Origin: a virus
IMG/VR virus record: IMGVR_UViG_3300045988_039580
Direction: 5' to 3' (one strand)
DNA length: 39,628 nucleotides
Part shown: positions 1-39,628 of the stretch, piece after piece
How positions within the stretch are numbered: position 1 is the first letter of the stretch
How the letters are laid out: every line of letters begins with the position of its first letter
Notes under the pieces: model-generated
What the model saw: only the letters and a program-made list of their open reading frames with translations
What the model was told of the DNA's origin: nothing
Database searches by the model: none
Made by a program: the position numbers and the translations under genes

Positions 1-75
1 CACTCACATTGTAATGTATTACAGTTCATAAAGCAAGCAAAAAAGCGATAAATAAAGCATAAAATAAAAAAAAAG
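1..75. repeat. 75-bp direct terminal repeat, left copy (identical to 39554..39628)
   Basis: Read directly: cactcacattgtaatgtattacag...aaaataaaaaaaaag occurs at both ends of the window. Confidence 0.95.
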
Positions 76-105
76 AAGGGAATGCTATTTTTCAAGCATT
101 CCCTT
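61..105 (-). terminator. Strong rho-independent terminator ending the late/lysis operon
   Basis: 11-bp perfect stem (76..86 / 95..105), 8-nt loop, then CUUUUUUUUUAUUUU on the minus strand. The stop codon of the last lysis gene lies in the hairpin. Confidence 0.85.
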
Positions 106-333
106 GATCCGTTCCGAAAGATCTTTAACCTGTTCTTTTAGTGTAGCCACTTCCTTCTCCAGCTCGTTATGGCTTTCGATTTTTTTCGCCAGGCTGTCAA
201 CCTTTTTGTCCATCTGTTCCACTTTATAGTCCAGCAAGGCTGAATGTTTGGAGTTGCTGGTCCAGGTTGCTAGGACTGAAGGTACCCCGACGCAAAGTCC
301 GGATATGATCGCAACCAGAATTGTATCAGTCAT
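85..333 (-). CDS. Lysis-associated membrane protein, N-terminal TM helix plus coiled coil (XhlA-like architecture)
   Basis: 82 aa. Hydrophobic ILVAIISGLCVGVPSVLA followed by heptad-like K/E-rich helix. Start overlaps the holin stop (TAATG). Last gene before the terminator. Confidence 0.6.
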   Translation of the reverse strand: MTDTILVAIISGLCVGVPSVLATWTSNSKHSALLDYKVEQMDKKVDSLAKKIESHNELEKEVATLKEQVKDLSERIKGMLEK

Positions 334-542
334 TATTCTTCCTCATTTACTTCTGGCAAACCTGCTAGGCTTGTTAAAATTGAGCATACGCCTGCCACGA
401 CCGTTGTGCTCGCCGCGTACATCCAGTTTACGTCCGGAACGGCTGCGCCTACGGTGATAGAGGCTAGTGCTGTTTGAGCCATTGTCTTGATTGCTCGAAC
501 TCCTGCTGCTTCCCACCATGCTTTGTTTGTAAGTCTACTCAT
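333..542 (-). CDS. Holin (r1t-type-like)
   Basis: 69 aa with two hydrophobic segments. Pattern W..A..RAIKTMAQTA....W.....VVAGVCSILTSLAGLPE matches my recollection of r1t-family holins. GGAGGA RBS. Confidence 0.7.
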   Translation of the reverse strand: MSRLTNKAWWEAAGVRAIKTMAQTALASITVGAAVPDVNWMYAASTTVVAGVCSILTSLAGLPEVNEEE

Positions 543-562
543 CTTTGTTTCCTCCTACTACT

Positions 563-590
563 AAAAAGGGCACGCCTTCTGGCATGCCTT
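563..590 (-). terminator. Intrinsic terminator immediately upstream of the holin RBS
   Basis: Minus-strand RNA GGCAUGCC-AGAA-GGCGUGCC followed by CUUUUU. One pair is G.U only on the minus strand. About 10 nt separate the U-tract from the holin SD. Confidence 0.7.
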
Positions 591-597
591 CAATCAC

Positions 598-993
598 CTA
601 TACTATTCTAGAAACCGTTTCTGATGCGTTGATCAGAGTTCCGGCTGCTGATGTAACCCACGTAAGAGCGACCTTGTTTCCTGGTGCAGCTGGTGCTGCC
701 TGAATGACAGCGGATACTGGAAGAGTAATCACGTTATCTGCTGCAGTTGTGGTTACTTGTGCTACGGCTCCCGGGACTGCTGTTCCGTTAGCATAAAGTT
801 GCACTTGATTTGTTCCCGCTGCGGTTGCTGAAATCACGAAGTTTCCGTCCACTTTATATGTTCCAGGTTTTACGATCTCCAGAGCGTTTCCGTTTAGATT
901 GACTCTGTTGTTTGTCCGAGTCTGAACGCTTCCTGGTGGAATCGTTGCGCCTGCTGCTAGTGTTGCGCTTGTCGTGTTGACGACTTGGATCAT
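598..993 (-). CDS. Small all-beta-looking protein resembling a BclA C-terminal / C1q-TNF-like jelly-roll domain
   Basis: 131 aa, rich in G/A/T/V/N. Segments PGTYKVDGNFVISATAAGTNQVQLYANGTAVPGAVAQV and LINASETVSRIV resemble exosporium BclA-CTD-type proteins. No collagen repeats. Confidence 0.45.
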   Translation of the reverse strand: MIQVVNTTSATLAAGATIPPGSVQTRTNNRVNLNGNALEIVKPGTYKVDGNFVISATAAGTNQVQLYANGTAVPGAVAQVTTTAADNVITLPVSAVIQAAPAAPGNKVALTWVTSAAGTLINASETVSRIV

Positions 994-1003
994 GTCTCTA
1001 CCT

Positions 1004-1600
1004 CTAGGCTACTGTAGCGCCTGCAGGGTAGTAAGTTCCGTATTGTGGGTAGTATGGCGGATTTGTGTAATATCGTCCTAATTGGCTCAAAATGTTTTGA
1101 GTTTGTACGCTGTTTGAAATTGCCTGCAAGCTTTGATCGTATTGAGTTTTTAGAGCGTCATATTTGTCTTGCATCATTTGGGTCTTCAAGTTGCAGCAGC
1201 ATTGTTCCATCTGGTGAGATAGATTGTTAATGCTTTCTTGTACTCCTCCAAAACCTTGGCATAAAGAACTGTTTACACCGTTGAAGCCATTCATCATGGC
1301 CATTTGTGTTTGGTTTGCGTTTTGCATCTGGTTCATGTTCACCTGATTGATTAGCTGAGCGTTTTCGTATGAGCTTGAGCAGAGTCCGTTTGTGATTCCG
1401 TCTAGCTTACTAACGATTGCTTGCGTATCGAATCCGCGCTGAACCTCAGCCTGTGTGCCTTGCTGGTTGTTTCCCCAGGCTCCGCCACCAAATCCAAAAA
1501 TCAAAAAGAATAAAATTAGAATGATAATCCCGTTTCCTTCTAGAAAGCCATCCTTGTTTCCAGTTACAGAAGCGATATCAGATAATGATAAGTTGTCCAT
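1004..1600 (-). CDS. Membrane-anchored Q/N-rich, Cys- and Tyr-containing protein of unknown function
   Basis: 198 aa. TM helix IIILILFFLIFGFGG, long Q/N-rich region with LCSSS, LCQGF and CCCNL, and a C-terminal YYTNPPYYPQYGTYYPAG. RBS AAAGGAG 7 nt upstream. Confidence 0.75.
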   Translation of the reverse strand: MDNLSLSDIASVTGNKDGFLEGNGIIILILFFLIFGFGGGAWGNNQQGTQAEVQRGFDTQAIVSKLDGITNGLCSSSYENAQLINQVNMNQMQNANQTQMAMMNGFNGVNSSLCQGFGGVQESINNLSHQMEQCCCNLKTQMMQDKYDALKTQYDQSLQAISNSVQTQNILSQLGRYYTNPPYYPQYGTYYPAGATVA

Positions 1601-1626
1601 GTGTGTTCTCCTTTCTTATCTATCTT

Positions 1627-1640
1627 GATTTTGCAAAATC
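1627..1640. promoter_or_regulatory. Perfect 14-bp palindrome GATTTTGCAAAATC in the 40-nt spacer upstream of the 198-aa gene
   Basis: Read directly. Lies immediately after the stop of the 64-aa ORF. Confidence 0.5.
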
Positions 1641-1835
1641 CTATTTTAGAAAGCCCTTGAACTGTTCGGCCATTCGTTTGGCTTGATCCAGTTGAGCCTG
1701 CGTAAATTTTCCGGAGGCCATCAGCTCGTTTAAAAGTTGCTGTGGGTCCTGCGTCCCTAGCATCTTTTTAAACTGCTGAAATTGTTGCATCATGTTTCCG
1801 TTTCCTCCTGGTCTATTTTGAAGTAGTGGATTCAT
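1641..1835 (-). CDS. Small Q-rich helical protein, unknown function
   Basis: 64 aa. GAGGAGG RBS 8 nt upstream. Overlaps the upstream gene end by 23 nt. Confidence 0.7.
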   Translation of the reverse strand: MNPLLQNRPGGNGNMMQQFQQFKKMLGTQDPQQLLNELMASGKFTQAQLDQAKRMAEQFKGFLK

Positions 1836-2175
1836 GACGGTTGCCTCCTCTCGCGTTCTGTTCTACCTTTGAAAGCCATTCCTTGAATTCGGCTTTCGTG
1901 AGGTACTTGTCTTCCGGTTGATCTTCTTTCACTTCCTGGAAGCTATAAGCCTTGATTGTACAGAAGCCACTTGCGTCGGCTTGTTTCTGATAAAAAACAG
2001 GCTTGTTACTGTCCATTAAAATCACGGACTGATTTGGTCCTAAAGTGAAAGCTTTAGCACTTTCGATTCCGTTTACAAACTGAATCTGGTTCATTTGTTG
2101 AGTCGGTGCCTGCATCTGTGGCATTCCAAACTGTCCAGGCTGCGGCATGAAATTATTGAAATATGGTGTGTTCAT
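1813..2175 (-). CDS. Protein with Q/P/M-rich N-terminus and a compact C-terminal domain, unknown function
   Basis: 120 aa. N-terminus NNFMPQPGQFGMPQMQAPTQQMNQ. RBS AGAGGT. Confidence 0.7.
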   Translation of the reverse strand: MNTPYFNNFMPQPGQFGMPQMQAPTQQMNQIQFVNGIESAKAFTLGPNQSVILMDSNKPVFYQKQADASGFCTIKAYSFQEVKEDQPEDKYLTKAEFKEWLSKVEQNARGGNRHESTTSK

Positions 2176-2181
2176 TGTGTT

Positions 2182-2499
2182 CTACCTCTTTTCACCTATA
2201 TTCTCTAATATTTCCGTGTCTGGAATTGTTCCTCTTTTGTCCTTCTTTAGCTTGTAAAATCCGAAGGCCATATCAACCAAAAGGGCCCAGTAGTAGTCGT
2301 TTAAATCTTTGACGGTTTCTTCGAATTCGTCTTTTGACATACCTGCGTCCTGGTAGTGCCATTGCGAGTCTTGCGTTTTGCTTCTTAGCTGGTATACAAC
2401 TTTTTTCTGTCTGTTGCTCAGCCCTTGTTCTTCGATTAGAAAATGCGCAAAGTCTGGGCGTAGAGGTGTCTGGTATCTTCTATTTATTCTCCTGTTCAT
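2182..2499 (-). CDS. Hypothetical protein, possibly a small HTH/sigma-r4-like regulator
   Basis: 105 aa. GLSNRQKKVVYQL resembles a recognition-helix region. No well-placed SD. The initiation region is the 13-mer AGCAATAGAACAC followed by A then ATG. Confidence 0.55.
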   Translation of the reverse strand: MNRRINRRYQTPLRPDFAHFLIEEQGLSNRQKKVVYQLRSKTQDSQWHYQDAGMSKDEFEETVKDLNDYYWALLVDMAFGFYKLKKDKRGTIPDTEILENIGEKR

Positions 2500-2500
2500 T

Positions 2501-2513
2501 GTGTTCTATTGCT
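2501..2513. repeat. Copy 1 of exact 13-mer GTGTTCTATTGCT (also at 34612..34624 and 36461..36473)
   Basis: Read directly. Abuts the start codon of the 105-aa gene on the minus strand. Confidence 0.9.
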
Positions 2514-2521
2514 GATCCTTT

Positions 2522-3385
2522 CTATTTAAATGTTCCGTATGGACTTGTGTTAAATCCGGCCGAGTTTAGCTCCCCACAGGCCATCCATCTACGTGTTCCG
2601 TCTGCGCCAATCCAAGAAATCCAACAGTAGCCTTCTCGCTTCACGTACCCGTCATAATTGACGTGCTGTCCTTGAATATATGTTAGGCCTGTGTCCTGTC
2701 CTTTTAGGCTTGGCGCGCGTCTGATCTTGATTGTACAAGCAGGATAGAATGTAGCCTTTTCGTGTACAAAATCGGACGGGATACCGTTTAGCACGGATGC
2801 TGATCCAGTAGAAGTCTGGCTTCCCTGATTGAATGGTACACGGCTTGCATCTGTCCAATTTGCGAATGTTCCCTTATTTAAAATGACTGTTCCGTCTGTT
2901 ACGAATGCCAAGTCTGCAGAAATGTTATTAGGCAAGTGATATACTCCTTGCGAATTTCTGTCGTACATATGAGAGAACTTCCCTTTTGCAACTTCGATAT
3001 GCGCGTGATTTCCTGTTGCATATCCTGCAGTCCCTTCGTCTCCGAACGTGTCTCCTTGCTTGAAGTATTTCACTCTTTTGATATCCTCGATGTAGTTATC
3101 ATGAATGAACATAAATGTAGCGAAATCAATCGTTCCGTCTCTAAATAGTACTTTTTTGTCTGATTCTAGGAATACTGCATTTCCGTTTCGCGCCGAGTCA
3201 TAGGCTACTAGGTGACAGTCGCATGGTGCAATTGTTTCATCGATCCCGGTATCTTTGCCCGCGTTATCCATAGCATTTGTGCCTAGATGCGTTCCTACGT
3301 TGTTTCCTTGGGTTACATTCATGTACTCCATCGGAAAGCCTAAAAGCTGATATCCGCCTTTTGTAAGTTTTTGTCCTTTTCTCAT
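2522..3385 (-). CDS. Endolysin: M23-like metallopeptidase domain plus C-terminal SH3b-like cell-wall-binding domain
   Basis: 287 aa. THLGTNAMD ... GYATGNHAHIEV (HxH) fits the LytM/M23 layout. C-terminal GYCWISWIGADGTRRWMACGE looks SH3b-like. RBS AAGGAGG. Confidence 0.7.
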   Translation of the reverse strand: MRKGQKLTKGGYQLLGFPMEYMNVTQGNNVGTHLGTNAMDNAGKDTGIDETIAPCDCHLVAYDSARNGNAVFLESDKKVLFRDGTIDFATFMFIHDNYIEDIKRVKYFKQGDTFGDEGTAGYATGNHAHIEVAKGKFSHMYDRNSQGVYHLPNNISADLAFVTDGTVILNKGTFANWTDASRVPFNQGSQTSTGSASVLNGIPSDFVHEKATFYPACTIKIRRAPSLKGQDTGLTYIQGQHVNYDGYVKREGYCWISWIGADGTRRWMACGELNSAGFNTSPYGTFK

Positions 3386-3409
3386 ATTCTGGACCTCCTT
3401 CTATTTATG

Positions 3410-3437
3410 AAAAAGGAGAAGTCTTTCGCTCCTCCTT
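3410..3437 (-). terminator. Intrinsic terminator between xkdX-like gene and endolysin
   Basis: Minus RNA AAGGAGGAG-CGAAAGA-CUUCUCCUU then UUUC. One G.U pair exists only on the minus strand. 10 nt separate it from the endolysin SD. Confidence 0.6.
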
Positions 3438-3447
3438 GTTTCCAGTG

Positions 3448-3573
3448 TTAGTATGTTTCTCCGGTGATTTCTTTATACTGATCAGGCGTAAGAAATCCTT
3501 TTTCGCAGAACTTTCTTACCTGCTTATCTGTATATAATTTTAGATTATAGAATCTTTTGATTTTTTCAAACAT
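3448..3573 (-). CDS. xkdX: XkdX-family small phage protein (below the ORF-track length cutoff)
   Basis: 41 aa, MFEKIKRFYNLKLYTDKQVRKFCEKGFLTPDQYKEITGETY. Classic XkdX pattern and position after the tail fibres. Confidence 0.8.
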   Translation of the reverse strand: MFEKIKRFYNLKLYTDKQVRKFCEKGFLTPDQYKEITGETY

Positions 3574-3576
3574 AGA

Positions 3577-3921
3577 TTAGGCCTCGCTTTCTTCTAGAAG
3601 TGTGTCGGTCATTAACGCTGTATACATGACCTGCGCCTCAATCTTATCCTGTGCGGTTGCTTGTTGTTCTGGTTTTGCGACTTTCGGCTTATCTTCTTCT
3701 GCAATCTCAACAACTGCCCCATCGATATATTTATAATTGTATCGACCTAGTTCATCATACAATGATTTTTCTAAATATTGCGATTGAGCGTGCACGTGTT
3801 TATCGCCTTCACCTTCATCAATATTTATCATTCCTTGAATTTCTTCTTCTGATAAAAAGATTTCTGAATTAATAGATGTGATACATTTATCATCGTTCAA
3901 TTTAACATATACCTTATACAT
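3577..3921 (-). CDS. Hypothetical protein in the XkdW position (between tail fibre and XkdX)
   Basis: 114 aa. Assigned by position only. Motif GEGDKHVHAQSQY. Confidence 0.6.
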   Translation of the reverse strand: MYKVYVKLNDDKCITSINSEIFLSEEEIQGMINIDEGEGDKHVHAQSQYLEKSLYDELGRYNYKYIDGAVVEIAEEDKPKVAKPEQQATAQDKIEAQVMYTALMTDTLLEESEA

Positions 3922-3936
3922 TCTTTTTGCTCCCTT

Positions 3937-4833
3937 CTACGCCGCGTAAATTTCTGCGTCCAATTCAATGTAGCCGTCTGTATCAAATACCAATGTACAG
4001 TTTTGTTGGGTATTATCCGGTGCTAGTAATATTGTGATTTCGTTATATTCTGTTAATGAAATTTCTCCCACACTACTGAACTCATATTTTTTATAAGAAG
4101 CCCAATAATACAACCAAAAACTGCCAGCGCCTTTTATTGTCGGTTTAGTTCTCATATTTGATAGTTCATCACTAGATATATACGTTTGACTTGTGAAATA
4201 GCCATTTAATGATGCTTGTAATTGCTTGTAGTACATCATGCACTTCTGCAATTCTTCCGCGTAGTTTGGCGCAACATAAGTTGTAGCTTTACTGCCTTTC
4301 TCTAATTTAATCCATTCAATCGTGATTGACGCTCCTTGCTTCAATTCGATACTTGCTTCCTTTAAATAAGATAAATTTACGATGTTTAAACCTTTTACAA
4401 TCTTCTTTCCATTTGTTTGTCTGTATAGATATGCGTTTCCTGTCACTGCCGTAATATTACACGATAATGTACACGTATCATTGATTGCGTGCGCTAAGAT
4501 TTGTTTGAACCAAGCGCTTGTGTCGGTAGTCGCTAACGATGTGATGGTGACCGTTCCATCGATATTGTATACAACTTTAGTATTGATACTCATCCATCTA
4601 TCTAGTGTATACGTTGGTTTTGTAGTGTTATTCGAATATGTACCATACCCTCTTTGGTCAACTCTGAAATTCGAGTTAAGCAATAAATTTGGATTACTGA
4701 ATAGTTTTGCCATGTAATCCGTCAACTGCGTCAATGTACCTTTTTTTAATCCAGCGCCATTGTGCACCGGTAATAAACTTGTATCGGTAAAGCTAGGCAA
4801 TGCGTCTAGTTCTGTTACTTGTTTTCCTGCCAT
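3937..4833 (-). CDS. Tail fibre / receptor-binding protein candidate
   Basis: Start refined to the ATG at 4833 (AAGGAGG RBS, TAA of the upstream gene 1 nt before), giving 298 aa. N-terminus VTELDALPSFTDTSLLPVHNG is typical of fibre anchors. Last large tail gene. Confidence 0.65.
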   Translation of the reverse strand: MAGKQVTELDALPSFTDTSLLPVHNGAGLKKGTLTQLTDYMAKLFSNPNLLLNSNFRVDQRGYGTYSNNTTKPTYTLDRWMSINTKVVYNIDGTVTITSLATTDTSAWFKQILAHAINDTCTLSCNITAVTGNAYLYRQTNGKKIVKGLNIVNLSYLKEASIELKQGASITIEWIKLEKGSKATTYVAPNYAEELQKCMMYYKQLQASLNGYFTSQTYISSDELSNMRTKPTIKGAGSFWLYYWASYKKYEFSSVGEISLTEYNEITILLAPDNTQQNCTLVFDTDGYIELDAEIYAA

Positions 4834-4834
4834 G

Positions 4835-5077
4835 TTATTCCTCCTTGACTTTATATTTCCAATCCGTGCCGACTTCCCCACTTGCTACTTCGTAAGACCA
4901 ATCGGCTAGGATTGTATTCCCTTTTTCGTCCACTAAATCTTGAGCGCTTGTTGCGTTTAAATTTGTGGTAAAGTGGTTATTCATAACCATTTGATTTAGG
5001 TTATTGTGCGACGTTGTGACCGCCTTTATCTTGGTTACGATCCAGTTAATAGCTGCCTTATCTTTAAAACCGAGCAT
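4835..5077 (-). CDS. Small tail-associated protein sharing a ~52-aa module with the C-terminus of the 269-aa protein (6297..7106)
   Basis: 80 aa. AGGAGGTG RBS. MNNHFTT...ILADWSYEVASGEVG..WKYKVK is repeated in the other protein. Confidence 0.7.
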   Translation of the reverse strand: MLGFKDKAAINWIVTKIKAVTTSHNNLNQMVMNNHFTTNLNATSAQDLVDEKGNTILADWSYEVASGEVGTDWKYKVKEE

Positions 5078-5090
5078 AGGTTTTCACCTC

Positions 5091-5708
5091 CTATGCTGCG
5101 GACCACATTGCGTTCAGCTCGTCTGTCGTGATTGCTGTTAAATCGGTTGTCTTTACATATCCACTTAGGTCAATGTCTGTATTTCCGATTTTCTCGAACG
5201 TCTTTGTATCTGCAATCCAGATATATTCGTCATAAATATCTTGCGTTCCGTGTGAATGCGCTACTAAATAAATAACGCCGGTTGCGCCTGTAGCAGGAAG
5301 GCTCGTTACCTTTTCATATCTGATAGATGTAACATTTCCAACTGCCGAATTAATCAACGATTGCACTTGTGATTGTGTTTGGTACCCTTGTCCTGTAACT
5401 GTAGCTTTAACTTGAGTAGCATTTTGAAAGCCACTGTCGTTTGTAAGCTGCGAGGTTTTTGTTGGTACTGTTACGTCTACAGCTTTGTTGGTGTCTGGTG
5501 TTAGTTCTCTTCCGTTGACCTTCACCGTTGTGATTGCGTTAACCTGAGCTCCTGCTGCAATGCCTGCTAATTTGTTTTTCTCTGCTGTAGTGTAATCGTT
5601 TGTCGATAGTACTTTACCGCTTACGGCATCAACTTTCTTTGCTAATCCTGCTTTTGTCTTTTGGATTAGTAGGGTAGCCCCCGCCTTGTCCAGATATTCT
5701 GTAGTCAT
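5091..5708 (-). CDS. Tail fibre protein with fibre-type repeats
   Basis: Start refined to the ATG at 5708 (GAAGGAG RBS), giving 205 aa. LSTNDYTTAEKNKLAGIAAGAQVN and TKTSQLTNDSGF are common fibre repeat motifs. Confidence 0.7.
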   Translation of the reverse strand: MTTEYLDKAGATLLIQKTKAGLAKKVDAVSGKVLSTNDYTTAEKNKLAGIAAGAQVNAITTVKVNGRELTPDTNKAVDVTVPTKTSQLTNDSGFQNATQVKATVTGQGYQTQSQVQSLINSAVGNVTSIRYEKVTSLPATGATGVIYLVAHSHGTQDIYDEYIWIADTKTFEKIGNTDIDLSGYVKTTDLTAITTDELNAMWSAA

Positions 5709-5710
5709 GT

Positions 5711-6004
5711 CTATACTCCTTCCCACAAGCTGTTAAGCTCGTCTAGTGAGATTGCCTTGATCTCGTCATTTTTTATTGCGCCTACTTCTTCCGCCGTGTA
5801 GCTCGGCTTTGTTGGCTCTTTTGCCCATCCAGAAACTGTCGGGTCTTCTTCTTCCATAGCGCCTATGATTTCTTTACCGTTTAGAGTTGGCTTGTTTTTC
5901 AGTTTGTTATAATCGCTTGTTCCTGCGACGTATTGCTCTTTGAAGTCAAATCCCAGGCTTTCGTTTTCCTCGGCTAGATTGATACTAAATTTATCTTTCA
6001 TCAT
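5711..6004 (-). CDS. Small tail fibre-like protein
   Basis: 97 aa. SDYNKLKNKPTLNG and KPSYTAEEVGA motifs. ATGA overlap with the upstream gene. C-terminus ISLDELNSLW parallels ITTDELNAMW of the next protein. Confidence 0.65.
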   Translation of the reverse strand: MMKDKFSINLAEENESLGFDFKEQYVAGTSDYNKLKNKPTLNGKEIIGAMEEEDPTVSGWAKEPTKPSYTAEEVGAIKNDEIKAISLDELNSLWEGV

Positions 6005-6300
6005 TCTATGATATTCTTATATAAAACCGGAAAGACTGGGCGTGTTAGAATTGGGGAAGCTATGACCACTCCTTCTTCGGTGATAGCTCGAATTTGTACC
6101 TGATACCGTCCAGGCATAAATTGAAGCGTTTCTTCCTGAGTTAGCGTTACGGCCACAGTGTTTTCCTCAATCTCTAGGTCTTCCATTCTTTTTGTTAGAA
6201 GAGTCCCGTTCTGTTCGATTGTTAAATATAGACTTGTTAGTTTCTCTAGCTCGAGTCCTGATGTATGAATGATCAGAGTTGGCGTTGTTCCTTGTCTCAT
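6001..6300 (-). CDS. Hypothetical tail/baseplate accessory protein (Ig-like beta-rich)
   Basis: Start refined to the ATG at 6300 (ATGA overlap with the upstream stop), giving 99 aa. Confidence 0.6.
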   Translation of the reverse strand: MRQGTTPTLIIHTSGLELEKLTSLYLTIEQNGTLLTKRMEDLEIEENTVAVTLTQEETLQFMPGRYQVQIRAITEEGVVIASPILTRPVFPVLYKNIIE

Positions 6301-7106
6301 GATTTCACCTTGTAAGACCAAGCTTTACCTACTTCACCGGACTCAACTTCATACGCCCAATCGGCTAAAATTTCTTGTCCGTTCTCGTCTACTAGCGTTC
6401 CTGCATCAGATAAAAGAATCGTGGTGAAATGGTTATTCATAAGCATGTATTCAAGGTTTAGAATGCGCTGAGCCAGTGATGTAGCAACGTCCCCCTTGAG
6501 CGTTTCCTCTAAATTATCAAACCATGTTCTGAATTTCTCATTATTAGAGTTCTGAAAGTCTTCGTTCTCTTTCTGGATTCTTTCATAAAAGCTTTGGAAT
6601 TGATTGTATAGCTCTTGTGTTGGCACATTTGTTAATGTATCAACTGTCAAACCGCAGTAGCTCTCGTCGAGTCGCACATCCTGAATCATTTCCTGCGTAA
6701 TTTCTCCAGCTGATGCCTTTAAAGCTACAACGGCAATAATCAGCTCGTACTGTTCTAGATTTCGAATAGGCGTAGGCATTGACTGCGTTCCTTTCTGATA
6801 TACAAGGCCGCATGAATTGCTGATCTTATTATATCGAATGGCCACGTAGTCATATCTTGTGTAGTTTGTAGCGACGGTAGCTGTTAGAGTAGTTTTGTCT
6901 TTAGGCGAGTAAACGATACCGCCTATTCCGTCGCTGGATGTTTTTAAAAAGGCGAGCCCGTTACTGACTGATATATTCATACCACCGGCACTTTTCACTT
7001 CGAAGTCTTCACCGGTGATATTAAAAAGGCCAGGTGTTCTCCCGGCGTGGAACATCCGCAGATCTTCTGCCAGATACTCCGTATCATTTAAAGGGTACGC
7101 TGTCAT
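6297..7106 (-). CDS. Tail/baseplate structural protein
   Basis: 269 aa. Translationally coupled to the Tal-like gene. C-terminal module duplicated in the 80-aa ORF. Confidence 0.65.
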   Translation of the reverse strand: MTAYPLNDTEYLAEDLRMFHAGRTPGLFNITGEDFEVKSAGGMNISVSNGLAFLKTSSDGIGGIVYSPKDKTTLTATVATNYTRYDYVAIRYNKISNSCGLVYQKGTQSMPTPIRNLEQYELIIAVVALKASAGEITQEMIQDVRLDESYCGLTVDTLTNVPTQELYNQFQSFYERIQKENEDFQNSNNEKFRTWFDNLEETLKGDVATSLAQRILNLEYMLMNNHFTTILLSDAGTLVDENGQEILADWAYEVESGEVGKAWSYKVKS

Positions 7107-8158
7107 GAGCCCCCTCCTTTCATTTTTGTTGCGCTTTCTTGAACCTCTACAAGTTCTAGTTCAAGAGTGACCTGCGTCTGCAGATTGCTTTCCTCTACAA
7201 ACTTAAGGCCTGTTATTCTTGCAAACGTAAATAAATTGAATTTAAAACTTAGACACGGTATCACGTCTCCTAGGTCAAAGTCCTTTTGTAGGACTGCCTT
7301 TTTGTCGTCTGCGTCAATTTCAAATTCAAATTTAGAAGAGCCCTTTCTTGTCTCTGCTAGCTTACTAAGGCCCCTCTCTTTTAGCATGTTGTTATATTCC
7401 TCTTCCGTGTAGGTTTGTTCGTTGCCTGATGCATCACTATAGGTGGACTGTAAATCTCTGGCATCCACATATAGCTCCATCCTTGGCTCGTCTTTTGTTC
7501 GAAGATCTACGATAACACTTTTTCGTCCTGATCCAGATTCTTCCCCATACACGTAAGCATAGTTTTTATACTCTGATATATCCTCGATAAAAGTTTGCGA
7601 GATTAGGTTTCCAAGTCTGTCTGAAAACCTCAGCTTGTTCTTTGTTGATCCCGTATAAATTTCGAAGTAATTCAGTGTTGTCCCTTTTAGAACTTCTCTA
7701 TAGCCGTAACCTATTAGTTGGCAGTATTTCTGGGCCATAGTCCTGAGCGTGTCGTATGTTGTGTCGGATGCGTTCTCAAGCTTTCCAGGAAGACTTGTAT
7801 TCTCTCCGATTACGATATCCAATCCGCGCTTGTTCTTTTCAAAACTACCGAGCAGCGATTGTTCCACATTTCGAACGGTCAAAGTATAGAGGTTTATACG
7901 GTCCTCCAAATTGTCCATGTGTCCAAGGACTACAATTTCTTTTGCGAGTCTTTCTACGGATTCTATAAAAAGAATCTCATTTCTTTCCTTGCAAACGACC
8001 CGGTTCCATTTCTGTAAATACTTTGTATTGAAGTCCGTATATTCCACATGAATCTCGGCTTTTCCTGTTTCGTAATATTTTGGGTTCCATTGCACGCTGG
8101 TTATGTTCTGGAGCGGTCCTTGTCGTTTTCCTTCTCTGTCATAAACATAATAGTGCAT
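7103..8158 (-). CDS. Tail-associated (Tal-like / siphovirus Gp37-like) baseplate hub protein
   Basis: 351 aa, immediately after Dit. N-terminus MHYYVYDREGKRQGPLQNITSVQWNPKYYETGKAEIHV fits the Gp37-like family as I recall it. Confidence 0.6.
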   Translation of the reverse strand: MHYYVYDREGKRQGPLQNITSVQWNPKYYETGKAEIHVEYTDFNTKYLQKWNRVVCKERNEILFIESVERLAKEIVVLGHMDNLEDRINLYTLTVRNVEQSLLGSFEKNKRGLDIVIGENTSLPGKLENASDTTYDTLRTMAQKYCQLIGYGYREVLKGTTLNYFEIYTGSTKNKLRFSDRLGNLISQTFIEDISEYKNYAYVYGEESGSGRKSVIVDLRTKDEPRMELYVDARDLQSTYSDASGNEQTYTEEEYNNMLKERGLSKLAETRKGSSKFEFEIDADDKKAVLQKDFDLGDVIPCLSFKFNLFTFARITGLKFVEESNLQTQVTLELELVEVQESATKMKGGGS

Positions 8159-8160
8159 AC

Positions 8161-9033
8161 TTATACCCCCGCCAGTACTTCTTCAAATTGTAGAATCGCA
8201 TCCAGGCTTCCTGGGTTTTCCTCTGCTGTATAGTTCAGTATGTTTTCTCCGGGCTGAATCTGGAAAAACTCGGAATCATAATCGGTCATCCAGAAAATGT
8301 TTTCCACTTCTCCGTTTCGTATCAAGTGGCAGTATTGCTCGTTTGCAAAAGTACTTATTTCTAGCACGTCCCCTGTATTCATCTCGAGGTCTGCTACTTG
8401 CCCGAAGGATATGTGTTCTTGAGTGAACACGTTCAAAATTTTCGGGTTTTTCACTTTTGCCTCTGCTTTCATAGTCAAAAGAAAACCAGTATTTATACTG
8501 CCATTGTAATCGACTGTTACTAGTGGCATTGTGATCCTCTCTGATATTTTCCAGGGTTCCGTATTTGAAAAAGAGCGAGGAAATTTAAAGAGTGACCTCA
8601 ATCTCTGGAAGGCCACCTTTGTTTCCTTTGCACGTCTTGCATATGGGAATGGAGCCCTCAATACAATCTGAAATTTTTGCCAGGTTTCGTTGAGCGTAAT
8701 AATCGGAGTCGTCTTAGGTTCGACTTTCCAGTAAACGTCAATCCCAGCTCGTGTATTGATGTATCTCAGGTTTGCTGATACTCCAGGAAGGATTACAGCT
8801 AAAAGTTTTTTTCTTGTGTCTGCGTTGTATTTAAAGCGCCCCTCTAGGGTGATGTCCTTAGGCTCAATAGAAGCACCGGACACCGTTGTCCCTATTTGAT
8901 TAGAAACGCTTGATTCTGATAAGGTGATCTCGTTTTTAGAGATTCCGTCTAGTGTTGTTAGTCGGATGCCTGAGGCCTCGGAAAACTCAACTGATTTCCC
9001 TAGGCTGTTTGTATATATTACTGTTACGCCCAT
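8161..9033 (-). CDS. Distal tail protein (Dit)
   Basis: 290 aa, directly downstream of and overlapping the tape measure gene. Conserved siphovirus position. Confidence 0.7.
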   Translation of the reverse strand: MGVTVIYTNSLGKSVEFSEASGIRLTTLDGISKNEITLSESSVSNQIGTTVSGASIEPKDITLEGRFKYNADTRKKLLAVILPGVSANLRYINTRAGIDVYWKVEPKTTPIITLNETWQKFQIVLRAPFPYARRAKETKVAFQRLRSLFKFPRSFSNTEPWKISERITMPLVTVDYNGSINTGFLLTMKAEAKVKNPKILNVFTQEHISFGQVADLEMNTGDVLEISTFANEQYCHLIRNGEVENIFWMTDYDSEFFQIQPGENILNYTAEENPGSLDAILQFEEVLAGV

Positions 9034-11384
9034 GCTAACCTCCTAACCATTCTTTCTGTTTCTTGCGCGATTTCGCTAGGCCTTAGCTCCTTCGCTGAAT
9101 TTATTGTCTGATCTACTTGATAGACGACTGTGCTGCCTAAGCCGCTTCCTAGGCCTCCAGGATTGCCTTCTAAGGCCAATCTTGAAGTTAGGCTGTCCAT
9201 GCTAGCTGCGTCTATTAATTCGTTCGACATGCGTCCCATAAAGGCCTTAGCTTTTGGCATAGCTTGTTCTACGCCCAGAGTGATTCCGGCTGGAATCCAT
9301 TTACCAATACGATCCGCAAATAATCTTGAAGGCGAGCCGATTCCTAGAGCACTCTTTACCCCGTCAATAAGGCTCTTAGCCATGTTGCCAAGCCAACCCG
9401 TCAACGAACTCCAGGCTCCGCTGATTCCGCTCTTGATCCCGTTTACGATTTCAGATCCAATCGAAATCATTTCCCCTGGTATCTGTCCGATCTTGTTTAC
9501 TATTTCGCTGAAGAAATTCTGTCCAGCCTGTATTGCTTGTTGTACAAATTGACTTGCAAAGTTAGCAGCATTACTGATCGTATTTGATAGCCAACTCCAT
9601 ACTTTGCTAGGTAGCTGCTGAATGAAGTTGATTGCGCTTGATACAAATTCGCTTCCTGCCTGAATCGCTTTTTGTACCATTTCAGATGCCCAGGAGGCAA
9701 CGTTAGAAACCACTTCTGTTAAAAATGTTGTTATTTTTCCGGGAATCTCAGAAACAGTATTTATAAAGTTGTTAAATCCCTCAGGAACCGTTACTGTAAA
9801 AAAGTTCACGATCCCATCTACAATTTGGCCTGTTGTCTCCTTTATGTTGTTCCATAGATTGATCCAGAATTCTCTGAAGCTGTCGCTCGTGTTCCATAGG
9901 TAAATGAACGCCGCGGCCAAGGCTCCGATAGCTACGACCACTAATGTGATAGGGCCACCGATTACTCCAAGAGCTGCGCTTAGCCCTGAAAGGCCTCCGC
10001 CGGCTAGTGTAAAGGATTCGGCCATACTCGCAAATACGCCCGTTCCTGATGATGCAGCATAAGCTAGTCCATCAAGCAATCCAGAACCTTTTGATACTAG
10101 ACTTCCGAATGTCTTGATCTTCTTTCCTGCATCACCGATTGTTTTCGCTATGTCGCTAACTGCCTTGATTCCTTTCCAGGCTGCAAAAGCTCCGGCTACA
10201 GCGGCAATCAAAGGCATAAGTCCTTGAATCGTATCTGCTACAGTTTGTACTTTGTCTATAATATCTGGAAGCTTTTCGATAAAGGCTGCGACGAATTCTC
10301 CTACTTTTTCTACAAGGATTGGCAGAATGTCTCTGATTCTTTCCAAAGCGCTTTTTACAAAATCTAGAGAATCGCTGGAATCTAGCTTTTGTGCGATTGT
10401 ATCTCGTACGCTGTTCCAGGCTTCTTGAATTTTTTCTGTTGCTGCTTTTATAGCTTCCGCGGTTGGTGCAAAGAATTCTTTTAGTGCATTCAGCACTTTC
10501 GGTATTTCTTCCGCAATCCAGTTTAATCCGTTTTTGATTACGGACCCGAAGTTCGCAATCATTTCTTGAATTGTGGGTAAGCTGTTATCAGCTAAAAAGT
10601 CATTGAAGGACGTGATTATGTTAGCGATACCGATTGCGATACGTGCCGACATATTCGTGAAGCTTGTTGCAAAGCTTCCGGCCATCTCCTTGGCTTTTCC
10701 TGCTACTGCTGGGAATGATTCCGTTCCGTTCTCTAAGGCATCCATCAGTACGTCATTAAATTCCTGCGCACTAATCTGGCCCTTGGAGAAGGCGTCGGAT
10801 ACTTCGGCCATACTTTTCCCCGTTTTCTCTGAAAAGATTTTTAAAACGGGGATTCCGGCGTCTGTTAATCGTTGCCACTGATCGGCTGAAATTTTTCCAG
10901 ATGCGTTCATCTTTGCGATTGCGTCTATCGTATTGGCCATGGTTTCGTTGGTTCCATCTCCGTAAAAAGAAACGGCGTCCATCATGTCTTTTACCATTCG
11001 AGTAGACTTATCTAATCCCAGTCCTGATGTAGCCAGTTTTTGTGTTGAAGTGGCGGCTGTGTCTAATCCATACGCAGTATCCGTTACAGCGTCACTTAAG
11101 TTATTTACAACCTTTGTAGCTTTTTCGCTGCTTCCTGCTAAAACACCAATTACTTGTTTAGCCTTTTGCATGGCATCTAATCGGGCGGTTGCTTTCCCGA
11201 TTGATCCAGATATTAAATCCCAGCCTTTGCTGGCTGCTTTGAATACAGTTGCGCCCACGAAGGTTGACTTCACTTTGTCCGCGAAGCTTTCCGCGCTTTT
11301 ATGCGCTCCGCTAAGGCCGCTTTTGTATTCGCTGTCATCTAGTCCTAATTTGACCTTGATTGTTCCATCAGCTCCTGATGCCAT
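9024..11384 (-). CDS. Tail tape measure protein
   Basis: 786 aa, Ala/Gly/Ser-rich helical protein with a hydrophobic central stretch. Canonical position. Confidence 0.9.
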   Translation of the reverse strand: MASGADGTIKVKLGLDDSEYKSGLSGAHKSAESFADKVKSTFVGATVFKAASKGWDLISGSIGKATARLDAMQKAKQVIGVLAGSSEKATKVVNNLSDAVTDTAYGLDTAATSTQKLATSGLGLDKSTRMVKDMMDAVSFYGDGTNETMANTIDAIAKMNASGKISADQWQRLTDAGIPVLKIFSEKTGKSMAEVSDAFSKGQISAQEFNDVLMDALENGTESFPAVAGKAKEMAGSFATSFTNMSARIAIGIANIITSFNDFLADNSLPTIQEMIANFGSVIKNGLNWIAEEIPKVLNALKEFFAPTAEAIKAATEKIQEAWNSVRDTIAQKLDSSDSLDFVKSALERIRDILPILVEKVGEFVAAFIEKLPDIIDKVQTVADTIQGLMPLIAAVAGAFAAWKGIKAVSDIAKTIGDAGKKIKTFGSLVSKGSGLLDGLAYAASSGTGVFASMAESFTLAGGGLSGLSAALGVIGGPITLVVVAIGALAAAFIYLWNTSDSFREFWINLWNNIKETTGQIVDGIVNFFTVTVPEGFNNFINTVSEIPGKITTFLTEVVSNVASWASEMVQKAIQAGSEFVSSAINFIQQLPSKVWSWLSNTISNAANFASQFVQQAIQAGQNFFSEIVNKIGQIPGEMISIGSEIVNGIKSGISGAWSSLTGWLGNMAKSLIDGVKSALGIGSPSRLFADRIGKWIPAGITLGVEQAMPKAKAFMGRMSNELIDAASMDSLTSRLALEGNPGGLGSGLGSTVVYQVDQTINSAKELRPSEIAQETERMVRRLAWA

Positions 11385-11396
11385 TTCCTCAACCTC

Positions 11397-11984
11397 CTAG
11401 GTTTCTAATCTGGCCAGAAGTTCTGCTTCTATTTCTTGCGGTGTTCTTTCCTTTTCCAGTCCTTCTTCCTCTGGTAGACGGTAATATCTTTCCAGACGCT
11501 GCGCGTGAGTTTTCTCCTCTCCTTTAAGGCTTGAAGTGTCTCTGGTTCGGTATCCGATAACGCGTACAATCATGGTATCGTCGTTTAGTGCATTAAAAAG
11601 TGCCTTAAATTCAAACCAATGAAGTTTTGCGTCTAAAAGATTTATATTGTACTGCTGCCTAAATGCTGCATATATAAGGTCCATATCGTATTCGAACCGA
11701 TAGCCTTGTCGTCCGTTTGTCTTGGCATAGGACTCTCTAGGCTTCTTGTCGCAAAAATAAAAGCCCATTACCGCTTTCCATAGGTCTTTCTGATCGCCTT
11801 TAAAAGCGAACGGGTTGATTCCTATTAGATCACAAATAACGGGCAGCTTCAGTCCCTCTGGTATTGCGTTATCTTGTATAACGCTGTCAACTCGGACCCA
11901 GGTTCTAAAGTCTGCAAAGATAGGGAGAATCGTTCCGTTAGCGTCTATGCTTTCCGGAAGATCTTCTCTCTTTAGCCACAGCAT
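11397..11984 (-). CDS. Gp15-like tail assembly protein
   Basis: Start refined to the ATG at 11984, preceded by GGAGGA, giving 195 aa. Position is just before the tape measure gene. Confidence 0.6.
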   Translation of the reverse strand: MLWLKREDLPESIDANGTILPIFADFRTWVRVDSVIQDNAIPEGLKLPVICDLIGINPFAFKGDQKDLWKAVMGFYFCDKKPRESYAKTNGRQGYRFEYDMDLIYAAFRQQYNINLLDAKLHWFEFKALFNALNDDTMIVRVIGYRTRDTSSLKGEEKTHAQRLERYYRLPEEEGLEKERTPQEIEAELLARLET

Positions 11985-12399
11985 TTCTTCCTCCATATCG
12001 TTTGTCTGCGTATTCTAATGTCCTGTTAAATTTGTCCATAGACTCGCAAAGTTTGTCGATTTTGTCCAGATTCTTCTTTTCTTCTTCAGCGACTTTTGCC
12101 TGCTGATCCTTTAAAAACTCATCCTGGAAGATGCTGTGCAATGTGAAGCAAAGCTCAAATTGTGCCGAGCTTTCTTCGTACCCTCTGAATAGCGTTTCAA
12201 AGGCTCCGTCTCCTAGAATTTTATTAATCAAAGTAGGACAGCCCTCTAAGGATTCTTTTCCGAATTTGCTTTGAGAATTCTGTTCTGTTGCCCAGTTTTC
12301 TAAGGCTTCAATTTTAGAAGTGTCCTTTACATCGACTAAGAATCTGTGTCCGTCAATGTCGATTTCTTTTAATAGCTGCTTTTGTAACTTTAGTTCCAT
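11938..12399 (-). CDS. Tail assembly chaperone candidate
   Basis: 153 aa acidic protein between the tail tube and tape measure region. Confidence 0.55.
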   Translation of the reverse strand: MELKLQKQLLKEIDIDGHRFLVDVKDTSKIEALENWATEQNSQSKFGKESLEGCPTLINKILGDGAFETLFRGYEESSAQFELCFTLHSIFQDEFLKDQQAKVAEEEKKNLDKIDKLCESMDKFNRTLEYADKRYGGRNAVAKERRSSGKHRR

Positions 12400-12426
12400 G
12401 ATGTCCTCCTTATGTTTTTATGTGCT

Positions 12427-12939
12427 TTACTCTGTGGCGCTGTCTGCGGTAAATGTTTTCGTTTTAATATTGAATGTTCCCTTGATCTGATCGCCTTGTT
12501 GTGCGAATGTTCCAGAGCATGTTAACTTAGCTCCGGCCTCTCCACTTCCTGGGTTGTCTGGTTGCACTTCGTAGATTCTTTTATATGCTACAAAGTCTCC
12601 GGACTTAGCTGTTTTCTCGTTCCATGTTTCTACTTCGATTTCTTCAAAAGTAGAGCCGACTTTCTGTTCTTTACCTTGTAAGTATAGCCAATAGTTAAAG
12701 GCATCCCCTGGATATGCTCGGCCTTCGTAAGATACTGTAGGCGCGTAACCTGTAACCTGGCTTTGACTGCCTGCTTCTCCGATATATTGCACGCCATCAT
12801 CCGTTGTAGCGTTCAAAGCTTGTTCCCAGTTCGTCAAACCCTTGTTAGCTAGAACGTAGCTTTCTGAGCCTGTGAATTTCACGTAGTGTAGATTCTCTTC
12901 GACTTTGATCTCTCTTTTAGGTAGTTCTGCTGCTGCCAT
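12427..12939 (-). CDS. Major tail (tube) protein
   Basis: 170 aa. Lies after the head-tail joining genes and before the chaperone. Confidence 0.7.
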   Translation of the reverse strand: MAAAELPKREIKVEENLHYVKFTGSESYVLANKGLTNWEQALNATTDDGVQYIGEAGSQSQVTGYAPTVSYEGRAYPGDAFNYWLYLQGKEQKVGSTFEEIEVETWNEKTAKSGDFVAYKRIYEVQPDNPGSGEAGAKLTCSGTFAQQGDQIKGTFNIKTKTFTADSATE

Positions 12940-13403
12940 TATTCAAACCTTCCTTTCTTTTCGTAGGTTAATGTCATAGAGCAATAGAAAGTTGAAAGCG
13001 TGGCCTCTTCTCCCGTGTAGTCTGAAGGTAGCGTTGTGAGCGTGACCTCTTGCGGTGTCGCTTCGTCCAATGCTAGATTTGGGAAGCCTTGCGCCTCTTC
13101 TTCCGCGAGTGCCTGTACTAGTGCATACAGGATTCTGGATAAGTCCAGACGTGCTTTCGTGTCCTTTCTGCTTGCTTGAATATAAATTTCAAAAGGGTAT
13201 GTAGCTCTATAGCCACCACCCAGATAGTGTTCTATTTCTTCCGTGTAGCCACTACTTTTGAAAAGTAAAGCGGTGTGCTTGGAGTCATTGAAATACTCCA
13301 AGCACCACGGTATGTTGTTTATATTGATTGAAGAAAAGAAACTATATAATCCGTCTTCAATCTGTTTTACGTCTTCCAGCTTTATGATCTTCTTTTCACT
13401 CAT
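12939..13403 (-). CDS. Head-tail joining / tail terminator-like protein
   Basis: 154 aa. Synteny, and coupled starts and stops. Confidence 0.55.
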   Translation of the reverse strand: MSEKKIIKLEDVKQIEDGLYSFFSSININNIPWCLEYFNDSKHTALLFKSSGYTEEIEHYLGGGYRATYPFEIYIQASRKDTKARLDLSRILYALVQALAEEEAQGFPNLALDEATPQEVTLTTLPSDYTGEEATLSTFYCSMTLTYEKKGRFE

Positions 13404-13819
13404 CTGAATTCCTCCTTGAAAAACTTTTTCGCGCCTTCCATCCAGGCGTTCTTTCGTGCTTTCAGTGTCTTAGGCCACCACTCAGAGCCTCCTTGTCTAT
13501 AGCTCAAATTTCGAGCTGTATATACTTTTGTTTCTCCGTGTTTAGCCCATGGACTGTGGCTATGGGTTCCGACCATCACTCTTCCTGTATGTTGGAAGTG
13601 TGCGTATGGCGTATCCCATATGATCCAGTCGTTATCCTGTGCCGCCCATCTTAAAGCTGAGGTTCTCAGCGTTCCTTTTCCGATAGGCACGTTTTTGTTC
13701 GTGTCTTGAACGATAAGCTGCTTCAGCTTCAATCTAGATCGGCGGAGCGCTTTGGTTCCTCTGGCCTGTATCTGTGCCACCGGGATGTCAATTATAACTT
13801 TTAGATGATACTCACTCAC
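13400..13819 (-). CDS. Head-tail joining protein (minor capsid protein-like)
   Basis: 139 aa. Synteny. ATGA-type overlap. Confidence 0.55.
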   Translation of the reverse strand: MSEYHLKVIIDIPVAQIQARGTKALRRSRLKLKQLIVQDTNKNVPIGKGTLRTSALRWAAQDNDWIIWDTPYAHFQHTGRVMVGTHSHSPWAKHGETKVYTARNLSYRQGGSEWWPKTLKARKNAWMEGAKKFFKEEFR

Positions 13820-14183
13820 ACGTTACCTCTATGAATTCTGGCGTATTTCTCAAGGGATTTAGAATATTCACATTTGTGATCTCGTAAATGTCGCCATGTG
13901 CTTCGATACGATCCCCGGTTCTAAGTGTGAATTGCTTTTCTGGCGTCTTAAATTCTAAAGGGGGAACTAGAACTTTGTCCGCCTGATAATCGTTCACGTC
14001 TATCGTGATGAGGATCGTATCGGAATTACTGGCGCCCGTCTGTCCATATGTCCGGGCCTTTGTTTTGGAAATCTTTACGTGTTGGACCGTTACTGTCGAC
14101 GTCGTTTCTTCCAGGTTTTCTTCGCCTAGAATGTTCATGACTTTTATTGTATGCGGCCTAAGCCATCTCGGGCTTTTTACCAT
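13812..14183 (-). CDS. Head closure / head-tail adaptor protein
   Basis: 123 aa. Synteny. Confidence 0.55.
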   Translation of the reverse strand: MVKSPRWLRPHTIKVMNILGEENLEETTSTVTVQHVKISKTKARTYGQTGASNSDTILITIDVNDYQADKVLVPPLEFKTPEKQFTLRTGDRIEAHGDIYEITNVNILNPLRNTPEFIEVTCE

Positions 14184-14572
14184 ATCGCCTGGCAGGCTAG
14201 TCCTGCTTTGAATAATTGGTAGTCGAGCTCTGATATTGCTAGGCTTGATAAGGGTATGTCATGGAACCTTATCGTTTTTGCATTATCTACGGAATACGAG
14301 AAGCCGCTTGTGGTTGCGCCTGTGAAGTTCATATCACTAGAACCTACAAAGCAATCCATGCCGCCATGTGCTTCTATGAAGTCTATCTGGTATAGGATTA
14401 CTTTTCTAAGGTCCATGTTGTAGTCCTCCAAAGCCTGAACCTTCCAGTATGGAATTTTCTCTCGAATGTAGGATTCTAGAAGGCTTTCGGTTCTTGGCTC
14501 TATCTGCGCATACTCTACTTCATCCAGTAGTGTTCCACCTAAGGCTGTGTATTCCTCAAAGCTTAGGATCAT
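14177..14572 (-). CDS. Head-tail connector protein
   Basis: 131 aa, immediately after the major capsid gene. Confidence 0.6.
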   Translation of the reverse strand: MILSFEEYTALGGTLLDEVEYAQIEPRTESLLESYIREKIPYWKVQALEDYNMDLRKVILYQIDFIEAHGGMDCFVGSSDMNFTGATTSGFSYSVDNAKTIRFHDIPLSSLAISELDYQLFKAGLACQAIW

Positions 14573-14583
14573 GCTTTATCTCC

Positions 14584-15579
14584 TTATGCTGCTGCGACAG
14601 GAGCTACTTGTACATTACGGAATACACCGGCTTTTGTTGTGTCTTTTGAAACGATAGAAGCAATCATTTCTACTTCACCTTTTTTAACGGCCCCTGGTTC
14701 GCTTAAGTTTGGCATGTATTGGTGAATGATTTTTTGTCCTTGTGGACTTACTGCATGCACGGCATCCAATCCGAATTTTACAGCGTAAATGCTTGTTGTT
14801 CCTGTTGAGTCGTCGATAGGTACGCACATTACAGATTTAGTTCCGTTGTAGTATTCTCCCATGTCAACGATTGCGATTCCGTCATAGTTGTCTACACCTT
14901 GGCCGAAGCTGTTCTCTGATCTTGTGTAGTATCCTTGCATTTTAGCGATAGTTTTTAAAACAGTAGCTGTCTTGCGGTTTACTAATAAAGCGTCTGGTTT
15001 TACAGAGAAAGTTGATAGCCAAGAGTCCAATGCAAAAGTGAAGGCATCTGCGTTTTCCTTGATCTTTGCTGCTGTCGACAAATCAAAGGCTGCATCTGCG
15101 TTTTTCTCTTCTGTATTTGTTCCCTTTACTAATACATCCAAACCGTCAAAGCTTGTGTTATCTGTTGCAGCAGTTCCTTTGGCTGTTGACTTTCCGTTAA
15201 TGAAGTCATAGTGGAATTTGTTCTTTACTGCAATGATTTTCTGAGCTAACTGGAATGCGATTTCTGAGCTAGCTGCTGTATCTTCTAATACACGGTCTAC
15301 TTCGTAGGCTCCACCAAAGATTTTTAAGTTTGTAGTTTTCTGAGTCTTTACAGCTTCTCCTGCTGTGTATTCGCTATTCAATTTACGACCTTCAGCCACT
15401 GATGGTGTTTTTAATTGCAAATAGCCATAAGTTAATGTCGAGCCACCTGTTCCTGGTGATACTGCGTTATCGAAAGTTAAACGATCCAAAATAAAAGAGT
15501 CCCTGCGGAACTCGTCAATGACCTGCTGGTCTACGTGATCGGCTAAACCGACTTTTGATTGCTCTAATGTAATTGGCAT
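14584..15579 (-). CDS. Major capsid protein
   Basis: 331 aa, directly downstream of the scaffold gene. Size and position are typical. Confidence 0.85.
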   Translation of the reverse strand: MPITLEQSKVGLADHVDQQVIDEFRRDSFILDRLTFDNAVSPGTGGSTLTYGYLQLKTPSVAEGRKLNSEYTAGEAVKTQKTTNLKIFGGAYEVDRVLEDTAASSEIAFQLAQKIIAVKNKFHYDFINGKSTAKGTAATDNTSFDGLDVLVKGTNTEEKNADAAFDLSTAAKIKENADAFTFALDSWLSTFSVKPDALLVNRKTATVLKTIAKMQGYYTRSENSFGQGVDNYDGIAIVDMGEYYNGTKSVMCVPIDDSTGTTSIYAVKFGLDAVHAVSPQGQKIIHQYMPNLSEPGAVKKGEVEMIASIVSKDTTKAGVFRNVQVAPVAAA

Positions 15580-15592
15580 CTTTTAGTTCCTC

Positions 15593-16156
15593 CTATTTTT
15601 TATAGTATTCTGAAATTGCGCCGGCTAGAGTTGTTGGTGCCTCTGGTTTCGGACTTCCTCCGTGATCTCCATCAAGTTTTACATCGTCACCTTTTGGCTT
15701 TGTTGTTGGCTCTGCCGCCTTAAATAAGAAGCTGTCCTCTTTCTTGATAGCTTCGATTTGTTCGTCAAGTCCTGTCAATTTTCCATCCTTATCAAACTTG
15801 ATCTTGTCTTTATCTAGTAACCCCATTAAGGCCTTTTCGGATAGGGTTCCCGATTTCGCGATAGCTAAACGAATTGCGCTGTCGCGTTTTGTTTCTTCCA
15901 AGTCATGATCGTATTTTGTTTTCCAGTCGTTGACGTCTTTTTGTAGTTGTTTTACGTCTACTCCGTCAAAATCCTTGACGCTTTGTGTAAGCTCTTGAAT
16001 GCGCGTTTCTTTGGCTTGCATGTCGCTCTCGTATTTTGCTTTTGAAACGTATTCTCCTGAGGCAAGGTTTGCTAGTTTTACGGTTTTATTTCCTTCTAGC
16101 TTAGCTGCAACCTGTGCATACAATTCTTCCCCTAAGATTTCTTTTAAAAACTCCAT
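15593..16156 (-). CDS. Scaffolding protein (GP20-like)
   Basis: 187 aa, helical and charged. N-terminus MEFLKEILGEELYAQVAAKLEGNKTVKLANLASGEYVSKAKYE matches Firmicutes phage scaffold proteins. Confidence 0.8.
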   Translation of the reverse strand: MEFLKEILGEELYAQVAAKLEGNKTVKLANLASGEYVSKAKYESDMQAKETRIQELTQSVKDFDGVDVKQLQKDVNDWKTKYDHDLEETKRDSAIRLAIAKSGTLSEKALMGLLDKDKIKFDKDGKLTGLDEQIEAIKKEDSFLFKAAEPTTKPKGDDVKLDGDHGGSPKPEAPTTLAGAISEYYKK

Positions 16157-16168
16157 TTTTGTCCTCCT

Positions 16169-16249
16169 GCGTTTTTTATATCTGGTTCACTCCAGTATCG
16201 AGTCCGGCCTTTTATATCCCGTACCGAGGGGTATTCAAGCCTTTTATAT
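16169..16249. repeat. Three spaced copies of GC(C/G)TTTT(TT)ATAT: 16169..16181 degenerate, 16207..16217 and 16239..16249 exact
   Basis: Read directly in the 161-bp gap upstream of the scaffold gene. Confidence 0.7.
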
Positions 16250-16261
16250 GCCGTGCTTAGG

Positions 16262-16295
16262 GCATAATAAAAACCGCGCCATTTCTAGCACGGTT
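16262..16295 (-). terminator. Intrinsic terminator after the YjcQ-like gene
   Basis: Minus RNA AACCGUGC-UAGAAAUG-GCGCGGUU (one mismatch) followed by UUUAUUAU. Confidence 0.55.
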
Positions 16296-16317
16296 CTTGT
16301 CCTTATTTAGTTGTGTT

Positions 16318-16638
16318 CTATAATACTTCCGCAATTCCTTTTGCAAGTTTTGCGGCTTTCTGCATCAAGCTGTTTTCTTCTAGGTATTCTAGTCCCTTAA
16401 GGGTTATCCTGATACCCTCTAGCCCTTCAATGTTTGGTGTTTGGTCTCCTATGTATTGGATCACCTGGAAGCCCTCAACGTATCCATTTTTCAGTAGCAT
16501 GCCTAGAAGTGCTTTTCTCTTTGGTTCTGTGATGTCTAGGTTATCCGCTGAAAGTCTTCGGATGTCTACGACCTCATAGTCCATTGATTTCTGCAGAATT
16601 GATAGAATTTTGTATATCGTTCTGAAATCTTCTGACAT
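16318..16638 (-). CDS. YjcQ-family protein (winged-helix-like)
   Basis: 106 aa. ...LLKNGYVEGF...ITLKGLEYLEENSLMQKAAKLAKGI matches my recollection of the YjcQ family. Confidence 0.65.
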   Translation of the reverse strand: MSEDFRTIYKILSILQKSMDYEVVDIRRLSADNLDITEPKRKALLGMLLKNGYVEGFQVIQYIGDQTPNIEGLEGIRITLKGLEYLEENSLMQKAAKLAKGIAEVL

Positions 16639-16648
16639 GTTCTGCCTC

Positions 16649-16864
16649 CTAATCCAGTTTGATTATTTCCTTTACTTTTGACAAAGGTTCAAGGATGCAC
16701 CCTCCGTCTTTTGTATATATCTCTATTTCGTCTACGTCGTTAAAGCTGTCAACGTCTGAAATAAAAACCGAGCATCCTTCTACAATGTCTCCGTCGTTAA
16801 ATATCACACGGGATTTTTCAAGGCTCCAGGCTTTCATGAATTCATCTTTGGTCAGTGTTTTCAT
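16649..16864 (-). CDS. Small acidic protein, candidate immunity partner of the MuF C-terminal domain
   Basis: 71 aa. ATGA overlap with the MuF gene stop, indicating translational coupling. Confidence 0.5.
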   Translation of the reverse strand: MKTLTKDEFMKAWSLEKSRVIFNDGDIVEGCSVFISDVDSFNDVDEIEIYTKDGGCILEPLSKVKEIIKLD

Positions 16865-18420
16865 TCTTTTAATACCCCTTTCGAAGGAAACTCAGGTACT
16901 GCATGAAACCCCTTATCCTTTGAATAATGGACTCTGAAGTATTTTGTTTCTATTTTGGCACCTGTATCTCTATTTACAGCATACCCTATTACCTTGTCAC
17001 AGTCTAGTATTGTTTCGCAGTTTTGCCAGTCCTGATTCTTATCATATTGATTAATACCCGTTTGCGCGTATTTTAGAATGATTTCTTTTAGCTCTTCTCT
17101 TGAAACTGTAAAGTATGACGGATACTTCCCTACTTTTATTGAATCTTTGTACTGCTTTGTACCCTGATAGTGCTTATCTTGTTTTGACGCAAAGTCCATC
17201 TTGTATCCTGTCAAGTCTTCTTTTTTACTCAGCTTGATCACTTTAACTTTCGAATTTTCACCATCGTTTTTTACCTCTGTATAAGCCTTAGTGGTAATTC
17301 GTTTCTTCGGTATTCTTACAGGTTTGTAAGGTCTGCCTTTTGTTCCGCCTATCTTCTCGGTTGAGTAGTCTCTCTTTAATTGGCCCTTAGAAGCGTCCAC
17401 AAGCTCTTTCAGTCTCATCTTGTTATATTTATACCAGTAGTCCTCTTTCGTCGTATCTAGTCCTGCTGCCGCCTTCACACGTCGCTCTCTGTCCCACTTT
17501 CTCATGTTTCTTTCGTAGGACCTTTGCTTTTGCTCCATCTGATATATTCTGTCATTTTCTCTAGGATTTACAGGCTTGCTGTAATCTTCGCTTATTCCTG
17601 GAAAGTATGCAGTAAATGAATGCCTACAGTTCCATCCACCAAGTCCAGCGCCTGTTCCGTATCCTGTGGCCTCATAAAAGTTCTCGTAATTTCCTTCCGG
17701 ATAGTTCACCCAGAACACTTTCCCTTGCCAGGCTGCGTGGCTTGGTCTGGCACCCATGTGAGCACTTGTCTGTACTAGATTTATGCCTAGCTCATCAATG
17801 ACTGATTTCTCGCAAGCCAGTGCGTTCTGGTTTACTGCGGTTCGTACTGCCAATCGAACGGCCGCCTCGATTGATCGTTGAGCACCGCTTGGGTAGGATA
17901 CCTTTGTTAGGCCTTCTCTGCATAGCTTGTCGATTGTGTTTGCGGTTGCTTGATCTAGTGAGTAAGCTCCGCTTGATACCTGAAGATAAGCCATGTCGTA
18001 GTATCTCATAAAGGTGTCGCTAGCCAGTTGAGCTGTAGTCCTTGTAAGGTTCTGGATGTCTCCCCACAGTGCTGATGTTCCTTTTTTGATCTGATCCGAA
18101 AATTCTAAACCGCTTGTGTCGTATCCTCCAGCCTCTAGTCTGTCGAAGGTATCGCGGATACTTTTATAAGCACTCTGTTGCATAATCCGGTCGACTTCTT
18201 CTTCGGAAGTGTGAAGTATTTCAGCTAGTCTTTTATTAATCCAGTCTTGCTGGAGTCCTAGCTGCTTTAATTTGTTGTTTAAATACTCCGTAGTGCTTGT
18301 CATAGCATCCTGATTCATCTTGATTCGCTCCGCTATGTCCACCAGTATTTCTGTTGCCAGTTCCTGATACAGCTTTTCTAGGTCGTCGCCTACGTTCTGC
18401 AAGTAGTTCGGTTCTAGCAT
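16861..18420 (-). CDS. MuF/SPP1 gp7-like head morphogenesis protein with a ~120-aa C-terminal toxin-like extension
   Basis: 519 aa. MuF motifs HMGARPSHAAWQGKVFW and GGWNCRHSF. C-terminus KQDKHYQGTKQY...GYAVNRDTGAKIETKYFRVHYSKDKGFHAVPEFP resembles polymorphic-toxin (type 50-like) modules. Confidence 0.8.
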   Translation of the reverse strand: MLEPNYLQNVGDDLEKLYQELATEILVDIAERIKMNQDAMTSTTEYLNNKLKQLGLQQDWINKRLAEILHTSEEEVDRIMQQSAYKSIRDTFDRLEAGGYDTSGLEFSDQIKKGTSALWGDIQNLTRTTAQLASDTFMRYYDMAYLQVSSGAYSLDQATANTIDKLCREGLTKVSYPSGAQRSIEAAVRLAVRTAVNQNALACEKSVIDELGINLVQTSAHMGARPSHAAWQGKVFWVNYPEGNYENFYEATGYGTGAGLGGWNCRHSFTAYFPGISEDYSKPVNPRENDRIYQMEQKQRSYERNMRKWDRERRVKAAAGLDTTKEDYWYKYNKMRLKELVDASKGQLKRDYSTEKIGGTKGRPYKPVRIPKKRITTKAYTEVKNDGENSKVKVIKLSKKEDLTGYKMDFASKQDKHYQGTKQYKDSIKVGKYPSYFTVSREELKEIILKYAQTGINQYDKNQDWQNCETILDCDKVIGYAVNRDTGAKIETKYFRVHYSKDKGFHAVPEFPSKGVLKE

Positions 18421-19976
18421 TAGGCCTCACCCTCTGGCTCCTCTACTTGTGTTCCCTCTTGCTGGAAGAACATACTTTGAATTCTGTCCGCCGGGTTCTC
18501 TGTTTCTCCGGTCATCTCGCGTGCGGTCTGTTCGTCTTCTCCGTAGTATCGAACGCGATATTCCCATTTCTGTAGGATGCCGGCCGATATTTCCTGAAGC
18601 ATTCGAAGTCGTTCCGCTTCCTCATCTGAAAACATAGTGTCGTCAAATTGAATTGTGATTCGAACGTCTGGATCAAGCCCGGATATGTGGCACTTCTCTT
18701 TGCCTAGAATGATAATTGATCTCGTCAACTCTGTAAGGGCGTCCTGGATTGCGATACGTTGCTTCCAGACGCTTTCTGTTAGTTCTTTATTGCTTGCACG
18801 AACCTGAGTTGCTGTGGTCATGTTCTGGATACTGAACTGGTATCTGTTTTGGCCAAGCCCGCATTTACTTGATAAAAGATTTAGATTGAATTGAACGTTC
18901 TCTTTGTTCTCGTCAACTCGAAGGCTTGGATTGTATTCCTCAAAAAGTCGAGGCTTGTCTGGGCTTACTTGTGTTCCTGTACTTACGTATAGAGATTTCT
19001 CCAAAGTTGCGCCGACGTCCGGCTCTTGTCTTACTGGTTCTCGTTCACCTTTATCGTTTAGCGCATAGGCTATTGGCTTCATACTGAACAGCGCCTGATC
19101 CATGAAAACCTTTTTCTTTCCTAGCAAAGTATCCATGAATAGGTTGTCGTATGCCAAGTCGCAGCTTTCTAGCATGTCGATTGCATTTGCATAGATTGAC
19201 ATTCCTAATGGCACGTCTGCAATGTTGTTTTCGATATTTGGCTTTAGGATCACAAAAGGTTTGCAAGGTAGCTTGTAACTGATTGCTTCGCCGTGTGGTG
19301 CTGATACTCTTTCATAGCCTACGGCGTCTCCTGCCACATTGTTGATCTTGAAATAGTGGTTGTAGATTTGATAGCCTTCTTGCTCTTGTTTGAAGACCTG
19401 GATGTACATAAAACTTTCCCCGTTTTGCGTATACTCGCTAGCTAATGCAATTTCTGAAATATCTTCCTCGTCGTAGGTCAATGGCACTATTTTCTGTGCG
19501 TCCTTGATAGTTTTGATTTGTACGCTCTGGGCACTTAGCTGCCCTTTGTTCACTGTTGGATTTACAAGCTGCAGATAGAAGCACACGGTCCCTTGCGCGA
19601 ATTCTCTCTCGACAGCTTTGTTTCCTAGCTTCCAGAACTTGCTGTTTCCTAAAACTCCGCCGTTCTGGTCTTCTTTGTCTCCGGTCAAGAATTCTTGCGT
19701 GATGTCCGTTCCGTGTTCGTTGCATTCTACCAGGATTCTGGTTTTATCGTTTAAAAGCAAATCGGCCCAGTCTTCGCAGATTTTCTTAGCCATTCGCATC
19801 TGCTTGCGTTTTACTTGTCTACTGTTTCCGTTTTCGTTCTTGATCTCGTATTTATGAAATTCTTGAACGTAGCCTTTCCACCAATCGTTCCAGAATTGAA
19901 TCTTGCTGTAGTAGTCTTGGACTTCCTGGCTCACAGGATATCCTAAGTCCTTTAGTATTGTGAATAAAATTCTCAT
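18420..19976 (-). CDS. Portal protein
   Basis: 518 aa, immediately downstream of TerL. Confidence 0.85.
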   Translation of the reverse strand: MRILFTILKDLGYPVSQEVQDYYSKIQFWNDWWKGYVQEFHKYEIKNENGNSRQVKRKQMRMAKKICEDWADLLLNDKTRILVECNEHGTDITQEFLTGDKEDQNGGVLGNSKFWKLGNKAVEREFAQGTVCFYLQLVNPTVNKGQLSAQSVQIKTIKDAQKIVPLTYDEEDISEIALASEYTQNGESFMYIQVFKQEQEGYQIYNHYFKINNVAGDAVGYERVSAPHGEAISYKLPCKPFVILKPNIENNIADVPLGMSIYANAIDMLESCDLAYDNLFMDTLLGKKKVFMDQALFSMKPIAYALNDKGEREPVRQEPDVGATLEKSLYVSTGTQVSPDKPRLFEEYNPSLRVDENKENVQFNLNLLSSKCGLGQNRYQFSIQNMTTATQVRASNKELTESVWKQRIAIQDALTELTRSIIILGKEKCHISGLDPDVRITIQFDDTMFSDEEAERLRMLQEISAGILQKWEYRVRYYGEDEQTAREMTGETENPADRIQSMFFQQEGTQVEEPEGEA

Positions 19977-21206
19977 TTAAGTTCTCCTTCCTGTGATCAG
20001 GTCCATATATGTTGACCAACTATAAAAATGGGCGTCGAATGTATCGACGTCGGTTGTGAAATCATCTAAAATCTTATCTTCCTTTGATTTTGTATCGTAT
20101 AGGGCTGTACTCAAACTTTCGACTACCATAGGTACTGCCTGGAACTTCATCTTGTGTCGATTAAGCATCATATTGTAGGTCAGAATCCTTGTCTTTCCGT
20201 CTATCTTGCGGCAATCCATCACATTGGTTGGGAAGCCCGCCCTTTGCACGGCTACTCGTATACTGTTCAAAATGACTTGTTCTGCGTTATCTACAAAAAC
20301 GCTTGATACCACGAAGCCCTGAATCCATAAAGCTCTGATCAGGTCGACTGTCTCCGTGCAAAGTCTTTCGGCGTCTATAGTTCCTTTAGCGTGTACGACT
20401 TTACGTTCTGCAAAGGTTACAATCTCAGAAAGGTCTGCCGTGATTCCCGTTACAATCAGGCTACTGTGTGAACGTGTTCCACCTATGTCCAGGCCTATGT
20501 TGATCATGTTAAAAAGTGGGAGTTCTCCTTTGACTTCCCACTCGTCTGGATTGTCTGCAAACTGTGGAAAGAGTAGCCCTTCCGCATTGCACCATTCTCC
20601 TAGTATGTATCTGTTGTATAGGACTGTCCCTCGATATTCGAGTTTCAAGTTTTCCACAAACTCCGGTGGCAGAAACGGGTTATCTTCAATCGTATATTTC
20701 TGTCGGAAAATGTCCGCTCCTGATTCTAGAAACTTTAAAAACCAATGGTTCTTATTGTCCGGGTTGCAGGTTCCATCAAAGCAGCTATATGGTTTATCTA
20801 GACGCGACTTTAGCATGTCAAATACTTTCTTATTCCATGTTACTACCTCATCCCCGTAGCAGTACGCTACTGAGGCCCCTTGAATCTTTGTAACCTGGCT
20901 TTCTTTATCTGCGCCTATCGCGTAGCACATACGACCGAAAAGCTTTACCGTGTTGTCTGGTCTTACTCTTCCAACCAGTTCTGGGCCATATAATTCTCGC
21001 ATGGGTTCTAGAACGTTTCTTTCAAGTGTTGACTTTGTATTTCCTATGAGGAACACGTGGCCTGGAAGGCCCTCTATAGCTCGAATACGTTTCGGGATGA
21101 TGTAGTAGTCCAGCCATGTCTTTCCGCTACGTGTAGCCCCTTCTTTTATGTTCCAGCGGCTCGGTTTATGATTCCAGAACTCTTTCTGTTTCTCAGTTAA
21201 TTCCAC
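19977..21206 (-). CDS. terL: Terminase large subunit
   Basis: 409 aa. Walker A GATRSGKT. GTG start with a GGAGA RBS. Overlaps terS. Confidence 0.9.
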   Translation of the reverse strand: MELTEKQKEFWNHKPSRWNIKEGATRSGKTWLDYYIIPKRIRAIEGLPGHVFLIGNTKSTLERNVLEPMRELYGPELVGRVRPDNTVKLFGRMCYAIGADKESQVTKIQGASVAYCYGDEVVTWNKKVFDMLKSRLDKPYSCFDGTCNPDNKNHWFLKFLESGADIFRQKYTIEDNPFLPPEFVENLKLEYRGTVLYNRYILGEWCNAEGLLFPQFADNPDEWEVKGELPLFNMINIGLDIGGTRSHSSLIVTGITADLSEIVTFAERKVVHAKGTIDAERLCTETVDLIRALWIQGFVVSSVFVDNAEQVILNSIRVAVQRAGFPTNVMDCRKIDGKTRILTYNMMLNRHKMKFQAVPMVVESLSTALYDTKSKEDKILDDFTTDVDTFDAHFYSWSTYMDLITGRRT

Positions 21207-21696
21207 TATCGTCTCCGGCTACTGTATCCATAGCTTTCAATAAGATATCCAGTTTCGTAATCTCTTTAGAAGGGTCGCCTTGTCTCTTGATCTGTTCGGC
21301 TTGTGCGTTCATCAGTTTCGTTCTGGCTCTGTCTAGGCTTGTGACTGGTTGCTGTCCGGTAAGGTCTCGGATGAATTCAGCCGCCCTTACGTCACCGCGT
21401 GTGGCTTTGTTGAACATGGTTGCGGCTAGAAGCATTTGATTGCTGAGTTCCTCGTCTTCCAGTCCCATGTCGATAAGCTTTTCCTTGTTTCTTTCGCTTG
21501 GCTCCAACTCTAGGATTGCGGCCAGGCATTGTTTCAGCTTCTTTTTCTTTTTCTGGACTTTCTGGCTTGCGGCTCCGCCCTTGCGTCCCATCTCTGCTGC
21601 GTTCTCTTTCGTGAATGGCTTCAGGTTTTGCATTGGGTCTTTGCGCTGTTTGGCCGCTTCGGACTTTGTGCGTCCAGCTAATCCCTTAGCAGGCAT
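21193..21696 (-). CDS. terS: Terminase small subunit (assigned by position)
   Basis: 167 aa, basic N-terminal half (GRKGGAASQKVQKKKKK). Directly upstream of and overlapping terL. Confidence 0.55.
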   Translation of the reverse strand: MPAKGLAGRTKSEAAKQRKDPMQNLKPFTKENAAEMGRKGGAASQKVQKKKKKLKQCLAAILELEPSERNKEKLIDMGLEDEELSNQMLLAATMFNKATRGDVRAAEFIRDLTGQQPVTSLDRARTKLMNAQAEQIKRQGDPSKEITKLDILLKAMDTVAGDDSGIN

Positions 21697-22990
21697 CCTC
21701 GATTAGCTCCGCCTGTTCTCCGGTGTAATCTTCCCAGCGCTTGATAATTACATCGGCATAGTGTGGATCATACTCCATCATGAAGCATCTCCTTCCTAGC
21801 TGTTCGCAAGCCATAAGCGTGGAGCCTGAACCTCCGAATAGGTCCAATACGTTTTCTCCAGTCCGGCTGCTGTTCTTGATCTGTCTTGCAATCAGTGGAA
21901 TTGGTTTCATGGTTGGATGCAGATCGGATTTCGTGGGCTTCTTCTCGTCCAGAATCGTTGTGTCCTTGCACCCCCCCAGGATTGATTTTAGAAGGTCTTT
22001 AAGCTCGTCCTTCTTCATGCTGTCAATGTCCAGGTTCTCTGTATCTTCGAGTACGGTTACAAGGTTTCTAGTGTTGACGAAGTAATGGGCTGCGCCATCT
22101 TTCCATCCGTAAAGGCATGGCTCGTGTTTCCACTGGTAGTCTTGGCGACCCAGTGCGAATGTGTTCTTGTTCCAGATCAGCGTTTGTCGGATGTTTAGGC
22201 CTGCGCGTTCTGCAGCTTCCAAGAAGTTCTTGCTTTGTGTGGATGCGTACCAAATGTAGAAGGCACCTCCGGACTTAAGTTGTTCTGTCATGTTCTCGAA
22301 GGCTACTTTTAAAAACTCGATAAAGCCCTCGTCATCTTCCCATGAGTCATTATCAATGACCAGGCCGTCTGTTCTTCGGTGTAGCTGCTTGGCTTCGCTT
22401 GGTCTCATGTGCTGCCCTAAAGCTACGTTATACGGTGGATCAGTTACGACCATATCCATGGTAGCGTCGCTGCAAAGCTTTTCTACGTCCTGGCGTTTGG
22501 TACTGTCTCCGACCATCAATCTGTGCCTTCCTAGCATCCAGCATTGTCCTCTTTTGGTTGTTGGTTCTTCCGGAATCTCTGGCTCGAAGTTGTCGTCCTC
22601 TGCGATTTGTTCGTCGAAGGTTTCAGTCTCAAATCCGAAAGGCTCCATATCGAAGTCCATGTTGTCTAGTTCTTCCAGTTCAAACTGTAAAGCGTCAAGG
22701 TCCCATTGTGCTGCTTCCGCGACTTTGTTATCTGCGAGTCGGTAGGCTTTCACCTGTGCTGGTGTTAAATCGTCGGCCTGGATGCATGGCACTGTCTCAA
22801 GGCCTAGCTTTTGTGCTGCCTTCCACCTGGTGTGTCCTGCAATGATGATCAGGTCTTTATCCACCACAATTGGTTGCTTGAATCCGAACTCGTCTATAGA
22901 TGCTGCGACTAAATCGACGGCATCTTCGTTGAGTCGTGGGTTGTTCTCGTAAGGCTTCAGGTCGCATGTTCTTATGTCTGTAATGTTCAT
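21686..22990 (-). CDS. ParB-like nuclease domain fused to a beta-class N6A/N4C DNA methyltransferase
   Basis: 434 aa. N-terminus NPR...IIIAGHTRWKAA (ParB/Srx-like). Motif IV DPPY, then C-terminal motif I LDLFGGSGST. Confidence 0.85.
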   Translation of the reverse strand: MNITDIRTCDLKPYENNPRLNEDAVDLVAASIDEFGFKQPIVVDKDLIIIAGHTRWKAAQKLGLETVPCIQADDLTPAQVKAYRLADNKVAEAAQWDLDALQFELEELDNMDFDMEPFGFETETFDEQIAEDDNFEPEIPEEPTTKRGQCWMLGRHRLMVGDSTKRQDVEKLCSDATMDMVVTDPPYNVALGQHMRPSEAKQLHRRTDGLVIDNDSWEDDEGFIEFLKVAFENMTEQLKSGGAFYIWYASTQSKNFLEAAERAGLNIRQTLIWNKNTFALGRQDYQWKHEPCLYGWKDGAAHYFVNTRNLVTVLEDTENLDIDSMKKDELKDLLKSILGGCKDTTILDEKKPTKSDLHPTMKPIPLIARQIKNSSRTGENVLDLFGGSGSTLMACEQLGRRCFMMEYDPHYADVIIKRWEDYTGEQAELIEDAC

Positions 22991-23013
22991 GTGTGTTCAC
23001 CTCTGTTTGTATT

Positions 23014-23040
23014 AAAAAAGAAGCCTTGTCTGCTTCTTTG
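23014..23040 (-). terminator. Intrinsic terminator about 24 nt upstream of the methyltransferase start codon
   Basis: Minus RNA AAAGAAGC-AGACAAG-GCUUCUUU followed by UUUAAU. There is no room for a promoter before the SD/ATG at 22990. Confidence 0.7.
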
Positions 23041-23049
23041 TTGTCTATG

Positions 23050-23166
23050 ATTACCCGGAGCGCTGAAATACTAAAATTAATCCCATGATTTGTCGTTGCT
23101 GATGTTGGTATTGACGTTGACTAGAAAGCACTCGTTTTTTTTAGAAAGGAGGACGCTCCGGGTAAT
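23050..23166 (-). promoter_or_regulatory. 13-bp perfect long-range inverted repeat ATTACCCGGAGCG / CGCTCCGGGTAAT enclosing 91 nt (structured leader)
   Basis: Read directly (23050..23062 and 23154..23166). Flanked by further hairpins at 23165..23188 and 23229..23243. Confidence 0.6.
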
Positions 23167-23246
23167 AGAAAAGAGGGCCCTTTTCTATCGGTCCTCTTTT
23201 ACAAGTACTAATATACCACCCGAAAGCGGTTTACAGTGTAAACTCT

Positions 23247-23675
23247 TCAGTCTTTTGTCAGATTTTTTACCTCTGCCATTAAATGTTTATACATTCCTTG
23301 TCTTGTGTATCCGTATTTCTCAGCAACTTCTTCAGCCTTGATTCTATGAATGTACAGATCCCATAAAATATTCTGGTCTTGCAAGTCTAGAAGTTCTGTC
23401 CATTTTAGGTCCATCAGTCTTTTCTGGAAGTGATGCAGTTCTTGTTCTTTGGCTGATATTTCTTCAAATAGGCCGAGCGGGCTGTGGTACTGATGCTGAT
23501 ATGTTGGCATAGGCCACTTGCTTCTTTTCTGTTCTGCAGTCAGTTCGATCCCTCCGGATTTTGCAAGGCCTGTTGTCTGGTGGTTTAGTACTTCCAATTC
23601 CTGATTCAATTCAATCAAACGGTGGCAGCAGTAGCGCACCGTTTTTAGTTCTGGAATTAATTCGTCGTAAGTCAT
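23247..23675 (-). CDS. Putative late-gene transcriptional regulator with C-terminal sigma-70 region-4-like HTH
   Basis: 142 aa. C-terminus IKAEEVAEKYGYTRQGMYKHLMAEVKNL. Last gene before the packaging and structural genes. Confidence 0.45.
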   Translation of the reverse strand: MTYDELIPELKTVRYCCHRLIELNQELEVLNHQTTGLAKSGGIELTAEQKRSKWPMPTYQHQYHSPLGLFEEISAKEQELHHFQKRLMDLKWTELLDLQDQNILWDLYIHRIKAEEVAEKYGYTRQGMYKHLMAEVKNLTKD

Positions 23676-23678
23676 GTT

Positions 23679-25043
23679 TTACCTCCTTAAAGCTTCGATT
23701 AAGGCTTTTTGCGTTATGTTCTTGTGTTCTAGTGCATCCAGCATGTCCTCGTCTACTGTGCCTCTAGCTACGATCTGATAAATGATCACGTTTTGTTTCT
23801 GTCCTTGTCTGTAGATTCTGGCATTTGCCTGCTGATACAGTTCAAGGTTCCAGTTTGGAAGTGTGTACCAGATTGCGATATGTCCACCACGCTGAAGGTT
23901 AAGTCCGTGTCCTGCGCTTGCTGGATGCAAAAGCAGCACGTCTATCTTTCCGTCGTTCCATGCCTTGACATCTTTCTCACTGTTTAGACTTCTTACTTCA
24001 ATTTTTTGCTTTTTCAGGTGCTCCGTGATGCGTTTTAGTTCGTGTTTGAAGTAATAAAACACCATCACAGGGTTCTGGTTCGCGGATTCGATCAAGTCGT
24101 CTAGTGCCTCAAGTTTAGCCGCATGAAGGGATGCTACTTCTTCGAGCTTATTTCCTAGCTGATCGCGTTTATAGATTTCTCCTGATGTCATTTGTAGCAG
24201 CTGACCGCATAGCACTCCAGCGTTGGCTGCTAGCAGTGATTCGTTGTTATCTAGTTCCAGAACCTTCTCACGTTTGAAAGCGTGGTATTCTGTCATCGCT
24301 TTTTGAGGTAGTTCGATTGATTTTTTTAAGTACTGAACCGGTGGAAGTTTGGCGCAGTCTGCTTGATCCAGACTCATGCATACGTCACCTATTTTCTTGT
24401 ATATTTTTTCCTCTGCATCTGGTCTTGGCTTCCAATCGTATACGATCATCCCATTTCTTCTTCCTGGAATTAGATATCTTTCTCGAAACTGAGTTAGTGT
24501 TCGACCTAATCTTTCTCCCTGGTCAATCAAGTATATCTGGCTCCAAAGGTCCGGGATTCCTTTCGGTGCTGGTGTTCCTGTTAGTCCTATAAATCTGTCA
24601 GCTAGTGGCATAACTTTTCTTAGGGCTCTGAACCTCTGGCTTTTTGGATTCTTGAAAGTTGATAATTCATCAATCACTACCATGTCAAAGTCAAAGTATT
24701 TGTTGTCTACTAGCCAGGTAACGTTCTCTTTGCCTATGAGATAAATGTCTGCCTTTTGTTGCAGTGCCTTCTCACGTTGCTTTGGAGTGCCTGCTATGAT
24801 TGAATAGCTCAAGTCCTTAGTGTGACTCCACTTTTCTATTTCTTCCGGCCACGTGCTTTTTATTACGCGCACAGGGCCTATGATTAGAACTTTTTCTATG
24901 TCGATTAGTTTTAGAAGGCTAATGATCGTTAGCGTGGTTACGGTCTTTCCGGCTCCCATAGGGAGAAGAAGGCCACACTTCTTATGATCCAGTCCGAAGT
25001 TGATAGCCTTCTTTTGATAGTCATGAGGTTTAAATTCTGTCAA
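23679..25043 (-). CDS. SNF2-family helicase
   Basis: 454 aa. LLPMGAGKT (motif I), VIDELSTFKN (motif II), and C-terminal helicase motifs ...RIYRQGQ. TTG start with a GGAGGAG RBS. Confidence 0.9.
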   Translation of the reverse strand: MTEFKPHDYQKKAINFGLDHKKCGLLLPMGAGKTVTTLTIISLLKLIDIEKVLIIGPVRVIKSTWPEEIEKWSHTKDLSYSIIAGTPKQREKALQQKADIYLIGKENVTWLVDNKYFDFDMVVIDELSTFKNPKSQRFRALRKVMPLADRFIGLTGTPAPKGIPDLWSQIYLIDQGERLGRTLTQFRERYLIPGRRNGMIVYDWKPRPDAEEKIYKKIGDVCMSLDQADCAKLPPVQYLKKSIELPQKAMTEYHAFKREKVLELDNNESLLAANAGVLCGQLLQMTSGEIYKRDQLGNKLEEVASLHAAKLEALDDLIESANQNPVMVFYYFKHELKRITEHLKKQKIEVRSLNSEKDVKAWNDGKIDVLLLHPASAGHGLNLQRGGHIAIWYTLPNWNLELYQQANARIYRQGQKQNVIIYQIVARGTVDEDMLDALEHKNITQKALIEALRR

Positions 25044-25341
25044 AGTGTCGCTCCTCCGGTATGATTCCAGACCGCATCAGATTTGTTAATTCGTCCACCT
25101 GGGCTTTTGTGCTGATGCAGTATACTTTCATACCTGTTGCCCGTATTTGGGCTACTGTGGCTTTTTGTAGGGCTCTAGGCTTACCGCCTGGCCTTTTTAC
25201 TTCTACAAAGAAAGCCTTTGAATTATATGTGATCAGTCTATCTGGCACGCCTGCGTTTCCTGGGCTTACAAACTTCCAGGCTTTACCGCCTAGTGCTGAT
25301 ACCTTTTTGATCAGATATTGTTCGACTTGATTTTCTATCAT
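25030..25341 (-). CDS. VRR-NUC domain nuclease
   Basis: Start refined to the ATG at 25341 (ATGA overlap), giving 103 aa. GVPDRL...FFVEVKRPGGK matches the D...ExK motif. Confidence 0.8.
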   Translation of the reverse strand: MIENQVEQYLIKKVSALGGKAWKFVSPGNAGVPDRLITYNSKAFFVEVKRPGGKPRALQKATVAQIRATGMKVYCISTKAQVDELTNLMRSGIIPEERHFDRI

Positions 25342-25547
25342 TTCTGGAAGAACTTCTTTTGAAGTTCGCGGTACCGCTCGGCGCAGTCTGGACACAAATC
25401 TTTGTTGTCAATTGTTGTGATCCACCCATCTGGAAGTCCTTTCCAGGTTTCGATTGTTTTTCCGTTCTCGATCTTGCTCTTTTCGATTCCGACTGATGTT
25501 TCTTTTCCGCATCGGTCGCACTTGATATACATTCTATTTTCTTTCAT
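25338..25547 (-). CDS. Zinc-ribbon protein
   Basis: 69 aa with CDRCGK ... CPDC. Confidence 0.7.
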   Translation of the reverse strand: MKENRMYIKCDRCGKETSVGIEKSKIENGKTIETWKGLPDGWITTIDNKDLCPDCAERYRELQKKFFQK

Positions 25548-25550
25548 GTT

Positions 25551-25895
25551 CTATTCCTCCTCTAGTCTTCTTCTTTGTCTTGCTTGTTTTGCTTGAATAA
25601 GTTCTTGAATCTCAGGTCTTTCGATTTGATAATACTCGATAAGCTGATCCATACAAATCAATACATCCGCCATTTCTTCGATCAGGTTATTTCTTAGTCC
25701 TTTGAATTCTAATGGTTTTGTTTTTTCTTCCGGATAGCGTACCAGTTTAGAAATCGCCTTTTGCAGTTCTGATAGTTCTTCCATAGCGACTAGGCTCTGC
25801 CTTTCGATTCCGTATCGGTCCATTGTTTCCTGGTTGACTCTTGCGTCTATTTCTACCATAAAACCTCGATATGTTCTAATGTGATTTCTTTCCAT
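25551..25895 (-). CDS. MazG-like nucleotide pyrophosphohydrolase
   Basis: Start refined to the internal ATG at 25895 (RBS AAAGGAG), giving 114 aa. VAMEELSELQKA and LIEEMADVLICMDQL are the EExxE/D helices of all-alpha NTP-PPases. Confidence 0.75.
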   Translation of the reverse strand: MERNHIRTYRGFMVEIDARVNQETMDRYGIERQSLVAMEELSELQKAISKLVRYPEEKTKPLEFKGLRNNLIEEMADVLICMDQLIEYYQIERPEIQELIQAKQARQRRRLEEE

Positions 25896-25929
25896 TTCTG
25901 TGTCTCCTTTTCTAGTTGATTTTTGGCCC

Positions 25930-26197
25930 TGGAAACGGATACGTGCGGAAACGCCTTTCAAACTCTTTATATATATACTATATTTTCTCGCGCGCATATG
26001 CATACACATGTACTGTATTACGCTATATTATATATATATTCATTAAGTTAGTAATATTTCTGTTTCCAGTGTTTCCAATAGCTTAGAAAGCCTTATTTTA
26101 TGCGGTGATTCCCTGGAAACGCTCTATGATTTTAGCGTTTCCATATCCGTTTCCACTGTTGCCTTGTATTTTTTTACAGCCGTTTCCAGCGTTTCCA
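25930..26197. repeat. Iteron array, (C/G)CGTTTCCA(G/C) family: putative replication origin
   Basis: GTTTCCA at 26062, 26071, 26137, 26149, 26182 and 26191. Inverted TGGAAAC at 25930 and 26114, and CGGAAAC at 25946. (TA)n runs and a 25-nt alternating Py-Pu tract at 25989..26013. Confidence 0.65.
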
Positions 26198-26207
26198 CGC
26201 TTTGGGG

Positions 26208-28592
26208 TTAATGTCCAATCAATTTAGGATTCAAATAAACCCGTTGTTTGCCATAGCAGGCACCTCTTTGTCTTGGCGCCGGTCCTTTATTCCACCCCAA
26301 ACTTTCCATGATTGCCTTGAGTTCCCTCTGGTCTGCAGGTGTAAATTTATTCTTTGCACCGTTTAAAACTTCGCACCAAATTTCGAGTAAACTTACGCAG
26401 TCTCTGATGTCTTCCCCCTTGTTCTTCGGGTCCTCCAACCATTGGACTCTGGCGTATAAATCCATATCTTTCCATCCCTCTGGTAGCTTTCTATCTAGAT
26501 AATCCCGGACCATGTCCTCTCGGACACTGGTAAACGTGTGCTCCTTTTGCATCTGTTCGGCTCCGGTCAAAGCTTCGCCCTGAAGGAATAACTTCTCTCC
26601 GTCCTTGAATCTCTGCCTAGCTTCAGCCCAGATCTGATCTCGCTCTTTTGGTAGATCATCAAACACGACTTTCTTCGCTTTCGATATATCCGTGTTGATC
26701 GGCCAGAATCTTCGGTTTCCTGTGTAGTCTCTTAGGAACTCGTCATCGTTTGTGGTACCGAAAAACACGCACTGTCTTGGGTTGTCTGTAACTCGTCTTG
26801 CGTAGGCTTTTCTGTATCGGTCGTCCCTCTTGCTTATAAATTGCTTCATGGACTCGATATCGGCTTTTCTGGCTGCAGATAATTCGGACCATTCAATAAC
26901 CCATGATCCATGCAGTGCCTCGTATCCTTCTTTCCCTGAAATTGTTGTGATTGAATCTGAGAACCACTCTCCGCCCATGATGCTTAGCATGTGGCTTTTT
27001 CCGATTCCCTGATGTCCTACGAGTACGGGCATATAATCCATTTTGCATCCTGGTGTGTAGATTCTGGCCACGGCTGCGGTAAAAGCTTTCCTTGCGACCG
27101 CTCTGCTGTACTCCGAGTCCTCGCTTCCTAGATAGTCTATAAATAGCGTGTCTAGTCTTGGTATGCCATCCCACTCTAGTGTGTCTAGATAGTCACGTAC
27201 TGGGTGAAAGCTGTTTCTCTCCTGGACGTAAGCTATGGCGTCATCCACTTTTCCTTTGGCTACAATGTTGTATTTCTTTTCTAGATAGTATCTGAAACTC
27301 GCATCATCTGTGTCAGTCCAGGTCGGGTCGCTTGGATTGTAGTCCCACCAGGGCAGGTTTCCTTTCTTGACAGGTTTCTGCGCAAATAGGTCGTTGCCTC
27401 CGACTCCGTTTTTAAGTTTTGGATCATTTAAAAGTATGCGGACTATATTGTCTGTAGTGGGCTTGAAGTTTCCCTTCTTGTCCATGTCCATGGCATTCAG
27501 CCAGTCCTCTACTTCTTCTTTACTGCCTCCTACCCCTTGCGAACCCCTCGCGGTGTCGTCCTGGAAGTCGTCCCAGTCCTCGTGAATCTGTTCTTTCTTG
27601 TCTTCTATAAGCTGCTTCCGGGTGCCCTCGTCGTGTTCCATCAGTTCGAGCATGTGTTCTGTACTTGCTGGATCGTCTGGCCACTTGTGTATCCTTACAA
27701 GGTCATAGGCGTTGCATAGCTGCTGCCCTGTCGGGTCTGTGTTGTGGTTACTGTAGGCGTACTTATCGTCGTAGATGACTAGACCTCCGGCTGTTGATCC
27801 GTTCGTATAGGTCCAACGGTTCGGGTCCTCTGTCGGCGTGTATTCCTCTGGAATAAATGCCTCAATCGCTTCTTGAATCGTATAGGCCCTACAGAAGGCA
27901 CCAATCCATCCGGACTTAGATAAGGGGTCCTCCTGGTGTCTTATGTCGCTGTGATGCAGTTCTGTCTCTCTGTTAGATCGAGGCCAGTAGCTGATGTCAT
28001 GCCAGTCTCTGTACTGCGCCAGGATCTCATCCGGGTTCAGGTACGCGTTTCTGTCTCCTAGTTGTTCACAGATGTATTCTCCGTCCTTACTGGTGCTAGG
28101 CCAGAACATCATTCGTGCTGGCTGATACGTTGTGTCGTCGAGGTATTCCATTCCGATTGTACTTGCAATCCTTCGAGCGATTGCCTCGTACTCTTCCGGT
28201 GATACTCCCCTTTGTAATGGAATGATCCATCTATATTTAGGCTTTTCCGGTGTGTGCTTATGCGTGGAATATATCACGCTGCAAAAGTCGCACGTTATTC
28301 GGATCAAGTCTAAAAAGTCTTTGTCTGCGAAGTCAGCATCCAATGTGATCATGCTACGTGATAGAACGCTTTGATTGTTTCGTCTTCCGTCTTTTAGTTC
28401 TCCGGCTACGAATCCACCGACGTCCTTGATATTAGACTGCTGGTCCTTCGTCATGTTCTTGTACTCTTCCACCGTTTCTTTTGTTCGGGTCGTTTCTTTT
28501 AGTTTTTTTGTGAATTCCTCCCAGGACATTTCCTGGTTGAAATATTGCTTTTGTTTTCTGTTTTTGCAGGTTGCTATTTGCACATCCTTCAA
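26208..28592 (-). CDS. Primase-helicase: N-terminal AEP prim-pol-like domain plus VirE-type P-loop domain
   Basis: About 791-794 aa. ITLDADF (DxD) and YSTHKH motifs. Walker A GHQGIGKS. The likely true start is the GTG at 28583, 9 nt after AGGAGG. Confidence 0.85.
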   Translation of the reverse strand: MKDVQIATCKNRKQKQYFNQEMSWEEFTKKLKETTRTKETVEEYKNMTKDQQSNIKDVGGFVAGELKDGRRNNQSVLSRSMITLDADFADKDFLDLIRITCDFCSVIYSTHKHTPEKPKYRWIIPLQRGVSPEEYEAIARRIASTIGMEYLDDTTYQPARMMFWPSTSKDGEYICEQLGDRNAYLNPDEILAQYRDWHDISYWPRSNRETELHHSDIRHQEDPLSKSGWIGAFCRAYTIQEAIEAFIPEEYTPTEDPNRWTYTNGSTAGGLVIYDDKYAYSNHNTDPTGQQLCNAYDLVRIHKWPDDPASTEHMLELMEHDEGTRKQLIEDKKEQIHEDWDDFQDDTARGSQGVGGSKEEVEDWLNAMDMDKKGNFKPTTDNIVRILLNDPKLKNGVGGNDLFAQKPVKKGNLPWWDYNPSDPTWTDTDDASFRYYLEKKYNIVAKGKVDDAIAYVQERNSFHPVRDYLDTLEWDGIPRLDTLFIDYLGSEDSEYSRAVARKAFTAAVARIYTPGCKMDYMPVLVGHQGIGKSHMLSIMGGEWFSDSITTISGKEGYEALHGSWVIEWSELSAARKADIESMKQFISKRDDRYRKAYARRVTDNPRQCVFFGTTNDDEFLRDYTGNRRFWPINTDISKAKKVVFDDLPKERDQIWAEARQRFKDGEKLFLQGEALTGAEQMQKEHTFTSVREDMVRDYLDRKLPEGWKDMDLYARVQWLEDPKNKGEDIRDCVSLLEIWCEVLNGAKNKFTPADQRELKAIMESLGWNKGPAPRQRGACYGKQRVYLNPKLIGH

Positions 28593-28641
28593 CCTCCTGT
28601 CTATTCTTCCGCTAGAATATAAAGGATTCTCTGCTTTCTTT

Positions 28642-29100
28642 TCATTTCATATTCCATTTCTTGTTTCCCCGATAGGCCACTTTCTGAAGCTCGTGTTTGA
28701 TACTTTGCAGTGTTCCTTGCTGGAGTGTCCCATTGGCCTTGATCTCTTCTAGAAGCCTTGTAGCGCGTTCAGCGTGCTTGCTGGCGTTCTCTGTATCGCT
28801 TTCCATATCTCTGCAGATTACGGCTAGAGCGTTTGCGATATTGTCTAGGCGGTTGCAGATGCGGTCTGCGGCCTGGTTGATTGCTTTTTCTAGCATGTCT
28901 GCATTGTCGAAGCTGGCCATGTCTTCCTTCCGTCTTTCTTCGGGTGGTTTGTGTAGATAGCTTAGACGAAGAGCTATAGCGTTTTGACTTCGGTTCTTTA
29001 ATATAGAGCCATATTCTTTATAAATCTTTGAGCTGCTATAGCCCAGGGCGTCTAGCTGCTTTAGGAGGTTGTCCTCCTGCTGTGTCCATTTCATACTCAT
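28642..29100 (-). CDS. Hypothetical protein with N-terminal Myb/SANT-like motif
   Basis: 152 aa. KWTQQEDNLLKQL...RSQNAIALRLSYL. Confidence 0.6.
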   Translation of the reverse strand: MSMKWTQQEDNLLKQLDALGYSSSKIYKEYGSILKNRSQNAIALRLSYLHKPPEERRKEDMASFDNADMLEKAINQAADRICNRLDNIANALAVICRDMESDTENASKHAERATRLLEEIKANGTLQQGTLQSIKHELQKVAYRGNKKWNMK

Positions 29101-29103
29101 GTT

Positions 29104-29223
29104 TTATCCTCCTAGCCTTGGTGCTTGTGCTATATCTAAACCGAATACTTCCTTCAAAATATTTAGGAGTATCAGTGCTGCTGTGATATAGATCAAAGCT
29201 ATAATTAAATTTTGTTTTTTCAT
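29104..29223 (-). CDS. Small single-pass membrane protein (below the ORF-track cutoff)
   Basis: 39 aa, MKKQNLIIALIYITAALILLNILKEVFGLDIAQAPRLGG. Fills the gap between polA and the next gene. Its 3' end supplies that gene's GGAGGA RBS. Confidence 0.5.
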   Translation of the reverse strand: MKKQNLIIALIYITAALILLNILKEVFGLDIAQAPRLGG

Positions 29224-29226
29224 GTT

Positions 29227-31245
29227 TTAGTCCTTTTTATAGTATTCAGATATAAATCCATCTCCTACTAGAACCAAGTCTGGCGCCCAGTCTATTGGTT
29301 TGGCCATTACGTCTAGTAGTTGCTTGAATTTTGTTTCTTTTTCTTCCGTCGGTACTTCGCAGATCACTTCATCATGAACGTGCATGATTGTTTTAGCTCC
29401 GATCTCGTCGCAGCCCTTTAGCGTTTCGCATAGGCAGTCCCTTGCGATAGCCTGAACCACGTTCTCCGTAAGCTTTCCGCCCCAGGTTTTTGTCCACTCC
29501 CACTTTCGTGTCGTCTGGTTCAATCCTAAAAAGGATACCTGGCCATCCTTGATTCGTGGGCTAACGTAGCTTAGAATGCGCCCGTTGGGTAAAGATATAT
29601 AGACGTTACTGCCGCCCTTGAAAACCTTCATATTTCGGTCTAGGGTCGTGACTTTGCCGTCTGTGATTGCATCCTCGAAGGCTCGGCCTAGCAAGTACCA
29701 GAAGTCCTTGATACGTGGCGAGGCCTGTCTCCATTTCGTCACAATCTCTTGCTGTTGTTCTGGGCTCAGTCCCATCTTACTAGCACCGAAGGCTTCCAGT
29801 GCTGCTGTTCCGCCTCCGTATCCGAGGGCAAGTTCTGCAATCTTTCCTTTTTGTCTTAGGTGTCCATTGATTCCGTGTTTTTCTACAGGCACTCCGAACA
29901 TCTGGCTAGCTGATGCGCAGTAGATGTCTCCGCCGTTCTTGAATACTTCCTGGCGCCATGTTGTTCTTGTTAACCATGCAATCACTCGGGCTTCGATTGC
30001 GCTATAGTCTGCTACTATGAAGGACTTGCCTTTGGGTGGTGTGATTACAGTTCTGATGATCGTTGAAAAAACATCATTCATACTTGGATAGATGAGCTCC
30101 AAAAGTTCGAAGCTTCCTTCCTTAACTAGGGTTCTTGGTTCGTCTACCTCATCAAAGCTTGGGCGTGGGAAGTTCTGCGGTTGGATCAGTCGGCCTGCCC
30201 ATCTTCCGGTTCTGCCTCCGAAGAATTGGAAGGTTCCCCTGATGCGGTCATCTTCTCCACACGCTCTCTGGAAGGCATCATACTTCCTGACGCTTGTTTT
30301 CCCTAGCTCTTGGCGTATCTCTAGGGCTCTTCTTGTTTCTGGCTTCAGTGTGCCTTTTAGAAGGTCTTTCACGGCTTCTTTGTTCAAACTTTCGACGTCA
30401 TGTCCTTCCTGGTCAAGGATCCATTTTTTTAGCTGTGCTACGCTTTGCGGATTTTCTAGGCCTGTGATATATCTTGCCTCATCCATGAGTGCCATTCCGT
30501 GGTCTAAACTGTAGGACTGAACGTTTTTTATGATCTGCGTATCTACGTGAATTCCTCTGTCGTTTATCCTCTGGTCTCTGTGCCAGTTTTCCCATTCCTG
30601 ATCGGATACGGGCACCAGGTTATTTAGCTTGTTATAAATTGCTTGTTCGGACTCCACGTCGCGCTTGTTGTATTCTATAAAAAGATTCCATTTATCCGGG
30701 TCGTGTTCCGGTAGATTCTTCCATCTTCCGCCGTTGGCTTTTGTCGGTTTGCAAGGCTTGCAGAAATACTGGATCAACCTTTTACCTGTGGCCAGTTTCA
30801 CTTTGTCTTCTTCAATCCCTAGCGCCGGCCCTAGTTGGCCTAAGCTTGAAGGGTAGCCGTTCTCGGCGGCCATGATCATAGTATCTTGCCATTGTTCTGG
30901 TGGAAGGAATCCATCCTCTGTTAGCTTCTTTTTTACTGCGTCTCCTAGAATGTTTTTCTTCTTTGCGTAGTCCTTGACGTATCTGGTTAGGCATACTCGT
31001 TCAAAGTTTGCATTGTGTGCCACCTTCGTGATGTTTTCGTCGGCTAGTGCTGATACTAAAGAAAAAGGTAGATCTTCTTCCATTAAATTTAAAACTTCTA
31101 CTGGATCATCACCCCAGGCGTATCCGAATAGAAGTATTTTGAAGTCTAAATTCTCTGCGTATTTATAAACCCCGCAGGCTGCAAGGTCGACGCTGGAGTA
31201 GGTCTCCAGGTCGATATGCAGTATGGGCTTTTTACAATAAGGCAC
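29227..31245 (-). CDS. polA: Family A DNA polymerase with 3'-5' exonuclease domain
   Basis: 672 aa. Exo I HIDLETYS, motif A DYSAIEARV, motif B RQKGKIAELALGYGGG, motif C HVHDEV. GTG start. Confidence 0.9.
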   Translation of the reverse strand: MPYCKKPILHIDLETYSSVDLAACGVYKYAENLDFKILLFGYAWGDDPVEVLNLMEEDLPFSLVSALADENITKVAHNANFERVCLTRYVKDYAKKKNILGDAVKKKLTEDGFLPPEQWQDTMIMAAENGYPSSLGQLGPALGIEEDKVKLATGKRLIQYFCKPCKPTKANGGRWKNLPEHDPDKWNLFIEYNKRDVESEQAIYNKLNNLVPVSDQEWENWHRDQRINDRGIHVDTQIIKNVQSYSLDHGMALMDEARYITGLENPQSVAQLKKWILDQEGHDVESLNKEAVKDLLKGTLKPETRRALEIRQELGKTSVRKYDAFQRACGEDDRIRGTFQFFGGRTGRWAGRLIQPQNFPRPSFDEVDEPRTLVKEGSFELLELIYPSMNDVFSTIIRTVITPPKGKSFIVADYSAIEARVIAWLTRTTWRQEVFKNGGDIYCASASQMFGVPVEKHGINGHLRQKGKIAELALGYGGGTAALEAFGASKMGLSPEQQQEIVTKWRQASPRIKDFWYLLGRAFEDAITDGKVTTLDRNMKVFKGGSNVYISLPNGRILSYVSPRIKDGQVSFLGLNQTTRKWEWTKTWGGKLTENVVQAIARDCLCETLKGCDEIGAKTIMHVHDEVICEVPTEEKETKFKQLLDVMAKPIDWAPDLVLVGDGFISEYYKKD

Positions 31246-31840
31246 TTAGGTCGTCGCTTCCGGTTTCCTCATCAAACTCAGAAGCGTCGCCGAAGTCTGC
31301 CGTTACACTTGAATGTCCGCCTAATGGTTCTCCGTCTTTTACCTTTAGAACGGAGTTAAGTCCTGCCGCGATTCCTGTTCCGACTTTGTTGAATGGGTAG
31401 AAGTTGAAGCTTACAGCTCCGTAGCATCCGCTATATACATCTTCCAGAATTGCGTTCTTGTCGCTGTATGCGTATGTTACTCCATTCTTGCGGTATCCAA
31501 CTGATACAGGATTGTTGCTCTTTACTGCTAGCATGTATTTGTTCTTGAACTCTGGCGCGCTGTATCTTTCATCCGCGTCGCAGTCAACCAATAATCCGCG
31601 TGTGCTTCCTGGTTCTCTTTTTAGCGGTGTCGCTTTTGCTTTGAAAGAAGCACCGTAGTCTTCTACTCCGTCTTGAACGGCTTCCTGGTATCCCTTAAGG
31701 ATTCGGTTAAGTGTTTCTTTGTCGTCCTTGTCAATTAATACATTCACGCTATATTTGGCGTCCTGGCCCTCTGCAAAGGCGTGTGGTTCTGCCAAGTGGC
31801 AGTATACGAATCTAACTAATTTTGTTTTTACTTGTGACAT
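31232..31840 (-). CDS. DUF2815-family phage protein (SSB-like)
   Basis: 202 aa. N-terminus VRFVYCHLAEPHAF and an acidic C-terminal tail. Canonical partner of DUF2800 and PolA. Confidence 0.7.
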   Translation of the reverse strand: MSQVKTKLVRFVYCHLAEPHAFAEGQDAKYSVNVLIDKDDKETLNRILKGYQEAVQDGVEDYGASFKAKATPLKREPGSTRGLLVDCDADERYSAPEFKNKYMLAVKSNNPVSVGYRKNGVTYAYSDKNAILEDVYSGCYGAVSFNFYPFNKVGTGIAAGLNSVLKVKDGEPLGGHSSVTADFGDASEFDEETGSDDLSALL

Positions 31841-31972
31841 CTTTCTGTTCCTCCTAGTTTTACTCTTTGTCGCATTACGTTTTTAAGCTGTCGCTTTAGA
31901 TCGTTTCTGTGTGGTCCTGGTTTACTGTTTCGAATCTCGGCTCGGATGCGGACCATCTTTTCATCCAAGTCT

Positions 31973-33109
31973 TTAATCGATTCCGTCCTTGAAATCATTT
32001 GCTACACTTCCTAGCTCTGGGCGCTTATCGCTAATTGGCACCAGTGTTGGTTTGCCCTGCGGCTTCTCGATATATTCACCAACGATTTCTGCAAAGTCTT
32101 TCTTTCCGACTAACTTTTCTAGAGCTGTGATAGTCTGAAGTTTTGGCTTTGTCATGATCATGTTGTAATCGAAGCCTGCGTTCTGAAGTGCTTCAGATGC
32201 TTTGACCTCATCTGTAATCTTTCTTCGGCTTGTTCCTTCTACTACTTTATATCCGTCGTAGTGCGTTCCTTTTAGAGCCTGATCCAGTGCGAACTCTTGC
32301 ACCTCTTTGGCCCAGTCGATAAGTCCAGGTAGTTCTGGCAAAAGCTCCGCGATTTGCTGATCTGTTAAAATCATTCCGCACATTCTCTGATATCTTTCGT
32401 TGATTGCTTTCATTTTGGCGGCGTGTGCTGCGCATTGTGCTTTTGCCTTGCAGAACTTGCACCAGTCTCCAGCTTTCTGTTCTCCGTCTCCGTTCCAGGC
32501 TTCTATAGCTGCAGGCTTGACCGTGTTTTCCATCCAGTCTGCCAGTTCTTCGGTAGAAAGCTCCCATGTGCTGATGTGGTCACGTCTAGGCTGTACGATA
32601 TGAAGCTGAACTTTTTCAAAATCGTACAGGCAATCGTATAAGGCCATAACGCCTGCGGCATAAATAGTAAGCTGCGGATTGTGTGGAGCATTTACTTTGA
32701 CGCCTTCTCCGTATTTAAAATCGATAACGTGGAGCGTGTGATTACTTACGATTACTGCGTCGCTTGTTCCGAATCCTTCCGGAATCCATGGGGTCAAATC
32801 GACTTGTACCTCGATAAAAAGGTCCGCGATATCGCTTTTCTTTTTCTCTTTGTTGTATACCTCTAGAACATAGTCTTTATAGTAGTTTGTAGCTTCGTCC
32901 ATTTCACCGTTGGCTGCCTTGACTTTTCTTCGTGGGTGTCCCTCGATCCAGTTACGAAGTTTCTGTTCTGCTACACTGTGGGCCTCTGTTCCCTCTGCTG
33001 CGTAGACGCTTGGCTTTTCTTCGAATAGTTCCTCCAGTCTTGCGGAAGGGTGGCAGTGAATCCATTTGTTGGATCCACTGGCTGATAAAATCGCGTGTTG
33101 ACTAGGCAT
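31973..33109 (-). CDS. DUF2800-family PD-(D/E)XK (Cas4-like) nuclease
   Basis: 378 aa. N-terminus HAILSASGSNKWIHCHPS, core HVIDFKYGEGVKV, and the Cys cluster CKFCKAKAQC. Confidence 0.75.
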   Translation of the reverse strand: MPSQHAILSASGSNKWIHCHPSARLEELFEEKPSVYAAEGTEAHSVAEQKLRNWIEGHPRRKVKAANGEMDEATNYYKDYVLEVYNKEKKKSDIADLFIEVQVDLTPWIPEGFGTSDAVIVSNHTLHVIDFKYGEGVKVNAPHNPQLTIYAAGVMALYDCLYDFEKVQLHIVQPRRDHISTWELSTEELADWMENTVKPAAIEAWNGDGEQKAGDWCKFCKAKAQCAAHAAKMKAINERYQRMCGMILTDQQIAELLPELPGLIDWAKEVQEFALDQALKGTHYDGYKVVEGTSRRKITDEVKASEALQNAGFDYNMIMTKPKLQTITALEKLVGKKDFAEIVGEYIEKPQGKPTLVPISDKRPELGSVANDFKDGID

Positions 33110-33515
33110 GTAGTGCCTCCCAGGCTTCCTGATATTTCTCTTTAGGAATTTCGCAGATCTTGCTTGCTCCCATCTGAGTTAGTAATACCTTAAGTACGGC
33201 CACTCCCTTTTCTTTGGCAAAATCAACGCCTGCTTTCTGTAGCTCTTCCAATGTGATTTCTTTTGCAGTCTCAGAAACAGGTTCATATTGAGTCGTCCAA
33301 TCTTTGGCCATTGGAATCTTAGTCTCACTTTCTTTTTCTTTATGAGTTGGCGTTTCCTTCGTTGGTACTTCTTCTTCCCATGGAAATGTTTCAGGTTCAG
33401 GCAGTTTTTCCTCTAGTCCTGCGCGCTTTAGGTCTAGCTCCTTGGCTAGCTCCAACACTTTTTTAGCGTCGTCGATTTCGCTTGTTGCGAATTGCAATGT
33501 TAGTTGGTAATGCAT
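33102..33515 (-). CDS. Hypothetical early protein
   Basis: 137 aa. AAGGAGG RBS. Confidence 0.65.
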   Translation of the reverse strand: MHYQLTLQFATSEIDDAKKVLELAKELDLKRAGLEEKLPEPETFPWEEEVPTKETPTHKEKESETKIPMAKDWTTQYEPVSETAKEITLEELQKAGVDFAKEKGVAVLKVLLTQMGASKICEIPKEKYQEAWEALHA

Positions 33516-33739
33516 CTATTTTTCCTCCTTTTTCTTGATCTTTTAGACATTTCTTCTAAGAAAGCTGTTTGAAATGCTTTCATGGCTACTTTTAAAACTT
33601 CATCTCTTTCTTCTTCTGGTACTTTGAACATAGCAAATAGAAGCTTGTCATTTTGCGAGATTCGTTCATATTTAGTACGGATTCCCTTTAATCCTTGAAT
33701 GGGTTCTACTAGGCTTACTTTTATTCTGTATAAATACAA
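33500..33739 (-). CDS. Hypothetical early protein
   Basis: 79 aa. TTG start 5 nt after GGAGGA. Confidence 0.55.
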   Translation of the reverse strand: MYLYRIKVSLVEPIQGLKGIRTKYERISQNDKLLFAMFKVPEEERDEVLKVAMKAFQTAFLEEMSKRSRKRRKNRCITN

Positions 33740-33740
33740 A

Positions 33741-34025
33741 TTAGTCCTCCGTTTCTTCCATTTCTACGACTTCTATGTTTTCGCTTGAATTCACTACCTG
33801 CTGCATAAAATCTTTAAGCATCGCCCTCGCTGCGCTTTTTAGAATAGACAGGTATTCTTCTGGATCAGCATCCATCGTTTCGAGAAAGGCCTGTACCTCG
33901 GCTCTGTGTCCTCTAATCTTTGCTTCCATATACATGCTGTCTTCAGCGTCTGGTGTCAGTACAGCTTCTATTGAGAAAAGCTTAAATTCTTCTCTTGCTG
34001 GTTTTTCTTTTTCAATAGTGATCAT
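33741..34025 (-). CDS. Hypothetical acidic early protein
   Basis: Start refined to the ATG at 34025 (GAGGAGG RBS 7 nt upstream), giving 94 aa. Confidence 0.6.
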   Translation of the reverse strand: MITIEKEKPAREEFKLFSIEAVLTPDAEDSMYMEAKIRGHRAEVQAFLETMDADPEEYLSILKSAARAMLKDFMQQVVNSSENIEVVEMEETED

Positions 34026-34027
34026 GT

Positions 34028-34561
34028 TTAGTCCTCCTCTGTTATTTCGCAATTTGCTAGGATATCTTCAAGTGTTGCATCCCTATCAACGCCCTTGAAA
34101 TACCCCTTTTTTCTCATCTCGGTTAAAGAATTTATATTTTTGAACTGATATTCGGGCGAATAGCCTTGTGAACAGCTTTGTGAACAGCTTTGTAATAAAT
34201 CGATTTCAAAGTTAGTTAGTTTAATTGCGGGTGCTTTATAGGGCTGCTCTATCCATTTTATTGCCTTTTCATGACATCCTTTCGACCGATCTTTGTTAAA
34301 TTCGCAGTCAGAGCATCTAATACGATCACATCGGGTAGGTTTTCCTTTGGCTACCGCTAAATTCCACAGGCAATTTTCTAGAATTTCATGTTTGAAATGA
34401 TCTAGATTAGTTTCCTGATTCTGTTCTTTATACTGTTCTCTATATTGCTTCAATTCCTCTAGCCATTCTGCAAGTTGCTTAAAGTTTTCTCTACAAAGAT
34501 CACCCATGCACTGATCTTCAGATGCCTTTTTTGCGCGGGCAATTAATTCATCTAACGTCAT
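34028..34561 (-). CDS. Hypothetical Cys-rich early protein
   Basis: 177 aa. CDRIRCSDCEF...GCH. Contains a 12-nt tandem duplication encoding SCSQSCSQ. Confidence 0.65.
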   Translation of the reverse strand: MTLDELIARAKKASEDQCMGDLCRENFKQLAEWLEELKQYREQYKEQNQETNLDHFKHEILENCLWNLAVAKGKPTRCDRIRCSDCEFNKDRSKGCHEKAIKWIEQPYKAPAIKLTNFEIDLLQSCSQSCSQGYSPEYQFKNINSLTEMRKKGYFKGVDRDATLEDILANCEITEED

Positions 34562-34577
34562 TCTTTCTTTTTCCTCC

Positions 34578-34605
34578 TTGTATTTTTGAACACGTGCTGT
34601 ATAAT
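34578..34605 (+). promoter_or_regulatory. Plus-strand promoter TTGTAT-16 nt-TATAAT, with the -10 bracketed by inverted repeat GAACACG/CGTGTTC
   Basis: -35 at 34578..34583 and consensus -10 at 34600..34605. Inverted-repeat arms at 34588..34594 and 34611..34617. Confidence 0.5.
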
Positions 34606-34611
34606 ATAAGC

Positions 34612-34667
34612 GTGTTCTATTGCTAGAGCCTTATTCGTTTTCGAACGAGGTCTTCTAGCCTTTTTTT
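34612..34667 (+). ncRNA. Predicted ~56-nt plus-strand small RNA: 5' GUGUUCUAUUGCU seed, extended hairpin with UUCG loop, then U7
   Basis: The expected TSS 7 nt after the -10 coincides with the 13-mer. Hairpin at 34622..34659 followed by TTTTTTT at 34661..34667. No plus-strand gene upstream for this terminator to serve. Confidence 0.45.
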
Positions 34668-34915
34668 ATAGAACGCTCGTAGGATTCTACGATATTCTTT
34701 TGAGTTAGGCCTAGATACTGAATAGCACGTTTGGTCAGGATAACGTTGCTGTCGATATTCTCTAGGCCTTCTTTTTTTATATCTTCCATGATCTCCTGGA
34801 AGATCTTGCTTCCTTTGTTCCTTCCGCAACCTATGAACTTCGATAATTCTGTTTTGTTCATATAACCTTTTTCCATCATCTCGTATCTGTAGGCTGCTAG
34901 GTTTTCTACTTGCAA
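34655..34915 (-). CDS. Small putative DNA-binding (HTH) early protein
   Basis: 86 aa. NKTELSKFIGCGRNKGSKIFQEI looks like an HTH. TTG start after AAGGAGG. Confidence 0.55.
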   Translation of the reverse strand: MQVENLAAYRYEMMEKGYMNKTELSKFIGCGRNKGSKIFQEIMEDIKKEGLENIDSNVILTKRAIQYLGLTQKNIVESYERSIKKG

Positions 34916-34930
34916 AGCTCACCACCTCCT

Positions 34931-35149
34931 TTAAAGCATTTGATAGATCATGATCCAAACCGCTACGATTAGCGATATGATCAGGATTACGAGCGCCATG
35001 TTTAGCGCTGTTACTAGTCCAGATCTGAATTTCTGTTTTCTGATTCTTTTTTGTTCTGCATAGAATGCTTCCAGTCTTAATCGTTCTCCGTGAAGGTTGA
35101 TACCCTCCGCAAAGTCTGGAAGCTCAGCGCCTGTTGTTTTGTGTTCCAT
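34931..35149 (-). CDS. Tail-anchored small membrane protein
   Basis: 72 aa. C-terminal TM LVTALNMALVILIISLIVAVWIMIY. Confidence 0.6.
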   Translation of the reverse strand: MEHKTTGAELPDFAEGINLHGERLRLEAFYAEQKRIRKQKFRSGLVTALNMALVILIISLIVAVWIMIYQML

Positions 35150-35167
35150 TTCTCTTTCTTCCTTTCG

Positions 35168-35176
35168 TGTTACAAT
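35168..35176 (+). promoter_or_regulatory. Extended -10 promoter (TGtTACAAT) for the DUF2513 gene
   Basis: Read directly. Lies about 11 nt upstream of the AAGGAGG RBS. Confidence 0.5.
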
Positions 35177-35200
35177 CTCCTATGAAAGGAGGTTAATCGT

Positions 35201-35569
35201 TTGAAGTTAAATCATGATTTAGTTCGGTTGCTCCTACTTGAGATAGAAGATAAAACCGGACCGTATGATTCTTTAGAAGTCCCTGAAATTTCTATAGCTG
35301 AATATACTGAAGACGAGGTCTTTTATACTGCTGAGCGTCTTTTAGAGGCGGGCTATATCAAGGCCCAACTTGAACCTACACAGATAAGTCACAGCCGATG
35401 TATCTATTCTTTGACTTGGGAAGGTCATAAATATTTGGATATCGTCCGAGATAAAGATGTATGGAAACAAACGCGTATAGTTATTAAAAAGTTTTCGTCT
35501 GTATCCTTCAGCCTTGCTTGCAGAATTGCTGAGCAGATTCTTCTAGATAAAATCAGAGGCACATATTAA
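35201..35569 (+). CDS. DUF2513-family (winged-helix-like) protein
   Basis: 122 aa. N-terminus MKLNHDLVRLLLLEIEDK... and ...LTWEGHKYLD fit the DUF2513 pattern. TTG start 8 nt after AAGGAGG. Confidence 0.65.
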   Translation: MKLNHDLVRLLLLEIEDKTGPYDSLEVPEISIAEYTEDEVFYTAERLLEAGYIKAQLEPTQISHSRCIYSLTWEGHKYLDIVRDKDVWKQTRIVIKKFSSVSFSLACRIAEQILLDKIRGTY

Positions 35570-35597
35570 GGTTCCTATTTTTGGGAATCCTTTTTTT
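35569..35597 (+). terminator. Plus-strand terminator for the DUF2513 gene
   Basis: AGGTTCC-loop-GGAA(T)CCT (one bulge) followed by TTTTTTT. Confidence 0.55.
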
Positions 35598-35712
35598 CTT
35601 TTAGTCCTTTGATAGTTCCCCTAACGGCTCCTATCGCAAGACCGAAAATGATAGGTACTAGGATCATTATTCCCAGTATACTTAGCAATCCGAAAAATAT
35701 ATTTTCCAGCAT
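35575..35712 (-). CDS. Small membrane protein (below the ORF-track cutoff)
   Basis: 45 aa, MLENIFFGLLSILGIMILVPIIFGLAIGAVRGTIKGLKEKKDSQK. Its ATG abuts the upstream stop (TAGATG). Confidence 0.55.
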   Translation of the reverse strand: MLENIFFGLLSILGIMILVPIIFGLAIGAVRGTIKGLKEKKDSQK

Positions 35713-35901
35713 CTACTTCACCTCCTCCTGTTTCTCTGGTTCCTTGGCTGCTGGTGCTGCCAGTGCTGCTGGTGCCGTGTTCATTTGTAGGCCTGTCAGC
35801 ATTCCTTCTAGGAAAGCTCGGGGCTCACCCTTTAGAGCTTTTACGTCGTCCAGTAATAAGTTTGCATTTGCTTTTGCTTTGTTACGATCTTCTATTTTCA
35901 T
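35713..35901 (-). CDS. First early-operon protein, unknown function
   Basis: Start refined to the ATG at 35901 (GAGGTG RBS 9 nt upstream), giving 62 aa. Ala/Pro-rich acidic tail. Confidence 0.6.
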   Translation of the reverse strand: MKIEDRNKAKANANLLLDDVKALKGEPRAFLEGMLTGLQMNTAPAALAAPAAKEPEKQEEVK

Positions 35902-35943
35902 GTTTTCTATCACCTCAACTTTCTATTTTCAAGTTCTGATGCT

Positions 35944-35972
35944 ATATTACTTTACTTTTTAATGTTTGTCAA
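35944..35972 (-). promoter_or_regulatory. Early (lytic) promoter TTGACA-17 nt-TAATAT
   Basis: -35 at 35972..35967 and -10 at 35949..35944 on the minus strand. Divergent from the XRE gene. Confidence 0.65.
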
Positions 35973-35978
35973 CAAAAG

Positions 35979-35995
35979 ACTTTAAATTTTAAAGT
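35979..35995. promoter_or_regulatory. 17-bp perfect palindrome ACTTTAAA-T-TTTAAAGT (operator candidate)
   Basis: Read directly. Lies between the divergent early promoter and the XRE gene. Confidence 0.55.
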
Positions 35996-36028
35996 TTTTA
36001 TATTATACTTTTGTCAGGAGGTAAAAAG

Positions 36029-36382
36029 ATGTTAGGAAATAGAATAAAAGAAATCCGAAAAGGCTTAGGCCTTACAATGAAGGCGTTCGGTAATTCTCTG
36101 GGCTTGTCTGAATCGGCTATTAGTCGAATAGAGTCTGGATCAGCGAACCCGTCCGACGGAATTGTTAAATTGATATGCTCTAAATATCATGTGGATTACT
36201 TCTGGCTAACGGAAGGAATAGGCGAACCATTCCTAGATGATATGGACGCCATAGTAGATGAGCTAGCAGCCGAGAAAGGCTACGATGCTAAAACAGTAGA
36301 ATTGGTAAAAAGGCTCTTTTCTCTTCCAGAGGAACAGTTCAATTTAGTTATGCAAGTTATTGAAAACTTAAAAGACGAGTAA
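36029..36382 (+). CDS. XRE-family HTH repressor
   Basis: Start refined to the ATG at 36029 (AGGAGG RBS), giving 117 aa. IKEIRKGLGLTMKAFGNSLGLSESAISRIESG is a classic HTH_3. Confidence 0.85.
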   Translation: MLGNRIKEIRKGLGLTMKAFGNSLGLSESAISRIESGSANPSDGIVKLICSKYHVDYFWLTEGIGEPFLDDMDAIVDELAAEKGYDAKTVELVKRLFSLPEEQFNLVMQVIENLKDE

Positions 36383-36410
36383 TCCTGTTTAGGTTAGTTA
36401 CTCGTCTTTT
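36371..36410. terminator. Bidirectional intrinsic terminator
   Basis: 12-bp stem AAAGACGAGTAA / TTACTCGTCTTT, flanked by an A-run upstream and a T-run downstream. Confidence 0.7.
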
Positions 36411-36460
36411 ATAAAAAGAAAAACGCAGAACCTGTTTCCAAGTCCTGCATTCTTCCGTGT

Positions 36461-36473
36461 GTGTTCTATTGCT
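36461..36473. repeat. Copy 3 of exact 13-mer GTGTTCTATTGCT
   Basis: Read directly. Followed by a second GTGTTC 7 nt later. Confidence 0.9.
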
Positions 36474-36631
36474 GTGTTCCGTGTCTGATCCAGATTCTTT
36501 GTAGGATTTTATAGGCCTGTTCAAGGCCCTCCTGGTCCATGGTCTGGAGCATGAATTCGATTTTCTTTTTGAGTTCCTCTATCCCATTTCTTTTCCCTTC
36601 TTCCTTAAAAGTTCTTTTCCTAATTGCCTAC

Positions 36632-36660
36632 AGTTTACAGCTACGAACGTATTTTGTCAA
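36632..36660 (-). promoter_or_regulatory. Orphan minus-strand promoter TTGACA-17 nt-TAAACT in the XRE/CI intergenic region
   Basis: Perfect -35 at 36660..36655 and -10 at 36637..36632. It points toward the bidirectional terminator, and no ORF longer than 28 aa lies between them. Confidence 0.55.
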
Positions 36661-36741
36661 ACTTTTACGGTTATTATTCTGTATTTTTTATTATTTACTT
36701 TTTGAACCTAAAAGATTAATATAAACCTAGGAGGTGTAATT

Positions 36742-37362
36742 ATGAGTAAATTGAATGAAGTTTTATCTTCCAAGCTCCCTGAGCTGATGAAAGAGTCTGG
36801 TGTCAGTCGTAGAGATTTGGCCGAGTATTGTGGCGTTTCTTATAACACTGTACGGTGTTGGGAGGTTGGCACTAAAGCACCAAGGCCAGATATGGTTGTA
36901 AAAATTGCAGAGCGCTTCAACCTGAAACCTTTTGATCTGATGAGCGCGGCCTTTGAAGATTCTGCAGTAAGGCCCGTTCGTTTTCTGTCCCTGGTTGACG
37001 AGGACGGGTCTGTATCTAAGTCGAATAGCTCGTCAGTCTTCACTTCTACGGCTACAGATGTTACAGCGGATTATATTTATGTTATGCCCGATGAAACTAT
37101 GTATAAGGCGGATATTATCAAGGGCGACATCTGCCTGATCCGTGCCACAGGTGCTATTCGTGCTGGTGTGCCTATGCTAGTAAAATATCAAGGTAAAGCT
37201 ATGCTGCGCTTTATTATTACGCATAACGAAACGAATCAGATTGCTTTACGTACTGCCAGTCCGTATGCGATTGGGACTCTCTTCTCAACGTCCGACTTTC
37301 ATGATCAGGTTCAAGTGTTGGGCGTTTTAGTCGCTTTTCGTAGAAATTATAAAAGAAGGTAA
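36742..37362 (+). CDS. CI/LexA-like repressor: N-terminal HTH plus C-terminal S24-like domain with substituted catalytic dyad
   Basis: 206 aa. HTH VSRRDLAEYCGVSYNTVRCWEVG. S24-like YVMPDETMYKADIIKGD...GKAMLRFI, with Thr119 and Arg156 where Ser and Lys are expected. Confidence 0.75.
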   Translation: MSKLNEVLSSKLPELMKESGVSRRDLAEYCGVSYNTVRCWEVGTKAPRPDMVVKIAERFNLKPFDLMSAAFEDSAVRPVRFLSLVDEDGSVSKSNSSSVFTSTATDVTADYIYVMPDETMYKADIIKGDICLIRATGAIRAGVPMLVKYQGKAMLRFIITHNETNQIALRTASPYAIGTLFSTSDFHDQVQVLGVLVAFRRNYKRR

Positions 37363-37368
37363 TCTCCT

Positions 37369-38475
37369 ATGGCTCAGCAAAAGGACACAAAAAGGGGAAC
37401 CTGGATGTTCTATGGTTCCTGTAAAGATATTACCGGAAAGACTCAGCGATATTGTCGTCGAGGTTTCAAAACAAAAAAGGAAGCAAAAGAAGCCGAGTTT
37501 GCCTTCCGTCTGGAAATGACTACCGCTCGGCCTTCTATAACCTTAAATGAAATGTTTCAGGTATACTGCAAAAACGCAGAGAATATGTCCGTAAAAGGAT
37601 CCACTCTCTATACGCACGAACATACTTATAGAAATCACATCCAGGATGATTTGGGAAGCTTGAAGCTTACGGCGCTTACGACTCCCGTTCTGGATCAGTG
37701 GAGAAACCGTCTGCTTCAAAAGAAAAAACCAAACGGTCAGCTTTATGCAGCCCCCACTTTAAATGGCATTTTAGATACACTTTCCGTTATTCTTTCCTAT
37801 TCCGTTAGACTTGGATATCTTGAAGTCAACCCGTGCAGATCTTTGCCTATCGTGAAAGATAAACGGAACCTGAAGGACCAGAGTCTGTTATTCTGGGAGC
37901 AGGAAACCTTTACTTATTTTATATCCTGCGTGGACGACCCGTATTGGCGTGATGTCTTTATGTTTATGTATGGCACTGGTGTCCGTAAATCTGAAATGTT
38001 TGCCCTCCAATGGTCGGATGTTGATCTAGGCAGAGGCCGGGTGCATATTTCAAAAACATTAACTATAAAAACAGAATCGGCTCCGTGGGAGATTACTCCA
38101 CCTAAATCTAAAAACTCAAACAGATATATTGATCTACAGGATACCCTTCTAGATTGCCTAAGGCGTCGCTATAGCGAGCAACAAAAGAAGGACGGGTTCT
38201 CGTCCTCCTGGTTTGTGTTTGGCCATATAAAGCCACTTCTGGCGCCCAGACTGGCTGTTGCTTTGAAGAGATATATCCAGGCTGCTGGTGTTCCGCCTAT
38301 CTCCCCTCATGGCTTTAGACACTCTCATGCGACTCTGCTGATTCGTGCCGGTGTAGATGATCAGCTGATCGCAGAAAGGCTAGGGCACTCTGTTAGTGAA
38401 TTAAGAAAAACTTATGCGCATATATACTCCGAATCTAGGCGTGAAATGCTGGATAAATTGAACAAAATTTTATAA
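37369..38475 (+). CDS. int: Tyrosine integrase
   Basis: 368 aa. ...GVRKSEMFALQWSDV..., HGFRHSHATLL, LGHSVSELRKTYAHIY (R-H-R-Y catalytic set). Confidence 0.95.
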   Translation: MAQQKDTKRGTWMFYGSCKDITGKTQRYCRRGFKTKKEAKEAEFAFRLEMTTARPSITLNEMFQVYCKNAENMSVKGSTLYTHEHTYRNHIQDDLGSLKLTALTTPVLDQWRNRLLQKKKPNGQLYAAPTLNGILDTLSVILSYSVRLGYLEVNPCRSLPIVKDKRNLKDQSLLFWEQETFTYFISCVDDPYWRDVFMFMYGTGVRKSEMFALQWSDVDLGRGRVHISKTLTIKTESAPWEITPPKSKNSNRYIDLQDTLLDCLRRRYSEQQKKDGFSSSWFVFGHIKPLLAPRLAVALKRYIQAAGVPPISPHGFRHSHATLLIRAGVDDQLIAERLGHSVSELRKTYAHIYSESRREMLDKLNKIL

Positions 38476-38480
38476 AAAAA

Positions 38481-38500
38481 ATACATCAAAAACACATCAC
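38481..38500 (+). repeat. 20-nt direct repeat ATACATCAAAAACACATCAC (partner at 38663..38682, 1 mismatch)
   Basis: Read directly. The pair flanks the putative attP region. Confidence 0.85.
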
Positions 38501-38501
38501 G

Positions 38502-38545
38502 AAGTAGCTAGGTGCCTTATATATAGGCGTTTTAGCTACTTTTTC
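38502..38545 (+). terminator. Integrase terminator
   Basis: 9-bp stem AAGTAGCTA / TAGCTACTT with an inner GCCT/AGGC helix, followed by TTTTC. Confidence 0.6.
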
Positions 38546-38662
38546 TCTATGTTAAACCTTTAATGCTTGTGTTTCCTTATGTCTCGTTTTGTTTTATCTA
38601 TATCCGTTTTGACTGCTTTTGTTGCTTACTGTTCTTTCTTGATTCTAGAACTTTTAGTCTCT

Positions 38663-38682
38663 ATACATCAAAAATACATCAC
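38663..38682 (+). repeat. 20-nt direct repeat ATACATCAAAAATACATCAC
   Basis: Read directly. Confidence 0.85.
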
Positions 38683-38694
38683 AAGAAAAGGGGC

Positions 38695-38889
38695 CTACTC
38701 GGCCTCTTTCTTTTGTCGTTCTATGTCTTCCCTGATCAGGTCTTTTAGATATCTGTTGACGCTCTCCTTTGTTCCTAGATATTCCAGAATGTCTGCGTCA
38801 TGTTTTAGATGAAGCCTGAAGGTCTTGATCTTGTAAGTTTTATCGCTCCATTTTTGATTTGCTCTTTTTCTTGCCTCTGATACTGCCAT
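38695..38889 (-). CDS. Ribbon-helix-helix (Arc/CopG-like) DNA-binding protein
   Basis: 64 aa. KTYKIKTFRLHLKHDADILEYLGTKESVNRYLKDLIREDIE fits a strand-helix-helix layout. GAGGAG RBS. Confidence 0.65.
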   Translation of the reverse strand: MAVSEARKRANQKWSDKTYKIKTFRLHLKHDADILEYLGTKESVNRYLKDLIREDIERQKKEAE

Positions 38890-38912
38890 GTGTTCTATCT
38901 CCTCTACTCTTA

Positions 38913-39140
38913 TTATATATTTAGCATCTGGATCATTTCAACTTCTTCTTGTAACCCCTCGATATTCTCGAGGGCTCTTTGTGCTGTGTCTACTGCTTCT
39001 CGAACTGTGTCCCAGTCTTCTCCTTCAGGTTCATTGTTTAGAATGTTTACAGCTTCCGCTATGGCTTCTTTGTATGTACTTTGTATCCACTCTATTTCCT
39101 TTTTTCTACGATCCAATAAATCTTTTGTAATAGCATCCAT
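38913..39140 (-). CDS. Small acidic helical protein, unknown function
   Basis: 75 aa. Tightly packed in the operon. Confidence 0.6.
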   Translation of the reverse strand: MDAITKDLLDRRKKEIEWIQSTYKEAIAEAVNILNNEPEGEDWDTVREAVDTAQRALENIEGLQEEVEMIQMLNI

Positions 39141-39143
39141 GTT

Positions 39144-39305
39144 CTATTCCTCTATTATTTCCATGATTACGTCCAAGGCGTCTTCATCGCAATTGTGCTT
39201 GTATAGCCAGCTTTCTATTTCTTTTAGAGTCATCATGTGTCTATCGTAATACAATTGATCCAGCACTTCTTCCTTTAGTCTCATTGCTGCTTCTTCTCTA
39301 GTCAT
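39144..39305 (-). CDS. Small acidic protein (below the ORF-track cutoff)
   Basis: 53 aa, MTREEAAMRLKEEVLDQLYYDRHMMTLKEIESWLYKHNCDEDALDVIMEIIEE. Exactly fills the gap between neighbours (1-nt and 3-nt spacers). Confidence 0.55.
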   Translation of the reverse strand: MTREEAAMRLKEEVLDQLYYDRHMMTLKEIESWLYKHNCDEDALDVIMEIIEE

Positions 39306-39306
39306 A

Positions 39307-39528
39307 TTAAGCTTCCTCCTGTAGTGTTCTAATTTGGCGTTGTGATTCTTGAATCAATGTTTCATATACGTCTGCTTCGTAAGCTAATTTTCTGATTTTT
39401 CCGAAGTCAATGTCTCTTTCTTCTCTTTCGATTGCGTTTAGTTCGTATTGAATTTCCTTTGCGATTCTTGTTTGTTCTTCAATCCAGTTTTGAATTCTAG
39501 TTTCTAGTGTTTCGATTTCTGTTTTCAT
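39307..39528 (-). CDS. Small coiled-coil protein, unknown function
   Basis: 73 aa. First gene after the promoter in the terminal repeat. Confidence 0.6.
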   Translation of the reverse strand: MKTEIETLETRIQNWIEEQTRIAKEIQYELNAIEREERDIDFGKIRKLAYEADVYETLIQESQRQIRTLQEEA

Positions 39529-39553
39529 TGTGTTCTATCTCTCTTTCTTTTTA

Positions 39554-39628
39554 CACTCACATTGTAATGTATTACAGTTCATAAAGCAAGCAAAAAAGCG
39601 ATAAATAAAGCATAAAATAAAAAAAAAG
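39554..39628. repeat. 75-bp direct terminal repeat, right copy
   Basis: Identical to 1..75. Confidence 0.95.
39561..39589 (-). promoter_or_regulatory. Promoter TTGCTT-17 nt-TACAAT with 14-bp palindrome TGTAAT-GT-ATTACA (39563..39576) overlapping the -10
   Basis: -35 at 39589..39584 and -10 at 39566..39561 on the minus strand. Same sequence at 8..36. Lies immediately downstream of the late terminator on the circular map. Confidence 0.55.

What the first reader, a model, noticed from the sequence alone, without database searches (positions are those of the whole stretch)
598..2499. Five-gene cassette of unknown function wedged between endolysin and holin (C1q/BclA-like protein, Q/N/Cys/Tyr-rich membrane protein, Q-rich small proteins, small regulator-like protein)
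The endolysin (2522..3385) and holin (333..542) are separated by five co-oriented genes that I cannot place in any lysis function. The cassette is bounded by intrinsic terminators at 3410..3437 and 563..590.

The products are:
- a 105-aa protein with a possible HTH (GLSNRQKKVVYQL);
- a 120-aa protein with a Q/P/M-rich N-terminus;
- a 64-aa Q-rich helical protein;
- a 198-aa protein with one TM helix, a long Q/N-rich ectodomain containing LCSSS, LCQGF and CCCNL, and a Tyr/Pro-rich tail (YYTNPPYYPQYGTYYPAG);
- a 131-aa beta-rich protein whose sequence pattern recalls BclA C-terminal (C1q/TNF-like) trimeric domains.

Q-rich, Cys-rich and Tyr-rich composition together with a BclA-CTD-like fold is the flavour of cross-linked spore-coat or exosporium proteins. 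One speculative reading is therefore a phage-borne cell- or spore-surface remodelling module. Other possibilities are lysis-timing factors or a surface-exclusion system. A perfect 14-bp palindrome, GATTTTGCAAAATC (1627..1640), sits inside the cassette.
Basis: partly seen in the sequence, partly recalled or inferred. Interest (0 to 1): 0.68.

Follow-up and report, generated by a model that had tools for sequence, protein, structure and literature searches.

The report
Conserved phage membrane stalk-and-head gene module
Between the cell-bursting genes of this gut-bacterial virus sits a real, widely conserved but uncharacterised gene set that probably builds a membrane-anchored rod capped by a protein shaped like Bacillus spore-surface proteins; what it does is still unknown, and a role in spores is unlikely.

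Summary
All five ORFs, the quoted motifs and both flanking terminator hairpins are present, and the genes are under strong purifying selection (pN/pS 0.02-0.11).

The unit is really 4+1. A core of g120-g64-g198-g131 keeps the same order in dozens of divergent phages and prophages of Clostridia, including SPbeta-like large phages and the lytic Butyrivibrio phage Ceridwen. g105 is found only in this phage's clade.

g131 models confidently (pLDDT 92) as a TNF/C1q jelly roll, closest to BclA-CTD, F-BclA and the stand-alone exosporium adaptor BxpB/ExsF (TM 0.83).

g198 anchors a family of more than 2,000 clusters at 50% identity. It has an acidic N-tail, a hydrophobic Gly-flanked segment, a long amphipathic helical rod with an invariant Cys, and a variable Pro/Tyr/Cys tail.

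The gene after g198 is exchangeable (five classes seen), and the g198 tail composition tracks its class. This suggests a stalk plus a docked head.

The module always lies in the late region, next to tail-fibre or lysis genes, and it is dispensable. Its presence in a lytic-only phage of a non-sporulating host argues against spore remodelling. The HTH in g105 is unverified, and the palindrome occurs at chance frequency. The biological role is unresolved.

The parts
2182..2499 (-). g105: a 105-aa basic/acidic protein that is a clade-specific add-on to the module. A possible HTH (FLIEEQGLSNRQKKVVYQL) is unverified.
   Evidence: ORF. Homologues occur only in the window-type clade (L055-57, L133-138). 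No Pfam, PHROG, NCBIfam or PDB match. hhalign against sigma-r4-like neighbours gives probability 7.7%. pN/pS is 0.10. The C-terminus varies between 97 and 105 aa.
1813..2175 (-). g120: core gene 1. It has a Q/P/M/Y-rich, low-complexity N-terminus, a conserved ~50-aa beta-rich domain, and a C-terminal helix (YLTKAEFKEW).
   Evidence: Matches phrog_21718 (E = 8e-15, unknown function). The family is found at the same position in almost all loci. No PDB sequence match. pN/pS is 0.02.
1641..1835 (-). g64: core gene 2, a small Q/M-rich helical protein. Its start overlaps the end of g120 by 23 nt.
   Evidence: Matches phrog_22984 (E = 2e-14). The family has two subtypes that occupy the same position. 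No PDB match. pN/pS is 0.10.
1004..1600 (-). g198: core gene 3 and the anchor of the module. It has an acidic N-tail with a conserved SLSDIAAV helix, a hydrophobic Gly/aromatic-flanked segment (residues ~24-42), a ~125-residue Q/N-rich amphipathic helical rod with the CCC motif (C136 invariant), a conserved QTQNIL..LGRY.TNPP motif, and a variable Tyr/Pro tail.
   Evidence: - ORF; matches phrog_16490.
- 829 homologues, and 2,044 clusters at 50% identity.
- Conserved residues from alignments A1 and A10.
- The AF2 model is all-helical but low-confidence, pLDDT 48.
- Hydrophobicity period is 3.65 residues.
- The N-tail is acidic in 232 of 234 members.
598..993 (-). g131: gene 4, the exchangeable 'head'. 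It is a stand-alone TNF/C1q jelly-roll protein of the BclA-CTD / BxpB-ExsF type, with no Cys and no signal peptide.
   Evidence: - Pfam BclA_C, E = 2.3e-6, below the gathering cut-off.
- The family profile hits cerebellin, BclA and C1q in the PDB.
- AF2 pLDDT is 92.3.
- Foldseek hits: BclA (E = 1.7e-8), F-BclA, BxpB (TMq 0.83) and ExsFA.
- Viral relatives are uncharacterised.
569..588 (-). Intrinsic-terminator-like hairpin between g131 and the holin.
   Evidence: Called by the scan. Folds at -15.6 kcal/mol and is followed by UUUUU.
3409..3442 (-). Terminator-like hairpin between XkdX and the endolysin, at the upstream boundary of the endolysin-plus-cassette transcription unit.
   Evidence: Folds at -14.7 kcal/mol and is followed by UUUUUC. 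The consensus scan does not call it.
2522..3385 (-). Endolysin (context gene). It lies 22 nt upstream of g105, so the cassette is read from the same transcript.
   Evidence: Matches SH3_5 (E = 8e-8), gives a weak Peptidase_M23 hit, and matches endolysin PHROGs. Spacing.
333..542 (-). Holin (context gene).
   Evidence: Matches Phage_r1t_holin (E = 1.2e-14) and phrog_443 holin.
1627..1640 (.). 14-nt perfect palindrome GATTTTGCAAAATC in the g64-g198 spacer. It is probably not a functional element.
   Evidence: Present in 47 of 50 near-identical phages but absent from L055 and L057. The count of such palindromes in the window equals the chance expectation.

Best explanation
**What it is.** The cassette is a mobile, dispensable late-region accessory module of phages that infect Clostridia. 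Its core has four genes: g120, g64, g198 and a fourth, exchangeable gene, which here is g131. g105 is a local add-on.

**Proposed mechanism: a stalk with a docked head**
1. g198 is held in the cytoplasmic membrane by its N-proximal hydrophobic, Gly/aromatic-flanked segment. Its short acidic N-tail most likely faces outwards and the large domain faces the cytoplasm.
2. Its ~125-residue Q/N-rich amphipathic helical rod oligomerises. The rod has an 11/3-type periodicity and an invariant Cys.
3. Its variable Pro/Tyr/Cys-rich C-terminal tail docks the product of the next gene.
4. Here that product is g131, a stand-alone TNF/C1q jelly roll. By analogy with Bacillus BxpB/ExsF, it would trimerise and clamp Pro-rich peptides in its inter-subunit clefts.
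5. g120 and g64 are Q/M-rich cytoplasmic partners, acting as scaffold or chaperone.

**Timing and role.** All parts are made late, from the same attenuated transcript as the endolysin. The assembly therefore acts at the membrane at or after lysis, on release of the progeny or on the fate of the envelope debris, and not in spore building.

**Shown:** real genes; conserved synteny; the TNF fold of g131; late-region location; dispensability; co-variation of the g198 tail with the class of gene 4.

**Inferred:** topology; oligomerisation; tail-head docking; the roles of g120 and g64; the biological role.
For: **Synteny.** The order g120-g64-g198-g131 is kept in divergent settings:
- SPbeta-like phages.
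- 27 Clostridia genome loci.
- About 30 diverse IMG/VR phages.
- Butyrivibrio phage Ceridwen.

**Retention.** The five-gene cassette stays between endolysin and holin even where both lysis genes are of unrelated types: GH25+LysM with a Dp-1 holin in L055, against M23-like/SH3_5 with an r1t holin here.

**Selection.** pN/pS is 0.02-0.11.

**Fold of g131.** The best TM-score is to BxpB/ExsF, which docks Pro-rich leader peptides at trimer clefts (PMC12357932).

**Exchangeable gene 4.** The classes are TNF without Cys, TNF with Cys, an unrelated Cys-rich beta protein, a 148-177-aa type, and a ~103-aa rubrerythrin-like helical type. The g198 tail composition tracks the class, and Cys counts correlate with rho 0.68-0.75.

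**Topology.** The g198 N-tail is acidic in 232 of 234 members, and no signal peptide is visible in g120, g64 or g131 (read).

**Helical rod.** AF2 secondary structure and a 3.65-residue periodicity above shuffles.

**Late region.** Neighbours are tail-fibre, head, endolysin and holin genes. 8 of 33 phages picked only by holin similarity carry the module just after holin-endolysin, and 25 lack it.
Against: - No direct evidence of any protein-protein contact. Only monomer models could be run, and the g198 model has low confidence (pLDDT 48).
- The tail/gene-4 and Cys correlations are confounded by shared ancestry.
- The charge rule for topology is weak: K+R counts are equal on both sides of the hydrophobic segment. 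In many relatives that segment is only ~12-13 residues long.
- A 3.65-residue period also fits a helix lying on a membrane surface rather than a coiled coil.
- The same head class occurs with unrelated endolysins and holins. The head therefore does not seem to recognise the lysis proteins, which leaves the biological role open.
- The position of the module varies: between head and tail genes, before tail fibres, or beside the integrase.
Confidence: 0.35

Rival explanations
1. **Lysis accessory acting on the membrane.** g198 is a spanin-like, class-III-holin-like or antiholin-like protein. It would have an N-terminal membrane anchor and an extracytoplasmic helical domain with Cys residues, and the other proteins would tune lysis timing or complete envelope disruption.
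For: - In this clade the module sits inside the lysis cassette and is co-transcribed with the endolysin.
- The module directly follows holin-endolysin in 8 of 33 holin-selected phages and in Ceridwen.
- The architecture resembles i-spanins (Rz) and the T4 holin T: N-terminal hydrophobic segment, two long helices and conserved Cys. The comparison rests on my own knowledge; the architecture comes.
Against: - The hosts are monoderm Clostridia, so no outer membrane needs fusing.
- No lipoprotein (o-spanin-like) partner is seen in the cassette.
- A canonical r1t holin and an XhlA-like protein are already present.
- Most related phages lyse without the module.
- In many phages the module is far from the lysis genes (SPbeta-like, L145, L155-L162).
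- The head class does not co-vary with endolysin or holin type.
Confidence: 0.2
2. **Receptor masking or superinfection exclusion (cor/llp-like).** A wall-spanning stalk would display an exchangeable binding head. The head would block the phage receptor on infected cells or on debris, protecting the progeny.
For: - The distal gene is exchangeable on a conserved anchor.
- TNF-like domains are common tips of phage fibres.
- The module often lies next to tail-fibre genes in the late region. The known receptor blockers cor and llp lie beside tail or RBP genes (own knowledge).
- It is found in temperate phages and in an apparently virulent one, and it is dispensable.
Against: - g131, g120 and g64 have no signal peptide or lipobox (sequence).
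- The acidic N-tail favours a cytoplasmic large domain.
- Most relatives are very Cys-rich, which is unusual for exported proteins of anaerobic Firmicutes (own knowledge).
- There is no promoter for expression in the lysogen.
Confidence: 0.15
3. **Virion-associated or morphogenetic proteins.** The products would be decoration or fibre parts, or assembly factors for tail fibres.
For: - The location is always in the late region, sometimes between head and tail genes or directly before tail-fibre genes.
- In SPbeta-like phages the module lies just upstream of the YonG-YonB structural block.
- The TNF-like fold is common in fibre tips.
Against: - The position floats between unrelated slots, unlike essential structural genes.
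- Most relatives lack the module.
- g198 has a membrane-type hydrophobic segment.
- No match to any structural PHROG or Pfam family.
- g131 has no attachment domain.
Confidence: 0.12
4. **The first reader's reading.** A phage-borne module that remodels the spore coat, exosporium or cell surface of the lysogen with cross-linkable Q/Cys/Tyr-rich proteins and a BclA-like protein.
For: - g131 is structurally closest to the exosporium proteins BclA, F-BclA and BxpB/ExsF.
- Most family members of g198 and of gene 4 are Cys-rich with CC/CGC motifs, as in exosporium and ENA proteins (PMC12357932).
- Arg/Gly/Tyr-rich neighbours (c5/c9) and small sigma-r4/GerE-like genes accompany the module in other loci.
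- Many hosts belong to spore-forming lineages.
Against: - Here the module is embedded in the late lytic transcript with the endolysin and has no own promoter.
- It is present in Ceridwen, a phage without integrase that was seen only in the lytic cycle. Its host, B. fibrisolvens, is a non-spore-former (established knowledge).
- There is no exosporium leader, no collagen repeats, and no homology to coat or exosporium families beyond the TNF fold.
Confidence: 0.06

Closest known systems
BxpB/ExsFA (ExsF) and the BclA C-terminal domain of the Bacillus cereus-group exosporium (TNF/C1q superfamily; PDB 8D02, 7R1M, 9H3D, 1WCK, 9H38)
   Same: g131 has the same jelly-roll fold (Foldseek E = 1.7e-8 to 1e-6, TMq 0.74-0.83). 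It also gives weak but consistent sequence-profile matches to BclA_C, cerebellin and C1q. Like BxpB/ExsF, it is a stand-alone ~130-150-aa domain without a stalk of its own.
   Different: Sequence identity is only ~16%, and the Pfam score is below the BclA_C gathering cut-off. g131 has no collagen repeats and no exosporium leader. It is encoded in a phage late operon, not a sporulation regulon. Its partner is a membrane-anchored helical protein, not ExsY/CotY or BclA. Trimerisation and peptide docking are untested.
Type II transmembrane TNF-superfamily ligands (e.g. EDA-A1), and BclA as an 'anchor-stalk-head' fibre
   Same: Taken together, g198 and g131 reproduce the layout of short N-tail, membrane anchor, long stalk and TNF-like head. 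EDA and TWEAK are among the structural hits.
   Different: Here the stalk and head are separate polypeptides. The stalk is a Q/N-rich alpha-helical rod rather than collagen. The head position can be filled by unrelated folds. The orientation is probably cytoplasmic, whereas TNF ligands are extracellular.
i-spanins (lambda Rz type) and the T4 class III holin T
   Same: All have an N-terminal membrane anchor followed by a large helical domain with functionally conserved Cys, and are encoded in or beside the lysis cassette.
   Different: There is no sequence or profile similarity and no o-spanin lipoprotein partner. The hosts are monoderm. A separate canonical holin is present. The module is often located away from the lysis genes.
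Holin/endolysin-flanked cargo loci ('type 10 secretion'-like layouts such as C. difficile PaLoc tcdE/tcdL or Serratia chiWXYZ), and phage morons
   Same: Signal-peptide-less proteins are encoded between an endolysin and a holin. The cassette is bounded by terminators, is dispensable, and appears at different places in late regions, as morons do.
   Different: This is an intact temperate siphovirus whose lysis releases everything anyway. No own promoter was found. No toxin or enzyme cargo is recognisable.

Membership tests
TNF/C1q superfamily, BclA_C (PF18573), tested for g131 | Compact 10-strand beta jelly-roll of the TNF/C1q type | tested here: met
   The AF2 model has pLDDT 92.3 and pTM 0.84, and is all-beta. 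The top 50 Foldseek PDB hits are BclA, F-BclA, BxpB/ExsFA, EDA, TWEAK, C1q and C1QL.
TNF/C1q superfamily, BclA_C (PF18573), tested for g131 | Score above Pfam's curated gathering cut-off | tested here: not met
   The score is 28 bits against a cut-off of 38 (E = 2.3e-6). Some close homologues carry a precomputed PF18573 hit. The family profile hits BclA chains at E = 2.6e-4 to 1.9e-3.
TNF/C1q superfamily, BclA_C (PF18573), tested for g131 | Homotrimer | not testable with these tools
   Only single-chain prediction was available.
BclA-type collagen-like exosporium glycoprotein | N-terminal exosporium leader plus GXY collagen repeats before the C-terminal domain | tested here: not met
   g131 is 131 aa and consists of the jelly roll only. 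No GXY repeats occur in any cassette ORF. NCBIfam gives no hit.
BxpB/ExsFA exosporium adaptor | Stand-alone TNF-like protein that docks Pro-rich leader peptides in trimer clefts and sits in the exosporium basal layer | tested here: inconclusive
   The fold and the stand-alone architecture are met (TMq 0.83 to 8D02). Docking is not testable. A Pro/Tyr-rich g198 tail exists and co-varies with gene 4. The exosporium context is not met, because this is a phage late operon that also occurs in a lytic phage.
Holin (tested for g198) | Small membrane protein with at least one TMD and a charged hydrophilic C-terminus, acting as the lysis-timing gene of the cassette | tested here: not met
   g198 has one hydrophobic segment, a ~155-aa Q/N-rich domain and an uncharged Tyr/Pro tail. 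It matches no holin family. A bona fide r1t holin is present at 333-542.
Two-component spanin (i-spanin/o-spanin) | Type II membrane protein with coiled-coil periplasmic domain, plus an outer-membrane lipoprotein partner, in a diderm host | tested here: not met
   The anchor-plus-helices architecture is similar. No ORF in the cassette has a lipobox or signal peptide (sequence). The hosts are Lachnospiraceae, Oscillospiraceae and Erysipelotrichaceae, which are monoderm by established knowledge.
Sigma-70 region 4 / HTH regulator (tested for g105) | Recognisable HTH domain by profile | tested here: not met
   No Pfam, PHROG, NCBIfam or PDB match. hhalign against the sigma-r4-like proteins that sit upstream of the module in other loci gives probability 7.7%.
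Moron (autonomous accessory cassette in a late operon) | Own promoter and terminator; presence/absence polymorphism among related phages | tested here: inconclusive
   A terminator is present, and presence/absence polymorphism is seen. No promoter-like site stands out above the shuffled background, and the spacers are only 10-40 nt.
   No Pfam or NCBIfam coat or exosporium family is matched. The resemblance is only compositional. Expression could not be tested.

The most novel reading that the evidence does not exclude
The module encodes a previously unrecognised class of phage-made structure. It would be assembled in the cytoplasm and anchored in the membrane, and it would be cross-linkable through Cys and Tyr. 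In form it would be a fibre or 'nap', a phage counterpart of the exosporium BclA/ExsF nap and of endospore appendages. Lysis would set it free on membrane fragments, and it would then work outside the cell. Possible jobs are clustering or shielding progeny virions, masking receptors on debris, or sticking infected-cell remnants to neighbouring hosts. Its exchangeable heads would set the binding specificity.
Probability: 0.15. Interest if true: 0.8.

Novelty: new variant of a known kind. Interest (0 to 1): 0.55.

Why it matters
The anchor protein defines a very large family: 2,044 clusters at 50% identity with E <= 1e-3, and 713 with E <= 1e-10. The family has no name, no Pfam domain and no known function. 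It travels with fixed partners in phages of the dominant gut and rumen Clostridia.

A conserved, strongly selected but dispensable late-gene module points to a step of the phage life cycle in Gram-positive anaerobes that current models of packaging, tail assembly and holin-endolysin lysis do not include.

One part has the fold of the Bacillus exosporium adaptor and nap proteins, and its partner is swappable. This gives a concrete, testable structural hypothesis of a stalk plus a docked head. A cultured system exists to test it: phage Ceridwen on B. fibrisolvens DSM 3071. It also links phage biology to the TNF/C1q-based surface architectures of Firmicutes.

Tried and rejected
**Searches that found nothing**
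- Near-identical DNA in GenBank phages: no match.
- Profile searches against PDB sequences for g198, g120, g64, g105, the c8 family and the c13 family: nothing significant.
- NCBIfam: only noise, such as the ZorA2 coiled-coil tail at E = 0.005.
- Literature searches for BclA/C1q in prophage lysis cassettes and for DUF7841: nothing relevant.

**Models and comparisons that did not help**
- AF2 of g198 gave pLDDT 48, so no fold search was run on it.
- hhalign of g105 against the sigma-r4-like c14 proteins was not significant.
- hhalign of the Cys-rich c13 proteins against the TNF-like family showed them unrelated. Position 4 therefore holds non-homologous proteins.

**Ideas rejected**
- Rosetta-stone fusions of g198 with a head domain: none among the best 150 representatives, all of which are 90-309 aa.
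- The palindrome as an operator: chance level, and not conserved in the next clade.
- The 126-aa Cys-His-Asp protein (c8) as a core component: it also occurs alone in Tsamsa-like Bacillus phages and in GBK2.
- The head as a binder of endolysin or holin: the same head class occurs with unrelated lysis genes.

**Idea considered but not supported**
- A double-glycine-leader reading of the g198 N-terminus (LSLSDIASVTGN). No bacteriocin-leader model hit it.


Full report
**Setting.** The window is a ~39-kb temperate siphovirus genome read almost entirely on the minus strand.
- The right end carries an integrase (37369-38475) and a repressor.
- Next come replication genes, portal, major head protein, tape measure, tail fibre, XkdX (3448-3573), an endolysin (2522-3385), the five genes in question, an r1t-type holin (333-542), and an 82-aa membrane plus coiled-coil protein (85-333).
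- About 50 nearly identical phages occur in human-gut IMG/VR data.

**Checking the observation.**
- All five ORFs and the quoted sequence motifs are present.
- The spacers are short. There are 22 nt between endolysin and g105, and 10 nt between g198 and g131. g120 and g64 overlap by 23 nt. The set is therefore read with the endolysin.
- Terminator-like hairpins bracket the endolysin-plus-cassette unit: 3409-3442 (-14.7 kcal/mol) and 569-588 (-15.6 kcal/mol).
- No promoter-like site stands out.
- Among about 40 relatives at ~95% nucleotide identity, every ORF is intact and pN/pS is 0.02-0.11.
- The 14-nt palindrome exists, but two such palindromes in the window equal the shuffled expectation of 2.0 +/- 1.5. 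It is also absent in the next clade.

**The 131-aa protein.**
- Pfam gives a sub-threshold BclA_C hit (E = 2.3e-6).
- A profile of 27 family members hits cerebellin, five BclA entries, C1q and collagen X in PDB sequences.
- AlphaFold2 gives an all-beta model with pLDDT 92.3.
- Foldseek ranks the BclA C-terminal domain first (E = 1.7e-8).
- Next come F-BclA, BxpB (TMq 0.83), ExsFA, and eukaryotic TNF/C1q domains.
- Its viral structural neighbours are uncharacterised gut-virome proteins.
- Like BxpB/ExsF, it is a bare head with no stalk.
- In Bacillus, ExsF trimers clamp Pro-rich leader peptides of BclA and F-Anchor in their inter-subunit clefts (PMC12357932).

**The unit is 4+1 and is widespread.**
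- The 198-aa protein has 829 homologues in the 90%-clustered collection, none named.
- It has 2,044 representative clusters at 50% identity with E <= 1e-3. The best 150 are 90-309 aa (mostly 160-310) with no domain fusions.
- Distant homologues lie in SPbeta-like large phages, where the same order recurs. That order is a Q/N/M-rich protein, a small Q-rich protein, the g198 homologue, and a g131 homologue (BLASTP E = 1e-13).
- The order recurs in 27 prophage loci of Lachnospiraceae, Oscillospiraceae, Christensenellales, Anaerofustis, Ruminococcus, Agathobacter and an Erysipelotrichaceae isolate.
- It also recurs in about 30 diverse IMG/VR phages of up to 124 kb.
- It occurs in the cultured Butyrivibrio phage Ceridwen.
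- g105 occurs only in the window's own clade.
- In other clades, other genes accompany the core:
  - a small sigma-r4-like protein;
  - a 126-aa protein with an invariant Cys/His/Asp pattern;
  - Arg/Gly/Tyr-rich proteins with DUF7841;
  - a small HExxH protein.
- The 126-aa protein also occurs alone in Tsamsa-like Bacillus phages, so it is not core.

**Anatomy of the anchor protein.** Family alignments show five parts:
- A conserved acidic N-tail, net negative in 232 of 234 members.
- A hydrophobic segment flanked by Gly/aromatic runs.
- A long Q/N-rich helical region. The AF2 model has low confidence but is all-helical, with helices at 50-116 and 121-174. The hydrophobicity period is 3.65 residues, not 3.5, and it is clearly above shuffles. 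Some variants contain explicit 11-residue repeats.
- An invariant Cys within a CCC motif, followed by a conserved QTQNIL..LGRY.TNPP motif.
- A variable C-terminal tail.

Most relatives carry 7-14 Cys and end in CGCGC-like tails. The window's version is Cys-poor and Tyr/Pro-rich.

**The fourth position is exchangeable.** It can hold any of five types:
- a Cys-free TNF-like protein, as here;
- a Cys-rich TNF-like protein;
- a Cys-rich beta protein with no detectable relation to the TNF family;
- a 148-177-aa type;
- a ~103-aa helical protein with a weak rubrerythrin match.

The composition of the g198 tail follows the class of this gene:

| Gene-4 class | g198 tail |
|---|---|
| Cys-free TNF | Tyr-rich |
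| Cys-rich classes | Cys-rich |
| Helical (rubrerythrin-like) | Ala/Thr, with no Cys |

This is shown. Cys counts in the two proteins correlate with rho 0.68-0.75. The pattern is what a tail-to-partner contact would produce. It is confounded by common descent and is not proof.

**Where the module sits.**
- It is always in the late region.
- Its neighbours are tail-fibre, baseplate, head, endolysin and holin genes.
- In the window's clade the cassette stays between endolysin and holin even when both are replaced by unrelated types. L055 has GH25+LysM and a Dp-1 holin.
- I selected 33 phages only by similarity to the r1t holin. Most have holin directly followed by endolysin. Eight of the 33 carry the module just downstream, and 25 lack it. 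The module is therefore an accessory cassette with an affinity for the lysis and tail-fibre end of the late operon.

**Function.** Spore or exosporium remodelling is unlikely as the general role, for three reasons:
- Here the genes are in the lytic late transcript.
- Ceridwen carries the module but has no integrase and was only seen to grow lytically (PMC7372960).
- B. fibrisolvens does not sporulate (established knowledge).

My best reading is structural. It has four elements:
- g198 forms a membrane-anchored helical stalk.
- The Pro/Tyr/Cys tail of g198 docks the exchangeable product of the next gene.
- Here that product is a BxpB/ExsF-like TNF trimer.
- g120 and g64 act as Q/M-rich cytoplasmic helpers.

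Two facts suggest that the assembly forms on the cytoplasmic face late in infection and is exposed or released at lysis. g120, g64 and g131 lack export signals, and the g198 N-tail is acidic.

What the assembly then does is not settled. The same head class occurs with unrelated endolysins and holins. This argues against a head that recognises the lysis proteins. Lysis assistance, receptor masking and a virion-associated role remain as rivals. Each has specific evidence against it, listed under the rival explanations.

**Comparison with known systems.**
- g131 is a structural member of the TNF/C1q superfamily and is nearest to exosporium proteins. It fails the defining features of BclA proper (leader, collagen) and the exosporium context of ExsF.
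- g198 is not a holin or spanin by any test available.
- The overall layout resembles anchor-stalk-head designs (BclA on ExsF; type II TNF ligands). It differs in being split into separate genes, in using an alpha-helical Q/N-rich stalk, and in allowing non-homologous heads.
- I therefore rate it a new variant of a known architectural kind, carried by an otherwise uncharacterised and very large phage gene family.

**Verdict.** Interest is moderate to high (0.55). The mechanism is only partly inferred, but the module is real, widespread, unexplained and experimentally tractable.

Noticed in passing
window 85-333 (-) and hairpin 76-105: An 82-aa protein with an N-terminal hydrophobic segment and a coiled coil follows the holin and overlaps its stop codon. 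It matches DUF7365 and weakly matches XhlA/holin/spanin-like PHROGs. A strong terminator hairpin (-17.1 kcal/mol) follows it. It is probably an XhlA-like lysis accessory.
   Followed up: partly
window 2522-3385 compared with L001-L050 and L055: The endolysin is mosaic among close relatives. Only 7 of ~50 near-identical phages give a full-length ungapped match, whereas the cassette genes match in 20-48. The next clade has an unrelated GH25+LysM endolysin and a Dp-1 holin around the same cassette.
   Followed up: partly
window 1004-1600, residues 1-15 of g198 (MDNLSLSDIASVTGN): The conserved acidic N-terminal helix fits the spacing of double-glycine bacteriocin leaders (L-12, S-11, acidic -8, hydrophobic -7 and -4, G-2), except that position -1 is Asn. 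In some loci a small Cys-His-Asp (C39-like?) protein lies just upstream. No leader model matched, so this is only a lead.
   Followed up: partly
L155, L156-L159, L147, L152, L162 (gene after the g198 homologue): In one large clade the fourth gene is a ~103-aa helical protein with E..EE..H motifs and a weak Rubrerythrin match (E = 0.0025). There the anchor protein keeps only the three Cys of the CCC motif. This hints at metal binding.
   Followed up: partly
L051 and L052 (SPbeta-like contigs of 106 and 90 kb, sample SRR21150940): The module lies between HU/integrase-type genes and the YonG-YonB structural block. The anchor protein there contains explicit tandem 11-residue repeats (NAMDNxxLIDR).
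   Followed up: partly
L063, L064, L074, L078, L080, L060, L140-L144 (gene after position 4): DUF7841 proteins follow the module. They often have long Arg/Asp/Gly/Tyr/Met-rich low-complexity regions with repeated RRRDSRGRYM motifs. A related ~170-aa family (phrog_28802) occurs in other loci. The window has no such gene.
   Followed up: partly
window 2182-2499 (g105) compared with L001-L050: The C-terminus of g105 is dimorphic among near-identical phages, ending either ...PDMKI (97 aa) or ...EILENIGEKR (105 aa). The first ~90 residues are almost invariant.
   Followed up: yes
window 35208-35221: The only other perfect 14-nt palindrome in the window (TAAATCATGATTTA) lies at the start of the plus-strand ORF 35201-35569, in the divergent region next to the lysogeny genes. 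It is a possible operator.
   Followed up: no
window 21686-22990 (-): A 434-aa protein combines a ParB-like nuclease N-terminus with a DNA methyltransferase domain (phrog_498, E = 2e-152).
   Followed up: no
L085 (Bacillus phage Izhevsk) and L086 (Geobacillus phage GBK2): Homologues of the 126-aa Cys-His-Asp protein (phrog_3754) occur in early or accessory regions of Tsamsa-like Bacillus phages and GBK2 without the module. Some records annotate them as 'putative peptidase'.
   Followed up: partly

Follow-up and report, generated by a model that had tools for sequence, protein, structure and literature searches.

A candidate antisense RNA gene in the early operon of a temperate phage and its co-varying site in the immunity region

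Results

Genome setting of the locus

The stretch of DNA analysed here, called the window below, is 39,628 nucleotides long (IMG/VR record IMGVR_UViG_3300045988_039580). It represents a temperate siphophage-like genome of ca 39.6 kb with genes nearly all on the minus strand. The minus strand holds every long ORF between positions 85 and 34561. This agrees with the sequence-only reading, an earlier description of the same DNA, which had pointed out that there is no plus-strand gene for more than 30 kb upstream of the unit studied here. Beyond this region, the plus strand carries a DUF2513 gene (35201-35569), a gene for a second HTH_3 protein (36011-36382), a gene for a cI/LexA-like repressor with an HTH and an S24-like part (36742-37362) and the integrase gene (37369-38475). 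The order found in relatives is integrase and cI-like gene, a gap with a small rightward unit, the second HTH gene, and the divergent early operon. Named phages are distant: a megablast search of region 33500-36600 gave no match among them, and PolA shows no more than 45% identity to phages of gut Clostridia.

The unit of interest is located in the early operon, between two minus-strand genes. The upstream one (34655..34915) has a TTG start and encodes an 86-aa protein with a conserved N-terminal extension. Its stop codon is at 34655-34657, and its last ca 13 nucleotides are overlapped in antisense by the predicted RNA, which ends at 34667. The downstream one (34028..34561) encodes a 177-aa protein, and its position is variable (mosaic) among relatives. 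The structure of the 86-aa protein is predicted by AlphaFold with a pLDDT of 85.6. This protein has no Pfam match and one weak PHROG family of unknown function. A fold search with it returned nothing significant, and winged-HTH regulators are at the top of the non-significant list. Searching genome contigs with the 177-aa protein gave two distant partial matches only. For a 72-aa protein, Pfam, PHROGs and a fold search yielded no function.

The predicted transcription unit

The plus strand of the intergenic region carries a -35-like hexamer, TTGTAT (34578..34583), of which TTG alone fits the consensus (3/6), and, after a 16-nt spacer, a consensus -10, TATAAT (34600..34605). On the opposite strand, this hexamer overlaps with the Shine-Dalgarno sequence region belonging to the 177-aa gene. 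The predicted start site is at about 34610-34612. The predicted RNA would begin with the seed GTGTTCTATTGCT / GUGUUCUAUUGCU (34612..34624, plus strand), in which the first 10 nucleotides are unpaired. It would continue with a terminator hairpin (34622..34659), supported by its fold and by compensatory changes, and end with a U-tract (T7, 34661..34667) that overlaps the last Lys codons of the 86-aa gene. The whole predicted sRNA (34611..34667, plus strand) is ca 56 nt long and has a sole copy in the window.

The fold calculated for the 56-nt RNA consists of ten free 5' nucleotides and one hairpin, with an energy of -17.3 kcal/mol (z = -3.85); only 1 of 200 shuffled sequences folds as well. Taken alone, the 38-nt hairpin has an energy of -16.5 kcal/mol on the plus strand versus -15.3 kcal/mol on the minus strand. 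In the minimum-energy fold, a UUUU loop is closed by UUCG/CGAA. The hairpin had been described earlier as having a UUCG tetraloop; the hairpin itself holds, and the UUCG-loop register is an alternative to the predicted optimum. The other elements of that description, namely the promoter hexamers, the 13-mer, T7 and an inverted repeat, are all present on the plus strand at the coordinates given here. The inverted repeat, GAACACG / CGTGTTC (34588-34594 / 34611-34617), had been taken as a possible operator. The repeat is real, and the operator reading was discarded: the repeat is conserved in the window's lineage only, and other lineages have different inverted repeats around the -10, or none.

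Reading the block on the minus strand was also rejected. Inspection of the minus-strand sequence gave no acceptable -35/-10 pair (TATAAT becomes ATTATA, a poor -10), and the hairpin has no U-run after it on that strand. A generic consensus scan called neither the sRNA promoter nor its bulged terminator hairpin; the promoter was missed because its -35 matches the consensus at TTG only. No Rfam family reached its gathering score in the window. At a permissive threshold, region 34400-34800 gave noise, the best match being an unrelated Burkholderia sRNA (E = 0.22).

Conservation among close relatives

The block is carried by relatives from IMG/VR, 15 of them reached via the 177-aa protein and 38 via the 86-aa protein. 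Positions 34558-34681 are invariant in 14 relatives, with flanks that are 72-94% identical. Among 36 loci, the block differs by two single substitutions and one extra A only, and these same loci have at least five different genes downstream of it. In five full-length relative genomes, the longest invariant run is an island of 146 nt around the unit (34557..34702). With a covariance model, R1, a single copy is recovered from the window (57.1 bits, E = 2.8e-10); the second-ranked match has 14.5 bits. Applied to the related loci, it finds one copy each in 49 of 55, always antisense to the 86-aa gene.

One contig, L005/G006 (34.6 kb, immunity region missing), breaks directly after TATAAT. There, the promoter is joined to a different hairpin and a T-run at the contig end, and no targets were found in this contig, which we regard as uninformative. 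Pattern scans of viral contigs for variant junctions returned the L005 contig only, or chance matches within coding regions.

Sequence-diverged versions of the unit

Homologues of the 86-aa protein at 42-66% identity gave access to further lineages. Eight versions of the unit were compared: those of the window, L068, L079/80, L081, L082, L083, L084 and the L143 type, whose 86-aa proteins are 46-66% identical. These versions differ all through the spacer, the hairpin interior and the flanks. Common to 8/8, antisense to the 86-aa gene, are TATAAT, an interval of 5-6 nt, a free 5' end, a hairpin and a U-tract of 5-8 residues. The free 5' end starts with (GU)GUGUU in these versions, the hairpin stability ranges from -14.8 to -18.3 kcal/mol and the predicted RNA length from 45 to 67 nt.

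A TTGnnn -35 is found in the window, L068, L079 and L083. L081, L082, L084 and the L143 type are without a good -35 and have an extended -10, TGnTATAAT, instead (TGTGnTATAAT in the L143 type). By inspection, this swap looks like the trade-off expected of a real sigma-A promoter. An RNAalifold analysis of a 7-sequence alignment predicts 14 pairs, 10 of which show compensatory changes. In all seven versions compared for both strands, the plus-strand hairpin is at least as stable as its minus-strand counterpart, with 9 G.U pairs versus 2. A run of five to eight T follows the hairpin in every version, on the plus strand only. The A-run that gives this U-tract is non-coding on the other strand in several lineages. 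True C(UUCG)G loops are found in the L082 version.

More remote loci (L085, L078 and L155) keep TGnTATAAT, the free 5' end, the hairpin and the U-run over the 3' end of the 86-aa gene homologue. TATAAT is thereby invariant in the eight versions and in these three loci despite different flanks. The unit stays with members of the 86-aa gene family in L085 and L086 too, where the replication modules are different, and therefore belongs with this family. Altogether, the short plus-strand transcription unit proposed earlier withstands the comparison: predicted promoter, free seed, terminator and U-tract are kept in eight versions, with compensatory changes.

A second copy of the seed at the end of a small ORF

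The 13-mer of the predicted 5' end is found, exact, at 2501 (site A), 34612 (site B) and 36461 (site C), all on the plus strand. Allowing up to 2 mismatches, 11 matches are found versus 1.76 expected, a number reached in 0 of 100 shuffles. An 8-mer, GTGTTCTA, has 10 occurrences, all on the plus strand, versus 1.5 expected. Site C corresponds to AGCAAUAGAACAC on the minus-strand RNA (36461..36473); it is the predicted conserved trans target, with a duplex energy of -20.2 kcal/mol. It covers the last sense codon and the stop codon (36468-36466) of a small ORF, 4 nt before a terminator.

The small ORF (36466..36588, minus strand) ends with ...NGIEELKKKIEFMLQTMDQEGLEQAYKILQRIWIRHGTQQ* and has its own promoter, TTGACA-17-TAAACT (36632..36660, minus strand), divergent from the cI-like gene. 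TTGACA is kept in other lineages (TTTACA in L081). The intrinsic terminator is at 36417..36456 (minus strand). In L068, L079, L080 and L084 its hairpin is flanked by an A-run and a T-run, making it a bidirectional terminator. Plus-strand read-through from the HTH gene was considered as the partner of site B, and was discarded because in these four lineages the bidirectional terminator at site C stops it before the word. In the window, the ATG close to the Shine-Dalgarno sequence (36587-36585) is out of frame with the small ORF; in most lineages, the ORF has a normal SD-ATG arrangement.

This unit, the orphan transcript of the sequence-only reading, had earlier been described as lacking an ORF. 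This does not hold, since a conserved protein of 43-70 aa (...NGI.E.I.FM...M..EGLE.AY.I.QR.W.RH...) is encoded across lineages. Its gene lies in the gap that separates the cI-like gene from the second HTH gene. This protein has no match among Pfam or PHROG families, and a fold search gave no function either. The product is charged and helical (NGIEELKKKIEFMLQTMDQEGLEQAYKILQRIWIRHGTQQ), and inspection shows no hydrophobic segment. The divergent orientation of the ORF relative to the LexA/cI-like gene makes it reasonable to guess at a role like that of an antirepressor or of Cro. The C-terminal tail, the part encoded over site C, has a variable amino acid sequence. This is in keeping with the constraint being on the RNA and not on the protein.

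Co-variation of seed and site C

Six seed classes were distinguished, and the word of each class recurs at its own site C, 1.8-2.5 kb from the RNA gene. In every lineage with a readable immunity region, the word is seen once more, on the sense strand. The class words are AGCAAUAGAACAC in the window, AAUUAGAACAC in L068 and L083, UAGCAGAACAC in L079, GCGUCAGAACAC in L081, GCACCAGAACACACA in L082 and L084, and AGCACAAACACAC in the L143 type. The words shared by seed and site C are AGCAATAGAACAC (window), AATTAGAACAC (L068), CTCTAGCACAA(A)TTAGAACACA (L083), TAGCAGAACAC (L079/80), GCGTCAGAACAC (L081), GCACCAGAACACACA (L082), GCACCAG(A/G)ACACACA (L084) and AGCACAAACACAC (L143 type).

Co-variation was measured by exact-identity extension, because (GU)n/(AC)n runs confounded a duplex energy matrix over the whole 26 nt. 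Cognate pairs have 4-6 nt in common in addition to the shared core, as against 0-1 nt for non-cognate pairs. Among 5040 permutations, 4 equal the observed sum, and these merely swap lineages that have the same seed. In the L143 type the core itself is changed, at both sites. Seed and site C are in all cases identical from a point 5-6 nt downstream of the -10, where the predicted 5' end lies. Among 73 loci of the window's lineage, the words are identical in 68 and site C has an A-to-G change in 5. These changes and that of L084, all of them A-to-G in the target, are the only mismatches seen. They give a G.U pair with the plus-strand RNA but an A.C mismatch in the opposite sense. The pairing at the trans site is short (11-15 nt) and, in some lineages, partly inside the hairpin stem. 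Thus, the earlier observation of a seed match to the orphan transcript at 36461-36473 is exact and is now backed by seed/target co-variation in six classes.

Matches at translation-initiation regions

In the window, the seed also matches six initiation regions on the minus strand, with start codons at 2499, 2175, 38889, 39528, 39140 and 25547. Site A (2501..2513) is an exact 13-nt complement located at -14 to -2 of a 105-aa gene, with a duplex energy of -20.2 kcal/mol. This gene, with its ATG at 2499, comes just after the endolysin gene, and site A is kept in five full relatives. The next match, UAGAACAC (8 nt, 2177..2184), lies between the Shine-Dalgarno sequence and the ATG at 2175; the UAG it contains is the stop codon of the 105-aa gene. 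A 9-nt match, AUAGAACAC, is found directly before the ATG at 38889 (38890..38898) and before the ATG at 39528 (39530..39538). The initiation region at 38889 differs in some close relatives, and the match is lost there. Finally, AAUAGAACA overlaps the ATG at 39140 (39140..39148) and the ATG at 25547 (25547..25555). These last two sites were absent from the sequence-only list; the seed complement at the four starts on that list is confirmed (13 nt at 2499, 9 nt at 39528 and 38889, 8 nt at 2175). The genes concerned belong to a post-endolysin cassette (2499, 2175), to an accessory cassette near attP (39528, 39140, 38889) and, for one of them, to the middle genes (25547).

A duplex scan of the 13-nt seed over the whole sense strand puts sites C, A and B at the top (-20.2 kcal/mol), followed by a gap. 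The sites at 39528, 38889, 39140, 25547 and 2175 have energies of -13.6 to -14.2 kcal/mol and are within the top 16. The targets proposed before are recovered in this way, with sites C and A ranked first and 39528, 38889 and 2175 within the top 16. In L084, three initiation regions (AGAACACACA, 0-2 nt, ATG) match that lineage's own 5'-extended seed. No initiation-region match was found in the readable parts of L079, L080, L082 and L068. RNA control of initiation regions is plausible. From its distribution, such targeting looks like a recurrent, lineage-specific add-on to the conserved link between seed and site C.

Discussion

A probable regulatory RNA directed against the early operon

Our preferred reading, to which we give a probability of about 0.7, is that positions 34578-34667 of the plus strand hold the gene of a ca 56-nt regulatory RNA directed against the early operon, whose 5' end pairs in trans with the mRNA of the small ORF. 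The locus displays the sequence features of an sRNA gene, namely its own predicted promoter, a terminator on the same strand, a predicted structure with compensatory changes and a seed that co-varies with a target. Comparison between lineages establishes the gene layout, the strand, the predicted structure and the apparent co-evolution of seed and site C. From these data we infer the production of the RNA, the sign and mechanism of the regulation and the role of the small ORF. The co-varying target in the immunity region is what sets this candidate sRNA apart. We regard the unit as a putative new sRNA family of a known kind, resembling OOP, sar and c4 and having no Rfam match.

The most economical model would be an OOP-like antisense RNA that also acts in trans. 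A host-type promoter (TTG -35, TATAAT) would drive an RNA made of a 10-nt free 5' end, one hairpin and a U-tract. Over its ca 56 nt, this RNA would be fully complementary to the early mRNA, including the 3' end of the 86-aa gene. Its 5' end would pair with the small-ORF mRNA over the last codons and the stop codon, just upstream of the terminator. In the window's lineage, the same 5' end could also pair with six accessory or late genes, between their SD and AUG. With the early operon silent in a lysogen, the RNA would be free for the small-ORF mRNA and the initiation regions. The bound RNA may lower the expression of its targets, either by occlusion of the ribosome site or by duplex-directed cleavage removing the 3' hairpin. 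However, sequence does not allow one to predict what pairing would do at the 3' end of an ORF. Once the early operon is switched on, convergent transcription and the complementary early mRNA would titrate the RNA and release the targets.

Three other explanations were weighed. The repeated word could be a box acting on the sense strand, either a nut/put-like antitermination signal or a lineage-specific protein site, with no antisense RNA involved. Phage lambda offers a precedent: one box, co-varying with N, is present in both nutL and nutR. Every copy of the word is indeed on the sense strand, site B comes after the first early genes and site C just before a terminator, and the word co-varies across lineages whose neighbouring small proteins differ too. 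In principle, a sequence-specific protein and not an RNA might make use of the identity of sites B and C. Such a box nevertheless leaves unexplained why TATAAT is invariant and why its distance to the edge of the word is fixed at 5-6 nt. The swap between -35 and extended -10, the U-tract present on the opposite strand only (from A-runs that are non-coding) and the G.U pairs favouring that strand are equally left without a reason. Moreover, sites B and C have in common a linear word and no hairpin, the word is neither palindromic nor iterated, unlike the usual sites of dimeric HTH proteins, and the mismatches seen are exactly those that G.U pairing tolerates. We consider a box of this kind improbable.

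Alternatively, the RNA may be real and act in cis only, as lambda OOP does on cII, by pairing with the early mRNA at the 3' end of the 86-aa gene and in the intergenic region, causing cleavage or transcription interference; the distant matches would then have no regulatory role. The attachment of the unit to the 86-aa gene family, despite other replication modules (L085, L086) and other seeds, speaks for this, as do the overlap of the RNA with the 3' end of the 86-aa gene in every version and the lack of conservation of the initiation-region matches between lineages. A strictly cis-acting RNA, however, gives site C no reason to follow the seed, and six seed classes match their own site C through a word that starts at the predicted 5' end. 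We judge it about as improbable as the sense-strand box. Finally, the block could be a linker at a mosaic boundary, kept identical by recombination and carrying an insulating terminator, with incidental promoter and seed features. Its conservation ends exactly where the differing downstream genes start, and the L005 contig breaks right after TATAAT, as a linker would suggest. Yet lineages that are unrelated in hairpin and spacer sequence keep the order of the parts, their strand and the compensatory pairs. Recombination, in addition, cannot account for an 11-15-nt word that is equal at two sites separated by 2 kb and differs from lineage to lineage. This makes a mere linker very improbable.

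If the regulatory-RNA reading is true, these loci would define a widespread sRNA family in temperate phages of human-gut Firmicutes, with more than 100 metagenomic loci. To our knowledge, nearly all the regulatory RNAs described in temperate phages come from enterobacterial models (OOP, sar, c4, P4 CI). The target of the candidate sRNA would be defined by co-variation and not by guesswork. The RNA would link the early lytic operon to a second switch, controlled by the LexA/cI-like protein, via the ca 40-70 aa protein. The R1 covariance model gives annotators a handle on an element that gene callers miss. A bolder version of the model, which is tentative and on the whole unlikely, is that RNA and site C form an RNA-coded specificity pair, with six interchangeable alleles setting immunity groups like c4, and that the early mRNA, with the word inside its fully complementary stretch, is a sponge that flips the circuit at the onset of lytic transcription and releases the accessory genes with the word at their ribosome sites. 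The six seed/target classes would provide a natural test of RNA-based immunity specificity.

Comparison with known regulatory RNAs

OOP is a 77-nt RNA overlapping cII, and we know of no co-evolving trans site for it in the immunity region. Like the predicted RNA, the product of the lambda pO-oop-tO unit is a short transcript that has a promoter and an intrinsic terminator of its own and is directed against the early operon, the rightward one in lambda. It, too, begins in the gap that follows a small early regulator gene, whose 3' end it overlaps. The window's RNA differs in having no sequence or Rfam relationship to OOP and in overlapping the upstream gene by ca 13 nt only. The overlapped gene is cII in lambda; here it encodes the 86-aa protein, for which the fold search gave no significant match. 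OOP pairs with the cII mRNA, leading to RNase III-dependent decay (PMC12197685).

The sar RNA of P22 is a small antisense RNA within a phage regulatory operon and limits antirepressor synthesis (PMC12197685). The predicted RNA is likewise a small antisense RNA inside such an operon. However, sar is purely cis-antisense to the ant initiation region, and the window's RNA has no Rfam match.

The c4 RNA of P1 and P7 is processed, upstream of an antirepressor gene, from the transcript of its target, and hence from the same strand, and pairs through loops near the target ribosome site. By contrast, the window's RNA is on the opposite strand, with its own convergent predicted promoter, and would pair through its 5' end; the conserved site falls here at the 3' end of a small ORF. 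No match to the Rfam C4 covariance model is present in the window. As an immunity RNA, c4 antisense RNA blocks a gene of the lysis-lysogeny circuit by short sequence-specific pairing, and the pairing sequences of P1 and P7 differ, with matched differences in RNA and target, resulting in heteroimmunity (PMC12197685). These matched RNA/target differences parallel the six seed/target classes described here.

Pairing with the 3' end of a small-ORF mRNA also recalls the type I antitoxins. Those of Firmicute prophages, such as SR4/bsrG and RatA/txpA, are small RNAs that base-pair at the 3' end of the mRNA of a small ORF and thereby favour degradation of that mRNA. They are encoded convergently at the target locus, whereas the RNA gene here is ca 1.8 kb away from its predicted target. 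Type I toxins are hydrophobic membrane peptides, while the small protein here has no membrane segment and is charged and helical.

The predicted sRNA promoter at remote homologues and at a contig end

A TGnTATAAT promoter aimed back into the gene's 3' end was also found at four remote homologues of the 86-aa gene (L085:5240-5300, L078:3140-3200, L086:3230-3290 and L155), some of which belong to phages whose replication modules are different. In L085, L078 and L155, a hairpin and a U-run come next. The seeds at these homologues are different ones. A divergent case is observed at the contig end of one relative (L005/G006; L005:1-198). There, the predicted sRNA promoter is kept up to the TATAAT and is then followed by an unrelated body of ca 70 nt, which likewise terminates in a hairpin and T6 on the same strand. 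Either the RNA body was swapped in nature, or the junction is an artefact of assembly at the contig end.

On the minus-strand mRNA, an inverted repeat GAACACG...CGUGUUC is present at 34588-34617. Its folding could mask the seed-complementary word of site B (34612-34624), just upstream of the SD of the 177-aa gene (34028-34561, minus strand). Different inverted repeats are found at the matching position of three related loci: CCTACAT/ATGTAGG in L081, TAGAT/ATCTA in L068 and CCUCAU/AUGGGG in L082, the last one with a G.U pair that exists on the minus strand only. No clear inverted repeat is visible at the corresponding place in L083 and L084.

Neighbouring genes and junctions

The 86-aa early gene (34655-34915, minus strand) has TTG as start codon. 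The conservation of the 20 N-terminal residues shows this TTG to be the genuine start. The protein belongs to no Pfam family, and its confident structural model has no significant neighbour in the PDB.

In four copies of the TAGAACAC word in the window, the TAG (2182-2184, 16318-16320, 36466-36468 and 39535-39537) doubles as the stop codon of the preceding ORF. The word therefore bridges stop-to-start junctions.

The 'orphan' unit of the immunity region encodes a small protein of 43-70 aa conserved across lineages and containing the motif Y.I.QR.W.RH (36466-36588, minus strand, in the window). Its ORF has a normal SD-ATG in the related loci L079, L081, L082 and L084. In both the window and L083, the ATG next to the SD (36587-36585 in the window) is one base off frame (ATG GGA TAG), and the first ATG, GTG or TTG in the conserved frame is an internal ATG at 36552. 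This could be explained by a non-standard start, by a frameshift or by decay.

TTGACA-17-TAATAT (35972-35944, minus strand) is probably the actual early lytic promoter. Downstream, region 35575-35913 contains two small minus-strand genes, of 66 and 45 aa; the 117-aa plus-strand ORF listed at 35609-35962 is probably spurious. The DUF2513 gene (35201-35569, plus strand) is a variable insert in the opposite orientation, and many relatives do not have it.

Another invariant stretch, of 76 nt, lies at the boundary of the DUF2800 and ssDNA-binding genes in the five full relatives (31881-31956); identity is 100% in all 15 loci compared.

Follow-up and report, generated by a model that had tools for sequence, protein, structure and literature searches.

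A short block of four small genes at the prophage end of a temperate Holdemanella phage has a promoter and candidate operator of its own, three small payload genes (A, B and C) and a last gene, R, whose product is assigned to the ribbon-helix-helix (RHH) DNA-binding proteins by transitive homology only. Among related phages the slot that holds this block is a mosaic, its payload evolves several times faster than R, and whether R is present is reflected in the operator and the -10 hexamer. On these data the cassette is a good candidate for an anti-defence locus, though an unproven one. We tentatively read the block as a self-contained, autoregulated accessory operon whose payload likely serves anti-defence or host takeover, and we give that reading slightly less than an even chance.

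The window, which is the whole stretch of DNA analysed (39,628 nucleotides; IMG/VR record IMGVR_UViG_3300045988_039580), begins with 75 nucleotides that are an exact copy of its end (1-75 and 39554-39628), and the map is therefore circular. The genome is that of a circular, 39.55-kb temperate siphovirus of Holdemanella, a human-gut bacterium. The cassette lies on the minus strand between the lysis-gene terminator and attP, among the following features:

37369 to 38475, plus strand: tyrosine integrase, pointing towards the cassette from the other side of attP
38476 to 38686, no strand assigned: attP, with arm-type direct repeats and the integrated-copy junction
38687 to 38709, minus strand: intrinsic terminator of the cassette, with the stop codon of R within the stem
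38695 to 38889, minus strand: R, 64 aa, basic (pI 9.5), last gene and proposed autorepressor
38912 to 38941, minus strand: promoter-like site TTGAAA-18-TATAAT, matching 11 of 12 consensus positions, in the 3' end of C and just upstream of R
38913 to 39140, minus strand: C, 75 aa, pI 4.2 (the most acidic), net charge -11
39144 to 39305, minus strand: B, 53 aa, pI 4.45, net charge -9
39307 to 39528, minus strand: A, 73 aa, pI 4.6, net charge -7
39561 to 39566, minus strand: -10 hexamer TACAAT, separated from the -35 by a 17-nt spacer
39563 to 39576, no strand assigned: candidate operator, palindrome TGTAAT-GT-ATTACA, overlapping the -10
39584 to 39589, minus strand: -35 hexamer TTGCTT, read from the sequence and repeated at 31-36 in the 75-bp terminal overlap
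66 to 105, minus strand: intrinsic terminator of the late/lysis operon, a stem-loop (105 to 76) and then a T-run

An earlier note on this DNA had described much of this anatomy, and most of its description is borne out. The strong late terminator that it placed beside the cassette on the circular map has an 11-bp stem (-21.2 kcal/mol, z = -3.6), and the last gene of the lysis region (DUF7365, 85-333) has its stop codon in the loop; with the second terminator, the cassette is flanked on both sides. The coordinates of the four ORFs agree, with gaps of 1, 3 and 23 nt (A/B, B/C and C/R, respectively). The proposed moron-slot position, from the lysis genes to the prophage end, is likewise confirmed by integrated copies, in which the phage/host junction falls at ~38551 and the cassette forms the end of the phage DNA, next to host genes. 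The arm-type direct repeats of attP, ATACATCAAAAA(C/T)ACATCAC, lie at 38481-38500 and 38663-38682, and R adjoins one of them. Rfam and tRNA scans of the cassette region were empty, and the slot DNA had no match in 50,697 GenBank phage records.

The promoter, TTGCTT-17-TACAAT, and the perfect 14-bp palindrome over its -10 are both present where the earlier note put them; the promoter it had called strong, however, is moderate, matching 8 of 12 consensus positions, and, with only 3 of 6 matches in the -35, it escaped a simple promoter scanner. The stretch that overlaps it reads TGTAATACATTACA. The stronger match to consensus just upstream of R may be a separate promoter for that gene. Palindromes with 6-bp arms number 49 genome-wide against 41.5 +/- 6.4 in shuffles, and by itself the palindrome does not exceed chance expectation; its weight comes from position, uniqueness, conservation and co-variation in relatives. 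The perfect palindrome occurs once in the genome, and no further copy free of mismatches exists elsewhere, for example at the CI/Cro region, so control by the main repressor of this temperate phage, which encodes a CI-like HTH plus S24 repressor (a 206-aa CI-like protein), appears unlikely.

The comparison set comprised 57 related loci, of which 46 had slots that could be read and 50 had DNA reaching the promoter site. In all 50 the TTGCTT hexamer is unchanged and the candidate operator is recognisable, and the promoter region is conserved regardless of which gene stands first. Every operator variant keeps the core TGTA-N-TACA, and one carries a compensatory double change that preserves the dyad (TAATGTA-A-TACATTA to TGATGTA-A-TACATCA). 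Some relatives have TATAAT as the -10, and those without R have CACAAT, CATGAT or TACAGT.

The RHH signature that the earlier note saw in R has no direct Pfam match behind it but reappears through an intermediate homologue. R matches a protein in IMG/VR (locus L188; BLASTP 1e-8, hhalign 96%) that passes the threshold of the Pfam Arc family PF03869, scoring 27.6 bits against a cut-off of 20.4. Searches of R against PHROGs, NCBIfam and PADLOC returned nothing significant, and the protein had no match in the 50,697 GenBank phage records. The AF2 monomer model (pLDDT 85) has a helix at residues 5-18, an extended segment at 19-31 and helices at 32-38 and 44-63; a motif, sEAxKRAxxKY, is conserved across the R family. 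A Foldseek search of this model against the PDB returned nothing significant, with the RHH protein SegB at rank 3 (E = 8), and the R-family profile returned noise from PDB sequences together with a weak match to the RHH protein 2k1o (E = 0.49).

A remote, putative relationship links R to Aca14, an RHH anti-CRISPR-associated repressor with an N-terminal helical extension that was reported in 2026 from Pasteurella multocida (WP_005725436.1) and validated by EMSA and reporter assay; its inverted repeat, TGTATATG-N4-CATATACA, overlaps the -10 (bioRxiv 10.64898/2026.07.27.740549). With hhalign, the R-family profile and Aca14 aligned end to end over 41-49 columns with a score of 29.3 and a probability of 78-79%, whereas the scores of 100 shuffled Aca14 sequences were 9.7 +/- 2.1 and never exceeded 16.9, a kind of control that overstates significance. 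Arc, Mnt and CopG scored 7.7-13.8 against the R profile. BLASTP between R and Aca14 found nothing, and with the hhalign probability below 80% the match is remote. The likeness extends to architecture and context: R is a protein of ~65 aa in which an N-terminal basic helix precedes the RHH domain, its gene closes a short operon of small genes at the 3' end, and an AT-rich inverted repeat with the ends TGTA...TACA lies across the -10 of the cassette promoter. The two also differ. The dyad is 14 bp in the R cassette and 20 bp for Aca14; the host is a Bacillota gut anaerobe and not a gammaproteobacterium; the R cassette, unlike Aca14 operons, is without a known acr, csx20 or restriction-modification gene; and Aca14 is a demonstrated repressor where R is a proposed one.

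Comparison across the 57 related loci shows a mosaic slot. Seven families (Z, A, B, C, H1, H2 and R) occur there in at least 12 arrangements, which bears out the gene turnover that the earlier note looked for among relatives. Of the 46 readable slots, all contain B and 20 contain C, an optional cassette. H1 and H2, which stand before R in some relatives, are paralogous XRE-HTH proteins with an acidic C-terminal domain; in searches of PDB sequences H1 matches SinR and HipB, not AcrIIA1. We also considered A, Z and C as paralogues of one another and dropped the idea, paralogy being undetectable (hhalign at most 1%). Selection contrasts between regulator and payload: R evolves slowly, at a dN/dS of 0.03, and A, B, C and Z evolve 7-13 times faster, at 0.23-0.40.

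The same comparison fails to support a conserved RHH gene as the fixed anchor of the slot. R is deleted in nine related loci through two independent deletions, one of these loci (L086) lying on an excised-form contig arranged R'-attP-int with a truncated R. The R-less loci keep B intact, with A and/or Z. R is dispensable in nature, and strict repression is therefore not essential.

The payload proteins are small and acidic. The earlier note had called B and C strongly acidic, and A proves acidic as well; it recognised no motif in any of the three, and searches against Pfam, PHROGs, NCBIfam and PADLOC found nothing significant, while PDB sequences gave no match, including no solved Acr. The helical nature that it proposed is upheld for B, whose model has three helices (pLDDT 70.6) and drew nothing significant from the PDB or BFVD with Foldseek; A is probably a helical hairpin. 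None of the three, as read from their sequences, has a membrane segment or signal peptide. Both A, which is confined to Holdemanella phages, and B are ORFans: among 5.8 billion proteins they have close relatives only and no distant one, and a B profile has 8 matches among 1.84 billion representatives. The C protein had no match in the 50,697 GenBank phage records. These collections hold no known anti-defence homologue of A, B or C, and the function of the payload is read from context alone.

That context is a familiar one. In the Listeria acrIIA loci, with their AcrIIA1 autorepressor, and in the Aca1- and Aca2-controlled acr operons of Pseudomonas and Pectobacterium phages, a promoter and operator drive small, fast-evolving payload genes and a small DNA-binding autorepressor. 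The R slot shares with them a variable gene content around a more conserved regulator, and with the Listeria loci a position beside lysis genes at the prophage end; the XRE-HTH and acidic C-terminal domains of H1 and H2 recall the two-domain design of AcrIIA1. R differs from the regulators of these systems, which are HTH proteins, in being of the RHH type, and the R slot differs from them in tolerating loss of the regulator. The acr/aca-like operon of the earlier note survives in part. Its layout, with variable small payload genes before a conserved regulator under one promoter, is present, albeit with R deleted in nine loci, and its regulatory logic and an Aca14-like RHH protein speak for it, but nothing ties A, B and C to anti-defence or to any known protein. 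We consider an anti-defence payload a real possibility that stops short of an even chance; in its favour, the host species encodes a Cas9 (bioRxiv 10.1101/2024.04.09.587696). More doubtful is a specific extension of it, in which A, B, C and Z, and possibly H1 and H2 too, would be new anti-defence families directed, for example, against Holdemanella Cas9 or another system, in cassettes exchanged at a hotspot under a Bacillota branch of Aca14-like RHH repressors.

The strongest competitor keeps the same layout and assigns it another purpose. As a lysogenic-conversion cassette, or moron, the block would be expressed from the prophage to the benefit of the lysogen, for instance in phage exclusion or host physiology. 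The classical moron position at the prophage end, a host-type promoter and terminators of its own, carriage by many integrated prophages in gut metagenomes and the tolerance of R loss in integrated copies are all consistent with this. The membrane segments or signal peptides typical of exclusion proteins are nevertheless absent, PADLOC defence models found no match, and small acidic cytoplasmic ORFans under an Aca-like repressor suit anti-defence loci better. On balance we hold lysogenic conversion to be unlikely, though it deserves serious weight.

Whether R acts on the palindrome at all is a separate question, and here the related loci are informative. Full-length R is encoded by each of the 35 loci in which TGTAATACATTA(C/T)A is retained and the sequence is readable to the R gene (one of these contigs ends at R residue 57), and in each of the nine R-deleted loci the dyad is altered and the -10 agrees with TATAAT at 4 of 6 positions only, a pattern drawn from related, non-independent lineages. 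This co-variation fits repression of the cassette promoter by R. Two loci depart from it, L008 with an identical R and L107 with an R that is 89% identical, both with an altered operator. One could instead suppose that the palindrome is a product of chance, that R regulates something else or nothing, and that the four ORFs are ordinary genes expressed constitutively. The abundance of 6-bp arms in the genome and the altered operator of L008 lend this some credence, as do the distant R homologues, which in 54 genome and 46 viral loci showed no AT-rich inverted repeat consistently shared upstream, ORF calling being unreliable in the high-GC genomes. A chance site, however, would hardly be unique in the genome, overlap the -10, stay intact in 35 R-bearing loci, be degraded in every R-less one and undergo a compensatory double change, and we regard this explanation as improbable. 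R probably binds the operator and represses the promoter.

An operon of this kind would work as follows. Host RNA polymerase would start at TTGCTT-17-TACAAT, independently of the late operon, whose terminator lies 40 nt upstream, and would transcribe the small acidic payload A, B and C and then R. R, as an RHH dimer with an N-terminal helix, would bind the dyad TGTAAT..ATTACA (core TGTA-N-TACA) over the -10, and once accumulated would shut the cassette promoter down, with transcription stopping at the terminator before attP. The payload would most likely serve anti-defence or host takeover through binding to host proteins, and its composition is reshuffled between related phages.

Repression by an RHH protein also recalls the immI region of phage P22, in which the RHH repressors Arc and Mnt control the ant promoter, and the R cassette resembles it in that a phage RHH repressor, in the case of R a proposed one, acts outside the main immunity region through a dyad operator lying over a promoter. 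R might by analogy control small antirepressor-like proteins acting on the CI-type repressor of its own or a neighbouring prophage, and this phage does carry a repressor of the CI-like HTH plus S24 type. The cassette differs from immI in having no Ant homologue, in an R profile that matches neither Arc nor Mnt, and in gene order. Against such a switch, Pfam and PHROGs revealed no resemblance to any known antirepressor family, and the RHH gene is last here, arc being first in P22. R-less integrated prophages that keep A and/or B persist, moreover, which is hard to square with an unrepressed antirepressor directed against their own repressor. We judge an immI-like switch to be quite improbable.

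Still less can be said for R as the antitoxin of a toxin-antitoxin cassette or as a directionality factor for excision, a pair of readings that we rejected as highly improbable: RHH domains are common in antitoxins, a distant R homologue (L041) is fused to a nucleotidyltransferase-like domain and R lies directly beside the attP arm-type repeat, but Pfam, PHROGs, NCBIfam and PADLOC revealed no toxin family, R comes last behind tiny acidic products, its natural deletion in nine loci with B, and A and/or Z, intact would be lethal for a toxin-antitoxin pair, and L086, excised with a truncated R, indicates that R is not needed for excision. The toxin-antitoxin alternative that the earlier note had entertained is disfavoured on the same grounds.

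To our knowledge, phages of gut commensals that are strict anaerobes have hardly been explored for anti-defence genes, and it was only in 2026 that RHH-type Aca regulators came to light, in Proteobacteria. Were the autoregulated anti-defence reading correct, a widespread human-gut prophage would provide several candidate inhibitor families, and RHH-based control of anti-defence loci would extend to Bacillota. Unrepressed acr promoters carry a known cost, and the repressor-less phages, with their weaker promoters, would constitute a natural experiment that echoes it. Even if the role of the payload differs, the locus still illustrates cleanly how a moron slot can be mosaic and autoregulated. 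Under the more specific reading, with new anti-defence families exchanged as cassettes, the R family could also flag anti-defence loci through guilt by association in gut Erysipelotrichaceae, Clostridia and Coriobacteriia. Speaking against the anti-defence reading, a Pfam survey of 150 neighbours of distant R homologues found mixed contexts, with three GH25/CW_7 lysins, a few resolvases or HTH proteins and many host genes. The exact 64-aa R sequence itself occurs in 157 blocks of a public assembly collection.

Bases 1-75 of the window recur at 39554-39628, so the genome is a circle of 39,553 bp. Its early, structural and lysis genes lie on the minus strand, and its lysogeny module lies on the plus strand and ends in a CI-like repressor and a tyrosine integrase:

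2522-3385, minus strand: SH3_5 lysin, lysis region
333-542, minus strand: r1t-type holin, lysis region
85-333, minus strand: DUF7365 coiled-coil protein, end of the lysis region
36742-37362, plus strand: CI-like HTH plus S24 repressor
37369-38475, plus strand: tyrosine integrase

The host is Holdemanella: in public records, the host proteins flanking integrated copies bear the names H. biformis and H. porci. The phage/host junction in integrated copies falls at ~38551. The only domain that Pfam finds in the presumed endolysin (2522-3385, 287 aa) is a C-terminal SH3_5 cell-wall-binding one; no catalytic domain was recognised in the first ~200 residues. Direct repeats ATACATCAAAAA(C/T)ACATCAC (38481-38500 and 38663-38682, 95% identical) lie on either side of the attP crossover region and are probably arm-type integrase binding sites, the integrase having an Arm-DNA-bind_4 domain.

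The earlier note had described a self-contained operon between the late terminator and attP, and its anatomy was borne out. The late-operon terminator has an 11-bp stem at 105..76; ~40 nt past it, on the minus strand, stand TTGCTT (39589..39584), a 17-nt spacer and TACAAT (39566..39561), a -10 element overlapped by a perfect palindrome (39563-39576). Next come four ORFs, encoding 73 (A), 53 (B), 75 (C) and 64 aa (R) and separated by gaps of 1, 3 and 23 nt; B and C are acidic as claimed, the pI of A, B and C being 4.2-4.6, and that of the basic R is 9.5. A second terminator, which contains the R stop codon, closes the cassette, with attP beyond. The promoter had also been called strong; it is present, but its strength was not upheld, with 8/12 consensus positions only and no call from a promoter scanner. 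Palindromes with 6-bp arms number 49 in the genome, against 41.5 +/- 6.4 expected by chance; the weight of this one comes from its being unique in the genome, its position and its behaviour in relatives. Two 2-mismatch matches to its pattern (26009-26022 and 26165-26178) share one 200-bp early-gene intergenic region, a count within chance. A plus-strand promoter-like site (TTTACA-17-TACAGT, 9/12, 39550-39578), probably a chance occurrence, spans the same palindrome and points into the late terminator. A near-consensus site on the minus strand (TTGAAA-18-TATAAT, 11/12, 38912-38941), within the 3' end of C just upstream of R, could from its sequence be the source of a separate R transcript.

R had been assigned a ribbon-helix-helix (RHH) signature. 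There was no direct match to R in Pfam, PHROG or NCBIfam, but RHH homology emerged through L188, an IMG/VR relative that aligns with R (BLASTP 1e-8, hhalign 96%) and passes the Pfam Arc model (27.6 bits, cut-off 20.4); by sequence comparison, L188 links R to canonical RHH proteins. A word-indexed search with R returned only ~25 relatives. Common to the family is sEAxKRAxxKY, followed by a strand and then by DADILxxL and YIKRLIREDi. In the AF2 model of the monomer (pLDDT 85), an N-terminal helix at residues 5-18 precedes an extended stretch (19-31) and a further two helices, the predicted look of an RHH subunit without its partner; Foldseek with this monomer found nothing significant. R-like domains are fused to other modules in distant genomes (L041 3196-3690, L058 1839-2372, L061 4144-4635); the C-terminal part in L041 is nucleotidyltransferase-like by motif (SYARDEAEPTSDVDLLIE), and the other two are longer fusions.

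Aca14 is the first stand-alone RHH-type anti-CRISPR-associated repressor, validated by EMSA and reporter assay, with an N-terminal helical extension and an inverted repeat, TGTATATGTAAGCATATACA, overlapping the -10 (bioRxiv 10.64898/2026.07.27.740549). R and its promoter likewise combine a predicted helix before the RHH domain with an inverted repeat over the -10. Our R-family profile aligned with published Aca14 over nearly its entire length (hhalign score 29.3, probability 78-79%), against 9.7 +/- 2.1 (maximum 16.9) for 100 shuffles of Aca14 and 7.7-13.8 for Arc, Mnt and CopG. BLASTP between R and Aca14 found nothing. The profile comparison makes distant homology probable but falls short of proving membership. 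RHH-mediated autorepression by AcrIE10 is described in another paper of 2026 (PMC13530269), so this kind of system is established.

We compared 57 related loci, 10 from exact look-up of R and 47 via the neighbouring lysis gene. Seven families occupy the slot (Z, of 79 aa, A, B, C, H1, H2 and R) in at least 12 arrangements, with B in every readable slot. The gene turnover that the earlier note had proposed to look for is there; R, deleted in 9 loci, is not an invariant anchor. All slot genes are under purifying selection; dN/dS is 0.03 for R, on a par with the lysis gene, and 0.23-0.40 for A, B, C and Z, 7-13x faster. H1 and H2 are paralogous proteins of ~125 aa, each pairing an N-terminal HTH domain of the XRE type with an acidic domain at the C-terminus; for H1, SinR and HipB rather than AcrIIA1 were the top matches among PDB sequences. 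One or both stand directly upstream of R in relatives (L004 9246-9999; many of L065-L110). Two integrase/attB types share the same slot. The attachment sites divide the group (L001-L006 versus L003, L009 and L010), one lying beside an HTH-cupin gene and a host gene for a protein of 203-205 aa, the other beside thrS and a Nitro_FeMo-Co gene. The integrase type of locus L086 shares 63% identity with that of the window, and the accessory slot is unchanged throughout.

R was lost by two deletions, one removing its N-terminal half and start codon (eight loci), the other producing a fusion between the beginning of C and the end of R (L075). Between the -35 and the transcription start, 20 nt vary more than any other part of an intergenic region that is otherwise near-fixed, and their state follows that of R:

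Dyad and -10 state by R status in related loci
35 loci keeping TGTAATACATTA(C/T)A and reaching the R gene (in one of them the contig stops at R residue 57): dyad intact; -10 TACAAT or TATAAT; R in 35/35
9 loci in which R is deleted or truncated: dyad altered in 9/9; -10 CACAAT, CATGAT or TACAGT (4/6)
L008, L090 and L107, full-length R: dyad altered; -10 TACAGT in L008 and L107, TATAAT in L090

One variant keeps a dyad by a double change (TAATGTA-A-TACATTA to TGATGTA-A-TACATCA), and the TGTA-N-TACA core is unchanged in every variant. The simplest reading of these sequences is that R would repress the cassette promoter and that its loss was either followed by a weaker promoter or tolerated only with one. 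Because the loci are related, this link is suggestive rather than statistical proof; we consider it likely that R autoregulates the operon.

The acr/aca-like interpretation of the earlier note is therefore supported in layout and regulation, by an Aca-like RHH protein, the mosaic slot and the tracking of R with the candidate operator, whereas payload function is argued from context. That context is made up of cytoplasmic ORFans that are small, acidic and quick to evolve, the turnover of cassettes, a repressor of Aca-like type and a host species that carries Cas9 (bioRxiv 10.1101/2024.04.09.587696). A has 341 matches, the best 120 of them all at least 86% identical; B has 15, to which its profile added 8 among 1.84 billion representatives. 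Both have close relatives only, confined to Holdemanella phages (for A, among the matches listed). A, B and C had no match among PDB sequences or in PADLOC, nor did C, the sole payload protein searched there, among GenBank phages; the B model (three helices, pLDDT 70.6) had no structural neighbour. An anti-defence payload is, on this analysis, a tentative proposal that falls somewhat short of probable, and the cassette may instead be a prophage-expressed moron with another role. An antirepressor module like P22 immI is disfavoured by the persistence of prophages without R. Natural R deletions likewise speak against the toxin-antitoxin pair that the earlier note had offered as an alternative, and against R as an excision factor; L086, whose R is truncated, occurs in the excised R'-attP-int form, so R is not required for excision.

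The leader GAGATAGAACAC(A), immediately 5' of ATG, recurs before A, Z, R and H2 (39529-39541 and 38890-38902 in the window; junctions in L004 and L069), and L004 carries a 24-nt copy ahead of both Z and A. Such a repeated junction could, from its sequence, promote cassette exchange.
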